NCBI GenBank assembly: GCA_964202905.1
Contig: CAXNJO010000003.1
Location: forward strand, 224,001 to 288,000
Length of the DNA stretch: 64,000 bases
Reading direction: 5' to 3'
From: Polyangiales bacterium
GTDB taxonomy: Bacteria; Myxococcota_A; Polyangia; Polyangiales; JADJQN01
Positions 1 through 64,000 of the stretch are shown here, in pieces (position 1 is the stretch's first letter; each line of letters opens with the position of its first letter). Both the position numbers and the translations under genes were made by a program. The notes beneath the pieces are model-generated. The model searched no databases, had not been told where the DNA came from, and was given only the letters and a program-made list of their open reading frames with translations.

Positions 1-2151
1 GATTCCCCGTGGAGTAGCTCGTGAGCGTCAGCGTTCCATCTCGACTCGACCGACACACCGTGTCGTAGCCATCGCGATGCACCCAGCACATCCGCAGATG
101 CCGTTGCCCGGCATCACTGCGGAGCGCTGCGACGAAGGCGAGCCCGACCGCTGAAGAGCCCGTTCCGGTCGCGTCCTGCTGCACGCTCGTCGTCATGCGG
201 GACCATGTGCCACTCCCCGTCTGCTGCCATCCCGTACGCACAAAGTCGGGGTCATTGGGAGCGTCGTCATTCGCGGAGTCGAACACATTCGCTACGAGCG
301 TCCAGCCGCCCCCTGCCGTCGTCATGTCGCAGTACATCGACACCGTCGGCACAGGCCCAGAGCCGTCCGGGTCGATCAAATAGATCCCGCTCGGCGAACC
401 GGGAGACATCGCAAGTTTGTCGCGGCACGAGCGTACAGCTTCACTCACACACACCGCGCTGCACCCATCGCCGCTCATCATATTCCCGTCATCACACGTC
501 TCGCCGCTGCCGATGATGCCGTCGCCGCAGCGCACGGCGCAGACACCGGTGTTGCAGCTCTGGCCACTTGCGCAGGGGATGCTCGTGAAGCCGAGTCCGT
601 CGGCGGTGCAGGCCTGGCGGGCGGTGGCGAGGCCCGGGGTGCAGAGCGCGGTTGCGGCGCCCGGGGAGCACTCGCGCGGGGTGCAGGTGCCGGCGCCCGT
701 GCAGGCGTAGCCGTCCGGGTCGGGGCCGGTGCAGGCGACGGACGAGGCGCCGAGGCCGTCGGCGTTGCAGAGCGCGCGGGTGTTGACGTCCGTGCAGCTG
801 TAGGTGCCCGGCGTGCAGGTCCACGGCGCGCAGACGCCCGCGGTGCAGGTCTCGCGCGAGGCGCAGGCCGTCGCGGTGCGGGCGAGTCCGTCGGCGTTGC
901 AGACGCTGCGCGTCGAGGCGGAGTCGCACGACGCGGTGCCCGGCGTGCAGATCCACGCGCCGCAGCGCCCCGTGCCCGGGCGTGCAGCTCTGGCCCGAGG
1001 GGCAGCTCGTCGTCGCGGTGTAGTCGAGGCCCGTCGGCAGGCACTCGCGCGTCGACGACGCGCTCACGCACTGCGCGACGCCGGGCGAGCAGATGCGCAG
1101 TCCGCACGCGCCGGTCGACGGATTGCAGCTCTGCGTGTCGGCGCAGGGCGAGGACGTCCACGCGAGGCCGTCCGCGGCGCAGACCTCGCGCGCGGTGAGG
1201 CTGCCCATCACGCAGCGGCCCGTGCCCGGCGTGCAGATGCGATCGAGGCAGGCGCCGCCGCTGCACGACTGCGCGGGGCCGCACGGCGTCGCGGTGTAAG
1301 CCGCGCCGCGCGCGTCGCACTCCTCGCGCGCGCCCCCGGCCGAGCAGCGCAGGCTGCCCGGGACGCAGGCCTGCGCCATGCACGTGCCCGCCGCGCAGTA
1401 GCGCCCGGCGCCGCAGGGCGTCTCGGTGCGCATCGTGCCCGTCGCGTCGCAGGAGAAGGCCACGAAATCACCCGTACAGCCCATCTCGCCGGCCGTGCAC
1501 ACCACCGCTGCACACGATGCCGAAGTGCCACTCACGACGCAGCGTGAATCCGTCGCGCACGACTCCATCGCTTCCATCGTGCCGTCGGCGTTGCAGCGCA
1601 GGACGGTGCGGTTGTCGGCGCTGCACGCCTCTTCGCCCGCGTCGCAGACGATCGGGTCGATCGAGACGCACTCGAAGCGCACGCACTCGAATCCACCGCT
1701 GCAATCGCTCGTCGTCTCGCACTCGCGCGCGGCGCACGCGCCCGTGTCCATGCGGCAGAACTCGTCGGCGTCGCAGGCGGCGTCTTCGCGGCAATAGAAC
1801 GCGCATGCGTTCGCCGTGCACTGCTCGTTGCGGCCGCAGTCGGCGTCCGCGCTGCATTGCACGCAGTAGTCGAGCGTCGCGTCGCACACGCCGAGCGGCG
1901 CCGTGCAGTCGCCGTCGCTCGCGCAGGTCGTGCGGCAGAAGCTGTCGCGGCACACCTCGCCACCGCCGCAGTCGCGGTTGCTGTCACAACGGTCCATCGA
2001 GAGCGCCGCATCGCGGCCGGCGTCGACGACACCCGCGTCGGGCGTCATCGCGGGCGCATCGTCACCGCACGCGGTGACGAGCGCGAGCAGAGCCGCAATT
2101 ACCCCCCCCCCCAAATCGCGAACTTACAAGGCTTTTTGGCATCGCGCGCAT
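1..2151 (-). CDS. Large Cys-rich secreted lipoprotein/adhesin with a DUF4215-like repeat and a C-terminal fibrinogen-like domain; frameshifted, runs off the window start
   Basis: Lipobox LLALVTAC and many CxxxxxC/CTPG repeats in ORF 492..2114. After a +1 shift near 976 the frame continues ...CGDGIIGSGETCDDGNMMSGDGCSAVC...SGIYLIDPDGSG...MYCDMTTAGGGWTLV (fibrinogen-like YCDxxxxGGGW). Likely start is ATG 2151 with GGGAG upstream, in frame only if the G11 run at 2102-2112 is G10. Confidence 0.75.
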
Positions 2152-2409
2152 CTCGGACTCCCGCTTTCGTGAACGCGCCGCAGGGCGGGCGCGTGGCATC
2201 GGCGCCGATGGTGACGTAGGGCGGCGCGGGGATGCAAGGGGTGCGTTCACCTTGGCGTTCTAAAGGAAACCGTGTTCGTGGCGCGCGCATGGCTGTCGCG
2301 GCGGAGCGGGCCGGGCCACTTGGCCATCCCCGCGACCGTTTGCCGTGCGTCATGCCCTGGGGAGCGCTTTCGCGGAACGCGCTACGCCAATGACGTAGCC
2401 TCTCTCGTC

Positions 2410-2692
2410 GTGTTTCGCGTCGGACGAGGCGAAGAGCCGCGCGAACCAGAAGAAGCATGGCCTCTCCTTCGGGGACGCCCGCGCGCTCTTCGAGACCGAC
2501 GACCATCTCGAGATCTTCGACCGCGATCATTCAGACAGCGAGGACCGCTTCCTCTCCAGCGGCCGCATCCGGGCCGGGATCATCACGGTCGTCTGGACGG
2601 AGCGCGACGAAGACGTCATTCGAATCATCGGCGCGCGTCGCGCCACAAAGCGCGAAGCCGCCCCATTTCTGCAGCACATGGAGAAGCGATGA
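2410..2692 (+). CDS. BrnT-family toxin (start codon out of frame, possibly degenerate)
   Basis: A frame missing from the ORF track reads FASDEAKSRANQKKHGLSFGDARALF...DHSDSEDRF...VVWTERDEDVIRIIGARRATKRE, typical of BrnT. Its TGA overlaps the next ATG (ATGA). Confidence 0.75.
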
Positions 2693-2979
2693 AGGACATC
2701 CCCGAGCTCACGGACGAACAACTCGCCTCCGCCATCCCCGCGCGGGTCCGCCGACGCCTCGTCGCCGGTCAGGTCGAGTCGGGCACGGACATCGTCGCGC
2801 TCCGCCGCTTCGTGGGGCTCACGCAGACGCAGTTCGCGGCGGCACTCGGCATCTCCGTCGCCACCCTGGGCAACTGGGAACAGGGCCGTCGCCATCCCGA
2901 AGGCCCGGCCCTCGCCCTGCTCCGCATCGCGGCGCGTCACCCACGCATCATCCGCGAGAACGCGCGCAACGCGGCGTGA
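2689..2979 (+). CDS. Xre/Cro-type HTH antitoxin or regulator
   Basis: MKDIPELTDEQL...LRRFVGLTQTQFAAALGISVATLGNWEQGRRHPEGPALALL is an HTH_3 motif; translationally coupled to the toxin. Confidence 0.85.
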   Translation: MKDIPELTDEQLASAIPARVRRRLVAGQVESGTDIVALRRFVGLTQTQFAAALGISVATLGNWEQGRRHPEGPALALLRIAARHPRIIRENARNAA

Positions 2980-3039
2980 GGGGGATGGGACACGAATGTG
3001 GGTCGGCGAGCGCGCGAATGCCGAATACCGAGCTTCGCC

Positions 3040-5626
3040 TCACCGTCCGCCGCGCTCACGCGGTGCGGGCGGCGCGGCGGTGCGCGGGTCTTCGGGCCAG
3101 GACTGGCGCGGATAGCGGCGCATGAGCTCTTTGCGGATGGCGGGATAGTGGCGAATCCAGAAGCCCGCGAGATCGGTGGTGACCTGCACGGCGCGTTGGT
3201 TGGGCGCGAGCAGGTGGAGGACGAGCGGGACGCGGCCGTCGAGCAGCTTCGGGCCCTCGCCGAGGCCGAAGAAATCCTGCAAGCGGGACGCGACGTACGG
3301 GCGGTTTGCCGGGCTCGTAGTGGATGGCCGTGCGGCGACCGCCGGGGAGCGTCACCTGCGCGGGGGCGAGGCGCTCGAGGCGCGCGCGATCCGCGGACGG
3401 TAGTCGCGCAGCGAGCGACGAAAGGAGGTCGGCATCGCGCAGCTCCGCGAAGCTCGTGCGGCCCTCGCACGCCTCGCGCAGCACTGCGATGAGCGCCGCA
3501 TCGTCGAGCGGCGGGAAGTCGGGGAGGTGCGACGCGACGAAGCCCGCGCGGCCGCGCAGTGCGGCGAGCGCGTCCACATCGACGAAGCGCGCGACGCCCG
3601 CGGCGAGCGCCGCCTCCGCGAGACAGCGCGCGACCTCGGGTGTGCGCACGTTGCCGCGGCGCGACTCGTCGAGCGCGATGGCGCCGTAGGCGAGGCCGAC
3701 GAGGGCTTCGACGCGCTCGTTCTTCGCGTCGAAGCGCGCCTCCGAGAGATCGCGGACGCGCTCGGGGAAGAGCTCGAGCACCCAGTCGGGCTCGACGCGG
3801 CTCGCCATGCGCACACGCGTGCGGCCGCGCTGCACATCGGCGTCACACGCGACGAGGAACGCGGCCTCGCGCACGCCGCATGCGTCGTCGATCGTGGCCG
3901 AGCCGCCGTCCGCGAAGACGACGTCGGCGGAGGTCGGCGCGACACGGCGCGCGACGCGATCCGGAAACGCCGCGAGCGTCGCGACGAGCAGCGCCTCTTC
4001 GTCGTCTTCGAGCGCGCGCGTCGGCTCGCGCGAACAACCGATCAGGCGGGCGAGTTGATCGCGGGCGCGCAGCGCAGCGAGCGCGGGCTGCGCGTCGAGC
4101 TCGTGCGCGCGCAGCCGTGACGGCGATGCGCCGAGCGCTTCGACCGCCTCGAGATCCGCGACGCGCGCGAGCAGATCGGAGTCGACCGTCTCGCGCGCTT
4201 CCTTGTTTGAATGGGACTTCGGGCCCCCTGCGGGCCCACCGAGCGAGGCGCGCGACGCGAGCCGCACGTCGCGCTCCGAGAGCAGCGCCGCCGCGAGACA
4301 GCCGCGTGCGCCCGCCCCGCGCGCGTGCGCCTCGAGCGCGAGCCGCGCCGCGCGTGGATGCACGGGGAGACGCGACATCAGCCGACCGAGAGGCGTGATC
4401 ACACCATCTTCGGAGATGGCACCAAGTCGTGCGAGCAGCCCGTCGGCCGCGTCGAGCGCGGCCGGCAGCGGCGCTTCGAGCCAGGGAAAATTCGCGAGAT
4501 CGCGCTCGCCGAGCGCGTGCAGCGAGAGCGCTGTTTCTGCGAGATCGAGGCGACGGATCTCGGGCGCCTCGTGGAGCGGCCGCGCATCGTGATCGGCGCG
4601 CGTGTAGAGCCGCACGCACACGCCCGGCCGCAAGCGCCCCGCACGGCCCGCGCGCTGCGCCGCCGCGGCCTGCGCGACCTTGCGCGTCTCGAGGCGCGAC
4701 ACGCCGCTCCACGGGGAGTGCGACGCGACGCGCGCGAGCCCCGCGTCGACGACGGCGACGACGCCTTCGATGGTGACGCTGCTCTCGGCGACGTTCGTCG
4801 AGAGGATCACCTTGCGCCGTGGGCCCGGACGCACGGCGCGATCCTGCGCGTCGGGCGGCAGATCGCCATGCAGCGGCACGAGCTCGAGGCCCTGCGCGCC
4901 CGCGAACTCCGCGAGCGCGTCGCCCGCGCGGCGGATCTCGGCCGCGCCCGGCAGAAAGACGAGCACATCGCCCATGAGCGCGGGCTCAGACTGCGCGCGC
5001 AACACGAGCCGCCGCACGGCCGCTGCGACTTGCTGCTCGAGCGGGCGGTCCTCGGTGCGCTCCGCGTGCTCGAGGGCGACGGGGAACACGCGCCCCTCGA
5101 CGCGGAGCAGCCGCGCATCGAGGAAGCCCGCGACGCGCTCGGCGTCGAGCGTCGCGCTCATCGCGATGAGCCGCAGATCCGGGCGCTTCCCCGTGCGCTG
5201 CAAGCGACGCAGCAGCGCGAGCGCGACGTCCGCGTGCAGGTGCCGCTCGTGCAGCTCGTCGAGCACCACGACGCTGACATCACGCAAGATGGGGTCGTTG
5301 ACGAGCCGCCGCGCGAGGATGCCCTCGGTGACGAAGCGCAGCCGCGTGCGCGCGCTCGCGACCTCTTCGAAGCGCACCTGAAAGCCCACGCGCCCGCCCG
5401 GCGCCTCACCGAGCTCTTCGGCCACGCGCCGCGCGGCCATGCGCGTCGGCAGGCGGCGCGGCTCGAGCACGACGATCTCACCGCCCTGCGCGAACCCCGC
5501 GTCGAGCAGCGCGCGGGGGACGCGCGTCGTCTTCCCCGCGCCGGGCTCGGCGACGAGCACGACGTTGCCCGCGCGCACCGCGGCGACGATCTCCGGGATG
5601 CGCGCGTCGATCGGGAGCGGCTGCAC
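3040..5626 (-). CDS. hrpB: ATP-dependent RNA helicase HrpB (one frameshift near 3300)
   Basis: [30 protein letters not shown] and QRAGRAGR motifs. The HrpB C-terminus (LQDFFG...[19 protein letters not shown]...[11 protein letters not shown]) is in ORF 3040..3282. Confidence 0.93.
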
Positions 5627-5644
5627 GCGCGTCGCCGCCCGCGT

Positions 5645-7321
<1,677 letters not shown>

Positions 7322-7543
7322 GGGCCGAGGCTTCTGCCACAAGCGGCCGCGCGTTTCTAGGGGTGGGGCAAGCGCGCGGGGCCCGTCGGCCGTGGCGGAT
7401 TGGGGCGTGGCGGCGCGCGGGCCCGTGCATAGATTCGTTGGCGCGGGACTTGAAGCCGCGGCAGGACGCCCTAACCTCGTCGTCGCAATCGAGGGCTGCG
7501 TCGAATCGGCGCGATCGCGCTGCGCAGCCCATTGAAGGAGAGA

Positions 7544-9097
7544 ATGTCGATGAATCGCTCTTATCTCAGTGGAATGTCTCTCACGAAGCGGATGATCACC
7601 GCCTCGCTCCTCGCAGGCGCGGGCCTCCTCGGCGCCTGCGGCGACGACGACGACACCCCGCCCCCCCCGCCCCCGGTCGACGGCGGCACGGACCTCGGCG
7701 GTGACGTCGATGGCGGCGGTGATGTCGATGGCGGCGGCGGCGGCGACACCGCGCAGATCCGCATCGTCCACGCCTCGCCGAACACGCCGGGCGTCGACAT
7801 CTACGCGGGCGACGCGACGACTCCGGCCGTCGACAACCTCACCTACCAGAACGTCACCGACTACGTGACGCTCCCGGCCGGCACGTACACGTTCAAGATC
7901 CGCGCGGATGGTACGGCGCCGACGAGCGATCCGGCGCTCACCGTCGCGGACTTCGTGCTCGCCGCGGGCGACAAGTACACGCTCGTCGCGGCCGGCTCGC
8001 TGACCTCGACGGACGCCGCGGACCGCCTCCGCGTCCTCCCGCTCAAGGAGGGCTTCGGCGCGCTCGCCATGGGCCAGGGCCGCGTCCGCATGGTGCACGC
8101 CGGCTTCAACGCGCCGACCGTCGGCGTGGACGTCGGCAACGACGGCACCGTCGAGATCGCCGCCATCGAGCGCTTCGCGGACACCGGTGCCGAGGGCGTC
8201 GCGCTCCCGGTCGGCGCCGCGCAGGTCGGCGTCGTGACGACGGGCGCTTCGCCCACCACGATCTCCTCGTTCAGCGCGGGCGTCGCGCCGACGGAGATCT
8301 TCGTCATCGCGACGGGTGACGCGACCGCGCACCCGAGCAGCGACAAGGCCTTCGGCCTGCTCGCCGTGACCCCCGCTGGCTTCCTCAGCTTCATCAAGCA
8401 GAACCCGCGCGTCTACGCGCTCCACGGCGGCCCGGACGCGCCGGCCGTCGACATCTTCGCGGGCGCGGCCGAGCTCGTGGGCGCCATCTCGTACGGCGAG
8501 CTCGCGGGCCCGCTCCAGGTGCCGCCCGGCGACTACACGCTCGACTTCTTCGCGGCCGCCCCCGGCACCGCGCGCCCCTCGGGCATGCCCGCCGCGTCGG
8601 ACACCGTCGCGGGCCTCGCGGCCGGCAACGTGTACCTCGCCATGGCGAACGGCTTCCTCGCGCCGGCGGCCGGTGAGCCCGCCTTCGAAGTCCTCGCGCT
8701 CGTGGACGGCTTCGACCGCACCGACAGCGCCAACGTCCGCCTCCGCGTCGTGCACGGCTCGCCCTCGGCCCCGGCCGTGACGGTCGGCGCCGTGACCGGC
8801 ACCGCAATCACCACGACGCTCGCGTCGAACGTCACCTACGGCGCGTCGACGGACGCCGCGGGCGCCTCGCTGCCGCCTGCGTCCTACACCGTCGGCTTCG
8901 CGGCCGGCATGACGACGACGCCCGTGCTCGCGCGCTTCACCGCGCCGCTCACGACGGCGAATACCCGCTTCTTCGCCATCGCGCACGGGAACTTCCCCGC
9001 TGCGACCATGACCCGTCAGGGCTTCGGCGTCTGGGCGATCGACGCGTCGAATCCCGGCGCTTGGGCGGCCATCTCGCTCCCGGTTCCTGGTCTGTGA
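7544..9097 (+). CDS. DUF4397-repeat lipoprotein
   Basis: AAGGAG SD and lipobox LLGAC. Four RxxHasPxaPxVD-type repeats ([58 protein letters not shown]). Confidence 0.85.
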
Positions 9098-9125
9098 GTA
9101 ACGCGTCTCCCACACGGGAGGCGTA

Positions 9126-9246
9126 ACCGACACGACGACGCCCGCTGCGGGAGACCGCGGCGGGCGTTTTCGCGTGTCGCGCTCCGGTGCCCGCGCCGCG
9201 ACGATGACCGACACGACGACGCCCGCTGCGGGAGACCGCGGCGGGC
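9126..9246. repeat. Two identical 40-bp direct repeats, each a GC hairpin with a GAGA tetraloop (terminator-like)
   Basis: ACCGACACGACGACGCCCGCTGCGGGAGACCGCGGCGGGC at 9126-9165 and 9207-9246, each followed by a T-rich tail, between convergent genes. Confidence 0.85.
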
Positions 9247-9311
9247 ATCTTCGTTTTTGCCAGAAATCGCGGCCGATTCGTAGCTCGAGGACGCGCGGAC
9301 TGAACCGCGAT

Positions 9312-13039
<3,728 letters not shown>

Positions 13040-13119
13040 CGCGGACCTCGGGTGGCGCGCGGCGGGATGCCGCGTGCGGCCGCGTCCAGGCGACTCGGCC
13101 GCAGGCGCGGCTATGTCAC

Positions 13120-13866
13120 TCAGCCGCAGGCGCCGCTAGTGCACATCGTGATGAAGTCGCACGCGGGTCCGGTGCCGCAGGTGCACACGCGGGCGGTGCA
13201 GCCGTCCGCTTGAGGCGTGCACTGCGCGCCACACGCGCCGCAGTTCGCGAAGTCGGTGTTCAGATCGACGCAGCCGGTGCCGCAGCACGTCTGGCCGGGG
13301 CCGCACGGCTCGAGTCCCGGCGCGGTCGAACAATCACACACGCCCTCGGGCGTGCAGACGTCCGCGCGATCGCGGCTCGCGCCGAGGCTCGCGCAGCCCT
13401 CGCAGCAGGCCGCGCTCTCGTCGATGCGACCGTTGCAGTCGTTGTCGCGTCCGTCGCACAACTCCGGCGCACCGGGCAGCGTGCCGAAGACGGGGCGCAC
13501 ATCCGCGCGCGCGTCGTCGCAGTCGCAGCGGGTGAGGTCGTCGCCGGTGCGGCAGGCGTTGATGCCGTCCATGTCCGTGTCGCCGCAGGGCGTCTCGCGA
13601 CCGTCGCAGTTCTGATCGATGCGGTCGCCGCAGATCTCGATCTGCGGGACGCAGGCCCCGCCGCCGTCGACGCCGAGATCGACGGGCGGCGGCGGCGCGC
13701 CATCGGGAAGCGGTCCAAAGTCGGTGGACGGAACACCACCCCCATCACCGCGGATGGTCCCTCCGTCGTCGTCATCCCCACAAGCCGCGAGCGCCCCGAC
13801 GAGCGCGACGCACGCGAACGCGAGTCGAATCCACGAGGTAGCGAGGACCGAAGAAACCGCGCGCAT
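13120..13866 (-). CDS. Cys-rich lipoprotein with MopE-like putative metal-binding motifs
   Basis: Lipobox [18 protein letters not shown] and [18 protein letters not shown] motifs; coupled to the upstream gene (TGATG). Confidence 0.8.
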
Positions 13867-15476
13867 CAGCGGCTCCCCCGGCGACGCCGCACCACGAGGC
13901 CGAGCAGCGCGAGCGCCGCGAGGCCCCAGCCCGCCCCGCCCTGCGTGCGCGCCACGTCACAGCCGCAGCCCGTCGACGCACGCGTCGGCGCGCGACGCGG
14001 ACGACCGCCCGCGTCCACGTCCATCGGTACGCCCGCGTCCTCGCCGCCCGAGCCCGCATCGACGGGCGGCGGGGGCGGCGGCACGCCCGCATCCACCGCG
14101 GGGATCGGCACGCACTCGCCGAGCTCGCACTGCTCGCCGCGCGGACACACGGCGCCCGCGCACGCGTCGAGGCACGCGCCATCCTCGCAGTAAGTGCCCG
14201 GATCGCAGATGCGCACATCGCAGCCCGCCGACTCGCACGAACCGTCCGCAAGACACGTCTGGCCGGCCGGGCACGGATTGCAGGGACATTGCGCGACGCA
14301 GGCGCCATCCACGCAGACCTCGCCGCTGCCGCAGGTCAGGATGTCGCAGAGATCCGCGCAGCGGCCCGCGATGCACTGCTGATCGTGCGGACACACGATG
14401 CCGTCACAGGCGCCCACGCAAGCGCCGCCCGCGCAGCGCTCGTTCGCGGGGCAGGTCACACCGATGCACGCGATCTCCACGCACGATCCGGTGTCGGCGC
14501 ACATATACCCATCGGCACAACCCCCCTCGAAACAGGGCGGCACACACGCGCCCGAGACACAGACGTCGACGCCGGTGCAGAGGCCGCTGCCGTCGTCGAC
14601 GAGCCCGTTGCAGTCGTTGTCGATGTTGTCGCAGCGCTCCGCCGAGGGGACGCCGATGGGCGCGCACACGGTGTCGCGACCCACACACTGCGTGATGCCC
14701 ACGCTGCATGCGCCGACGCCGTCCGCGGCGCACGACTCGCCGGTGCCCGGGCAGACGACGCCGCCGCCACGCACGCTGAAACGCCAGATCCCCGGCTCAC
14801 CCACGTTCGAGTCGCTGCAGAGCGAGCGCGCGATGCCGGGCGCGCGCGAACCCGGGATTTCCACGAAGTTCACACGATCGCCCGCGTCGAAACCGGCCTG
14901 CGCCTCGGTGCCCCCGAAGCCGCGAACACCCATGCTCGCGTCGCCCGTCTCCCACTCGCAGCGGTTGTAACGGAACTCGACGTCGAAATCGCCGAGCCCA
15001 CAGCCGAGCGCCGCGGTGACGACGAGCTGGAAATCCATCTTCAAGTCGTCGTGGGTGTTGTAATAACCCACGTTGTGCCAGGTGATCTGCATGCGCCCCG
15101 GCGCCAGATTCCAGAACACGGTGTTGTTCGTGGGACCGCCGCCACCGCGCGTATCCACATCACCCCAATAGGGCGCGATCATCGGCTGCGAGGCGACCGG
15201 AAACGGATTGGGCGTATAGGTCGGGAGCGGACCGCCGAACGTGATGTTGCCATTGTTGTTGACATACATCTGCGAGTAGATGCCCCCGAAGAACCCAAGC
15301 CCACCGGGGAAGGAGCCCGTGATCGGGATGGGCGAAGAGGAGCCATCATCGTTCGTCGGCAAGATCCCGTCCCCGGGGCCCGGAACGAGCGGCGGGAGCA
15401 GCGGCACGGCGTGCGCGCGGAGACCGGGCGCGAGGGCGAGGATGACGACGGAAGCGGCGAAGGAAAGACGGCGCAT
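13866..15476 (-). CDS. Nidogen-like (NIDO) domain + Cys-rich repeats + MYXO-CTERM surface protein
   Basis: Signal peptide; NDDGSS...YVNNNGNITF...IAPYWGDVDTRGG...FQLV...WETGDAS (NIDO); C-terminus GCGCDVA...LALLGLVVRRRR. Confidence 0.85.
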   Translation of the reverse strand: MRRLSFAASVVILALAPGLRAHAVPLLPPLVPGPGDGILPTNDDGSSSPIPITGSFPGGLGFFGGIYSQMYVNNNGNITFGGPLPTYTPNPFPVASQPMIAPYWGDVDTRGGGGPTNNTVFWNLAPGRMQITWHNVGYYNTHDDLKMDFQLVVTAALGCGLGDFDVEFRYNRCEWETGDASMGVRGFGGTEAQAGFDAGDRVNFVEIPGSRAPGIARSLCSDSNVGEPGIWRFSVRGGGVVCPGTGESCAADGVGACSVGITQCVGRDTVCAPIGVPSAERCDNIDNDCNGLVDDGSGLCTGVDVCVSGACVPPCFEGGCADGYMCADTGSCVEIACIGVTCPANERCAGGACVGACDGIVCPHDQQCIAGRCADLCDILTCGSGEVCVDGACVAQCPCNPCPAGQTCLADGSCESAGCDVRICDPGTYCEDGACLDACAGAVCPRGEQCELGECVPIPAVDAGVPPPPPPVDAGSGGEDAGVPMDVDAGGRPRRAPTRASTGCGCDVARTQGGAGWGLAALALLGLVVRRRRGSR

Positions 15477-15607
15477 CCCGCGAGCGTATCCCCCAGAACG
15501 ACGCGGGGGAAGCGACACGGTCTTCCCAGAAACCCGGCGTCCGCGACACGCCCCCGCCGCGCGACGACCGCGACCTCCGCCCCGAACCACGCCCATCGGA
15601 CGAACGG

Positions 15608-16264
15608 CTATGGGCACGCCCCCCAGAGGCCGGCGCGGTCGTCGCGGGCGGCCTGCTCGTCGGCGGTGAAGAGCGCCTCGTAGGTGGCGTTGTCGCTGAA
15701 GATGAACTTCTTCACGAGGCCGCGGCGCAGGAGCTGGCGCTGGAGCATGTCGTTGTCGCCGCCGCCGAGGTGGGCATAGGCGAGCGTGCGGCCAAAACGG
15801 TCGAGGCAGCTGCGTCCGTTGCCGAAAGTCAGCCACACGTAGCGGCCGGAGAGGTTCATGCGGATGTAGTCGCGCGACTCGGCGGAATAGCAATCCGCAG
15901 GTGTCGGGTCGGGCGGATGCGCGAGCTCGGGCGCGTCGATCCCGATCAAGCGAATGTCGGTATCCGGCGCGCCGTCGAGGCCCGCGACGTGGAAGGTGTC
16001 ACCGTCGACGCCGCGGATCACCTGCACGAGCGCGGGCGCGTGACACGGTGTGTCGCCCTCGCGCAGCGGCGAAGGGTCGAGCGACATCACGCGCGCGTCG
16101 TCGAGCAAGAGCGGGCCGGTGAAGGGCATACCGCGCACGGGATCGTACGGCGCGCCGGCATCGACGGGCAGTCCGCCATCGACACCGGCGTCGAAGTTCG
16201 GCGCGCGGGTGTCGATGCAGGCGGTGAGGAGGAGGAGCGCGGCGGCGAAGGAAGCGATACGCAC
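15608..16264 (-). CDS. Thermonuclease (SNase)-family lipoprotein
   Basis: Lipobox LLTAC; VDGDTF, IRLIGIDAPE, DRFGRTLAY, LLRRGL and ARDDRAGLW motifs. Confidence 0.9.
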   Translation of the reverse strand: MRIASFAAALLLLTACIDTRAPNFDAGVDGGLPVDAGAPYDPVRGMPFTGPLLLDDARVMSLDPSPLREGDTPCHAPALVQVIRGVDGDTFHVAGLDGAPDTDIRLIGIDAPELAHPPDPTPADCYSAESRDYIRMNLSGRYVWLTFGNGRSCLDRFGRTLAYAHLGGGDNDMLQRQLLRRGLVKKFIFSDNATYEALFTADEQAARDDRAGLWGACP

Positions 16265-16303
16265 GGCCCCTCGAGGGTAGCCGATGCCCCGCGGGCGCGG
16301 GGA

Positions 16304-17983
16304 TCAGAAGCGGAACTGGATCTCGAAACGGGCCGACTGCTCGTTCACCGGCGCGTCGAGGCGATCCGGGTTCGCCTCGATCGTGCGGTTCGTGTAGACG
16401 AGCGAGGCGAGGCCGATGTTGCGGTACCAGTAGAGGTGCGCGCCGAGACGCCACTGGAACTCTTGCAGCGGGCGGCGGATGGTGTCCGAGCCGTAATCGC
16501 AGGTGTTGGAGCCCGTCGCGCGGTCGACCGTCTCGCAGTCGGGCGCCTGCGGATAGAAGCCACCGACATCGCCAGAGAGCAGGAAGAGCTTGGGGATCAC
16601 GAGCACGCCGAGCTGCGCGACGAAGGAGGGCGCGAACGCGCCGAGCTCGAACTCCTGCTTTCCGTAATGCTCGACGGAGAAGAGGAAGCGCGAATAGCGG
16701 GCGAGGAAATAGGCGTTCCACGCGACGAAGCGCTCGACGGGGCGCTGGTCCCACTTCACGCCGAGCGAGAGCGCGACGGTGAGTGGCGAAGGCGTGTAGA
16801 GGAAGGGCGAGTCGAAGCGGCTCGCGCGACCGACGAAGTTGATCGCGACCTGCGCGCCCGCCGTGTAGCTGAAGTTGCGGTCGTTGTTCGTGAAGAAGGA
16901 GCCGCCGACGTTGCCCGTCGAGTTGCCCGAGCCGCCCGCCGCGAAGACGCGGTATTGCAGCGTCCCGTCGAGCAGCGGGCCGCCGACCTCGACCGCTGCG
17001 CCGTTGCCCTGCTCGAACGCGGAATACACGTAGAACGCCGGATCGAGCAGCAGCTGACGCGCCGCGCTCGTGATCAGCGCCGACGAGAGCGAGCCCGAGC
17101 CGCTGTTGATGTTGAGGTAATGCCCGCTCCCGCCGAGCGGGACCTGGAACATCGCGAAGGTGAGCCGCGGCGTGCGCTCCGCCCTCATGTTGATGAGGAA
17201 GAAGCTGTTCTGCATGAAGGGGATGGGGCCGAGCGCGCGGAGCTGGATGCGCGAGAAACGCGCGTCCCACACATCCTCGGGCGCGGGAACGCCGGCGGCT
17301 TCTGCGTCCGCCGAGAGCGAATCGCGCTGGAACGTCGCGCCGACGCCGACGACCGCCGAGAAGCGCACGCCGGGGCCGCTGTGGCAGACGGTCACCTGCG
17401 GGTCGAAGCGGCAGCCGAAGTCGGCGCAATCCATCCGGCCGTCGTTGTCGTTGTCGATGCCGTCCGCGCAGACCTCGTCGGTGCGCTCGCCGTCGGCGTC
17501 GCCGCCGGTGCCGATCAGATCTTCGACCGTCATGCCCGCGCCGAGCTCGGGGATGTCCTCGTCGAGACCCGCCTGCGACGCGCCCGCCGCGGGGGCAGCG
17601 CCGTTCGCGGAGCCCTGCCACGAGCCGCGACAGCGCGTGACGCCGGGGCCGTTGCAGTCCTCGTCGTCGCAGTCGATCGCGTCGTCGCCGTCGTTGTCGA
17701 TCCAGTCGCTGCACGCGGCGTTCGTGTTCTCGCCGCCCTGCCCCGACTCACACGCGGCCGCGCTGAAGCAGTCGGCGTCCGCGCAGTCGACGAGGCCGTC
17801 GCCGTCCTCGTCGCGGCGGTCGTCGCAGGTCGACTCGCGCTCGGGGCGCGGCGCGGCGGGCACGGACACCGCATCCCCCGCAGGCGGCGGCGCGTCCTGC
17901 GCGCGGAGCGGGGCGGCGAACGCGAGCGTGGCGAGGGCGAGCAGCGCGGCCTGGGCAGCGGAGGGGGTCTTCGAGCGAGTCAT
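16304..17983 (-). CDS. Probable outer-membrane beta-barrel with three N-terminal Cys/Asp Ca-binding-like repeats
   Basis: Signal peptide MTRSK...PLRA; three CxDxxDxDxDxxxDCxDxxC repeats; alternating amphipathic strands; ends ARFEIQFRF (C-terminal Phe). Confidence 0.7.
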   Translation of the reverse strand: MTRSKTPSAAQAALLALATLAFAAPLRAQDAPPPAGDAVSVPAAPRPERESTCDDRRDEDGDGLVDCADADCFSAAACESGQGGENTNAACSDWIDNDGDDAIDCDDEDCNGPGVTRCRGSWQGSANGAAPAAGASQAGLDEDIPELGAGMTVEDLIGTGGDADGERTDEVCADGIDNDNDGRMDCADFGCRFDPQVTVCHSGPGVRFSAVVGVGATFQRDSLSADAEAAGVPAPEDVWDARFSRIQLRALGPIPFMQNSFFLINMRAERTPRLTFAMFQVPLGGSGHYLNINSGSGSLSSALITSAARQLLLDPAFYVYSAFEQGNGAAVEVGGPLLDGTLQYRVFAAGGSGNSTGNVGGSFFTNNDRNFSYTAGAQVAINFVGRASRFDSPFLYTPSPLTVALSLGVKWDQRPVERFVAWNAYFLARYSRFLFSVEHYGKQEFELGAFAPSFVAQLGVLVIPKLFLLSGDVGGFYPQAPDCETVDRATGSNTCDYGSDTIRRPLQEFQWRLGAHLYWYRNIGLASLVYTNRTIEANPDRLDAPVNEQSARFEIQFRF

Positions 17984-18087
17984 TCTCTCGGCGTCCTTCG
18001 TGGGGGTCGGCGCAGCAGGGCGGAGTGCGTGATCGGTGGAGCAGAGCGGCGCGCGAGCGGCGCGCGCCCGTTCAGGGGCAGACGCGG

Positions 18088-19359
18088 TCAGGGGCAGACG
18101 CGGCGCGCGGTCGCGCACGTCCCGGCTGCGACGACCGCGGGGTGGTAGTAACAGTCCCAGTCGGCGCAGTTCGCGAAGCCGTCGCCGTCGTTGTCGCGCG
18201 GGGCGCCGCGGTCGTCGGTGTCGGTGCAGAGTCGGATGACCTCCTCCTTGCCGGCGGCGCTCTCCGGGTCGAGCACGGCGCTCTCGAAGCACACGCGCCG
18301 CACGTTGAGGTCGTCGGACTGCGCGCACGAGTAGTCCGCGCAGTCGGTGAAGCCGTTCCCGTCGTCGTCGCGGCCGTTCGAGCACTTCTCGGGGGTCGCC
18401 TCGCCGACGCTCAGGCAGAACGTGACCACCGCGGGATCGTCGGAGCGCGCGCAGCTGAAATCCGCGCAGTCGATGAAGCCGTTGCCGTCTTCGTCGAGGC
18501 CATTCATGCACTCGGCGAGCGTGTCCTCGGACGGCAGGCTCGCGCAGTACGCGACGGCAGCGGGGTCGTCGGAGCGCGAACAGCTGAAGTCGTCGCAGTC
18601 GAGGAAGCCATTGCCATCGTCGTCGAGGCCGTTCATGCACTCGGCGAGGGAGTCTTCGACCGGCAGGCTCGCGCAGTAGGCCGCCACGCCCGGCTCGCTC
18701 GAGCGCGAACAGCTGAAGTCGTTGCAGTCGAGGAAGCCGTTCCCGTCGTTGTCGAAGCGGTCCATGCAGCGCGCGAGGGTGTTCTCCGGGCCCATCTCGG
18801 GCGGCGGGCCGGTGCGGCAGGCGTCGCTCGCGGCGCAGTCGGAATCGGCACAATCCGCCGCGGAATCTCCGTCGTTGTCGTAGGCATCCGCGCAGTCGGT
18901 CTCGGCTGCACACACCGTCACATAGAGGCCATTGCGACAGCCGAAATCCCGGCAATCCGCGAAGCCGTTGCCGTCGTTGTCGCGGCGATCGCTGCACGCT
19001 TCGTTGGTGAACTCGTTGGAGCAGCAGTTCTCGGGGATGGCCTGGCAATCCCGATCTCCGCAGTCGAACTGACCGTCGCCATCGTTGTCGATGAAGTCGT
19101 TGCAGGTGACGTAGGTATTCTCGGCGTCTTCGGTGGGGACGAGGGGAATCACCTCGCCGCACAGCGTCGAACGCCGGAGGCAGTCGTCGTCGAGACAATC
19201 GATCTGTCCGTCACGGTCGTCGTCGATGCCGTTCGAACAGGCGTCGTCGTTGGTCTCGTAGCCGAGCACGACGACCCCGGGCGGGGTCCAGCAGGCGCCG
19301 ACGAGGACGAGAACCGCGAGCAGTGCGGGTGTGCGGAGAATGGGATTCACGCGGCGCAT
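18088..19359 (-). CDS. Lipoprotein built from about nine Cys/Asp (DxDGxG) repeats
   Basis: Lipobox LVGAC; repeats such as CMNGLDDDGNGFLDCDDFSC, some on ~120-nt DNA repeats; its ATG overlaps the upstream TGA. Confidence 0.8.
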   Translation of the reverse strand: MRRVNPILRTPALLAVLVLVGACWTPPGVVVLGYETNDDACSNGIDDDRDGQIDCLDDDCLRRSTLCGEVIPLVPTEDAENTYVTCNDFIDNDGDGQFDCGDRDCQAIPENCCSNEFTNEACSDRRDNDGNGFADCRDFGCRNGLYVTVCAAETDCADAYDNDGDSAADCADSDCAASDACRTGPPPEMGPENTLARCMDRFDNDGNGFLDCNDFSCSRSSEPGVAAYCASLPVEDSLAECMNGLDDDGNGFLDCDDFSCSRSDDPAAVAYCASLPSEDTLAECMNGLDEDGNGFIDCADFSCARSDDPAVVTFCLSVGEATPEKCSNGRDDDGNGFTDCADYSCAQSDDLNVRRVCFESAVLDPESAAGKEEVIRLCTDTDDRGAPRDNDGDGFANCADWDCYYHPAVVAAGTCATARRVCP

Positions 19360-20336
19360 CAGTGCCTGAGACAGGACGCACGGGAGAGCCCGTAGCGGCG
19401 GTTGAAGGCCACGTTGACCATGCAGGAGCCGCGCGCCTCGGTGACGGTGCCGAGCGCGCCGGAGGCTTTCTTCGCGGCGAGCGCGGCGGCGAGCGGCGCG
19501 CGCGACGCCTCCGCGACCCACTCGGGGAGTTCGTCGTGGCGCAGATAGAAGGCCGTGGCGTTCGCGAGGTGGAGATTGTCGATGTCCGCGAGCGCAGCGG
19601 CGAGCGCGCGGTCTTCGCGGAGCTGGCCGGCGACCGCGTCGACGCGGGCGTAGTCGACGCGCTTCTCCGTGATGCAGACCGTCTGACACTCGCTGTACGT
19701 CTCGCGGTGCTTCATCGAGTCGGAGTGACCGTCGCGCGTGGAGATCATGCGGTTGTAGGCGAACTCGCGCTCCGGATCTTCGTCGATCGAGTGGATCGAG
19801 GTGACGACGAACTGCGGAATGCCGTGCGCCCACATCCCGCGGCGCTCCGCCTGCGCGAGGCGCTGCGCGCGGATCAGCGCGATGCTGCCGGGGCGATCGT
19901 CGATGTTGTAGACGTGCGCGAGGCCCTTGCGGATGTCGTCGAGCGCGAGATCGGGGCAATCCCAGAGCGTGCGGCCGTAGCCGTCGCGGTTCATGTCGCT
20001 CGTGCAGTGCCAGACGCCATGGCGACCGTTCAGCGTCGCCATCTTCGCGTTGACGTAGAGCTCCCAGGGGTTCCACGTGCCCCACGAGTGCGCGGGGCCG
20101 AAGCTCTCGAGCGTGTTGTACCCGCCGAGGCGCGCCTTGCCGCCGGCGTGCAGGCCGGCGAGGACACGGAAGCTGTCGCCGTCGTTGAAGTACACCGGCG
20201 AGGGCACGCCGTTGAGGAAGACGCGTGAGGCCTGCTCCGCGTGGGCGCCGCCCCGCAGCGCGGTGAGCGCGCCAGCGACGAGCACGGCGGCGATCAGGGA
20301 GCGCGCAGGCCGCAGGAGCCGGGGCTTCGGAGACAT
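19359..20336 (-). CDS. Secreted thermonuclease (SNase)-like protein with C-terminal extension
   Basis: Signal peptide ending AHA; NDGDSF, RLGGYNTLE, DGYGRTL, IRKGLA and AQAERRGMW motifs. Confidence 0.75.
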   Translation of the reverse strand: MSPKPRLLRPARSLIAAVLVAGALTALRGGAHAEQASRVFLNGVPSPVYFNDGDSFRVLAGLHAGGKARLGGYNTLESFGPAHSWGTWNPWELYVNAKMATLNGRHGVWHCTSDMNRDGYGRTLWDCPDLALDDIRKGLAHVYNIDDRPGSIALIRAQRLAQAERRGMWAHGIPQFVVTSIHSIDEDPEREFAYNRMISTRDGHSDSMKHRETYSECQTVCITEKRVDYARVDAVAGQLREDRALAAALADIDNLHLANATAFYLRHDELPEWVAEASRAPLAAALAAKKASGALGTVTEARGSCMVNVAFNRRYGLSRASCLRH

Positions 20337-20449
20337 CCGGCCGCATCCAATCCCGCGGCGCACGGGATGTCAACCGCGACGACGTGTCCGGACGGTGCCG
20401 GAGGCGTCACGCGACGCGGGGTACGCGCGCGACGCGGGGCACGACCGCG

Positions 20450-22252
20450 TCAGGGCGCGGGTGGGGTCCACGCGATGAGCTCGCGCATCTTCGACTCGAG
20501 GCGCGGCCAGCCCTCGGGCCCGATGCTGTTGGTCTCCTCGTAGTGATCGCCCGGGGCCTGCGTCGTGTAGGGCGAGGGGCCGAGCTGGTAATCGAACTCG
20601 GGCACGAAATAGCCCATGAAATCCTCGGCACAGCCGAAGAGCATCACGTACTCGGCGTCGGGCCGCGCGGCGATCGCGCGCTCGCGGAGATAGCCGTCGT
20701 CCGGCGCGCGCGAGAGCTCCGGCGGGTTCTCGCGCGTGGTGTCGACGACGGGCACACCGGTGGGCGTGTAGGAGCCGTCCTTGCCGCCGACGAAGAGCAT
20801 CGGGTCGAGCTCGCCGGGCGCCGTGAGGATGCGCGCGCGGCCGATGTCGAGCACGGCGATCTCGGTCTCGAGCCAAGGCGGATTCGACGAGCTCGCACGG
20901 CGGTTCGGGTTGTAGGCGAAGAGCTCGCGCGTGAAGACGCCGAACTCGCCGCCGAGCTGGTAGAGGACGTTCTCGACCTTCAGCTTGAAGACGTAGTTGC
21001 GGTAGGCGAGCGCGGCCGTCTCGTCGGTGACGACGCCGCTCGTCGCGGAGAACGCGCGCAGGATCTGCTGCGCGAGGCGGGTGCCGAGCACCTCGGCGGC
21101 GCGGAGCGAGCGGTTGGGCAGCGCGGTGGTGCCGTCGAAGTCGCGCGGGCTCGTGCGGGCCGGGCCGATCTGCACGCCGAGCGCGCCCTGATAGAAGACG
21201 CAGACGCCGCCGAGGCCCGGCAGATCGGTCTCGGTGGGCGTGGGCGCGGTCACCCCATCTTCGACGCCCTCGCGCAGCCAGTGCACGAAGTCGCTCGAGA
21301 GCAGCTGGTTCTCGCTGCCGGTGTATTCGGGGTGCGCGGCGAAGTTCACGAGCGTCGCGATCGTGCGCGTCTCGTCGGTGGCGTCCGCGAAGCGCATGAG
21401 GCGCACCTCGTCGTCGACGATGTTGGGGTCGCGCCCGTCGCCGACGTAGCGGTTGACGCCGCCCTCCATGTCGCGGACGCGCGTGAGGGCGTACTGCACG
21501 TGCGCGGGGGCGAGCGCGTCGACGGCCTGCTTCGCGGCCGCGGCGATCGCGCGGTTGATGCGATCGTTGTATTCGTCGCTGCGGCCGGTGGCGTTGGGCG
21601 CCGGGCCCCAGATGCCGACGGTGTCGCGGCCCTCGTGGTTGTGCGTCGACGAGACGAGCAGGTGATCGAAGTCGACGCCCATCTCACGCGCATACGCGCG
21701 GGCGCGCTGGACATCGTCGCGGAAGTAGCCGACGACGTCGATCGATACGAGCACGAGCGTGGTGCCGTTGTGGCGCAGGGCGATGGCGCGGGCCCACTGC
21801 GGGTCGCGCACGCCGCTCGCGCCGCGCGGGCTGCCGTAACCGGCGATCCAGACACCCTCGTAGATGCCGTTGCCGTTCTTGTCCATGAACTGATCGCCGT
21901 CGCTCGCGTCGAAGCTGCCGTTCCCGTTCACGTCGACGGTCTGGAAGTCGGCGTCGGTCAGATCCGGCGTGATGTCGATCGCCGCGGCGCCCGCGCGGAG
22001 CACATCGTCGCCCTCGGCGGGGCAGTCGGGCCCGCCCGGGCAGTACGAGAGCGGCACGGGCTCGTCGACGACGATGCCGTAGTCGGGCCGCATCCCCGCG
22101 TCCATCGGCCCCGCATCGACGCCCGCGTCGGGCGTGCCGGCGGGGTCGTCGTCGCCGCACGCGGCGAAGACGAGCGTGAGAGACAAGAGCGCAATCCGCG
22201 CGAGGGCGCGACGGGACGCGGCGATGACCGAAAGATGGACGGCGGCACGCAT
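20450..22252 (-). CDS. Neutral/alkaline ceramidase-like lipoprotein hydrolase
   Basis: Lipobox VFAAC; GAAAIDITP, DPQWARAIAL, SSTHNHEG, NFAAHPE, APGE and HYEETNS motifs. Confidence 0.7.
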   Translation of the reverse strand: MRAAVHLSVIAASRRALARIALLSLTLVFAACGDDDPAGTPDAGVDAGPMDAGMRPDYGIVVDEPVPLSYCPGGPDCPAEGDDVLRAGAAAIDITPDLTDADFQTVDVNGNGSFDASDGDQFMDKNGNGIYEGVWIAGYGSPRGASGVRDPQWARAIALRHNGTTLVLVSIDVVGYFRDDVQRARAYAREMGVDFDHLLVSSTHNHEGRDTVGIWGPAPNATGRSDEYNDRINRAIAAAAKQAVDALAPAHVQYALTRVRDMEGGVNRYVGDGRDPNIVDDEVRLMRFADATDETRTIATLVNFAAHPEYTGSENQLLSSDFVHWLREGVEDGVTAPTPTETDLPGLGGVCVFYQGALGVQIGPARTSPRDFDGTTALPNRSLRAAEVLGTRLAQQILRAFSATSGVVTDETAALAYRNYVFKLKVENVLYQLGGEFGVFTRELFAYNPNRRASSSNPPWLETEIAVLDIGRARILTAPGELDPMLFVGGKDGSYTPTGVPVVDTTRENPPELSRAPDDGYLRERAIAARPDAEYVMLFGCAEDFMGYFVPEFDYQLGPSPYTTQAPGDHYEETNSIGPEGWPRLESKMRELIAWTPPAP

Positions 22253-22307
22253 GGCGCGACGTTATCGCGCCACGGTCGGCGTTGTCATGGAAGCGCGGCG
22301 CGAGGCC

Positions 22308-25089
22308 TCAGGGGCGCTGCGACGAGAAGAACGTGCGGAGGCTCGCGCCCTGCGCGTCGAGGCGTGCGCCGCAGAGGCGGATGGCCTCGAGCGAGCCCGC
22401 GAGGTTGCGCGGCCCGCCCGGGAGCGCCGTGATGCGCGGGCCGAAGAAGCCCTCGACGCTCGCGGCGTGCTGCGCATCGCAGAAGCGCGTCATGTACCAG
22501 GGCAGATCCGCCGCGCGCGTGGTCGCGATGCGCGCGGAGAGCGGCTCGTAGTGCGCCTGCACCCAGGCCCACGTCGCGTCGCGGTGCTCGGGGATCCCCA
22601 TCTGCCCGCTGAGCGGCGTGAGCACCTCGTTCACGCGCAGTACCGGATCAAGCGAGAGGCGCAGCGCCCGCTCGCCGAGCGCCGCGTCGTGCGCGCCGCC
22701 GAGCGCGCCGAGCATCCGGTTGCGCACGTTCGCGTCGGTCGAGGCGCGGAGGCGCTTCTCGATGCGGTCGAAGAGCGCGACGTCGCCGTCTTCCATCGCG
22801 ACGGCGAGCGCGACGTCGACGAGCTCGGGCGCGACGGCCGAATCGACGAGCGGCGCCTCGTCGGAGCTGCCGAGATAGGCGCGCGCGCGACGCACGGCCT
22901 CGGCGCGGACGGCCGGATCGCGCCCCACCATCGCGAGGAAGGTGATCACCGACTTGCGGAGCAGCTTCGTTTCACCATCTTCCGTGATGCCATTGCGTGG
23001 CGCCCAGCCGAGGCGGCGAAACGGCGTGGCATAGAGCTTCCGGGCAAAGGCCTCGATGCGCGGGCGCAGCGCGGGGTCGGGCATCTGGTCGCGCGCGAAC
23101 GACACGAGGCCCATCGGGGAGGTCGCGACGGCGCGCGTCGGATCGGCGGCGAGCGGCGCGAGCGCGGCGAGCACGTCGGCCGCGGGGATGGCGTTGGCTG
23201 CGAACGCTGCGACGAGGCTGTCGGAGAGCGCGAGGCGCTCACGGGGCTGGAGCTGCGACGCACCGGCGCCACGGAGCCGCGCGAGATCCGCCGCCGGGAG
23301 CGCGAAGCGGTAGTAGCCCGCGCCATCCGCGTTGGGCATGAGCCACTCGGGGCAGAAGCCGCCCTCGAGCGCGATGCGCTGCTCGGGCTCGGTGACGAGC
23401 GTGCACTGCTCGCGCGCCTCGCTGCCGCGGCCGAAGCGCACGCAGAGCGGGATCTGCCAGCGCTGCGCGCGGTCGCCCGCCGAGCCGACCGGCAGGTAGC
23501 GCGACTGGCGCACGGTGAGCGTCGCGCTCGCGCCCTCGCAGCTGACGCCGGCCTCGACGAGTGGCACGCCCGGCTGCTCGAGGAAGGTGCGGAACGGCGT
23601 CCCGACGTCGCTGCCCGCCGCCGTGCCGAGCGCGGCGAGGAGGTCTTCGGCAGTCGCGTTGCCGAAGCGATGCGATTGCATGTAGGCGCGGATGCCCGTG
23701 CGGAAGCGCTCGGCGCCGAGATAGCGCTCGAACATCGCGAGGACGCCGCCGCCCTTCGAATAGGTGATGCCGTCGAAGGCGTTGCGGATGTCGTGGTTCG
23801 AGTCGATGGGCTGGCGGATCCGGCGCGCGGAGACGAGCGCGTCCTGGCCCATCGCGCCGTGGATGCTCGCGAGCTGCGAGAGGCCGACCTGATACTCGGG
23901 GTTGGTGCGCATCACGACGCGGTTGCCCATCCACGTCGCGAAGGCCTCGTTGAGCCAGATGTCGTCCCACCACGGCATCGTGACGAGGTTGCCGAACCAT
24001 TGGTGCGCGAGCTCGTGCGCCATCACGCCCGCGAAGGAGCGGCGCTGCTCTTCGGGCGCCGACTGCGGATTGAGCAGCAGCAGCCACTCGCGGAAGGTGA
24101 TCGCGCCCGCGTTCTCCATCGCGCCCGAGGCGAAATCGGGCACCGCGAGGATGTCGAGCTTGTCGTAGGGATACTCGCTGCCGAAGTAGTCCTCGAGCTC
24201 GGCGAGGATGCGCGGCGTGTGCGCGAGCGCGTAGGCGAGCTCGGGGCCGCGGCCGCGCGCCGCGATGCCGCGGAAGGGGAGCGCGCGCGTGCGCACCGCG
24301 TTCGCGGGGATGGCGGGCGCCTCGACGACGTCGAGCGGTCCGACCGCGAAGGCGAGCAGATACGTGGGCAGCGCCAGCGTGGTCGCGTAGCGGATGCGCT
24401 TCAGGCCCTCGCCCGCGTCGACTTCTTCGACGGGCTGCGTGTTGGCGATCGCAGCGTGCTCGCGCTTGACCGTGAGCGTGACGTCGAAGGGCGTCTTGAA
24501 CGCGGGCTCGTCGAAGCACGGGAACGCGTAGCGCGCGCTGATCGCCTCGAACTGCGTGAAGGCGTAGCTGTCGCCCGCGCTGTCGACGCGGTAGAGGCCC
24601 TTCAGCGTGCGGTCGAAGGGCGCGTCGTAGGCGATGCGGATCGTCGCGCGGCCCGCGGGCACGTCGCGCGCGGGGCGGAGCGCGGCGAGGCCGTCGTCGC
24701 CGGCGCGCTCGACGGTGAGCGCGATGGGCTCACTACCATCAGGTGTGATGGTGGCCTCCGTGACGTGCATGTCCTGCGCGTGGAGCCAGAGCACGTGTCG
24801 CGGGGACGACGAGCGTGACGTCGATGCGCGACTCGCCGGAGAAGCGCTCGTCGCTCGGCACGATGCGCAGCGCGAGCGCGTAGTGCGTGGGGCGCACGTC
24901 CGCGGGCAGGCGGCCCGTCGGCGCGGCGTCGTCGAGGGCGCCCTCGATGCGGCCTTCGGGCGCCGGCGCGTCGCCGAGCACGTGCGTCGGCACGACGGTC
25001 GGGCGCGAGGCCGGGCCGCATGCGGTGAGCGCGGCGAGGATCGCGAGGGACGAGAGACGGGCGACGAGGCCGGCGCGGGCGTGGAGCAT
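22308..25089 (-). CDS. M1-family aminopeptidase lipoprotein (frameshift near 24808)
   Basis: TQFE, FPCFDEP, GAMEN, HELAHQWFGNLVT...WLNE and YSKG motifs. The N-terminus with lipobox ALTAC and RLPADVRPTHY is in ORF 24739..25089. Confidence 0.92.
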
Positions 25090-25170
25090 GGCGCGCTTTG
25101 TAGCAGCGTTCCGCGCGCGCCGAATGCGCGGAGACGCACGCCCGCGCGGCGAAAGGAGGCCTCGCGTGCG

Positions 25171-25767
25171 TCAGCGACCGCCGGGCAGCGGCGCATCGCC
25201 GCGGGGCGCGATCCGGCCCTCGTCGACGACCTCGCCCTCGGTGTCGATCACCGCGCCCGCGCCCGGACGCGCGCGCGCCGCGCCGCGCGTGCCCGTGCGT
25301 GCGGAGGCACCGCGCCCTGCGACCGACGGCCCGCGACGCGTGGCCGACGTGCGCGGCTCCGCGCCGCGCGGCACGCCGAACGGCATCGCGCCGAAGCCCG
25401 GGCCCGCGGCGACGGCCGCGCCGACGCGCCGCGCGAGCCAGACGGTGACCGCGCGCCGCACCGGCCCGACGAAGAGCGCGAGGCCGAGGGCGTCGCTGAT
25501 CGGGCCCGGCAGCGCGAGCAGCAGGCCCCCGACGAGGAGCGCGAGGCCGGCGGCGAGACCCTCGCCGGGCGCCTCACCCCGCGCGAGCGCCTCCCGCGCG
25601 CGCGCCATCACGCGGCCGCCCTCGAGGCGCGCGAGCTGGAAGCCGATGACGACGCCCAGCAGCGCATAGCCGAACGCGAACATCCCGCCGAGACGCTGGC
25701 CGAGCGCGACCAGCGCGGCGAGGTCGGCGAAGGGGAGCGCGATCGCGGCGAGGATGAGCCAGCGCAC
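25171..25767 (-). CDS. fxsA: FxsA-family membrane protein
   Basis: P..DLAALV, ARLEG and GGLLLALPGPISDALGL pattern. Confidence 0.75.
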   Translation of the reverse strand: MRWLILAAIALPFADLAALVALGQRLGGMFAFGYALLGVVIGFQLARLEGGRVMARAREALARGEAPGEGLAAGLALLVGGLLLALPGPISDALGLALFVGPVRRAVTVWLARRVGAAVAAGPGFGAMPFGVPRGAEPRTSATRRGPSVAGRGASARTGTRGAARARPGAGAVIDTEGEVVDEGRIAPRGDAPLPGGR

Positions 25768-25836
25768 GGCGGGATCATGGGCCCCACGCGCGGCCCCGGC
25801 CAGCGGCGGCGATCGGGGCGCCGTGGCGCGGCGCGG

Positions 25837-27198
25837 TCAGGCGCCCGGTGCGACGCGGCGCGGCGGCTCCCGGCGCATCGGCCTGCCGGGCGGCGCCTCG
25901 ACGAGCGAGCGCTGCAGGTACGGCACGGCCTGCTGGACCACATCGAGCGTCGGATCGAGCTGCTTGCCGAGGCCCTCGGCGACGAGGAGCGCGACGTGCA
26001 CGACGGTGAACACGGGCTCCACCTTCACGTGGTGCTTGCGCAGGATGTTCATGATCCCGCCGACCGCCTCACTCACCTCGACCTCGCCGAGCCGCTTGCC
26101 GTAGAGCTTCGCGAAGTGGGCCTCGACGTCGCGCTCGTAGGCGTCGTAGTCGGCGGTGAAGACGGCCGGCGCGTGCCCGTAGAAGAGCCGCGCGAGCGCG
26201 CGCGCGTCCTGCATCGCCATCGCGAGGAAGGTCTCGGCCCACGGGCGCTGCAGCTCGGCGGGGATCTCGGCGACCATGCCGAGGTCGATGAGCACGATGC
26301 CGGCGTCCGTGTAGAAGACGTTGCCGGGGTGCATGTCGGCGTGCACGAAGCCGTCGACGAACACCATCTCGAGCACGACCTCGCCGCCGAGACGCGCGAG
26401 GCGCGCGCGGTCGCCACCGAGCCGGTGCGCCTCGGTGCCCTTCACGCCGCGCACGAGCTCCATCGCGAGCACGCGCGGCGTGCAGAGCCCGTCGACGAGC
26501 CGCGGGAACGACACTCCCTCGAAGCCCTCGAAGTTGCTTGCGAATCGGCGGTTGTTCGCGGCCTCCACGCGAAAATCGAGCTGCGCCCGCAGCGCGTGAT
26601 CGAAGCGCTCGACCGCGCCGGGGATCGAGAGCATCCGGAGCGGCGGGAGGCGGTCGAGCAGGCGCGCGCACACCCCGAGGATCGCGAGGTCGCGCGCGAT
26701 CGCGGCGTGCGCGGCGAGGCGCTGCACCTTGAGCGCGACCTCGGTGCCGTCCGCGAGCCGGGCGCGGTGAACCTGCGCGACGGAGGCCGCCGCGAGCGGG
26801 ACGGGATCGACGTGCGCGAGGCGCGCGCGCGCGGCGGGATCGAGGTCCTCGGCGAGCACGCGCTCGACGTCCGCGAACGGCGCGGGCGGCACGTCGTCGT
26901 GCAGCCGCGCGAAGGCCTCGATGTAGCCCGGCGCGAGCAGATCGGGGCGCGTCCCGAGGATCTGCCCGAGCTTCACGAAGGTCGCGCCGAGCCGCTCGAG
27001 CAGGCGCGCGAGCACGCGCCCGCGCAGACGCTCGAGCGCCGCGGCGTCCGGGTCGACGACGCCGAAGCGCAGCCACGCATACGCGCCGAGCGCACCGAGC
27101 GCGGCGAGCGCGACGCCGAGCGCGCGCGCGATCAACGCGACGCCGCGCGTGGACACGACGCGGCCCGGGGGGAGAGACACAAACGCAGCGGGGGTCAT
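25837..27198 (-). CDS. ABC1/UbiB-family atypical kinase
   Basis: LGATFVKLGQILGTRPDL, AAASVAQVH, VALKV, HADMHPGN and IDLGM motifs. Confidence 0.92.
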   Translation of the reverse strand: MTPAAFVSLPPGRVVSTRGVALIARALGVALAALGALGAYAWLRFGVVDPDAAALERLRGRVLARLLERLGATFVKLGQILGTRPDLLAPGYIEAFARLHDDVPPAPFADVERVLAEDLDPAARARLAHVDPVPLAAASVAQVHRARLADGTEVALKVQRLAAHAAIARDLAILGVCARLLDRLPPLRMLSIPGAVERFDHALRAQLDFRVEAANNRRFASNFEGFEGVSFPRLVDGLCTPRVLAMELVRGVKGTEAHRLGGDRARLARLGGEVVLEMVFVDGFVHADMHPGNVFYTDAGIVLIDLGMVAEIPAELQRPWAETFLAMAMQDARALARLFYGHAPAVFTADYDAYERDVEAHFAKLYGKRLGEVEVSEAVGGIMNILRKHHVKVEPVFTVVHVALLVAEGLGKQLDPTLDVVQQAVPYLQRSLVEAPPGRPMRREPPRRVAPGA

Positions 27199-27298
27199 CG
27201 GCGGGCCCCCGACTCTACGCCGATGCCGCGCTGCGCGCGCGCGCGGGCCACACAGCGGCGTCGCCCCGGGGCGAGAGGCGGGCGCAGACGCGAGCGGC

Positions 27299-29095
27299 TC
27301 ACGCGTCGTACAGGGCCATGACGCGGTGGCCGTGCCGCTTCAGGACGACGCGCCGCTTCAGCTTGAGGCTCGGCGTGAGCATGTCGTTCTCGGGGGTGAA
27401 ATCCTCGCGGATCAGCGCGAAGCGGCGGATCTTCTCGAACTGCTTGAACTCCCCGCTCGTGCGCGTGAGTTCCTCGTCGAAGAGACGGCGCACCGCGGGC
27501 TCCTCGAGGAGCGCGTCGCCGCGCGCAGCGACGCGGTGCTCGGCGGCCCAGGCCTCGAGCGCGGGCATGTTCGCGGCCACGAGCGCGACGTTGAAGGGCT
27601 TGTTGTCGCCGTGGACCATCACGTTGGCGATGTAGGGCGAGAGGCGCAGCTGCTCCTCGAGCGGCGCGGGCGAGACGTACTTGCCGGTCTCGAGCTTGTA
27701 CTGCTCCTTGAGGCGACCGGTGATGTAGAGAAAACCCGCGTCGTCGAGGAAGCCGAGATCACCCGTGCGCAGCCCGTGATCGGGCGTGAAGACGCGCGCG
27801 TTCTCCTCGGGCAGCCCGTGGTAGCCCTGCATCACGTTGGGGCCGTGCACGACGACCTCGCCGACCTTGTCGTCGCCCGTCACGGTGTGGTCGATCGCGA
27901 TGCGGACGCCCGGGATCGGCTTGCCGACGCTGCCGATCTTGCGCGCGCCGGGCCAGTTCGCCGTGGCGATGGGCGAGGTCTCGGTGAGCCCGTAGCCCTC
28001 GTAGACGGTGATGCCGAGGCTGTCGATGAACTCCGCGACTTCCCGGCTGATCGCCGCGCCGCCGCAGAACGCGTACTTGAGCCGACCGCCGAAGCGCGCG
28101 CGCACGCGCTGGAAGACGAGCCGGTCGTAGAGGGCGTGCTTGAAGTCCGCGACGCCGCTCCGGCGGCCCTGCGTCGCGAGCGTGCGGCGGCGCTCCTCGT
28201 TCGCGAGCGCCGCGCCGAAGACGCGTTGCTTGACGCCGCCGGCCGCGGTCATGCGCGCGTGCAGCCCCTCGTGGATGCGGTTGAACACGCGCGGGACACC
28301 GACGATCAGCGTGGGCCTGACCTCGCCGAGGTTCTCGACGATCTTCTCGACCGACTCGGCGAGGCCCATCGACGCGCCCATCGAGAAGAGGCCGTGCAGC
28401 TCCACGACCTGGCCGAAGCTGTGCGCCCACGGCAGGAACGAGAGCGACCGGTCCTCCTCGGTGATCGGGAACACGGCGTGGATCGCGCTCACGTTGCTCG
28501 CCAGGTTGCCGTGCGAGAGGAGGACGCCCTTCGGGTTCCCGGTGGTGCCCGACGTGTAGATGAAGCCTGCGATCTCCGAGGGATCGGCGGGCGGCTGCAC
28601 GGGCACGCGGTGCGCCCGGCCCCGCGCGAGCAGCTCGGACCACGCGAGCGCGCGGTCCGGCGTGCCGCGGCCGCTCATCACGACGACGTGCGCGAGCGCC
28701 GGCAGCGCGGCACGGAGCGGCTCGATCTGCGCGCGGGTCGCCTCGTCCGCGACGAGCAGCACCTTCGCCCCGCAGTCGCCGAGGATGTACTGCCACTCGC
28801 GCGGGAGCTGCGCCTCGTACATCGGCACGTAGCTCGCGCGGAGGCCATAGGTCGCGTACGCGCCGACCGCCCACTCGCTGCGGTTGTTGGCGATCACCGC
28901 GACCCGGTCGCCCGGGCCGACGCCGAGCGACGCGAGCCCGCCGCGCGCGGCGTCGACGTCCGCACCGAACTCGCCGTACGTCGTCCACCGCCACGCGCCG
29001 CCCACCTTCGTGCCGAAGAGCGGCCGCGCCGCGTGGGCGCGCACGCTCTGCACGTAGAGCTGGGTCATGTCGTGGAACTTCGGCTCGCTGAACAT
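27299..29095 (-). CDS. Long-chain fatty acid--CoA ligase
   Basis: IYTSGTTGNPKGV, EGYGLTETSP, RTGDLG, ITGRLKE and LTPSLKLKR motifs. Confidence 0.93.
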   Translation of the reverse strand: MFSEPKFHDMTQLYVQSVRAHAARPLFGTKVGGAWRWTTYGEFGADVDAARGGLASLGVGPGDRVAVIANNRSEWAVGAYATYGLRASYVPMYEAQLPREWQYILGDCGAKVLLVADEATRAQIEPLRAALPALAHVVVMSGRGTPDRALAWSELLARGRAHRVPVQPPADPSEIAGFIYTSGTTGNPKGVLLSHGNLASNVSAIHAVFPITEEDRSLSFLPWAHSFGQVVELHGLFSMGASMGLAESVEKIVENLGEVRPTLIVGVPRVFNRIHEGLHARMTAAGGVKQRVFGAALANEERRRTLATQGRRSGVADFKHALYDRLVFQRVRARFGGRLKYAFCGGAAISREVAEFIDSLGITVYEGYGLTETSPIATANWPGARKIGSVGKPIPGVRIAIDHTVTGDDKVGEVVVHGPNVMQGYHGLPEENARVFTPDHGLRTGDLGFLDDAGFLYITGRLKEQYKLETGKYVSPAPLEEQLRLSPYIANVMVHGDNKPFNVALVAANMPALEAWAAEHRVAARGDALLEEPAVRRLFDEELTRTSGEFKQFEKIRRFALIREDFTPENDMLTPSLKLKRRVVLKRHGHRVMALYDA

Positions 29096-29257
29096 GCTGG
29101 CGTGGCTCCTCGGGGGCGCAGGGCGCGGCGCACGCTACACCGCGCGCGCCCCGCGCTTCAATCGTCGCGGCGCTGCGTGCGGGCCGCGCGACGCAGCGCG
29201 CAGCGCCACGCCCGACGCGGGCCGCGCGGACCCCGACCGTGATAGCTTCGCGCGCGC

Positions 29258-29980
29258 ATGCCGCCGCGCGTCCTCATCGTCACCCCGACCTACAACGAGC
29301 GCGAGAACCTCGCGACGTTCGTCACGAGCCTGCACGCCGCTGCGCCCGAGGCCGACGTCCTCGTCGTCGACGACGCCTCGCCCGACGGCACGGGCGCGCT
29401 CGCGGACGCGCTCGCGGCGCGTGATCCCCGCGTCCGCGTGCTGCACCGCGCGGGCAAGCTCGGCATCGGCACCGCCTACATCGCGGGCTTCGAGCACGCG
29501 CTGCGCGAGGGCTACGACGTCGTGTTCGAGATGGACACCGACCTCTCGCACGACCCGCGCTACGTGCCGCAGTTCCTCGCAGCGATCGCCGATGGCGCCG
29601 ATGTGGTGATCGGCTCACGCAACATCCCGGGCGGCGGCGTCGAGGGCTGGGGCGTCGGCCGTCACGTCCTCTCGAAGGGCGGCTCGCTCTACTCGCGCAC
29701 GATCCTCGGGCTGCGCGTGCGCGACCTGACGAGCGGCTACAAGGCCTTCAACCGCCGCGCGCTCGAGGCCATCGACCTGCGCTCGGTGCACAGTTCGGGC
29801 TACTCGTTCCAGATCGAGCTCACGTACCGCGCGATCCGCCGCGGCTTCCGCGTCGCGGAGGTGCCGATCGTCTTCGTCGACCGACGCGCGGGGCAGAGCA
29901 AGATGTCGCGCCGCATCTTCGCCGAGGCGGTCGGCATGGTGTGGAAGCTGCGCCTCGACGCGCTGCGCGGGCGCCTCTGA
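29258..29980 (+). CDS. Polyprenol monophosphomannose synthase-like GT2
   Basis: PTYNE, VDDASPDGT, GKLGIGTAY, EMDTDLSH and GYSFQIE motifs. Confidence 0.92.
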   Translation: MPPRVLIVTPTYNERENLATFVTSLHAAAPEADVLVVDDASPDGTGALADALAARDPRVRVLHRAGKLGIGTAYIAGFEHALREGYDVVFEMDTDLSHDPRYVPQFLAAIADGADVVIGSRNIPGGGVEGWGVGRHVLSKGGSLYSRTILGLRVRDLTSGYKAFNRRALEAIDLRSVHSSGYSFQIELTYRAIRRGFRVAEVPIVFVDRRAGQSKMSRRIFAEAVGMVWKLRLDALRGRL

Positions 29981-30011
29981 GCGGCGCGCGCGCGACGGAC
30001 TGAATGGCGAT

Positions 30012-31174
30012 TCAGAAGCGGTAGCCGAGCTCCGCCGCGACGTCGAGCGAGACGACCGTGCGCTCGGGCAGCACCCAGAACGTGGGCGCGAGCAGATCGA
30101 ACGTGAGCTCCCAGCGCTTGTCGATCGGGAAGCCGAGGCCCGCGGCGAGGCGCACGACGGGCCCGTTCTGGGGGAGGTAGCCGAGCGCGAGGCGGAGCGG
30201 GACGCGGAGATCCGTGCCGGCGCTCACCCGCACGCGGTCCTCGACCTGCGCGAGCACGAGGAGGTTGCTCGCGCGGCCGTCCTTGCCGCGCAGGTTCGCG
30301 TAGCCGAGATACGCGCCGACGCGCACGTCGGGCGTGATGCGGTAGTCGAGGCGCGCGCCGAGCAGCGCGTTGAAGAAGAAGTCGCGCGAGGCGCCGAACG
30401 CGAGGTCGGTGCGCGCCGCGAACACCCAGCGGCGCGCGCGGCCGCGCCTGCGGCGGCGGGGCGCAGCGGCGGCGTCGGCGGGCGCCTCGGCCTCGACCGC
30501 GGCCACACCCGGGATCGCCCCGCGGCGGGCGGCATGGTGCCGGGCGCGGTGGACACGCCCGGGGGCGGGAGCGCCTCGCGGGTCAGGCGCGCGACCGTCG
30601 CGACGAGCCCCGCGGCAGGCGCCGCGCCCCGCGCGAAGAAGGGACCGCCGCCATCCGCGCTCGCGACCGTCAGCTCGACGACGTACTCGCCGCGGTACGC
30701 CCACACGCGCGCGAACGCGCCGCGCGCCGCGCCCGCGGCCCAGGTCGCGCGCCAGAGATCGGCGGGAGCGGGCGGGTACGGCATGCGAACGCGCTGCGCG
30801 GCCTCGACGCTCTGCGCGGGCGTGAGCACGTCGTAGCCGAGCTCCGCGGCCGTCGCGCGCATGGTCTGCGAGACGTAGCGGCCGACGATGGGATCGACGC
30901 CGTACGGCGCCGCGTCGATGACCACGCAGCGCACGGACGGAGCCGCGGGCGCCGCGTCGGGCGCAGGCGCAGCGGAGGGCACCGCCTCGGGCGCGGAGGT
31001 CGCGTCGGGCGCGGGCGCAGCGGGCGCCATGGCCTCGGGCGCGGGCATCACGTCGGGCGCGGGCACGGGGCCGAGCGGGGACTGGGCCGCGGCGCGCGGC
31101 GGGTGTGCGAGCGCGAGCAGGGCCAGCAGGGCCAGGACGACGAGCGCGGAGACGCGGAGGCGCGGGCGAAGCAT
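30012..31174 (-). CDS. Secreted hypothetical protein with Pro/Ala linker and C-terminal beta-barrel-like domain (frameshift ~30510)
   Basis: Signal peptide in ORF 30224..31174; amphipathic strands ending LDVAAELGYRF in ORF 30012..30704. Confidence 0.6.
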
Positions 31175-31279
31175 CGGCGCGAGGGTAGCGCGGATCCGAC
31201 CCGGGGCGCGGCCCAGGGGCCCACGCGGCGCGGCGAATCCGTGGTGCGCAGGGCGGGATCAGTGCTCTAGTGGGCGCCC

Positions 31280-32566
31280 ATGGGGATGTCCCTCGGCCGA
31301 GCGTTCCGCGCGCGGGCGGACGTCGCGCAGCCCGGCGCGCGCGTGCGCACCGCGGGGCTCGCGCTCGTCGTGGGAATCGCGCTCGCGGCCTGCGACCGTG
31401 GGGCGCCGCCGACCGAGCCGCCGCGGGAGGCGCCTGCAGCGCAGGCCCCGCAGCTCGCCGAGGGTGCGGCGCCCGTGGGCCCGACCGAGGCCGAGCGCGC
31501 GGCCGCCGAGGGGCCCGCGCCGCCGTCGATCTGGCCCGACGACGTGCGCCCGCTCGCGGCCGACCTCGCGCGACGTGAGAGCCCCGCCGAGTGCGCCGCG
31601 CGCATCCGCGGCGCGCTCGTGCCCGAGGTCGCGGAGGCGATCGCGGGCCTCGGCTACGAGCGCTTCGTCGCGGACCTCTGCGGCGGGCTCGCGGCCGTCC
31701 GTGCAGGCGACGTCGGCGCGTGCGACGCGCTCTCGGTGTCGTCGGCGCGGGCGGGGTGCCGCAGGCGGCTCGCGCTCGTGCACGCGCGCCCCGAGGCGTG
31801 CCCGGAGGACCCGACGCTCGCCGGCCGCGAGCCCGTGTGTCTCGCGTGGGCCGCGCGCGACGCGTGGCTGTGTCGCGGCGCGGCCCCCGGCGAGCGCGAG
31901 CGCTGCGAGGCCGTGCTCGCCCGCGACCCGCAGCGTTGCCGCGCCCTGCCGGCAGAGCTGCGCGCGCGCTGCGTCGGCGAGGTCGCGCGGCACGGCCCCG
32001 CGCTCGGCGACGCGGCGGCGCCCTCCCCGACGGCGCGCCCGGAGTCGGCGCTCGCGCTCACGCTCACGCGCGAGGACGAGCCACCATCCCCCGCGGACGC
32101 CGGCAGCGATGCACTGTTGGCCGAAGCGGGCCGCCCCGACACGCACGCGATCACGCACCCCGCGCTCGATCGCGGCGTCGTCGCCGCCCGCTGCGCGGAC
32201 GGAATCCGCGTGCGCATCGGCGATCCGCGGCGCCGCGGCGCGCCCCCCCGCCTCGACGCGCCACCCGAGGCGGAGCTGCTGCTGCGCTTCCCCGCGGACG
32301 CGCGGCGCGGGCCGCTGCGGCTCGAGGCCGCGACGCTCGACGTGTTGCTGCGCGTGCGCGTACCGCACGAGGGCGGGGGGACGAGCGCCGAGGACCGCGA
32401 CGGGCACGTGCGGCTCGACGCGCACGACGTGGCGCGCGGCGCGCCGATCGCGGGGCAGGTCGAGCTCACCGTCACCCTCGGCGGCCAACCCGCGCGCGTG
32501 CGCGGGAGCTTCCGCACCTTCGTGCGCGACCTCGTGGACGCCGACGCCCCCGAGTGCGCGCGCTGA
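31280..32566 (+). CDS. Hypothetical Cys-containing lipoprotein
   Basis: Lipobox ALAAC, spaced Cys repeats and a coding-like codon pattern; start uncertain. Confidence 0.6.
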   Translation: MGMSLGRAFRARADVAQPGARVRTAGLALVVGIALAACDRGAPPTEPPREAPAAQAPQLAEGAAPVGPTEAERAAAEGPAPPSIWPDDVRPLAADLARRESPAECAARIRGALVPEVAEAIAGLGYERFVADLCGGLAAVRAGDVGACDALSVSSARAGCRRRLALVHARPEACPEDPTLAGREPVCLAWAARDAWLCRGAAPGERERCEAVLARDPQRCRALPAELRARCVGEVARHGPALGDAAAPSPTARPESALALTLTREDEPPSPADAGSDALLAEAGRPDTHAITHPALDRGVVAARCADGIRVRIGDPRRRGAPPRLDAPPEAELLLRFPADARRGPLRLEAATLDVLLRVRVPHEGGGTSAEDRDGHVRLDAHDVARGAPIAGQVELTVTLGGQPARVRGSFRTFVRDLVDADAPECAR

Positions 32567-32818
32567 CCGCGGGGCGACGCGCGCTCGTGGCGGATGCCGC
32601 GGGGCCCCGCCGTTTGATAGGCTCCGGGGCCATGGCGCTCGACGACCTCTCGAGGACGGAGCAGCCCGCGCCCGTCGGGCTCATCCGCCTGATGCGCGGC
32701 AGCGACGGCCATTTCAGCGAGGCGGAGGCGGCGCAGGTGACTCTGCTCGACGCGCGGCTCGCCGGCACGGCGCGACGCGGTCGGCGCGCTGTGGGGCGGA
32801 TGAGCGCGCCCCGGACCG

Positions 32819-33655
32819 GTGCCTGACGTGGAGGTGCCCGGCGACGCGCCGCTCCCCCGCCGCGCGAACCTGCTCGGCGTCGGCGTGAGCGTCACGACCT
32901 ACGCGGGAGTGACGCGGTGCGTCATCGATGCCGCGCGCGCGGGGCGTTCGCTGCTCGTCGCGGCCTCCGACGTCCATCTGCTCATGCAGGCGCGGCGCGA
33001 CCCCGCGTACGCCGCGGTGCTCGACAGCTTCGACATCGTCACGCCGGACGGGCAGCCCGTCCGCTGGGGCCTCCGGCTGACGCGCGCCGCGCACCTCCGC
33101 GAGCGCGTCTACGGGCCGACGCTGATGCTCGAGGTCTGCGCCGAGGCCGCGCGCCGGGGGCTGCCGATCTTCCTCTACGGCAGCCGAGGCGAGGTGCTCG
33201 CGCGGCTCCGCGAGCGGCTCGAGGCGCGCTTCGCGGGGCTGCGCGTCGCCGGGACGCGCGCGGGGCGGTTCCGTCCGCTGACGCCCGCGGAGCAGGAAGA
33301 TGACGCGGCCGCGATCGTCGGGTCCGGGGCGCGCATCGCCTTCGTCGGGATGGGCTGTCCACGGCAGGAGTGGTGGGCCTTCCACATGCGCGCGCGCCTC
33401 CCGCTGCCGGTGCTCGCGGTCGGCGCCGCGTTCGACTTCCATGCGGGGCTCGTGCCGCAGGCGCCCGCGTGGATGCAGGCGCGCGGCCTCGAGTGGCTGT
33501 ATCGCCTGCGCCGCGAGCCGCGTCGGCTCTGGCGGCGCTACGTGCTGCTGACGCCGCGCTACGTACCGCTGCTCGCGGCGCAGGCGTTGGGGTTGCGCCG
33601 CTTCCCGCCGACCCGCGACCTGCGGGAGGCGCGCACACGCGCGTGTCCGGGCTGA
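32819..33655 (+). CDS. WecB/TagA/CpsF-family glycosyltransferase
   Basis: TPDGQPV, RVYGPTL, FVGMGCPRQEWW, VGAAFDF and GLEWLYRL..EPRRLWRRY motifs. Confidence 0.93.
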   Translation: MPDVEVPGDAPLPRRANLLGVGVSVTTYAGVTRCVIDAARAGRSLLVAASDVHLLMQARRDPAYAAVLDSFDIVTPDGQPVRWGLRLTRAAHLRERVYGPTLMLEVCAEAARRGLPIFLYGSRGEVLARLRERLEARFAGLRVAGTRAGRFRPLTPAEQEDDAAAIVGSGARIAFVGMGCPRQEWWAFHMRARLPLPVLAVGAAFDFHAGLVPQAPAWMQARGLEWLYRLRREPRRLWRRYVLLTPRYVPLLAAQALGLRRFPPTRDLREARTRACPG

Positions 33656-33747
33656 GCGCGGCGACCGCGGGCGCCACGAAAGGGTACCGACCGATGCGTG
33701 TCACGGCCGATGCGCGCCGCTGACGCGCCGGCCCACGCGCGCCTGCG

Positions 33748-35244
33748 TCAGCGCGCGCGCAGACCCGACATCAGCCAGCGGCGCGAGGTCGAGGCGGCGA
33801 GTGCGCTGCAGACCAGGGCGGCGAGCGCAGCGAGCGCGACGACCCCGAACATCGCGACGCGATCGACCACGACCGGCACCGCGACGCGAACGACCGCGGC
33901 CCCCGCGAAGGCCGCCGCGGCCGGCCACGCCAGATCCTCGACGTACCAGCGTCGCGACTGGCCGGGCAGCCACGCCGCGTGCACGAACGGGAGGAGAAAG
34001 ACCACGTAGCCAAGGTTCAGCAGGAGCCACGAGCTCGCCGCGCCGACGAGCCCGAACCGCCCGATCAGGAACGGCATCGACGGGAGGAACACGAGCACCG
34101 CGACGAGGTTCGCGCGGAGGCCGAGCCTCAGCTGGCCGAACGCGAGCTGCAGCGCCCAGGGGACGCTCATCATCCCGTTCAGCGCCGTGCCGAGCGCGAG
34201 CACCGCGACGACCGCGGCCCCCTGCGCCGCGACGCGCGGGTCGCCCGTCCACGCGTGAACCACCTCGCGCGCGAACAGGACGAGCACTGCCGTCACTGGC
34301 CACACCGCGACGGCGATGAGCTGGCTCGCGCGGTGGTAGAGCTGCACGACGCTCGCCGTGTCCCCGCGCGCGACGAGCTGCGAGAGCCGCGGAAACACCG
34401 CCACGAACAGGGGCGCCACGAGCTGTTGCCCCCCCATGCCGGCGACGCTCGCGAGCGCGTACAGGCCGAGTTCCGCGGGCGTCGTGAGTCGCGCGACGAA
34501 GAACTTGTCGGCTTGGGTGAGCAGCGCCCCGAGCGCGGTGATGGCCCAGGACGTCGAGGCGAACGTGCCGTGGGCGCGCAGCGTCGTCGACGAGAAGCGC
34601 CCGACGCCGGGACCGACCGCGCGGCGGACGAGCCAGAGCGGGGCGAGCGTCTGCAGCGCCGCGCCGAGCACCTGCCACGCGAAGAACACCTCGAGCGTCG
34701 GGGCGACGATCACGAGCGCGAGGGCCGCGCCCGCCCAACGGACCGTGCCCGTCGCCGCCATGGCGAGGTTGGCCGCGCCGGGGCGCTGCAAGCCGAGCAG
34801 CGCTGCGTGGTAGAGCGACAGGGGCAACTGGAGCGCGAGCGTCGCGGTCGCGAGCCGGACCACGGTGTCGGTGACGCGCAGCGCATGGCCGCCCTCGCCG
34901 CCGAAGCGCCCCGCGAGCGCGGGCCCGGCCGCCCAGAGCCCCGCCGCGACGACGAACGACAACAGCCAGAGCGCAACCTCGAAGGTCCGCACGAGCTCGC
35001 GCATCCGCGCCCGCGTCGCGCCGGGGTCGCTCGCTGACAGCACCGCGAGCTGCCGCTGCAGCGTGCTCGACAACCCGAGATCCACGAGCGCGGCGAGCGC
35101 CGCGACGGCCATGAAGAGACCGACGACCCCGTATCCCTCGACCCCGAGGAGGCGCGCGTAGATGGGCGGGAACACCAGGCCGAGCGCGGCCATCCAGACG
35201 CGCCCGAGGTAGTTCGCGGCGACGTGTCGCGAGAAGGAGGACAT
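33748..35244 (-). CDS. Wzx-type oligosaccharide flippase
   Basis: Many TM segments; ANYLGR, LLGVEGYG, DLGL, TQADK and LGLYALA motifs. Confidence 0.88.
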   Translation of the reverse strand: MSSFSRHVAANYLGRVWMAALGLVFPPIYARLLGVEGYGVVGLFMAVAALAALVDLGLSSTLQRQLAVLSASDPGATRARMRELVRTFEVALWLLSFVVAAGLWAAGPALAGRFGGEGGHALRVTDTVVRLATATLALQLPLSLYHAALLGLQRPGAANLAMAATGTVRWAGAALALVIVAPTLEVFFAWQVLGAALQTLAPLWLVRRAVGPGVGRFSSTTLRAHGTFASTSWAITALGALLTQADKFFVARLTTPAELGLYALASVAGMGGQQLVAPLFVAVFPRLSQLVARGDTASVVQLYHRASQLIAVAVWPVTAVLVLFAREVVHAWTGDPRVAAQGAAVVAVLALGTALNGMMSVPWALQLAFGQLRLGLRANLVAVLVFLPSMPFLIGRFGLVGAASSWLLLNLGYVVFLLPFVHAAWLPGQSRRWYVEDLAWPAAAAFAGAAVVRVAVPVVVDRVAMFGVVALAALAALVCSALAASTSRRWLMSGLRAR

Positions 35245-35300
35245 CGGTGGAAGAGCGCGCGAGCTTGGCATGGGTTCGCGCCGCCCCGGGCCGAGCGCGG

Positions 35301-36761
35301 CTACCGCGCGCCCCGCCCGCGGAGCACGACGGGGATCGTCTTCAGCAGGAGCTGCAGGTCGAGCCAGAGGCTCCACTCGTCGACGTAGCGCAGGTCGAGC
35401 AGCATCCACGCCTCGAAGCCGAGATCGCTCCGGCCGCTCACCTGCCAGAGCCCCGTGATGCCGGGCTTCATCGAGAGGCGGCGTCGCTGCCAGCCGCGGA
35501 TCTGCGCCTGCTCCTGGGTCGGGAGCGGACGCGGCCCGACGAGGCTCATGCTCCCGGCGAGCACGTTGAACAGCTGCGGCAGCTCGTCGAGGCTCGAGCT
35601 CCGCAGGAAGCGGCCGAGCGGCGTCACGCGCGGGTCGAGGCGCGCCTTGAAGACCGGGCCACCGACCTCGTTGAGCGCGCGCACCTCGTCCCGGCGCGCT
35701 TCGGCGTCGCGGTGCATCGTGCGGAACTTGAACATGCGGAAGGGCCGACCGAAGCGCCCCGCGCGCTCCTGCGTGAAGAGCACGGGCCGCCCCATCGTGA
35801 GCCGCACGGCGAGCGCGACCGTGACGAGCACGGGGGCCGCCGCCACGAGGAGGAACGCGGCGGCGAGCGGATCGAGGCCGTGCTTGATCGCGAGCGCCTC
35901 CGGGCGCTTCGGCGCGACGTCGTAGCGGATCACGCAGTGGTCGTAGAGGTCGGCGACGCGCGGCGCGGCGCGCGCGAGCTGGCTCAGCTCGACGACGAAA
36001 CTCGCCGGCACCCCGAGCGCCTCGCACGCCGCGAGCGCCGCGGACGCCGTGTCCGGGCGCGCGTAGGGCGCGAAGAAGACGACCTCGTCGACGGGGTGCG
36101 CTTCGAGCAGCGCGGGCAGGGCCTCGAGCGGGCCGAGGCGCGCGGGCAGCGCGGCGCCGTCGTCCGGCGTGTCGGCCTCGTCCGTCGGCGCCGCGACGTA
36201 GCCGAGGATCGTCGGCGCGAGCGCGCTCGCGGCCGCGTCCCGCACGAAGTCGCGCATGCGGGCCGAGGGCGCGCCGACGAGCACGAGCCGCGCGCGCGTA
36301 TCGCCCCGCGCATGCTGGTAGCGCGCCCACGCACCGGTCAGCGCGCGCTGCGCGTAGAGGGCCGCCGTGCTGAACGCGAGAAAGAGCGCGACGAGGCTGC
36401 GGTTCACCACGCTCTGCGTGAGGAACTGCACGAGCGCGACGCCGAGCACGCCCGCCGCATCCAGCTTGAGCAGGCGCGCGAGCAGCTCCGAGTGCGGGAG
36501 CGGCTCCTCGAACGTGCGGTCGAGGCGCACCACCACCGCGAGCGCGACCCAGAGCGGCCCGACGATGCACGCGACGAGCGCCTGATCCCCGAACGAAGAC
36601 GGGAGTTTGACCCCGGGGACGAGTCCCACGAGCAGGGGCTGCACCGCGCCCGCCGCGAGCATCGAGAGCAGGACGAGCAGCGCGTCGATGAGCCGCTGTA
36701 GCCGACGGAGCCCCGCGACGCGCGACGCGCGCAGCCCGCCGAGCGCAGCGCGCTCAAGCAT
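35301..36761 (-). CDS. Polyprenyl glycosylphosphotransferase (initiating sugar transferase)
   Basis: N-terminal TMs; FRMFKFRTM, DPRVT, SLDELPQLFNV..GSMSLVGPRP, KPGITGLWQVSGR and DLRYV motifs. Confidence 0.93.
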   Translation of the reverse strand: MLERAALGGLRASRVAGLRRLQRLIDALLVLLSMLAAGAVQPLLVGLVPGVKLPSSFGDQALVACIVGPLWVALAVVVRLDRTFEEPLPHSELLARLLKLDAAGVLGVALVQFLTQSVVNRSLVALFLAFSTAALYAQRALTGAWARYQHARGDTRARLVLVGAPSARMRDFVRDAAASALAPTILGYVAAPTDEADTPDDGAALPARLGPLEALPALLEAHPVDEVVFFAPYARPDTASAALAACEALGVPASFVVELSQLARAAPRVADLYDHCVIRYDVAPKRPEALAIKHGLDPLAAAFLLVAAAPVLVTVALAVRLTMGRPVLFTQERAGRFGRPFRMFKFRTMHRDAEARRDEVRALNEVGGPVFKARLDPRVTPLGRFLRSSSLDELPQLFNVLAGSMSLVGPRPLPTQEQAQIRGWQRRRLSMKPGITGLWQVSGRSDLGFEAWMLLDLRYVDEWSLWLDLQLLLKTIPVVLRGRGAR

Positions 36762-36913
36762 CGGCCGCTTCCACCGCCGCCTGCGCGACGCGACGCCCCT
36801 GCTCCTCCCTCGTCGCGCGGCGGCCCGGCATGCCGCGCGGACCATACCACCCACGCCACAGGCGCCGCGCCCGCGCGTCGCGACCCCGGCGCGGGCTCAC
36901 CGCACTCCGACTC

Positions 36914-38122
36914 CTACGCCATCGCCGCGTCGCGCAGCTCGGAGTGGACCTCACTGCGGTTTCGGCCGCTCGACTTGGCCCGGTACATCGCGGCGTCGGC
37001 GCGGCGCAGCGCTTGTTGGAAGTCGTCCTCGTCGTGCGCATGCAGGGCGATGCCGATCGACGCGGTGATCGGTGGGGCGCCCGCCGGCCCCACGGGGGCC
37101 ACGCGCAGCGCGCCGTGGATGCGCTCCGCGATGCGCTCGGCGGCCGTGACGTCGCAGCGAGGCAGGATGATCGCGAACTCCTCGCCGCCCCACCGCACGA
37201 GCACGTCGTGCTCCCGCAGGGCATCCGCGCAGCGCCGCGCCATGGCGCGCAGCACGTCGTCCCCGGCGTCGTGACCCCACCGATCGTTGATGCTCTTGAA
37301 GTGGTCGATGTCGAGCAGCATCACGCTGATGGGCCAGCCGTTGCGCCGCGCGGAGCCGACCAGCGCCTCGCTCTGCTGGGCGAGCCGGCGCCGGTTGCCG
37401 AGGCCCGTGAGCAGGTCGGTGTGCGCGTCGGCGGAGAGGCGATCGTTCGCGTGCACCAGCGCGGCGCGGCTGCGCGCCTCGGCCTCGATGATGAGCCCGA
37501 CCCCGCCGAAGATCCCGACGAGGTTCACGAGGAGCACGAGCCCCGTCCACCCCTGGAAGACGACGGGGTCCACCGTGCCCGGCGAGAGCAGGTAGGCCAC
37601 CGCACGCCCCACGTGGACGACGACGGAGAGGACAGCCGCCCAGATCAGATAGCGCCGGCCGATCGGCCAGGGGCGCGGGGTCTCGCGGAGAAGCGCACGG
37701 GCCCAGAGGAGCCCGCTGACGAGCATCGGCAGGACGTTCGCGACCACGCGCGGCTTCGCGAGCGCGAGGCTGCCCGCCGAGCCGTCGGCCGCCCACAGCA
37801 CGGTCACCGCCGCCGTACACGTGGCCGCCAGCGCGTATTCGACGCGCCACGTCGCGCGCGGGATCCCGCACAACCGGTGCATCCCCGTGAGCCAGAGCTG
37901 GTGCGCGAGCAGCAGGAGGCCGCTCGCGACCACGATGGTCAGGCCATCGGGCCACACCGTCCGCCTCGCGTAGAGCGCGACGGCCACCAGCGAGATCGGG
38001 GCCGCCGCGAGCAGCGGTCCCGCGACCTTCAGGCCTCCGGCCCCCCGCCACGCCGGAAAGCTCACCGCGACCAGCATCACGAGCTGGAACACCGTGGCCT
38101 GCATGAGCGTGGGGACGTGCAC
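36914..38122 (-). CDS. Membrane-bound diguanylate cyclase
   Basis: TM region; DLLTGLGNRR, DIDHFKSINDRWGHDAGD, REHD I-site and RWGGEEF; start approximate. Confidence 0.92.
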   Translation of the reverse strand: MHVPTLMQATVFQLVMLVAVSFPAWRGAGGLKVAGPLLAAAPISLVAVALYARRTVWPDGLTIVVASGLLLLAHQLWLTGMHRLCGIPRATWRVEYALAATCTAAVTVLWAADGSAGSLALAKPRVVANVLPMLVSGLLWARALLRETPRPWPIGRRYLIWAAVLSVVVHVGRAVAYLLSPGTVDPVVFQGWTGLVLLVNLVGIFGGVGLIIEAEARSRAALVHANDRLSADAHTDLLTGLGNRRRLAQQSEALVGSARRNGWPISVMLLDIDHFKSINDRWGHDAGDDVLRAMARRCADALREHDVLVRWGGEEFAIILPRCDVTAAERIAERIHGALRVAPVGPAGAPPITASIGIALHAHDEDDFQQALRRADAAMYRAKSSGRNRSEVHSELRDAAMA

Positions 38123-38300
38123 GCCGCACGGTAACACCGTCCGATTCGTCGCGTCCCGCTGGTGCGCGTGGTGCGCCACGCCGCCCTCGCGCGGTCGGGG
38201 GCCGGCGCCGCGGTCTCGCCGCGGAGGGCCGCTCCGCTCGTGCTCGTGGGCCCCGCCGCGGCTTGACCCCGCCCCGACGCGCCGCGACGATGCGCCTCGC

Positions 38301-41300
38301 ATGGCGACCCCACCGCAGCGCCGTCCCCGTCGGCGCGCCCTCTCGCGCCTCACGCGCTTCGCGCAGACTGGCTCCCAGAACGTCCTCGAGGCGGTGCGGT
38401 TGTCGCGCCTCGCGGCGAGCGGCGCCTCGCCCTACGAGGTCGTCACGCACGACGCGCTGCACCGCCTGCGCCGCTACGCGCGCAACGAGTCCGCGCATGG
38501 CCCGCGCGCGGCGCTGCTGCTCGTGCCGCCGCTCATGCTGACGGCCGAGATCTACGACATCTCCGCAGATCTCTCGGCCATCGCGCCGCTCGCCGCCGCG
38601 GGCGTCGACTGCTGGGTCGTCGACTTCGGTTCGCCCGAGCGCGAAGAGGGCGGGATGTCGCGCACCCTCGACGACCACGTGCGCACGGTCGCAGGCGCCG
38701 TGCGCACGGTGCGCCGCCTCACCGGGCGCGACGTGCACCTCGCGGGCTACTCGCAAGGCGGGATGTTCGCGTACCAAGCCGCCGCGTACCTGCGCTCCGA
38801 AGGCCTCGCCTCGCTCGTCACCTTCGGCAGCCCCGTCGACGTGCACCGCAACGTGCCCTTCGTGCGCGGCGACGGCCTCGCGGCGCTCGTCCTCCGCGGC
38901 GCGCGCGGCGTGCTCGACGCGCCGCTCAAGCGCATCGAGGGGCTGCCGGGCGTGCTCACGAGCACCGCGTTCAAGCTGCTCACGCCGCGCAAGGAGATCG
39001 AGCAGATGTTCGACCTCGTGCTGCGCCTCTGGGACCGCCAGGAGCTCGAGAAGCGCGCCGCGCGGCGCAAATTCCTCGGCGGCGAGGGCTTCGTCGCGTG
39101 GCCCGGTCCGGCGCTCCGCGCCTTCGTCGACGAGCTGATCGTGCAGAACCGCATGATGGCGGGCGGGATCGTCATCGACGGCCGCACGCTGACGCTCGCC
39201 GACATCCGCTGCCCGATCCTCACCGTCGTCGGCCTCCGCGACGAGATCGCGCTGCCCGCCTCCGTCCGCGGGATCCGCCGCGCCGCGCCGCACGCGGAGG
39301 TGCACGAGATCGACGTCGAGGCCGGGCACTTCGGGCTCGTCGTCGGCTCGCGCGCGCTGCGCGAGACGTGGCCCTCGGTGCGCGAGTGGATGCGCTGGCG
39401 CGACGAAGGGGGCCCGGTGCCCGCGCGCCTCGCGGCGCAGGCGGAGGGCGCGACACCGCAGGCCGAGGACTGGGAGCAGGGCTCGGACGCGTGGGACTTC
39501 GCCGTGCCGCTCGACCCGGAGCTCGTGCGCGACGCCGTGCGCTCGACGGTGGGCAACGCCGCGGGCCGCGTCGCCGAGCTGATCGAGGACGCGACGCAGA
39601 ACGCGAGCGCGCTGCGCTGGCAGGTGCCGAAGCTGCGGCGGCTCGGGCGCATCGGGCGCGACACGCGGGTGAGCTTCTCCTTCGAGCTCGCGCGACGCGC
39701 CGCGAAGTCGCCCGACGCGACGTTCTTCCTCTGGAGCGGGCGCGCGTTCTCGTTCCGCAGCGCGGACGAGCGCGTCACGCACGTCGCGAAGGGGCTGCTC
39801 GCGTGCGACGTCGGGCGCGGGGCGCGCGTGGGCGTCGTGATGCTCGGCCGACCGAGCCTGCTGAGCGGCGTGTGCGCGCTCATCCGCCTCGGCGCCGTGG
39901 CCGTGGTCGCGCCGCACGACGCGGGCGACGACGAGCTCGTGCGCGCGCTCTCCGAAGAAGGCGTCGGCGCGGTCCTCACCGACCCCGAGAACGCCGCGCG
40001 GATGCGCCGCCTCTTCCCCCGCGTGCTCGTGCTCGGCGGGGCCGGGAGCGCAGGGCGCGCGCTGCCCGAGGGCGTCGTCGACATGGAGGCGATCGACACC
40101 GCCAGCCGCGATTTCCCCCCCGGATTCGTGCCCGACGCGGGCCTCGCGCAGGATCTCGCGATGGTGCTGCTGACGCGCTCGGCGCGCGGCGGGCTGCGCG
40201 CGTCGCCGGTCACGAACCACCGCTGGGCGTTCTCCGCGCTCGGCGCCGCGGCGGCCTGCACGCTCGCGCCGCACGACACCGTCTACGTGTGTCTGCCGCT
40301 GCACCACCCCGCGGGCCTGCTCGTCGCGGTGTCGAGCGCGGTCGCCGCGGGCGCGCGCCTCGCGCTCGGCTCCGACTTCTCGCCCGAGACGTTCTTCCCC
40401 GAGGTGCGCCGCTACGGCGCGACCATCGTCTTCTACGCGGGCGACATGCTCCGCGCGCTCATCGCGCAGCCGCCCTCGCCCGCCGACCGCAGCCACCCGC
40501 TGCGCCTCGCCGCCGGCAGCGGCATGCGGGCCGACGTCGCGCGCGCGGTGCGCGAGCGCTTCGGCGTCGGCGTGCTCGAGATCTACGCGTCGACCTCGCA
40601 CCACGTCGTCATGGTCGATGCGGCGGGCGAGAAGCCGGGCGCCGTCGGTCGCCCGCTGCCCGGCACGGCGGAGGTCTTCCTCGCGCGCTGGGACTTCGGG
40701 CTCGGTGCGCTCGCGCGCGACCGACGCGGCCGCGCGGTCCCCAGCGAGCCCGGCGAACCCGGGGCCGCGCTCGTGCGCCTCGACGCGCGCCACGGCGACG
40801 GCGCGACGCTCGAGCCATCCCGCATCGTCTCCGGCGTGCGCGAAGCAGGCGACCAGTTCTACGTGCTGCGCGACGTGCTCTCGCGCGACGCCGACGGCGA
40901 CCACTTCTACCTCGGCACGCTCGACGAGGCCGTGCTGCGCGGGGACACGCCCGTATTCCCACGCGCGATCGAGGACGTCCTCTACCGCGTCCCCGGCGTC
41001 GAGCGCGCGATCGTGCAGGCGCGCCGCGCGCCCGGCGGCGGCACCACGCTCGTCGCGACGCTGCAGCTCGGCGCGACGCAGCCCGCCGCGCCCGACGGCC
41101 TGCCTCCCCTCGACGCGGCCGCGCTCGCGACCATCGTCGACGATGGTCTTGCGCCCGCAGCGCGCCCGGACGTCGTGCGCGTCGCCTCGAAGCTGGAGGT
41201 CTCCGCGGGCTTCCGCGTGCTCGCCCCGGCGCTCCCCGACGAGCTGCGCGCCGAGCGCGGCGTGCGCGTCCTCGCGCGGCGCGGCGCGGGCTACGCGTCG

Positions 41301-41306
41301 GTCTGA
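38301..41306 (+). CDS. Alpha/beta-hydrolase (PhaC-like fold) fused to an acyl-CoA synthetase-like domain (Rv1683-like)
   Basis: LLVPPLM, VDFGSP, GYSQGG and GHFGLVVG; AMP-binding fold with PLHH and GAVGRPLPG. Confidence 0.8.
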   Translation: MATPPQRRPRRRALSRLTRFAQTGSQNVLEAVRLSRLAASGASPYEVVTHDALHRLRRYARNESAHGPRAALLLVPPLMLTAEIYDISADLSAIAPLAAAGVDCWVVDFGSPEREEGGMSRTLDDHVRTVAGAVRTVRRLTGRDVHLAGYSQGGMFAYQAAAYLRSEGLASLVTFGSPVDVHRNVPFVRGDGLAALVLRGARGVLDAPLKRIEGLPGVLTSTAFKLLTPRKEIEQMFDLVLRLWDRQELEKRAARRKFLGGEGFVAWPGPALRAFVDELIVQNRMMAGGIVIDGRTLTLADIRCPILTVVGLRDEIALPASVRGIRRAAPHAEVHEIDVEAGHFGLVVGSRALRETWPSVREWMRWRDEGGPVPARLAAQAEGATPQAEDWEQGSDAWDFAVPLDPELVRDAVRSTVGNAAGRVAELIEDATQNASALRWQVPKLRRLGRIGRDTRVSFSFELARRAAKSPDATFFLWSGRAFSFRSADERVTHVAKGLLACDVGRGARVGVVMLGRPSLLSGVCALIRLGAVAVVAPHDAGDDELVRALSEEGVGAVLTDPENAARMRRLFPRVLVLGGAGSAGRALPEGVVDMEAIDTASRDFPPGFVPDAGLAQDLAMVLLTRSARGGLRASPVTNHRWAFSALGAAAACTLAPHDTVYVCLPLHHPAGLLVAVSSAVAAGARLALGSDFSPETFFPEVRRYGATIVFYAGDMLRALIAQPPSPADRSHPLRLAAGSGMRADVARAVRERFGVGVLEIYASTSHHVVMVDAAGEKPGAVGRPLPGTAEVFLARWDFGLGALARDRRGRAVPSEPGEPGAALVRLDARHGDGATLEPSRIVSGVREAGDQFYVLRDVLSRDADGDHFYLGTLDEAVLRGDTPVFPRAIEDVLYRVPGVERAIVQARRAPGGGTTLVATLQLGATQPAAPDGLPPLDAAALATIVDDGLAPAARPDVVRVASKLEVSAGFRVLAPALPDELRAERGVRVLARRGAGYASV

Positions 41307-42185
41307 CGGCGGCGTACGGGAAGCACGCGCGAGACGCGCGGCTGACAGCGCGCGCAGTGCACCGTCGCGCGGCCGGCCTGCGCGATCGTCGCGAGCACGT
41401 GCCCGCAACGCGGACACGGCTGCCCGTCGCGCCCGTAGACGAGAAAGCGGTTCACGCCACCGTCGCCGAGATAGGCGAAGTCGGTCCGCGCGACCTCGCG
41501 CATCGCGAAGCGCAGCGCGCCGGCGATCCCGCGCGCGAGCCGCCGCAGCGCGTCCGCATCGAGCGCACCCGCGGGCGTCTCCGGGTGCACGCCCGCGCGG
41601 AACAACGCCTCGGTCGCGTGGATGTTCCCGAGACCCGCGAGCACCGCCTGATCGAGGAGCGCCGCCTTGATCGGCCGGCGCTGCCCCGCGAGCACCCGCC
41701 GCAGCGTCGCGGTGCGCCCGCCATAACGCAGCGCGTCAGGACCGAGCGCGTCGACGCCCGCGAGCGTGCGCACCGCCTCCGGCGGCCCCGCGCTCGCCGT
41801 CCCGAAGCGGCGCACGTCGACGAAGGCGAGGCGATGCGCGCTCGAGCCCGAGGGCGTAGCGCGTGTGGGGCGGGAGCGGCGCCTCGCGCGCCGTGACCAC
41901 GAAGCGCCCCGTCATGCGCAGATGCGTCCACAGCAGCGTCTCGCGCAGCCCCTCATCGCCACATGACGCACCTCGCGACGCACCGTCCGCGAGCGTGACG
42001 AAGAGGTGCTTGCCCTCGCGCGTCGCGCCCACGACGACGCGGCCCCGGAGCGCGGCGACGAAGCCCTCGACGTCGACGCCGCGCAGCACGCGCGCGTCGG
42101 TGACGACCACCTCCTCGACGCGCGCACCGCGCGCGGCCGCGTCGAGAAGGCGCGCCTCGCGCTCGACCTCGGGCAGCTCCGGCAC
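41291..42185 (-). CDS. mutM: Formamidopyrimidine-DNA glycosylase (frameshift ~41838)
   Basis: MPELPEVE, REGKHL, HLRMTG, LGPDAL, LLDQ..AGLGNI and a C-terminal CPRC...CARCQ zinc finger. Confidence 0.92.
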
Positions 42186-42195
42186 GCGCGGCTCC

Positions 42196-43752
42196 CTACG
42201 ACAGCGCGCGCTCGCGCATGCGCCACACGAGCCGCGTCGCCATCGCCATGATGCCGATCTGCGGGTTCACGCCGAGGCTCGTCGGCACCACGCTGCCGTC
42301 CGCGACGTAGAGCTCGCGCGTGCCCCAGACGCGCCCCTCCGGATCGACCACGCCGCTCTCCGGTGTCGCGCTCATGCGGCAGCTCCCGAGCGGATGCTGC
42401 GACGAGCACTCGATCTGCGAGGCCCGGATCCGCCCGAGATCGAGGCGCTTCAGGCCGTCCGCATCGACCGGCTCCAGCCCGAGGACCGGCAGGTAGCACT
42501 CGCGCGCCCCCGCCTCGAAGAACGCCTCCGCCATGCGGCGCATGAGCACGGGGATCGCGGCGCGGTCCTCGCGCGCCATGCGGTACGTGAGGATCGGCTC
42601 GCGCCCCGGGCCGCGCCAGAGGCGGCCGCCGCCCTCGTCGTGGATGAGCCCGCCGAACATCGCGAGATGCGGCAGGTTCCGCGCGCGTTCGACGTGTCGT
42701 TTCGCGGCGCCGGGCATCGTCGCCGCCATCACGCCCTGCGGGATGAAGAGCCCGGTGAGCGTGACGCGCTCGGCGTGGAAGGCGTCCGAGAACGAGGCCT
42801 GCATCGCGCCCTTCCAGCCGCGCACCGGCTCGTCGAAGCGCGCGATCATGCGGAAGGCCGGGTGCAGCGTGAGGTGCCGGCCGAGGTGCCCGCTGCGCCG
42901 CCCGACGCCGCTCCGCGCGAGCAGCACGGGCGAGTGCATGCCGCCGCAGGCGACGACCACGCGGCGCGCGCGGACGCGCAATCGCAACCGCCGCTTCGCG
43001 CGCGGGTTGTCGAGGATGAAGCCCTCGACGCCCACCGCGCGATCGCCCTCGAAGCGGATCCGTTCGACGAGCGCGTCCGCGTAGAGCTCGGCGCCCGCCG
43101 CGAGCGCGCGCGGCAGGTGGCTCTGATCGACGCTCTTCTTCGCGCCGTGCGGGCAGCCGAAGTTGCAGCGCCCCTCGCCCTCGCAGCCGTGCGTGTTGCG
43201 GCGCATCGGGTGCGTGGCGTGCCCGCCGCGCGCCATGCCCTCCGCGAAGAGCACGGCCCCGCGGGAGCGCGCCTCGGGCGGCACCGACTCGACCTGCATC
43301 GCGCGCTCGACGGCGTCGTAGCAGGGCTCCATCGCGGCGCGGCCGAGGTCGGAGGGCAAGCCGCGCTCGCGCAGCCACACGTCGTGCACGGACTCCGGCA
43401 CGCGGAAGCACACACCGCCCGTCAGCGTCGAGGAGCCGCCGACGACGCGGCCCGCGGTGACGTTGATCGCGGGCGTGTCGCCGAGGGGCCACGCGATGGT
43501 CATCGCCGCGTCGCGCCAGACGTGCCGGATCGACTCGCTCGGCCGCATCGCGCCGTGCTCGGCGGCCGTCACGTGCGGGCCCTCCTCGAGCACGATGACG
43601 TGCTGCCCGGCGAGCGCGAGCTCCGTCGCGACGACCGCGCCGCCCGCGCCGGAGCCGACGACCACCACGTCGCACTGCAGGTCGAGGTCGCGCGTGTGCG
43701 ACGCGCCGCGGTGGATCGCGCCCGCGGCCCGCGCCGAGCCCGCCCCGCTCAA
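42196..43752 (-). CDS. GMC-family oxidoreductase
   Basis: VVVGSGAGG, GRVVGGSS, CNFGC, HPLGSCRM and ADGSVVPTSLGVNPQ motifs; start inferred at a TTGA overlap. Confidence 0.9.
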   Translation of the reverse strand: MSGAGSARAAGAIHRGASHTRDLDLQCDVVVVGSGAGGAVVATELALAGQHVIVLEEGPHVTAAEHGAMRPSESIRHVWRDAAMTIAWPLGDTPAINVTAGRVVGGSSTLTGGVCFRVPESVHDVWLRERGLPSDLGRAAMEPCYDAVERAMQVESVPPEARSRGAVLFAEGMARGGHATHPMRRNTHGCEGEGRCNFGCPHGAKKSVDQSHLPRALAAGAELYADALVERIRFEGDRAVGVEGFILDNPRAKRRLRLRVRARRVVVACGGMHSPVLLARSGVGRRSGHLGRHLTLHPAFRMIARFDEPVRGWKGAMQASFSDAFHAERVTLTGLFIPQGVMAATMPGAAKRHVERARNLPHLAMFGGLIHDEGGGRLWRGPGREPILTYRMAREDRAAIPVLMRRMAEAFFEAGARECYLPVLGLEPVDADGLKRLDLGRIRASQIECSSQHPLGSCRMSATPESGVVDPEGRVWGTRELYVADGSVVPTSLGVNPQIGIMAMATRLVWRMRERALS

Positions 43753-44246
43753 CGCCGCCCCCGCACGAGCGACGACGCCGGCCGCGCGACGCCCGCCGGA
43801 TGCCCGTCGAAACCGAGCTCGCGCGCGGCGTCCGGGTGCTCGTAGTACATGAGGCAGAGCAGCGCCTTGGCGCCGAAGAACGCGAAGCCGAGCGGGCTCC
43901 GCTCGAGGCGCTCGAGCACCGCGATGCGCCCCGCGACGGAGAGGCGCGTCAGCGGCGGCAGCGAGAGCGCCCAGAGCGGCCCGACCCACACGACGACGAA
44001 CACGCAGAGCCGGAACATCGCGCGCGCGCGCCCCGTCGCGCGGCCGAGGAAGTCCCGCACGTCGCCCTCGAGCCAGGCGACACGCTCTGCGGGCGGCGGC
44101 GCGATGCCATCATGGAAGAGGGCTTCCGCGATGCGCCCGCAGGCGCGCACGACGCCCTCCGGGACGCGGCTCGGTTCCCCGGCGAGGCCGGGCGCCGTGG
44201 ATGGGCTCACGGGCGCGAGGTTGTCACGCGCCGGGCCTCCGATCAT
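43749..44246 (-). CDS. Small GMC partner protein (gluconate 2-dehydrogenase subunit-3-like)
   Basis: Coupled on both sides; KALLCLMYYEHP...LGFDG tail typical of proteins preceding GMC genes. Confidence 0.6.
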   Translation of the reverse strand: MIGGPARDNLAPVSPSTAPGLAGEPSRVPEGVVRACGRIAEALFHDGIAPPPAERVAWLEGDVRDFLGRATGRARAMFRLCVFVVVWVGPLWALSLPPLTRLSVAGRIAVLERLERSPLGFAFFGAKALLCLMYYEHPDAARELGFDGHPAGVARPASSLVRGRR

Positions 44247-45376
44247 GCGCGTCGACCACCGAGGCGCGGCAGCATCCCCGCGAGCGTCGGCACGAGCGCG
44301 GCGCCGAGCACGCGGCAGCGCTCGGGCGACCAGCCGCCCGCGGCGTCGGGCGCGTTGGCGTTGTCGATGAAGGGCATCTCGAGCGTGAACGAGAGCGCGT
44401 CGAAGAGGTCCGCCGCCCAGTTCGCGGCGATGCGCAGGTTGGCCTTGCCCGGCGCGTCCTTCGGGTAGCCGTGCACCGTCTGCATGTCCGGGCTCGCCCC
44501 ACCGAGCCCGGCGACGAACGCGGCCTCGAGGACGGCGGCGTGCGGCGTGCGCATCGGCACGCCATCCGTGCCCTGCACGAACACGTAGGGGATCAGTTCG
44601 TCGCCGTGCACGTCGAGGAAGAACGCGCAGCCGCGGGCCTGCATCGCGGCGCGCACCGCGGCGACCTCCGGCGCGCGCGCGTCGGGCGCAAGCCACTGCC
44701 GGTTCATGTCGAGGCCCGCCAGGTTGGTGCGGTGCGCGCCGATCGCGACGCCGTCCGGGTTGATCCGCGGCACGAGCGCGATCGCGGCGCCCGCGAGGAG
44801 CGCGCGCGCGTCCGGCCCGTCGGCGAGCAGCGCGTCGACGAACCCTTCCACCCAGAAGCCCGCCATGTGCTCACCCGGGTGCTGCTGCGCGACGATCCAG
44901 CAGACCGGCGCCCCCGCGCGCTCGGTCCCGAACTCGAGGAGCGAGACGTCCCGCCCGCCCGGCGTGCGGACGAGCGCGCGCGTCCGGGCGCCCGCGGCCG
45001 CGGCCCGCGTGACCACCGCGTCGATGCGCGCGTTCGCGCAGGGCGGGTAGTAGGCGTAGAGGGCGCGCGGTCCACGGGGCGTGTCGGTGAAGCGGAGCAC
45101 GCCCTCGGCGTACGTGGTCGGGACGCGGAACCACGCCTCGCCGTCGTGCGACGCGCAGACGCGGTAATCCACGAAGGCGCGCGGCCAGGTGCAGCGCGCC
45201 GCGTTCTCGATGGCCATCGCGAGCGGCTCGCCGTCCGCGTCCTCGACGGCGAAGGCGAACCACTGCCGGAAGCGCGGGTGCCCCGGATCGGCCGGGATCG
45301 CGAGGCGGATCGCGTCGGCGCTCTCCGCGGCGAGGACCTCGATGCGGGCCCCCTCGAAATCGGTCGCGATGCGCAT
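44243..45376 (-). CDS. M14-type cytosolic carboxypeptidase (CCP/Nna1-like)
   Basis: FEGARI, QWFAF, YAYYPP, QQHPGE, NPDG, DMNRQW, LDVHGDE and TLEMPF motifs. Confidence 0.9.
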   Translation of the reverse strand: MRIATDFEGARIEVLAAESADAIRLAIPADPGHPRFRQWFAFAVEDADGEPLAMAIENAARCTWPRAFVDYRVCASHDGEAWFRVPTTYAEGVLRFTDTPRGPRALYAYYPPCANARIDAVVTRAAAAGARTRALVRTPGGRDVSLLEFGTERAGAPVCWIVAQQHPGEHMAGFWVEGFVDALLADGPDARALLAGAAIALVPRINPDGVAIGAHRTNLAGLDMNRQWLAPDARAPEVAAVRAAMQARGCAFFLDVHGDELIPYVFVQGTDGVPMRTPHAAVLEAAFVAGLGGASPDMQTVHGYPKDAPGKANLRIAANWAADLFDALSFTLEMPFIDNANAPDAAGGWSPERCRVLGAALVPTLAGMLPRLGGRRA

Positions 45377-45438
45377 CGGCCCGTGAAGTTCCACGAAGAA
45401 TGCGCCGGACGCAAACGCCTTCCGCTATCCTCGCGCGC

Positions 45439-46650
45439 ATGAGTGAGCGTCACACCATCCTCTGCCTCGCGAGCTACGAGAAGGGCCACGACTTCCTCCG
45501 CCAGTGCAAAGCGCAGGGTTGGCGCGTCCTCCTGCTCGCCTCCCTCAGCCTGAAGGACGTCGCGAAGTGGCCGAGCGAGGCCGTCGACGAGGTCTTCTGG
45601 ATGCGCGACGTCGAGAAGAAATGGGACCCGCAGGAGACGCTCCGCGCCGTCAGCTACCTCGCGCGCTCGCACCAGATCGATCGCATCGTGCCGCTCGACG
45701 ACTTCGACCTCGAGATCGCCGCGCTGCTCCGCGAGCACCTGCGCGTGCCGGGCATGGGCGAGACGACGACGCGCTACTTCCGCGACAAGCTCGCGATGCG
45801 CGTCCGCGCCCAGAGCGCGGGGCTGCGCGTGCCGGAGTTCGTCGGCGTGATCAACGACGCGCAGATTCGCGCGTTCACCGCGCGCATCCCCGCGCCGTGG
45901 ATGCTCAAGCCGCGCTTCATGGCGGGCTCGATCGGCATCCGCAAGATCGAGAACGAGAAGGAGCTCTGGCAGCGCATCGACGAGCTCGGCGACGAGCGCT
46001 CGCTCTACGTGCTCGAGCGCTACCTGCCCGGCGACGTCTTCCACGTCGATGCGCTCGTCTTCGAGAACCACGTCCGCTTCGCGATCGCGAGCGCCTACGG
46101 CAAGCCGCCGTTCGACGCCTCGCACGGCGGCGACGTCTTCACCACGCGCGTGATGCCGCGCACCGACCCGCTCGCGGTGCGCCTCTCCGCCGACTGCGCG
46201 AAGGTGCTCGGCGCGATGCGCCTCGTGCGCGGCGCCTCGCACACCGAGTTCATCCGCGCGCACGCGGACGGGCAGCTCTACTTCCTCGAGACGGCCGCGC
46301 GCGTCGGCGGCGCGCACATCGCGGACATGCTCGAGGCCGCGACCGGCCTGAACATGTGGCGCGAGTGGGCGAAGATCGAGCTCGCCGGCGAGGACGGCTC
46401 GTACGACGTCCGCGCATCGCGCGAGGAGTACGCCGGCCTGCTCGTCGCGCTCGCCCGCGAGGAGCGCCCGGACACGCGCACCTTCGCCGAGCCGGAGGTC
46501 GTCTGGCGCATGGACAAGAAGTTCCACATCGGGCTCGTCGTGCGCTCGCTGAACGCGGCGCGCGTCGAGACGCTCGTCGGCGAGTACCGCGAGCGCATCC
46601 GCCGCGACGTGCTCGCCTTCGTGCCGCCGCCCGCGCGCCCGGGCGACTGA
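45439..46650 (+). CDS. ATP-grasp domain protein
   Basis: FRDKLAMR, MLKPR..AGSIGIRK, LERYLPG and HTEFI...YFLETAARVGG motifs. Confidence 0.88.
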   Translation: MSERHTILCLASYEKGHDFLRQCKAQGWRVLLLASLSLKDVAKWPSEAVDEVFWMRDVEKKWDPQETLRAVSYLARSHQIDRIVPLDDFDLEIAALLREHLRVPGMGETTTRYFRDKLAMRVRAQSAGLRVPEFVGVINDAQIRAFTARIPAPWMLKPRFMAGSIGIRKIENEKELWQRIDELGDERSLYVLERYLPGDVFHVDALVFENHVRFAIASAYGKPPFDASHGGDVFTTRVMPRTDPLAVRLSADCAKVLGAMRLVRGASHTEFIRAHADGQLYFLETAARVGGAHIADMLEAATGLNMWREWAKIELAGEDGSYDVRASREEYAGLLVALAREERPDTRTFAEPEVVWRMDKKFHIGLVVRSLNAARVETLVGEYRERIRRDVLAFVPPPARPGD

Positions 46651-46792
46651 TCCCGCGGCGCGATCCGCGCGAGCCATCCGAGGCCCGCGCGGATTTCGTA
46701 TCTGCGACGCAGGATTTCATCCGCGCGATGCGCGCGGCCCGGCGCGAGCGACTCGGCCATCCGAACACCGAGGTTTCCCGCCTCTTCATGCA

Positions 46793-46808
46793 TGGCACGG
46801 TTACTGCA
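46793..46808 (+). promoter_or_regulatory. Sigma-54 (-24/-12) promoter
   Basis: TGGCACG-GTTA-CTGCA: GG at 46794-46795 and GC at 46806-46807 with exact GG-N10-GC spacing; one mismatch to TGGCACG-N4-TTGCW. Confidence 0.75.
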
Positions 46809-46819
46809 TCAGGTTTGAT

Positions 46820-46930
46820 GGCAGACGGCAGAGCGCGCGCCCCTCCCCCCAACGCGTGCCGGCCGTCGCCCTCTGTGGTGGCTCGAGCGACCTCCCATCC
46901 CCCCCCTTGGGGAGGTCGCTCGGGCTGCCC
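46820..46930 (+). ncRNA. Candidate sigma-54-dependent sRNA with two C-rich-loop hairpins
   Basis: The predicted TSS coincides with the base of hairpin 1 (46820-46870, loop CCCCTCCCCCCAA). Hairpin 2 is 46881-46925 (16-bp stem, loop ATCCCCCCCCTTG). No plus-strand gene follows; the next gene is convergent. Confidence 0.6.
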
Positions 46931-46949
46931 TCTTCGGTGTCTCCTGCGC

Positions 46950-47336
46950 TCAGCGGACGGCGAGCGCGGCGACCACCAGCGCGGCCCAGCCCACGAGCAG
47001 CAGCACGCCCCCGATCGGCGTGATCGCGCCGAGCCAGCGCGCACCGCTCACCGCGAGCGCGTAGAGCGAGCCCGAGAACACGAGCACCCCGACCGCGAAG
47101 GCGAACCCCGCGACGGTCGCGGCCGCGTGCTGCGTCCGACCCGCGAGCAGCGCGGCGAGCCCGATCGCGAGCGCATGCGCGAGGTGGTACTGCGTCGCCG
47201 TCTGCCACCACTCGACGCGCTTCGCCGCGTCTGCCGCGCGCTCGAACACGTGCCGCAGCCCGTGCGCGCCGAACGCCCCGAGCGCGACCCCGAAAAAGCC
47301 GTAGACCCCCGCGACGACGAGCAGCGTTCGCTCCAT
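46950..47336 (-). CDS. DUF423 (YgdD/TMEM256) membrane protein
   Basis: VALGAFGAHGL, WQTATQYHLAHAL, FSGSLYAL and LGAITPIGG motifs. Confidence 0.92.
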   Translation of the reverse strand: MERTLLVVAGVYGFFGVALGAFGAHGLRHVFERAADAAKRVEWWQTATQYHLAHALAIGLAALLAGRTQHAAATVAGFAFAVGVLVFSGSLYALAVSGARWLGAITPIGGVLLLVGWAALVVAALAVR

Positions 47337-47421
47337 GGCGCGGCAGCGTAGCGGCGCATGCCGCACGCGCACCCCGCGCGGCACGCGTTCCACGACATCG
47401 TGCCTCGTGTACCCTCGGGCC

Positions 47422-49410
47422 ATGCGCACCACCGTCCGGTCTGCCGTGCTGCTCGCGTGTCTGCTCTTCACCGCCTGCGGAGGCAGCGACACGCCCCCCG
47501 ATCGCCCCTCGCGTCCCGACGGCGGCACGGTCGCCCGTGACGAAGACGGCGACGGCATCACCGACGCGGACGAGGGACGCGCCGAGGGGCGCGACAGCGA
47601 CGGCGACGGCACGCCGGACTACCTCGACAACGACTCCGACGACGACGGGCTCCCCGATTCGCTCGAGGCGGGCGACGACCTCGCATCGACGCCGCCCATC
47701 GACACCGACGCCGACGGCGCGCCGGACTTCATCGACACGGACACGGACGGCAACGGCGTCCTCGACGCGGTCGAGGGCGACGGCGACCTCGACGGCGACG
47801 GCCTCGCGGACTACCGCGACTTCGACGACGACGGCGACCTGATCCGCGACGGGATGGAGCTCGGCGACGCGCCCGAGTCGACCGACAGCGACGGCGACGG
47901 CGTCCCGAACTGGCGCGATCCGGACAGCGACGGCGACACCATCCTCGATGGTCATGAGTTCGGCTTCGACACCGACGGGGACGCCCTCCCGGATCAGCGC
48001 GACCTCGACTCGGACGGCGACGGAATCCCCGACGCCGCCGAGGCGGGCGACGCCGACATCGCGACCCTGCCCGTCGACACCGACATGGACGGAACGCCCG
48101 ACTTCCGCGACACCGACGCCGACGACGACGGCCTCTCCGACGCCGACGAGGCCCTCGCGGGAACCTCGCCGACCACGGGCGACACGGACGGCGACGGCGT
48201 CTCGGATCTGATCGAGGTCGCCGCCTCCACCGACCCGCGCGACGCCGCCGACAGCCCGCGCGCGCGGGGCAATTTCGTGTTCGTCGTCCCCTACATGCAG
48301 CCGCCCGCGCCCCCGCGCGACACGCTCGGCTTCCGCACGAACATCCAGTTCGCGGACATCTACTTCCTCTTCGACATCTCCGGGTCGATGTCCGGCGAGA
48401 TCGGCGCGCTGCGTGGCGCCGTGTCCACGCTCGTCGACGACTTCACCTGCATGGACAGCGGCATCGCGTGCACGTCCGACGCCGAGTGCGCGAGCCCGCT
48501 CGTGTGCAGCCGCCTGAGCGGCACGTGCATCGAGAATCCCGCGACGAGCGCGTGCCTGCTGAGCACGTACAGCGGCGCGGGCTACTACGAGGCCAGCTAC
48601 CGCAACCTCCTCTCGCTGCAGCCGAGCCCGGCCGCGACGTCGGCGGCCCTCGCCGTCGCGACGTTCGGTGGCACGGAGAGCCTCTACCGCGCGCTCTGGG
48701 GCGTCGCGGATCCGCGCGGCGCGCCCGGCTCGCCGGCGGACTGCGCGGCCCCGATGCCGGGCTTCGTCGGCTGCCCGGCGTTCCGCGACGAAGCCGTGAA
48801 GATCGTCGTCGCCTTCACCGACGAGGACAGCGACGGAGCCGAGACCTCGCTCTCGGCTTCGACCGCGCTGCGCGCCGCGGAGATCAAAGTCATCGGCGTC
48901 TGGAGCGGCGCGACGACGAGCACGGCGCGCACGGACCTCGTCGACGTCGTGCGCGACTCGGGCTCGCTCGACCCGGCCGGCATGCCCCTCGTCTACAACG
49001 GCGCAGACGCGTCGGTCGTGCCCGCGGTCGCAGGCGCGATCCGCACGATCGTCGAGGGCGTGCCCATCCGCGTCACGATCGAGGCGACGGATCAGCCCGA
49101 CGACGCGGGCGACGCGCTGCCCTTCATCGAGCGCCTCGAGGTCAACGTGAGCGGCGGCGACTGCACCGCCGTCGCCGAGCTCGAGGACACGAACGGCGAC
49201 GGCTTCAACGACGCCTTCCCGTCGCTGCGCCCCGGCACGCCCGTCTGCTGGGACGTCGTCGCGCGGGAGAACGCCACCGTGATGCCGACCCGCAGCCCGC
49301 AGATCTTCAAGGCGCTGCTCACCGTCCGCGGCAACGGCTCGCCGCTCGACACGCGCGACGTGTACTTCCTCGTCCCGCCCACCATCCCGATGCCCGGCGG
49401 TCCCGGCTGA
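47422..49410 (+). CDS. Lipoprotein with TSP3-like Ca-binding repeats and a VWA domain (CglD-like)
   Basis: Lipobox LFTAC; many DxDGDGxPD repeats; DIYFLFDISGSM (MIDAS) and AFTDE. Confidence 0.8.
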   Translation: MRTTVRSAVLLACLLFTACGGSDTPPDRPSRPDGGTVARDEDGDGITDADEGRAEGRDSDGDGTPDYLDNDSDDDGLPDSLEAGDDLASTPPIDTDADGAPDFIDTDTDGNGVLDAVEGDGDLDGDGLADYRDFDDDGDLIRDGMELGDAPESTDSDGDGVPNWRDPDSDGDTILDGHEFGFDTDGDALPDQRDLDSDGDGIPDAAEAGDADIATLPVDTDMDGTPDFRDTDADDDGLSDADEALAGTSPTTGDTDGDGVSDLIEVAASTDPRDAADSPRARGNFVFVVPYMQPPAPPRDTLGFRTNIQFADIYFLFDISGSMSGEIGALRGAVSTLVDDFTCMDSGIACTSDAECASPLVCSRLSGTCIENPATSACLLSTYSGAGYYEASYRNLLSLQPSPAATSAALAVATFGGTESLYRALWGVADPRGAPGSPADCAAPMPGFVGCPAFRDEAVKIVVAFTDEDSDGAETSLSASTALRAAEIKVIGVWSGATTSTARTDLVDVVRDSGSLDPAGMPLVYNGADASVVPAVAGAIRTIVEGVPIRVTIEATDQPDDAGDALPFIERLEVNVSGGDCTAVAELEDTNGDGFNDAFPSLRPGTPVCWDVVARENATVMPTRSPQIFKALLTVRGNGSPLDTRDVYFLVPPTIPMPGGPG

Positions 49411-49495
49411 TCGCCCACGATCCATCGCGAACGCGCATGCCATCCACGGTGATGGACATTGCCGCGCACGCTGCAGCCGTGCGACGAAGCCGCCC

Positions 49496-51763
49496 ATGCG
49501 CATCGCGTGTCGCACGCTCCCATCATTCGCGTTTCTGCTGCTCGTCGCGTGCGGCGCCGCGCCTCCTTCCGGTGCGCCGGGCCTCGCGGAATCCGTCGCG
49601 CCGCCCGGCCCCCCGCTGCTTCCCGTGAGCTCGGCCACACCCACCGATCCGCGCCGTGCGCTCGACGACGCCGCCCGAGCCGGCGCCATCACCGAGACGC
49701 TGCACGGGCTCGTCGTCGCCGATCCGTACCGCGCCCTCGAGGAAGACACCGCCGCGACGCGCGCGTGGATCGACGCGCAGAGCACGCGCACCGGGTCGGC
49801 GCTCGACGCGCTCGCCGTGCCCGCGCGCCAGGAGCGGCTCGCCGCGCTGCTCGCGATCGGCACGATCTCGCGCGTCGTCACCGCCGGCCCGCGCGTCTTC
49901 TACCTGAAGCGCGAGGCGGGCGAAGAGCAGCCCTCGCTCTGGGTCGCCGAAGACCGCGGCCGCCGCGACGCCGCCCTGCCCGCGCCAGCCCCGCGGCGCC
50001 TCCTCGACCCGACACGCCTGCCCGGCGCCGACCCGGCCGCGCGCGCCGCGCTCGACTGGTTCTATCCGTCCCCGAAGGGCCGCCTCGTCGCGCTCGGCAT
50101 CTCCACGAACGGCGACGAGCGCAGCACGCTCCACGTCCTCGACGTCGCGACGGGCGCGCTGCTCCCGGAGCGCATCGCGCGCACCAAGTGGTGCAACCTC
50201 GCGTGGCTGAACGACGAGCGCGGCTTCTACTACACGCGCTACCCCGCGCCCGGCGAGCCGGACTTCGACGCCGCGCACGAGGACACGTATTTCCCGCGCG
50301 TCTTCTTCCACGCGCTCAGCGCGGATGCCGCCGCCGACCCGCGCATCTACGGCGGCGCGCGCGGCACCGATTTCCCAAGCCCCTCCGTCTCCGACGACGA
50401 CCGCTGGCTCGTCGTCAACGACTTCCGCGGCTGGTCCGCGTCCGACGTGCACCTCGTCGATCGCCGCGCGCCCGCCGACGCCTCCGGCGCGCCCGTCGTG
50501 CGCCCCGTCGTCACGGGCCGCGACGCGCTCACGAGCGGCCGCGTGCACGGCGGCAGGCTCTACCTCCTCACCAACCTCGACGCCCCGCGCTACCGCGTCG
50601 TCGTCGCCGATCGCCCAGAAAACGCGGCCGATCCGGCGCGCTGGCGCACCGTGATCCCCGAAGGCGACGCGCCCATCGAGGGCTACGAGTTCGTCGCCGA
50701 TCGCCTCGTCGTGCAGACGATCGACGACGTGCGCGCGCGCGTCCGCGTCTACGGGCTCGACGGCCGCGAGGAGCCCGAGCTCGCGCTGCCGACGCGCGGC
50801 TCGATCGACGGGCTCGGCGCCGACCCCAGCTCCGCGCGCCTCGCCTACGCGTTCAGCTCGTACTTCCTCGCGCCGACGCTCTCCACCTGGGATGTCCGCA
50901 GCCGCACCGCGACCGTGCTCGATCGCGTCGCGAGCGACGTCGACGCGGGCGCCTTCGAGCTCACGCAGGAGCGCGTGCCCTCCGCGGATGGCACGCCCAT
51001 CAACGTCTACCTCGTGCACCGGCGCGGACTGCGCCGCGACGGCACGAACCCGGTGCTGCTCACGGGCTACGGCGGCTTCAACGTCTCGCTCTACCCGACC
51101 TTCACGCGGCACGCGCTCTACTTCCTCGAGCGCGGCGGCGTCTTCGCGGTCGCGAACCTGCGCGGCGGCGCGGAGTTCGGCGAGGCGTGGCACCGCGCCG
51201 GGAACCTGCTGAACAAGAAGCACGTCTTCGAGGACTTCGAGGCCGTGATCCGCTGGCTCGCGTCGAGCGGCGTGTCCTCGCCCGCGCGCATCGCCATCAC
51301 CGGCGGCTCGAACGGCGGGCTGCTCATGGGCGCGATGATCACGCGCTGCCCCGACGCCTTCCGCGCCGCGGCGACCTACGTCGGCCTCTACGACATGGTC
51401 CGCTACGAGCGCTTCCCGCCCGCCGAGCTCTGGACGAGCGAGTACGGCAGCGCCGCCGACCCCGAGCAGCTCCGCTACCTGCACGCCTACTCGCCGTACC
51501 ACCAGGTGCGCGCCGGCACGCCCTACCCCGCCGTGCTCGTCGAGACGGCCGACCACGACAGCCGCGTGCACTGGGCGCACTCCACGAAGTTCGCCGCCGC
51601 GCTGATGGCCGCGACGTCGAGCGAGCGCCCCGTCTGGTTCTACCGCGAGCGCGCCGTCGGCCATGGCGCCGGCACGCGCCTCAGCGATCTCGTCCGCCGC
51701 TACGCGCGCATGTACGCCTTCGTGGAACACGAGCTCGGCATGGACGCGCCTGCCACGCCCTGA
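49496..51763 (+). CDS. Prolyl oligopeptidase (S9A) lipoprotein
   Basis: Lipobox LLVAC; DPYRALE, GYGGFN, NLRGGAEFG, GGSNGGLL, DHDSRV and GHGAG motifs. Confidence 0.94.
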   Translation: MRIACRTLPSFAFLLLVACGAAPPSGAPGLAESVAPPGPPLLPVSSATPTDPRRALDDAARAGAITETLHGLVVADPYRALEEDTAATRAWIDAQSTRTGSALDALAVPARQERLAALLAIGTISRVVTAGPRVFYLKREAGEEQPSLWVAEDRGRRDAALPAPAPRRLLDPTRLPGADPAARAALDWFYPSPKGRLVALGISTNGDERSTLHVLDVATGALLPERIARTKWCNLAWLNDERGFYYTRYPAPGEPDFDAAHEDTYFPRVFFHALSADAAADPRIYGGARGTDFPSPSVSDDDRWLVVNDFRGWSASDVHLVDRRAPADASGAPVVRPVVTGRDALTSGRVHGGRLYLLTNLDAPRYRVVVADRPENAADPARWRTVIPEGDAPIEGYEFVADRLVVQTIDDVRARVRVYGLDGREEPELALPTRGSIDGLGADPSSARLAYAFSSYFLAPTLSTWDVRSRTATVLDRVASDVDAGAFELTQERVPSADGTPINVYLVHRRGLRRDGTNPVLLTGYGGFNVSLYPTFTRHALYFLERGGVFAVANLRGGAEFGEAWHRAGNLLNKKHVFEDFEAVIRWLASSGVSSPARIAITGGSNGGLLMGAMITRCPDAFRAAATYVGLYDMVRYERFPPAELWTSEYGSAADPEQLRYLHAYSPYHQVRAGTPYPAVLVETADHDSRVHWAHSTKFAAALMAATSSERPVWFYRERAVGHGAGTRLSDLVRRYARMYAFVEHELGMDAPATP

Positions 51764-51794
51764 GCGCGTACGCGCTCGGGAAATGAATGGCGAT

Positions 51795-52484
51795 TCAGCG
51801 CGCGGCGGCGAACGTCCGCGCGAAGCTCGGGTGCGCGGCGAGCGTGTCGAGCGACTGCGCGAGCAGCGACTTGCCGGGCTCGAGTTTCGGCCACGACGAG
51901 AGCCCGCTCGGGTGCGGCAGCGCGACCCAGTCCACCTCGTGTCCGAAGAACGTCGCGCGGTGCAGCGGACCGACCACCGCGTCGAGCGTGCCAAACGGTC
52001 GCTGCGCGAGGCGCTCGATCGCGAGCCTTCCCACGGCGATGACGAGCCGCGGCCGCACGATGCGCACCTCCTCGCGCATCCACGCGGCGCAGCGCTCGAT
52101 CTCGTCGCGCACGGGCACGCGGTCGCCGCCGCCGCTCTTCGCCTTGCCCGGGAAACAGCGCAGCACCGCGGTCATGTAGACGCGCGCGCGGAAGTCGGCC
52201 TCGCTCACGCCGATCGTGCCGAACCAGCGGAAGAGCGTCTTGCCCGCCGTCCACGCGAAGGGCTGCCCGATCGCGCCTTCGTGGATGCCCGGCGCCTGCC
52301 CGATGAAGAAGATCTCCGTCTCGACGGCGCGCCCGCTGACGACGGGCGGGATCACGTCCGGGCACTGCCGGCACCCGAGCAGCGCCTCGCGGTGGACGAC
52401 GAGCGGGTGCCGCGCAGACAGCGCGGGCCGGTGCCCCGCGTCGGCGTGCGCGGTCGGTTCGGGATCGCGCGGAGGGGCGCTCAT
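51795..52484 (-). CDS. Uracil-DNA glycosylase family protein
   Basis: CRQC, IGQAPG, PFAWTAGKTLFRW, RCFPGK and LPHPSG motifs. Confidence 0.9.
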   Translation of the reverse strand: MSAPPRDPEPTAHADAGHRPALSARHPLVVHREALLGCRQCPDVIPPVVSGRAVETEIFFIGQAPGIHEGAIGQPFAWTAGKTLFRWFGTIGVSEADFRARVYMTAVLRCFPGKAKSGGGDRVPVRDEIERCAAWMREEVRIVRPRLVIAVGRLAIERLAQRPFGTLDAVVGPLHRATFFGHEVDWVALPHPSGLSSWPKLEPGKSLLAQSLDTLAAHPSFARTFAAAR

Positions 52485-52683
52485 CGGGCCGAGTATGCCG
52501 CAGCCACGCGCGGCGCCGCACCGCGCGTGGCTGCGCCGCAGGTCACCGTCATGCCAGCGCTCGCCCGGAGGCGCATGACGGAATCGTGACCCGTAGCGGA
52601 TGGGGCCGTGGCGCGCAGGTGGTCTAGTGGCTTCGTCGCGCCCTGCACGCCGCCGCGCGCGGCCCCTCCCGGAGACTCACGCC

Positions 52684-53514
52684 GTGGCCGCCATCCTCAC
52701 CTTCTTCGTCGCGCACTGGGTGCTCTCGCTCTTCTCGCAGACGTTCTTCCTGCACCGCTACGCGGCGCACCGGATGTTCACGATGAGCCCGGGCTGGGAG
52801 CGTTTCTTCTATCTCTTCCTCTACGCGACGCAGGGCTCCTCGTACCTGATCCCGCGCGCGTACGCGGTGCTGCACCGCGAGCACCACGCCTTCAGCGACA
52901 CCGAGCGCGATCCGCACTCGCCGCACACCTACCCGAGCGTTCAGCAGATGATGCTCGCCACGAAGGACCGCTACTACGGCTTCGTAAACCGCACGATCGC
53001 CCCGGAGAAGCGCTTCGAGGGCGGCGCCCCCGAGTGGCCCGCGCTCGATCGCTTCGGCGACAGCTGGCTCTCGCGCATCGGCGTCGGCGCGCTCTACACG
53101 CTGTTCTACGTGGCCTTTGCGCCGCACTGGGCGTTCTACCTGCTGCTCCCCGTGCACTACCTGATGGGCCCCATCCACGGCGCGATCGTGAACTGGTGCG
53201 GTCACAAGTACGGCTACCGCAACTTCGCGAGCGACGACCGCTCACGCAACACGCTGCCCTTCGACTTCCTCATGCTCGGCGAGCTCTTCCAGAACAACCA
53301 CCACGAGTTCGGCATGGCGCCGAACTTCGCGGCGCGCTGGTTCGAGATCGACCCGACCTGGACGGTCATCCGCGCCCTCGACGTCGTCGGCGTCATCCGC
53401 CTCTCGCCCCACATCCAGAAGGCCCGTTGGACGCCCGCCGCCCGCGTGTCGAAGCCGCGCGCCAAGGCCCGTCCCGCGCACGAGGCCCCGCTCGCGATGG
53501 ACCCGGCGGAGTAG
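52684..53514 (+). CDS. Acyl-CoA (delta-9-type) desaturase
   Basis: His boxes HRYAAH, HREHH and QNNHH; DPHSP and EIDPTW. Confidence 0.9.
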   Translation: MAAILTFFVAHWVLSLFSQTFFLHRYAAHRMFTMSPGWERFFYLFLYATQGSSYLIPRAYAVLHREHHAFSDTERDPHSPHTYPSVQQMMLATKDRYYGFVNRTIAPEKRFEGGAPEWPALDRFGDSWLSRIGVGALYTLFYVAFAPHWAFYLLLPVHYLMGPIHGAIVNWCGHKYGYRNFASDDRSRNTLPFDFLMLGELFQNNHHEFGMAPNFAARWFEIDPTWTVIRALDVVGVIRLSPHIQKARWTPAARVSKPRAKARPAHEAPLAMDPAE

Positions 53515-53642
53515 TCCACGCCGCGGCCCGCGACGCACGCGGACGCGCACCGCCGCTCCCGCGCGCTGCGTCACGACTTCATCCGACCCGCTCCGCCGCA
53601 CTGGCCGCCCCCGCGGACGGGGCGTAGACTCGGCGCCCCAAG

Positions 53643-56567
53643 ATGGACCAGGATTTCGGCGTCAATCAGTCGCTCGTCGAAGAGCTCTACCTCCGCTATT
53701 GCGAGAACCCGCATTCCGTCGAGGATGCGTGGCGGAAGTACTTCGACGCCTTCCAAGCGGCACAGGAGCGCACGACCGGCGGCTCCCTCGTCGCGCCCGC
53801 GCCCGTCGAGGCCCTCCTCGCGCCGCCCCGCGCCCCGCGCATCGAGCCGACGAACGGCCCTGCGCCCCGCGGCAGCGAAGCGCTCGGCGGCAACGGCCAC
53901 AGCGCCCACGCGCTCGTCGCCATCCTCCCGACGAGCGCCGAGTTCGTGCCGGGCTGGACGGGCGAGCGCATGGCGTCGGTCGCGCCGCCCGCCGGCGTGC
54001 GCGACGCGGTCGCGCTGCAGGGCCGCGTCTCCGCCCTCATCAACGCCTACCGCGTACGCGGTCACCTGTTCGCGCAGATCGATCCGCTCGGCCTCCTCGA
54101 GCCGCCGCCCTTCGAGCTCGGCCTCGCGAAGTTCGGCCTCGCCGAGATCGACCCCGACACCGTCTTCTCGACGGGCGATCTCGCCGGCCCCGCGGAGCTC
54201 CCGCTGCGCGAGATCGTCGCGCGCCTGACGGCCACCTACTGCCGCTCGATCGGCGTCGAGTACACGCACGTCGAGGACCCGGACGAGCGCCTCTGGCTCC
54301 AAGAGCGGATGGAGTCCACGCAAAACCACGCGAAGCTCTCCCGCGAAGAGCAGGTGCGCGTCCTCTCGAAGCTCACCGACGCCGAGGTCTTCGAGACCTT
54401 CATCCACACGAATTACGTCGGCAAGAAGCGCTTCAGCATCGAGGGCGGCGAGAGCACGATCCCGCTGCTCGATCTGCTCGTGGAATACAGCGGCCGCCTC
54501 GGCGTCGAGGAGATCGTCTTCGGCATGGCCCACCGCGGCCGGCTGAACGTCCTCGTCAACGTCCTCGAGAAGGACGCGAAGGAGATCTTCGCGGGCTTCG
54601 ACGACAAGCACCCCGAGCTGAACCTCGGGCGCGGCGACGTGAAGTACCACCTCGGCTACTCCTCGGACCGCGTCGTCAGCACCGGCGAGAAGGTCCACCT
54701 CACGCTCACGTTCAATCCGTCGCACCTCGAGTTCGTCAACGCGATCATCGAGGGCCGCGCCCGCGCCAAGCAGGACCGCGTCGGCGACGTCGACACCCGC
54801 CGCAAGGTCCTCGCGCTCCAGATCCACGGCGACGCCGCCTTCATCGGGCAGGGCATCGTGCCCGAGGTGCTGAACCTCTCGCTGCTCACGGGCTACCGCA
54901 CGGGCGGCACGATCCACCTCGTCATCAACAACCAGATCGGGTTCACGACGGCGACGGAGGACGCGCGCTCGACGCGCTACGCGACCGACATCGTCCGCAT
55001 GCTGCGCTGCCCGGTCTTCCACGTGAACGGCGAGGATCCGGAGGCCGTCGTGCAGGTCGTGCGTCTCGCGACCGAGTACCGGCACCGCTACGGGCGCGAC
55101 GTCGTCATCGATCTCCTCTGCTACCGCAAGTACGGCCACAACGAGGCCGACGAGCCGCGCTTCACGAAGCCCGTGATGTACGCGGCCATCGACAAGAAGC
55201 CCACGATCCGCAAGCTCTACAGCCAGCGTCTCGTCGAGATGGGAACCATCGACGAGGCCACCGCCGACACCATCGCGCAAGGTCGCAAGCGCTTCTTCGA
55301 GGAGGCCCTCCGCGAGGCCCGCGACACGAACCTCGCGCCGAAGGCGAACACCGGCGGCGGCGTGTGGAGGGGCTACCGCGGCGGCTCCGACGCCGAGGTC
55401 GACGAGCCCGACACGCGTGTGTCGCGCGAGTCGCTGCTCGCCTTGATCGGCAAGCTCACGACCCTGCCCGAGGACTTCAAGCCGCACCCGAAGGTCATCA
55501 GCACGGTGCTCGAGCCGCGCAAGAAGGCCGGCGAGGGGCAGCCCTTCCCGTGGGCCGTCGGCGAGCATCTCGCCTTCGCGTCGCTGCTCGAGGCCGGCAC
55601 GCCGATCCGCTTCACCGGTCAGGACGCGCGCCGCGGCACGTTCAACACGCGCCACGCCGTGCTCTTCGACAACGACACCGGCAAGACCTTCTGCCCGCTC
55701 GCGCACCTGCGCACCGGGCAGGGCCGCGTCGACTTCTGGGACTCCCCGCTCAGCGAGCAGGGCGTGCTCGGCTTCGAGTACGGTTACTCCCTCGACTCGC
55801 CCGACGCGCTCGTCGTGTGGGAGGCGCAGTTCGGCGATTTCGCGAACGGCGCACAGGTCATCATCGACCAGTTCATCGTCAGCGGCGAAGACAAGTGGTC
55901 GCGCTTGTCGGGCCTCGTGCTGATGCTGCCGCACGGCTTCGAGGGGCAGGGCCCGGAGCATTCGTCGGCGCGCCTCGAGCGCTTCCTGACGCTCGCGGCC
56001 GAGGACAACATCCAGGTCCAGAACCTCACGACGAGCGCGCAGCTCTTCCACTCGCTGCGTCGGCAGATGCTGCGGCCGTACCGCAAGCCGCTCGTGCTGA
56101 TGACCCCGAAGAGCATGCTCCGCCTCCCCGAGGCCATGAGCACGCTCGACGAGCTCGTGAACGGCCGCTTCCAGCGCGTCATCGCCGACACGAGCGGCAC
56201 CGACGCGAAGAAGGTCCGCCGCGTACTCCTCTGCTCCGGCAAGGTCTATTACGACCTCGACAAGGCGCGGCGCGAGCGCAAGGCCGAGGACATCCACATC
56301 GTCCGCCTCGAGCAGCTCTACCCGCTCCGCGCCGAGCACGTCGCCCCGGCCCTCGCGCCCTACGGCAAGAAGACCGAGCTCGTGTGGGTGCAGGAGGAGC
56401 CCGCGAACAGCGGGGCCTGGTATCCGCTCTGCGCGCGCGCGGAGGCCCTCTTCGGCTGCCCGCTGCGGCTCGTCTCCCGCACCGAGAGCGCGAGCCCGGC
56501 GACGGGCAGCGAGGCGAGCCACAAGCTCGAGCAGGCGCAGCTCATGGACGCGGCGTTCGCGAAGTAG
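53643..56567 (+). CDS. sucA: 2-oxoglutarate dehydrogenase E1 component
   Basis: KRFSIEGGE, GMAHRGRLN, DVKYHLG, HGDAAF, GHNEAD, WEAQFGDF and GPEHSSAR motifs. Confidence 0.97.
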   Translation: MDQDFGVNQSLVEELYLRYCENPHSVEDAWRKYFDAFQAAQERTTGGSLVAPAPVEALLAPPRAPRIEPTNGPAPRGSEALGGNGHSAHALVAILPTSAEFVPGWTGERMASVAPPAGVRDAVALQGRVSALINAYRVRGHLFAQIDPLGLLEPPPFELGLAKFGLAEIDPDTVFSTGDLAGPAELPLREIVARLTATYCRSIGVEYTHVEDPDERLWLQERMESTQNHAKLSREEQVRVLSKLTDAEVFETFIHTNYVGKKRFSIEGGESTIPLLDLLVEYSGRLGVEEIVFGMAHRGRLNVLVNVLEKDAKEIFAGFDDKHPELNLGRGDVKYHLGYSSDRVVSTGEKVHLTLTFNPSHLEFVNAIIEGRARAKQDRVGDVDTRRKVLALQIHGDAAFIGQGIVPEVLNLSLLTGYRTGGTIHLVINNQIGFTTATEDARSTRYATDIVRMLRCPVFHVNGEDPEAVVQVVRLATEYRHRYGRDVVIDLLCYRKYGHNEADEPRFTKPVMYAAIDKKPTIRKLYSQRLVEMGTIDEATADTIAQGRKRFFEEALREARDTNLAPKANTGGGVWRGYRGGSDAEVDEPDTRVSRESLLALIGKLTTLPEDFKPHPKVISTVLEPRKKAGEGQPFPWAVGEHLAFASLLEAGTPIRFTGQDARRGTFNTRHAVLFDNDTGKTFCPLAHLRTGQGRVDFWDSPLSEQGVLGFEYGYSLDSPDALVVWEAQFGDFANGAQVIIDQFIVSGEDKWSRLSGLVLMLPHGFEGQGPEHSSARLERFLTLAAEDNIQVQNLTTSAQLFHSLRRQMLRPYRKPLVLMTPKSMLRLPEAMSTLDELVNGRFQRVIADTSGTDAKKVRRVLLCSGKVYYDLDKARRERKAEDIHIVRLEQLYPLRAEHVAPALAPYGKKTELVWVQEEPANSGAWYPLCARAEALFGCPLRLVSRTESASPATGSEASHKLEQAQLMDAAFAK

Positions 56568-56655
56568 GCGCCGCGACACGCCACTTGAATCCGGACGCGG
56601 TGGGGCGCGTCTGAGCCGCGCACGCCGTGCGGGGCGCACGGATACATCGATGACT

Positions 56656-56823
56656 GGGCGGACGGTCCTTGTGATTCGCGGGCCAGGCGCCCGTGGGTTG
56701 GGCGGGCCAGAAGCCCGTGGGTTGGGCGGGCCAGAAGCCCGTGGGATGGGCGGGCCAGAAGCCCGTGGGACTTCCGGGCGCAGGGCCCGTGTGACTGGCG
56801 GGCGACGAGCCCGTGTGGAGGCT
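56656..56823. repeat. Tandem array of seven 24-bp units containing a CGGGC-N5-GCCCG palindrome
   Basis: Units begin at 56656, 56680, 56704, 56728, 56752, 56776 and 56800; core GGGCCAGAAGCCCGTGGGTTGGGC; flanking units are degenerate. Confidence 0.88.
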
Positions 56824-56827
56824 TCTC

Positions 56828-57950
56828 ATGATGACGATGCGTCGGTCTGTCTGGGGTTCGCTCGCGATGGCGGCGACGGTGCTCGCGGGCTGCGTGGTGA
56901 CGGTCGAGGTGTGGACGCCCATCGGGTCGGACGCCTCGGCGACGGGCTCGTGGACGGTCAACGGCCAGCCTGCGAGCGCGGGCGTCTGTGACGCGGCGGG
57001 CATCAATTCGGTAGCGATCCGCTTCGACAACGGCTTCGACCCCGCCGTGATTCCGCCGCAGTTCGTGTTCGACTGCGCGTCGGGCGGGTTCAACCTGCCG
57101 AACGTCCTCGCTGCGGGCACGTACAACGCGACCTGGATCATCGACACCGACACGACGGACGTCGTCTCCCCCGCGGGCGCCTTCACCGTGGGCTTCGGGG
57201 ACACCGCGAACTTCACGCCGATCGACATCGTGACCACCCCGGCGGGCTTCAACCCGAAGGGCAACGACTTCACGATGGACGGCATGTGGACGCTGAACGG
57301 CGGCCCCGCGACCACGGCCACCTGCGCCGCGGCCGGCATCAGCAACGTGCAGCTTGTCATCCAGCAGGCCGGCGAGACGTACACCGAGCCCGGCTTCGTC
57401 TTCTCCTGCGCGGGCGGCGCCTTCGACACGCGCACGCTCACCCCGGCGATCCGCTTCACCTACGGCAACTACATGACCTTCTGGCGCGCGCTCGACGCGT
57501 CGGGCGCGAACATCGGCATGAGCGCGCCGCTGCCGCTCGTCGTCAACGCGCCCATCACGCACTCCACGCTCGCGACCGCCGACTTCGTCGTCGCCACGCC
57601 CGAGTCGCTCACCATCAACCTCACCTACGACACCGTCTCGGGCCCCGGCGTGATGTCGGACACCGACTGCACGGGCGCGGGCGTCGCGACGATCTTCTAC
57701 ACGCTGCGCGACGTGACCGGCGGCGGCACGGGCACCGTGGTCGCGGAGAGCCGGCCGCCGCGGGCATCCCGTGCAGCGGCAGCAGACTCGTGTTCGGCAA
57801 CGACATTCGTCATGGGCGGCCGCACGTATGTCCTTCTACATCGAGGCCGCGAACGCCGCGGGCCTCAAGCAGTGGATGGCCTTCGACGACACGCTCTCGG
57901 TCGCGGCGATGACGCCCGAGTTCTACAACATCGCGCTCGACAAGAACTGA
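56828..57950 (+). CDS. Secreted lipoprotein with repeated beta-rich domains (frameshifts ~57750-57830)
   Basis: Lipobox VLAGC; repeated WTxNGxPAxxxxCxAAGI...FxCxxGxF; probable true end ...PEFYNIALDKN* at 57950. Confidence 0.7.
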
Positions 57951-57984
57951 GCGCGGCGCGCGCCTCGACCCGCGCGACCTCCCC

Positions 57985-58026
57985 GGACGCCCCGCAGGCC
58001 ACGTGCCCGCGGGGCGTTCGCGTTTC
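57985..58026 (+). terminator. Putative intrinsic terminator hairpin
   Basis: GGACGCCCCGC...GCGGGGCGTTC stem followed by GCGTTTC, 35 nt after the stop. Confidence 0.45.
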
Positions 58027-58098
58027 GCGCCGCGAGACGGCGGAGGCGTGGCGCACGCGCTTGCCTCGCGCTGCACGCACGGCGCAGAGACGCCAGTC

Positions 58099-58810
58099 GT
58101 GGCGTGGCCCCCGCTGACACCGCTCACCCTCCGCGTGCTCGTGACGCTCTTCGTGGCGTTCGCAGCCCTCGCGCTCGCCGAGTCCGCGACGTCCCTGCCG
58201 CTCGCGGCCGTGCTTGCGCTCGACACGCGGAGCCTCGGCGTGCACACGGCCTGGCAGAGCGCTCGCGTGGCCCTTCGTGGTCCCCTTCCACGGCGGCGCG
58301 ATCCTCGACCTCGCGCTCGCCCTCTTCTTTGCGTACCTCGTGCTCGCGCCCTTCGACCTGCGCTACGGCGCGCGGCGCGCGCTCGCGCTCATCGCCCTCT
58401 GCACCGGCGGCGCGACGCTCGGCGCAATGCTCGGCGACAGCGTCTTCGCGATCGCCTTCCCGGGCCCGACGGCCGCGCTGCAGGGCACCGGGCCGATCGC
58501 GTGGGGGCTGCTCGTCGGGGGGCTCTTCGGGGCGCCTGGCGCGCGCATCCTGTTGTTCGGCCGCTTCGAGGCCCGCCGCTGGCAAGTCCTGCTCGGGGTG
58601 CTGCTCTTCACGCTGTTCCCGCTGCTGCAGACCCGCGGCGCGCTGAGCGCCGGTTTCTTCGCGACGTGGGGCTCCGTGGGCACCGCCGTGCTCTTCGCGC
58701 GCAGGCAGGCGCGGCCGCGCCCACGCCCGCCTGCGCTGCCTCGCACCGCGCCCCTCCGCGTGATCCGCGGCGGCCGCGACGACGACGCCCCCCCGCGCAC
58801 GCTGCACTGA
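58099..58810 (+). CDS. Rhomboid-like (DUF1751-type) membrane protein (frameshift ~58265)
   Basis: WPPLTP start, AWQ..WPFV, multiple TMs and an LRVIRGG...LH tail; no clear catalytic GxS. Confidence 0.6.
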
Positions 58811-58853
58811 GCGCGGCGCGCCTGCGCCATCCGAGGGCGCGGTCGAGAGCCCC

Positions 58854-59528
58854 TCAGCCGGCCTGCACCGCGAGCGCGCGCGCGAGGGCCTCGCCCACCG
58901 CTTCGGCCGACGCGGGGTTTTGTCCGGTGATGAGGTGGCCGTCCTCGACGAGAAGGACCTTCCAGTTCGCCCGCTTGCGGTAGATCGCGCCGGCCTCGAG
59001 CATCCGCTCCTCGAGCACGAAGGGGACGACGTCGAGGGTCTTCATGGCGACCTCCTCCTCGCGCGTGAAGCCCGTGACCTCGCGGCCCTCGAGGATACTG
59101 GCGCCATCGGCGCGCCGCACCCGCGCCAGCGCCGCGGGACCGTGGCAGACGGCCGCGACGGGCGCGCCACGCTCGAAGAGGGCCGCGGTGATCCGATGGC
59201 TCTCCGCGTCCTCCGTGAGGTCGAACAACAGGCCATAGCCACCCGGGAAGAACACGCCCGCGTAGTCCGCGGGGTCGATGTCGGCGAGGCGCAGCGTGGA
59301 CCGCAGCCGCGCGGCGAAGGTCGCGTCGGCGAGCATCGTGCGCGTCAGCGCGTCGGCGTCGGCGCCGTAACCCGGGATCTCGCCGCCCTTCGGTGACGCG
59401 AGCTCGTACGCGACGCCGGCGCGATCGAGCGCGTGCAGCGCGTGCGTGAGCTCGGGCAGGTACGTGCCATTCGGCTTGCCGGCGAGCTCACCGTGGTTGC
59501 TCGTGATGACCAGGACGCGTGCGGACAT
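58854..59528 (-). CDS. DJ-1/PfpI (Hsp31-like) class I glutamine amidotransferase-fold protein
   Basis: GTYLPEL, ASPKGG, FFPGGYG, AAVCHGPAAL and LITGQNPAS motifs. Confidence 0.92.
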   Translation of the reverse strand: MSARVLVITSNHGELAGKPNGTYLPELTHALHALDRAGVAYELASPKGGEIPGYGADADALTRTMLADATFAARLRSTLRLADIDPADYAGVFFPGGYGLLFDLTEDAESHRITAALFERGAPVAAVCHGPAALARVRRADGASILEGREVTGFTREEEVAMKTLDVVPFVLEERMLEAGAIYRKRANWKVLLVEDGHLITGQNPASAEAVGEALARALAVQAG

Positions 59529-59749
59529 GGCGGCTCCTTCGTGCAGGCGGGCATGGCGGGGACGTCCCCCGACACAGCCGCGCTCCGGGAGGGTCAAGCA
59601 CCTCTCGGAGTCCGCGCCGAGGATCGCCGCGTTGTGAACGTCCCCCAACACCCATTCAAGCGCGCGTGGTCGACGTTCAGCACGGCCGGCCGCGCACGGC
59701 ACCGCACCGCACCCGCGCGATGCGCCCCCGACGCCCAGAACCCGCCTCG

Positions 59750-59765
59750 TGGCACGCCTCGTGCT
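59750..59765 (+). promoter_or_regulatory. Putative sigma-54 promoter
   Basis: TGGCACG-CCTC-GTGCT with exact GG-N10-GC spacing, just upstream of ATG 59779. Confidence 0.55.
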
Positions 59766-59778
59766 CAGCCACGTCCCC

Positions 59779-60717
59779 ATGAACGCGCTGTGCCGCCCTG
59801 TGCCGATCCTACTCACGCTGCTCTCCCTCACGGCCTGCGCGGAGGCGCGCGTCACGCCACCGGCCGACGCGGGCACGCCCCCCTCGGACGCAGCGGCGCC
59901 CGATGGATCCGCACGCGACGCCGCGACGCCCGACGCGGACCTCCCCGACACCGGGACGCCTGACGCGGCAGTTCCCGACGCCGGCTTGCTCTGCCCGCTC
60001 CTCCGGGCCAACGGCGTCTGCCTCGAGACCACGATCGTCCCTGCGGGGCGCCCGTTCGAGCTGCCCTTCCAGCTCGACACCTGCGGCTGCTGCCCCTCGA
60101 CCGAGTGCGCGGTCGGCGTCGACCCCGCCACGCGGACGCTGCGCGTGACGACCACCTTCTGCGCGGATCCCTGCGACTGCGCGGCCTGCAACCCCGCCGT
60201 CGCGCGCTGCGCCTTCCCCGCGCTCGACGCCGGCACGTGGACGCTCGAGGTGAACGGCGAGCCCGCCTCACGCCTCGCGGTCGGCGCGGAGCCCGGCCTC
60301 GTCCCCGCGCCGGCGGCGTGCATCGACTTCGCCGAACTGACCACCTGCGAATCAGCCACACCGCTCGACGGCGCCCCGCAACGCGCGACGGACGTCTGCG
60401 TCACCTCCGACCGCGCACAGCGCCACATCGTGAATCTCGTCGACACCTGCGGCGGCTGCACGCTCGAGGGTCCCTGCGTCGTCACCGTCGAGAAGCGCTC
60501 AACCGACGATCTCCCGCCCGGCAACGAGATCCGCGTGAGCGCGACCCGCTACGAGAACGCGTGCATGCCCGCCTGTTTGGCCGTGTGCATGGAGACGACG
60601 CGCACCTGCATCCTGCCGCCGCTCGTCGAGGGAGAGACGCAGCGCGTCTACGTCGAAGGGCGCCCACCGTTCGTCTTCGTGTCCGGACGCGACGTGCGCG
60701 CCTGTTCGGGCGGCTGA
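59779..60717 (+). CDS. Cys-rich hypothetical lipoprotein
   Basis: Lipobox SLTAC, a PDA-repeat linker and two Cys-rich domains. Confidence 0.7.
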   Translation: MNALCRPVPILLTLLSLTACAEARVTPPADAGTPPSDAAAPDGSARDAATPDADLPDTGTPDAAVPDAGLLCPLLRANGVCLETTIVPAGRPFELPFQLDTCGCCPSTECAVGVDPATRTLRVTTTFCADPCDCAACNPAVARCAFPALDAGTWTLEVNGEPASRLAVGAEPGLVPAPAACIDFAELTTCESATPLDGAPQRATDVCVTSDRAQRHIVNLVDTCGGCTLEGPCVVTVEKRSTDDLPPGNEIRVSATRYENACMPACLAVCMETTRTCILPPLVEGETQRVYVEGRPPFVFVSGRDVRACSGG

Positions 60718-60845
60718 GCGTCGCCGTTCACAGACAGCCAGCCGGCTGGCTGTCCGAGCTCGCCGCGCGCGCTCGCGGCGCACGTCGTCGCCATCCACGG
60801 CCGCCTCGACGCGCACGACGACGACCGACCGCGCGCGACGCGGCG

Positions 60846-62124
60846 CTAGAACGTCCAGCCGGCGTGCGCGTGCGCGTGGTAGCCCTGATCGCGGCCGTCG
60901 AACGTCCCGTCGACCGTGCGAAAAGCGAGCGCATACGCCCGGTAGCCGCCCTCGACACGCCAGAGCAGGCCCGGCCCGACGACACCGCGCAAGGCGCACC
61001 GTGACGTCGAAGCCACGCACGTCGTGGTCTTCGCCGTAGAGCGCCTCGAGGTCGCCGACCGCGAAGGGCAGGCGCACGCCGCCTTCGGCCTCGAGCACGA
61101 GTGTGTCGCCGAGGACGCGCGCGGCGGCGAGCGCACCCGGCCGCACGTACGCATACGCGATCGTCGGCACCTGCTCGTTGAAAGGCAGCGCGTAGCGGTC
61201 CCAGCCGACGCCCGCGGCGAGCCCGAGCTCGAAGGCGTCGTCGAGGGTCACGCGCGCGCCGAGGTCGACGCTCGCGCTCGCGAACCACGAGTCGAGCGGC
61301 GCGCGCCCCGGCTCGGCCGGTCGAGAGCGCAGCCCCGCGGAGCTGGTCGCAGCCCCCCGCACGAAGAGCACGTCGACGAAGCGCGCCTCGGCCCCGAGCG
61401 CGAGCTCCACGAAGCCGGGCGCCGCGTAGCCCGCGTCCTCCCCGTTCGGCGCGATCAGCGTCACCGTCCGCGTGCGCACGCCCGCACCGAGCCACGCCGA
61501 GAGGGCGACGACCCGACGCGCCGAAGAATCTACACCATCCCGAGAGATGGTCTCTTGATCTCGCACGGCGACGGCGTCCTGCGCCGTGCGTCGCGCCGAC
61601 TCCGCTTCGGTCGCGTCGGTGTTCGCCGTCTCGGGTGGAGGGACGGACGCGGCGACGACGGGCGGCGGGAGCGCGGCGAGCCGGGCGACGAGCGCATCGA
61701 CGGCCTCGGCGAGCGCACGCGGCCCGCGCGCCGGACGCCGCACGCGCACCACCTCGCCGCCCGCGGCGTCGCGCGCGAAGAGGTCGAAGCGCCAGCGATC
61801 GCCGCGCCGGACGGCCTCGCCGCCGAGCACGGCCGCGACGCCCAGTCGCGCGCAGAGCGCCGCCGCCGCGTCGATCTCGTCGGCGATCGGCGCCGTGTCC
61901 TCGACGACGACGAACGCGCCGGCCGAGAGCGCCTCGCGGAGCCGTGTCGCCGCGTCCTCGTGACCGCGTCCGGAGAGCGCCGCGAGCGCGACACGCTGCT
62001 GCGCGTGCGCGCCGCCCGCGACGAAGAGCGCGCACGCGAGAGCGAGCACGCAGCCGAGGACGCGCGACGCGCGCACCGCGATCACGTCGCGCCATGCGCG
62101 CGCCCGACGCCCCGACGCGCGCAT
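60846..62124 (-). CDS. Secreted protein with C-terminal beta-barrel-like domain (frameshift ~60990)
   Basis: Signal ending AHA; amphipathic strands; ends HAHAGWTF in ORF 60846..61154; its ATG overlaps the DUF1501 stop. Confidence 0.6.
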
Positions 62125-63512
62125 CAGGTGCGGAGCAGCGCCGGGATCGGCGGCACGCGGAGATCGGCGGCGTCGTCGGTGAGGCCCGCGTCGACGAGCA
62201 GCGTGCGGAGGATGTGCTCCGGCCGGATCACCGCGCCGCCCGCGTCGACGCGCCCGGTCGCGAGGTCGACGGCCTGCGGCGACATCCCCACATCGCTCGA
62301 CGCGCCGATCACGGTGTTCCCGCGGATCTTCCCGCCGAGCGCGAAGCAGCTGTTGGTGAGCCAGTGGTCGCGGCCGCCGCGCGCGTTGAGGAGCGGCGTA
62401 CGCATGAACTCGCTGAAGCCGACGATCGTCGTGCGATCGAGGAACGACTCGCCGGTGTCCTTGTACGGCAGCTCGGCGAGGTGGGTCGCGAGCTTGGCGA
62501 TCGCGTCGAAGCCGCGCTGCTGCCGTGGGCCGTGTTCCGTTTGCCAGTCGTCGAAGTGCGTGTCGAGCCCGCCCGTCGCCTGCAGCGTGACGACACGGCT
62601 CACGCCGCTCGAGATGGCCTGCGCAGCGAGCGCCGCCTGCGCCTCGGGGCTGCGGAGATCGGTGGTGAAGCCATAGCGCGCGCGGAGCGCCTGCATCTCC
62701 GGCGTAGACGCGCCGAAGTTGAAGAGGGCCTGCACATCGGCCTCGAGCACCGCGCGCAGGCGCAGGCGCGACGACTCGGCCGCCCGCAGCGTCGGCGAGC
62801 CGTAGGCGCGCGCACACGCCGCGTCGTCAGCGAGGCGCATCGCGACGAGCGGATCGAGGGCCGGATCGAGCGTGGGATCCGCGCGGCGCAGCAGCGCGAC
62901 GAGGTCAGCCGCGTTCGACACGCGCACGGCCGATACCTCGACGGGCAGATCGGGGTTGAACGACTCGACGCCGACGGAGAGATTCGGCATGAGCGCCCCG
63001 TCGGGGAACTGCGCCGCGAGCCATGCGGAGCCGGATGCGCCCCGCGCGAGCAGCCCCGACGGCGGCCGACCCGTGAGGAAGCGACGACGCCCGACCTCGT
63101 GCGTGAGCGTGTCCATGCTCATGCCGCGGACCACCGCGAGCCGCTCCCAGTGGGCCGCGAGCCCGCCGATGTACGGGCCGAAGACCATCTCCGCGGCCGC
63201 ATCGGGCGAGGGCCGCACGAGCGCGAGGTCACGCGCGCGCTGCAGCTCGTACCCGGGCTGGATGCGCGTCGCGTCCATGCTGTCGGCGTCGAACACCGCC
63301 GGATCACGCGGGTCGAGACCGAGCAACACGTCCCATCCGCCCGAGAAATAGGCGAACACGTAGAAGCGCTCGTCGGCCTCCGGTCGATCCCCCGCGCGCG
63401 CGAGCCGCGCGAGCGTGCCGAGCCCACCCGCGCCGAGCGCCGCGGCGCCGCCCGCGAGGAGCATGCGCCCGAGGAATGTCCGCCTCCCCGTCCCTTGTCC
63501 GTGCTGGCTCAT
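62124..63512 (-). CDS. DUF1501-domain protein with Tat signal
   Basis: GRRTFL twin-Arg; FSGGWD, GLDTH, FSEFMRTP..NARGGRDH and GGKIRG motifs. Confidence 0.88.
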   Translation of the reverse strand: MSQHGQGTGRRTFLGRMLLAGGAAALGAGGLGTLARLARAGDRPEADERFYVFAYFSGGWDVLLGLDPRDPAVFDADSMDATRIQPGYELQRARDLALVRPSPDAAAEMVFGPYIGGLAAHWERLAVVRGMSMDTLTHEVGRRRFLTGRPPSGLLARGASGSAWLAAQFPDGALMPNLSVGVESFNPDLPVEVSAVRVSNAADLVALLRRADPTLDPALDPLVAMRLADDAACARAYGSPTLRAAESSRLRLRAVLEADVQALFNFGASTPEMQALRARYGFTTDLRSPEAQAALAAQAISSGVSRVVTLQATGGLDTHFDDWQTEHGPRQQRGFDAIAKLATHLAELPYKDTGESFLDRTTIVGFSEFMRTPLLNARGGRDHWLTNSCFALGGKIRGNTVIGASSDVGMSPQAVDLATGRVDAGGAVIRPEHILRTLLVDAGLTDDAADLRVPPIPALLRT

Positions 63513-63522
63513 GACGTCGGCC

Positions 63523-64000
63523 TCAGTAGGTGTAGAAGTCGGGGTGATCGACGAGGGCGACGCACACGGTCTCCCACGCGCGACGCGGCGGGAGATCGGG
63601 GCGATCCGGATCGGCCACGGATGCGGCGACCTCCGCGGACGCCCGCGTGTAGAGCGTGCGCCAGGGCGTGAGCGCCGGGCTCGTCGGCGCGACGCGGCGC
63701 CCGTGGAAATTCAGGAGAAGCGCTGCGAGCGCCGCATCGACGTCCGCGGGCGCGGGGCCCTCGGCGTCGACGTCGACGGGCGCGAAGGTCCCGATGGGTG
63801 CATCGCCGCCCTCGCGATCGGCGACACGGCGACACACGTTGCGCGCCGCATCGTCGAGGAACTTCAGGAAGATCAACGACACGGCGCGATCCTCGGAGGT
63901 GCTGCTGACGTAGTCGGGCACGCCGAGCGAGTCGTCGAAGCGCACGAACTGGTTGGTCGTGCCGATGTCCCAGCCGATCCCGCCCGTCACGCGGCGCAGC
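63523..64000 (-). CDS. Hypothetical DUF1501-operon partner (partial, 5' end outside the window)
   Basis: Open frame to the window end; ends AWETVCVALVDHPDFYTY, 10 nt upstream of the DUF1501 gene. Confidence 0.7.
   Translation of the reverse strand, partial: LRRVTGGIGWDIGTTNQFVRFDDSLGVPDYVSSTSEDRAVSLIFLKFLDDAARNVCRRVADREGGDAPIGTFAPVDVDAEGPAPADVDAALAALLLNFHGRRVAPTSPALTPWRTLYTRASAEVAASVADPDRPDLPPRRAWETVCVALVDHPDFYTY

Follow-up and report, generated by a model that had tools for sequence, protein, structure and literature searches.

The window analysed here is a stretch of 64,000 nucleotides (G000:C3:224001-288000) from a Polyangiales genome of 5.68 Mb and 73% GC, which is 94% complete. Within the window, the genes of an ATP-grasp protein (+) and a DUF423 protein (-) converge on a gap of 299 nt (46651-46949), given as about 300 nt in the initial annotation, and this gap holds two enhancer-like boxes, a predicted sigma-54 promoter and two predicted hairpins with C-rich loops (Table 1). 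The hairpin directly 3' of the ATP-grasp stop is poorly kept in the same-genus genome G001, and a simple terminator scan reports no site at this hairpin and no canonical terminator at the 3' end of the RNA. By blastn the sRNA element is single-copy in its genome, and a blastn search of the region against 60 relatives returns no homologue. Two further observations concern the surroundings of the gap. Divergent from the DUF423 gene, a gene at 47335-49410 (+) encodes a putative lipoprotein that has numerous TSP3-like repeats rich in Asp and matches VWA weakly, and at 41291-42185 (-) one gene, which we take to be that of a formamidopyrimidine-DNA glycosylase (mutM), is split over two reading frames (41736-42185 and 41291-41815) by a frameshift or an assembly error.

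Table 1. Features at the sRNA locus, with positions in the 64,000-nt window.
Feature	Position	Strand	Remarks
ATP-grasp gene, upstream	45400..46650	+	PF13535, 31 bits; neighbour also in same-genus G001
GC-rich hairpin, possible ATP-grasp terminator	46662..46695	+	z -3.0 for 46651-46720; overlaps enhancer box 1
Enhancer box 1, degenerate TT[TG]CA-N4-TG[AC]AA palindrome, candidate PxrR site	46693..46708		8.8 bits; 100 nt before promoter
Enhancer box 2, 21 bp (two helical turns) after box 1	46714..46729		4.3 bits; core ATTTCAT kept in G001
Predicted sigma-54 (-24/-12) promoter TGGCACG-GTTA-CTGCA	46793..46808	+	conserved in G001; predicted +1 at ~46819
Predicted stem-loop 1, 17 bp, 13-nt loop CCCCUCCCCCCAA (46840-46852)	46820..46870	+	folding; 5' arm and loop start kept in G001
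Predicted stem-loop 2, 20 bp including G.U pairs, 13-nt loop AUCCCCCCCCUUG (46897-46909)	46877..46929	+	z -4.7 on +, -1.9 on -
Predicted 3' end, short pyrimidine tail CUCUUC	46930..46935	+	weaker than the U-runs of many relatives
DUF423 gene, convergent	46950..47336	-	PF04241, 92.5 bits

Read by the sigma-54 spacing rules, the near-consensus -24/-12 promoter proposed by the initial annotation is borne out, being one of only four strict matches (TGGCACG-N4-YTGC[AT]) in the whole genome, where a looser form gives 18, and rpoN is encoded in the same genome. The base of hairpin 1 had been placed at the predicted +1, and on folding it begins one base past it. The stretch 46815-46940 folds at -71.9 kcal/mol (z -5.3, with 0 of 200 shuffles as good), while the reverse strand has a z of -1.4, and the predicted RNA is about 115 nt long. 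Both C-loop hairpins of the initial annotation stand; its 16 bp for hairpin 2 and its linker of 10 nt do not, since the G.U pairs extend the stem and leave a linker of 6 nt. Hairpin 2 is the most stable among 339 C-loop hairpins found at the 2266 C-runs of the genome, and probably acts as a 3'-end stabiliser or terminator as well as a second seed. C-runs in loops alone are common in so GC-rich a genome; the rarity lies in their combination with promoter and enhancer. One metatranscriptome run gives only short dissimilar pieces over the RNA, among them a 35-nt piece with 5 differences, and speaks neither for nor against expression. Overall, we regard it as highly probable that the gap encodes a real sigma-54 sRNA, as predicted. 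That the hairpins are instead terminators or mRNA-end stabilisers of the two convergent genes, with an incidental promoter match, is highly improbable: their position and the distance of 20 nt from hairpin 2 to the DUF423 stop would suit such a role, but the fold is strand-specific through its G.U pairs, the - strand has no U-tail, promoter and enhancer are conserved, and among the relatives described below hairpin 1 mostly starts at +1 to +4 and all gene orientations occur.

The sRNA is found again in G001, where the copy was located via the neighbouring ATP-grasp protein: downstream of the ATP-grasp orthologue come the same promoter and the 5' arm of stem 1, up to the contig end inside loop 1, so that the comparison covers the locus as far as that loop. 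In the alignment with the host genome, conservation forms islands at both upstream boxes, at the promoter and at the 5' stem, set among diverged spacers. The conservation of promoter and loops in relatives, on which the initial annotation had staked its reading, is thus seen here for the promoter, the 5' stem arm and the start of the loop. In fact G001 has two copies, one at the ATP-grasp locus and one behind pxrR; they have 12 nt in common across the -12 box and the spacer, and the pxrR-adjacent copy resembles the sRNA of the host genome on the 3' side of loop 1. The alignment also bears on a reading in which the promoter serves a leaderless mRNA, or an RNA antisense to DUF423. An ATG does lie at the predicted start (46818), its frame is open to 47351 (177 codons), and the weak 3' tail makes read-through possible. 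In G001, however, the ATG is missing from the predicted start and the loop is longer by one C, both of which speak against a reading frame at 46818; the first 45 codons of that frame are without the GC3 bias of the genome (0.71/0.80/0.69 over the three positions), and no such RNA is present near the DUF423 orthologues of G002, G004 and G016. We therefore give this reading very little weight.

We then consider the RNA as a family, beginning with the order to which the host belongs. The promoter plus C-run pattern occurs in 50 of 301 genomes of the order, and on folding, many of the matches, from which the long-hairpin members were chosen by eye, give a long hairpin that begins at +1 to +4 and leaves the C-run unpaired at about +20 to +27. 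When the promoter pattern is made very loose it becomes uninformative, the control being equal to or above the signal. A GTDB-wide scan of all species for the promoter followed by two C-runs yields 62 loci, 28 of which have at least two C-loops on folding; with L199 and L237 set aside as chance, the remaining 26 comprise, by title, 15 loci from Polyangiales, Myxococcales or Deltaproteobacteria (including Chondromyces apiculatus DSM 436 and a Vulgatibacter sp.), 3 from Desulfovibrionaceae and 8 Coriobacteriia-like ones. None of the 19 non-Pxr loci scanned against Rfam reaches an sRNA family. Stems differ between families, and the covariation that the initial annotation asked for in homologues is found inside subfamilies, with two-sided changes at 11 of 16 pairs (20 sequences) and at 10 of 25 pairs (7 sequences), counts which are inflated by kin among the sequences; 0 of 500 shuffles are as high and slid controls are far lower. 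A cross-family MAFFT alignment was out of register and gave a covariance model without base pairs, which was discarded. The idea that the flanking genes are conserved across the family was rejected beyond genus level, as the neighbours differ between families. The number of copies also varies: the pattern is present at 8 places in G291, and a single-contig genome of the order with only 1.8 Mb (G065) has a PxrR orthologue together with two C-loop RNA candidates (L314, L335).

The two boxes upstream of the promoter are absent from the initial annotation, and they connect the locus to Pxr. Nine true Pxr loci were fetched, and their upstream DNA repeats the palindrome TT[TG]CA-N4-TG[AC]AA. With a matrix trained only on the DNA upstream of eight Pxr loci, the box pair of the sRNA scores 13.0, which is rank 1 of the 412 relaxed sigma-54 sites of the genome; single boxes are weak, with 133 positions of the genome scoring at least 8 bits. 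In G001 both boxes lie at the same offsets, and box 1 scores 10.1 bits. The second-best paired score in the host genome belongs to the sigma-54-like sites C3:541601 (+) and C3:540022 (-), which presumably lie within or beside an rRNA operon. Among sigma-54 loci with a C-run, the matrix reaches at least 12 bits in 35 of the 62 that fold into a C-loop hairpin versus 2 of the 89 that do not, where the split follows an objective folding rule and one of the two non-folding high scorers is a member missed by that rule. The 27 folded loci below 12 bits include the sRNA of the host genome itself, Coriobacteriia, Desulfovibrionaceae, another RNA class, and also Vulgatibacter, where the boxes fall a little beyond the scanned stretch and score 15.9 bits when covered. 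The offsets of the best sites upstream of the loci cluster at steps of about 10 bp. On the whole, the pattern of enhancer, promoter and C6 is present in 139 of the 301 genomes of the order, with 3 hits for the reversed control; the host genome, whose boxes are degenerate, fails this strict pattern. The literature searched yielded no binding site for PxrR, and it is conservation that suggests the one proposed here.

A regulator that may bind these boxes is widespread in the order. With PxrR as query, exactly one hit at E<=1e-125 is obtained in 251 of the 301 genomes, in a search that may miss matches (like the 50 and the 139 given above, this tally includes the unpublished genome G122). The orthologue of the host genome lies on another contig than the RNA (G000:C4:131.7-133.1 kb), matches PxrR at 52% and is its reciprocal best hit. 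PxrR orthologues share the recognition helix S-x-TTLWRKMKRL, which differs from that of the other activators of the host genome with the C-terminus covered. In a quick tree of 58 rows, from which 30 names, mostly redundant Polyangiales rows, had been dropped beforehand, the orthologues group with the Myxococcaceae-type PxrR and with the Vulgatibacter protein in a single clade (SH-aLRT 99), to which none of the 24 other activators of the host genome in the tree belongs. Searched against Vulgatibacter, the host protein finds as its best hit the activator of a pxrK-pxrR-RNA-NADH dehydrogenase subunit locus (526 vs 427 bits), and pxr is reported to sit between nla19 and an NADH dehydrogenase gene (PMC5568312). 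The RNA pattern is present in 127 of the 251 genomes with a PxrR hit versus 12 of the 50 without, where kin are not independent and many genomes are drafts. G002 (same family, 94%, 20 contigs) has neither an orthologue-level PxrR hit nor the RNA pattern, and in G004 and G016 (70 and 85% complete) the RNA is present with the PxrR orthologue undetected. The activator beside L054 and L210 was rejected as a PxrR, having 33% identity and falling outside the PxrR clade. We consider it very probable that the sRNA is driven by the PxrR orthologue, as predicted.

The DNA directly behind pxrR provides a link between the sRNA and Pxr through gene position. Of the 41 genomes in the order of G637, 31 have one PxrR hit, and 16 of 29 pxrR loci examined there (one cut by a contig end) carry an RNA with enhancer, promoter and C-run directly downstream, while such an RNA is carried by 0 of 12 loci with an enhancer score below 9. 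Only 3 of the 20 loci scanned reach Rfam Pxr. Four RNAs at the pxr position (L398, L402, L404 and L238) have two C-loops, the same architecture as the sRNA of the host genome, and the first hairpin of the pxr-position RNAs aligns with Pxr around the loop and covaries. In Polyangiales, pxrR and RNA are adjacent in G001, G007, G033, G045 and G113, of which G001, G033, G045 and G113 were inspected on purpose, and the gene order pxrR-RNA-receiver is common to Anaeromyxobacter and to G001, G007 and G045. Among unselected Polyangiales pxrR loci, a clear C-loop hairpin follows pxrR in 1 of 30 (L271), and the enhancer follows it in 13 of 30, mostly driving a lone receiver-domain gene, so that some of the pxrR-adjacent hairpins could be leaders. 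Behind the pxrR of the host genome (contig C4) there is neither an enhancer nor an RNA. As a separate observation, the lone receiver-domain gene, which in many Polyangiales (L253-L278, L363) lies behind pxrR under the enhancer and a variant sigma-54 promoter, is probably a second conserved PxrR target; the host genome is without this cassette behind its pxrR.

Other C-rich RNAs under sigma-54 promoters came up in the same scans. In other classes of the phylum (L161-L174; families f51, f45, f38 and f72), a second conserved sigma-54 RNA forms a long hairpin whose internal bulge holds ACCCCUCCC; it has no PxrR-type enhancer, its neighbour is often a Mur ligase, MFS or homocysteine methyltransferase gene, and the one of L162 has no Rfam match. 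A third (L137-L140, family f52), between the genes of mevalonate diphosphate decarboxylase and aminopeptidase P, is a short hairpin with a CCCCUCCCUCCU loop and a C-rich tail, in tandem copies in L137. The Coriobacteriia-like loci (L182, L183, L216, L218, L225, L228, L229 and L231) have a two-C-loop sigma-54 RNA, in most cases convergent with the gene of an ABC transporter ATPase, and the six of them scanned have no Rfam match, 6C included. Without a PxrR-type enhancer, these two RNA classes and the Coriobacteriia RNAs were excluded as family members. In Desulfovibrionaceae (L198, L235, L242 and L206), C-loop RNAs with up to four loops (L206) lie behind a kinase-activator pair; probably they are the uncharacterised Dv_sRNA2 behind DVU0679.

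Compared with RNAs already described, the sRNA is not an Rfam Pxr member. The Pxr model (RF01812), with a gathering threshold of 80 bits, gives true Pxr loci 111-125 bits; in the Rfam scan, which the initial annotation had suggested as a check, it has no match at E<=10 over 46500-47200, and its best score in the genome is 17 bits, elsewhere. It finds nothing above the cut-off in 121 genomes of the phylum, nor does the 6C model in the host genome. Two home-made models (R2 and R3) do no better and do not detect the sRNA significantly: one, built from a single Polyangiales family, scores it at 18 bits (E 0.12, second in the window) and recovers none of the Pxr loci, and the other, made of Pxr together with the pxr-position RNAs, misses it, with only L203 among 66 loci below E 0.01.

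The likeness to Pxr (PxrK/PxrR = MXAN_1077/1078, Nla19, SpdR) is one of design and control. Both RNAs have a sigma-54 promoter, a C-run in the loop of the first hairpin, a GC-rich 3' terminal hairpin and the same upstream palindrome, with a PxrR orthologue in the genome and no Hfq, and the family has paralogues each with its own promoter, as reported for Cystobacter (PMC5568312). They differ in that Pxr has three stem-loops, with one C-loop and a third that is not C-rich, while the sRNA has two hairpins that are both C-loops, though two Cystobacter pxr paralogues are described as having only two stem-loops (PMC5568312). The C-run is at about +34 from the sigma-54-derived start in Pxr and at +22 in the sRNA. 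Marks of Pxr itself are also its processing to a short form and its block on fruiting-body development. Pxr is directly downstream of pxrK-pxrR, unlike an RNA between ATP-grasp and DUF423 genes, and here the second G001 copy does match (for pxrR only); no pxrK-like GAF kinase is beside the Polyangiales pxrR loci examined, and the host is outside the reported range of Pxr.

Three further RNAs are similar in form. The 6C RNA of Actinobacteria (RF01066) also has two adjacent hairpins with at least 6 C in each loop, but its model gives the sRNA 26.4 bits (E 0.27, cut-off 47) at hairpin 2 only, it belongs to another phylum, and the sigma-54 promoter with PxrR-type boxes is a feature of the sRNA. 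The Cuckoo RNAs of Alphaproteobacteria are described as 2-4 hairpins side by side, in which the C-rich loop is fixed and the stems vary, and which covariance models capture poorly (PMC4615179); their motif CCUCCUCCC is absent from the loops of the sRNA, and hosts and regulator are different. Dv_sRNA2 of Desulfovibrio, downstream of DVU0679, is reported as a sigma-54 sRNA behind a kinase-activator pair with expression on tiling arrays (PMC3333781). In the four Desulfovibrionaceae loci the C-loop hairpins lie behind such a pair, three of the four with the GAYTGS motif that is listed for DVU0679 (PMC4641369), which suggests that they are Dv_sRNA2 orthologues. Their activator is outside the PxrR clade and their upstream site is another one, making them analogues. 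The open literature searched on Pxr, PxrR/Nla19 sites and Polyangiales sRNAs does not describe this RNA family.

The initial annotation had left a choice between a Pxr analogue and a distant homologue. The stand-alone sigma-54 sRNA of Pxr-like design that it proposed is supported by the conservation in G001, by a covarying order-wide family, and by the common activator site together with the orthologue; as to the choice, the regulator and the gene position favour a distant homologue, and RNA sequence homology, which was tested, is not detected. Other activators, too, are found with RNAs of this two-loop design, so the design alone is no proof of descent. In the opposing reading, the sRNA belongs to the PxrR regulon but arose independently of Pxr, anti-SD hairpins with C-rich loops being easy to evolve and recruited more than once by an old PxrR. 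The missing RNA sequence homology, the stems and neighbours that differ between families, and the same architecture in Desulfovibrionaceae (activator 33-40% to PxrR) and Coriobacteriia in the absence of a PxrR-type enhancer all agree with it. It is nevertheless rather unlikely, given the RNAs directly behind pxrR in both orders, the pxrR-RNA-receiver order of Anaeromyxobacter, G001, G007 and G045, and the spacer and inner-stem letters shared by the two G001 copies. In addition, the base of the Pxr terminal stem is enriched, with at most 2 of 16 mismatches in 9 of 53 two-loop RNAs versus 21 of 974 control windows, a post hoc comparison whose controls are not hairpin-matched; against the terminal-stem arms of Pxr L243 (8-bp core) the sRNA itself has 3 of 16 mismatches, all C-to-U changes kept as G.U, as good as 133 of the 974 control windows. 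We conclude that the sRNA is probably a stand-alone, trans-acting RNA of about 115 nt and a relocated two-loop member of a Pxr superfamily, for which common descent with Pxr is about equally probable; most likely, this is a much older superfamily defined by activator, enhancer and C-loop.

For this relocated member we propose the following course of action. The PxrR orthologue would bind the two boxes 80-100 bp upstream and open the sigma-54 promoter, and the RNA would fold into two hairpins whose stems, as folding and covariation in relatives show, serve only to present the unpaired C-rich loops. By analogy with Pxr and 6C, the loops would keep several mRNAs from being translated by pairing, without Hfq, with G-rich stretches at their ribosome-binding sites, a mechanism we hold to be likely. 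Regulator and position, rather than RNA sequence, suggest that the gene and Myxococcus pxr may go back to one ancestral RNA gene beside pxrR, from which position the gene described here would have moved or been duplicated away.

Several observations bear on the pairing. Hfq was not found in the host genome at its 94% completeness; the SD signal there is of the GGAG/GGAGG type, and loop CCCCUCCCCCCAA contains CCUCC, the anti-Shine-Dalgarno core present at the end of the 16S rRNA. Loop duplexes below -18 kcal/mol are found for loop 1 at 32 and for loop 2 at 33 of 2495 called ATG starts versus 16 and 11 in upstream windows, about 2-3-fold more on the calls of a crude gene caller, and a trusted list of targets does not result. 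For Pxr, the loop of SL1 is reported as needed for function and SL3 for accumulation (PMC5684412), and contacts are reported to map near SD sequences (10.1101/2025.09.11.675593); 6C is described as pairing via C-rich loops without chaperones (PMC6486639). Together these reports lead us to read the sRNA as a multi-target translational repressor under PxrR. A developmental role in a genome of 5.7 Mb cannot be assumed.

A real RNA of this kind could also leave ribosome-binding sites alone and act by titrating a protein that binds C-rich RNA, or by sponging another RNA. RNAs that sponge proteins typically have repeated identical loops and many paralogues, and both occur in this family, with 8 places in G291; most loops are pure C-runs, whose pairing with the GGAG-type SD dominant in the host genome is imperfect, and for Pxr itself target pairing or protein binding is left open in a passage of PMC5684412. 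The CCUCC of loop 1, the enrichment of strong duplexes at start regions and the Pxr contacts near SD sequences cited above argue the other way, and we take titration or sponging to be improbable.

With regard to origin, pxr is stated to have arisen within Cystobacterineae (PMC5684412, PMC11928866, PMC8538405) and is cited in the same papers as a recently born sRNA gating multicellular development. The family described here would shift the origin of Pxr to the common ancestor of two orders, and accounts for Rfam missing these RNA genes. It supplies a candidate PxrR binding site, the comparison shows the C-loop to be the conserved working part, and both cross-species target prediction and swap experiments in M. 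xanthus become possible. It also raises the question of the role of the switch where a lineage may form no fruiting bodies. We are inclined, with some reserve, to the view that the switch of PxrR, sigma-54 and C-loop RNA predates the split of Myxococcales and Polyangiales and persists even in a 1.8-Mb genome, in multi-copy one-loop and two-loop forms of which only C-loop, enhancer and activator are conserved, and that it may have been a phylum-level brake on G-rich ribosome-binding sites which was later tied to development in Myxococcus.
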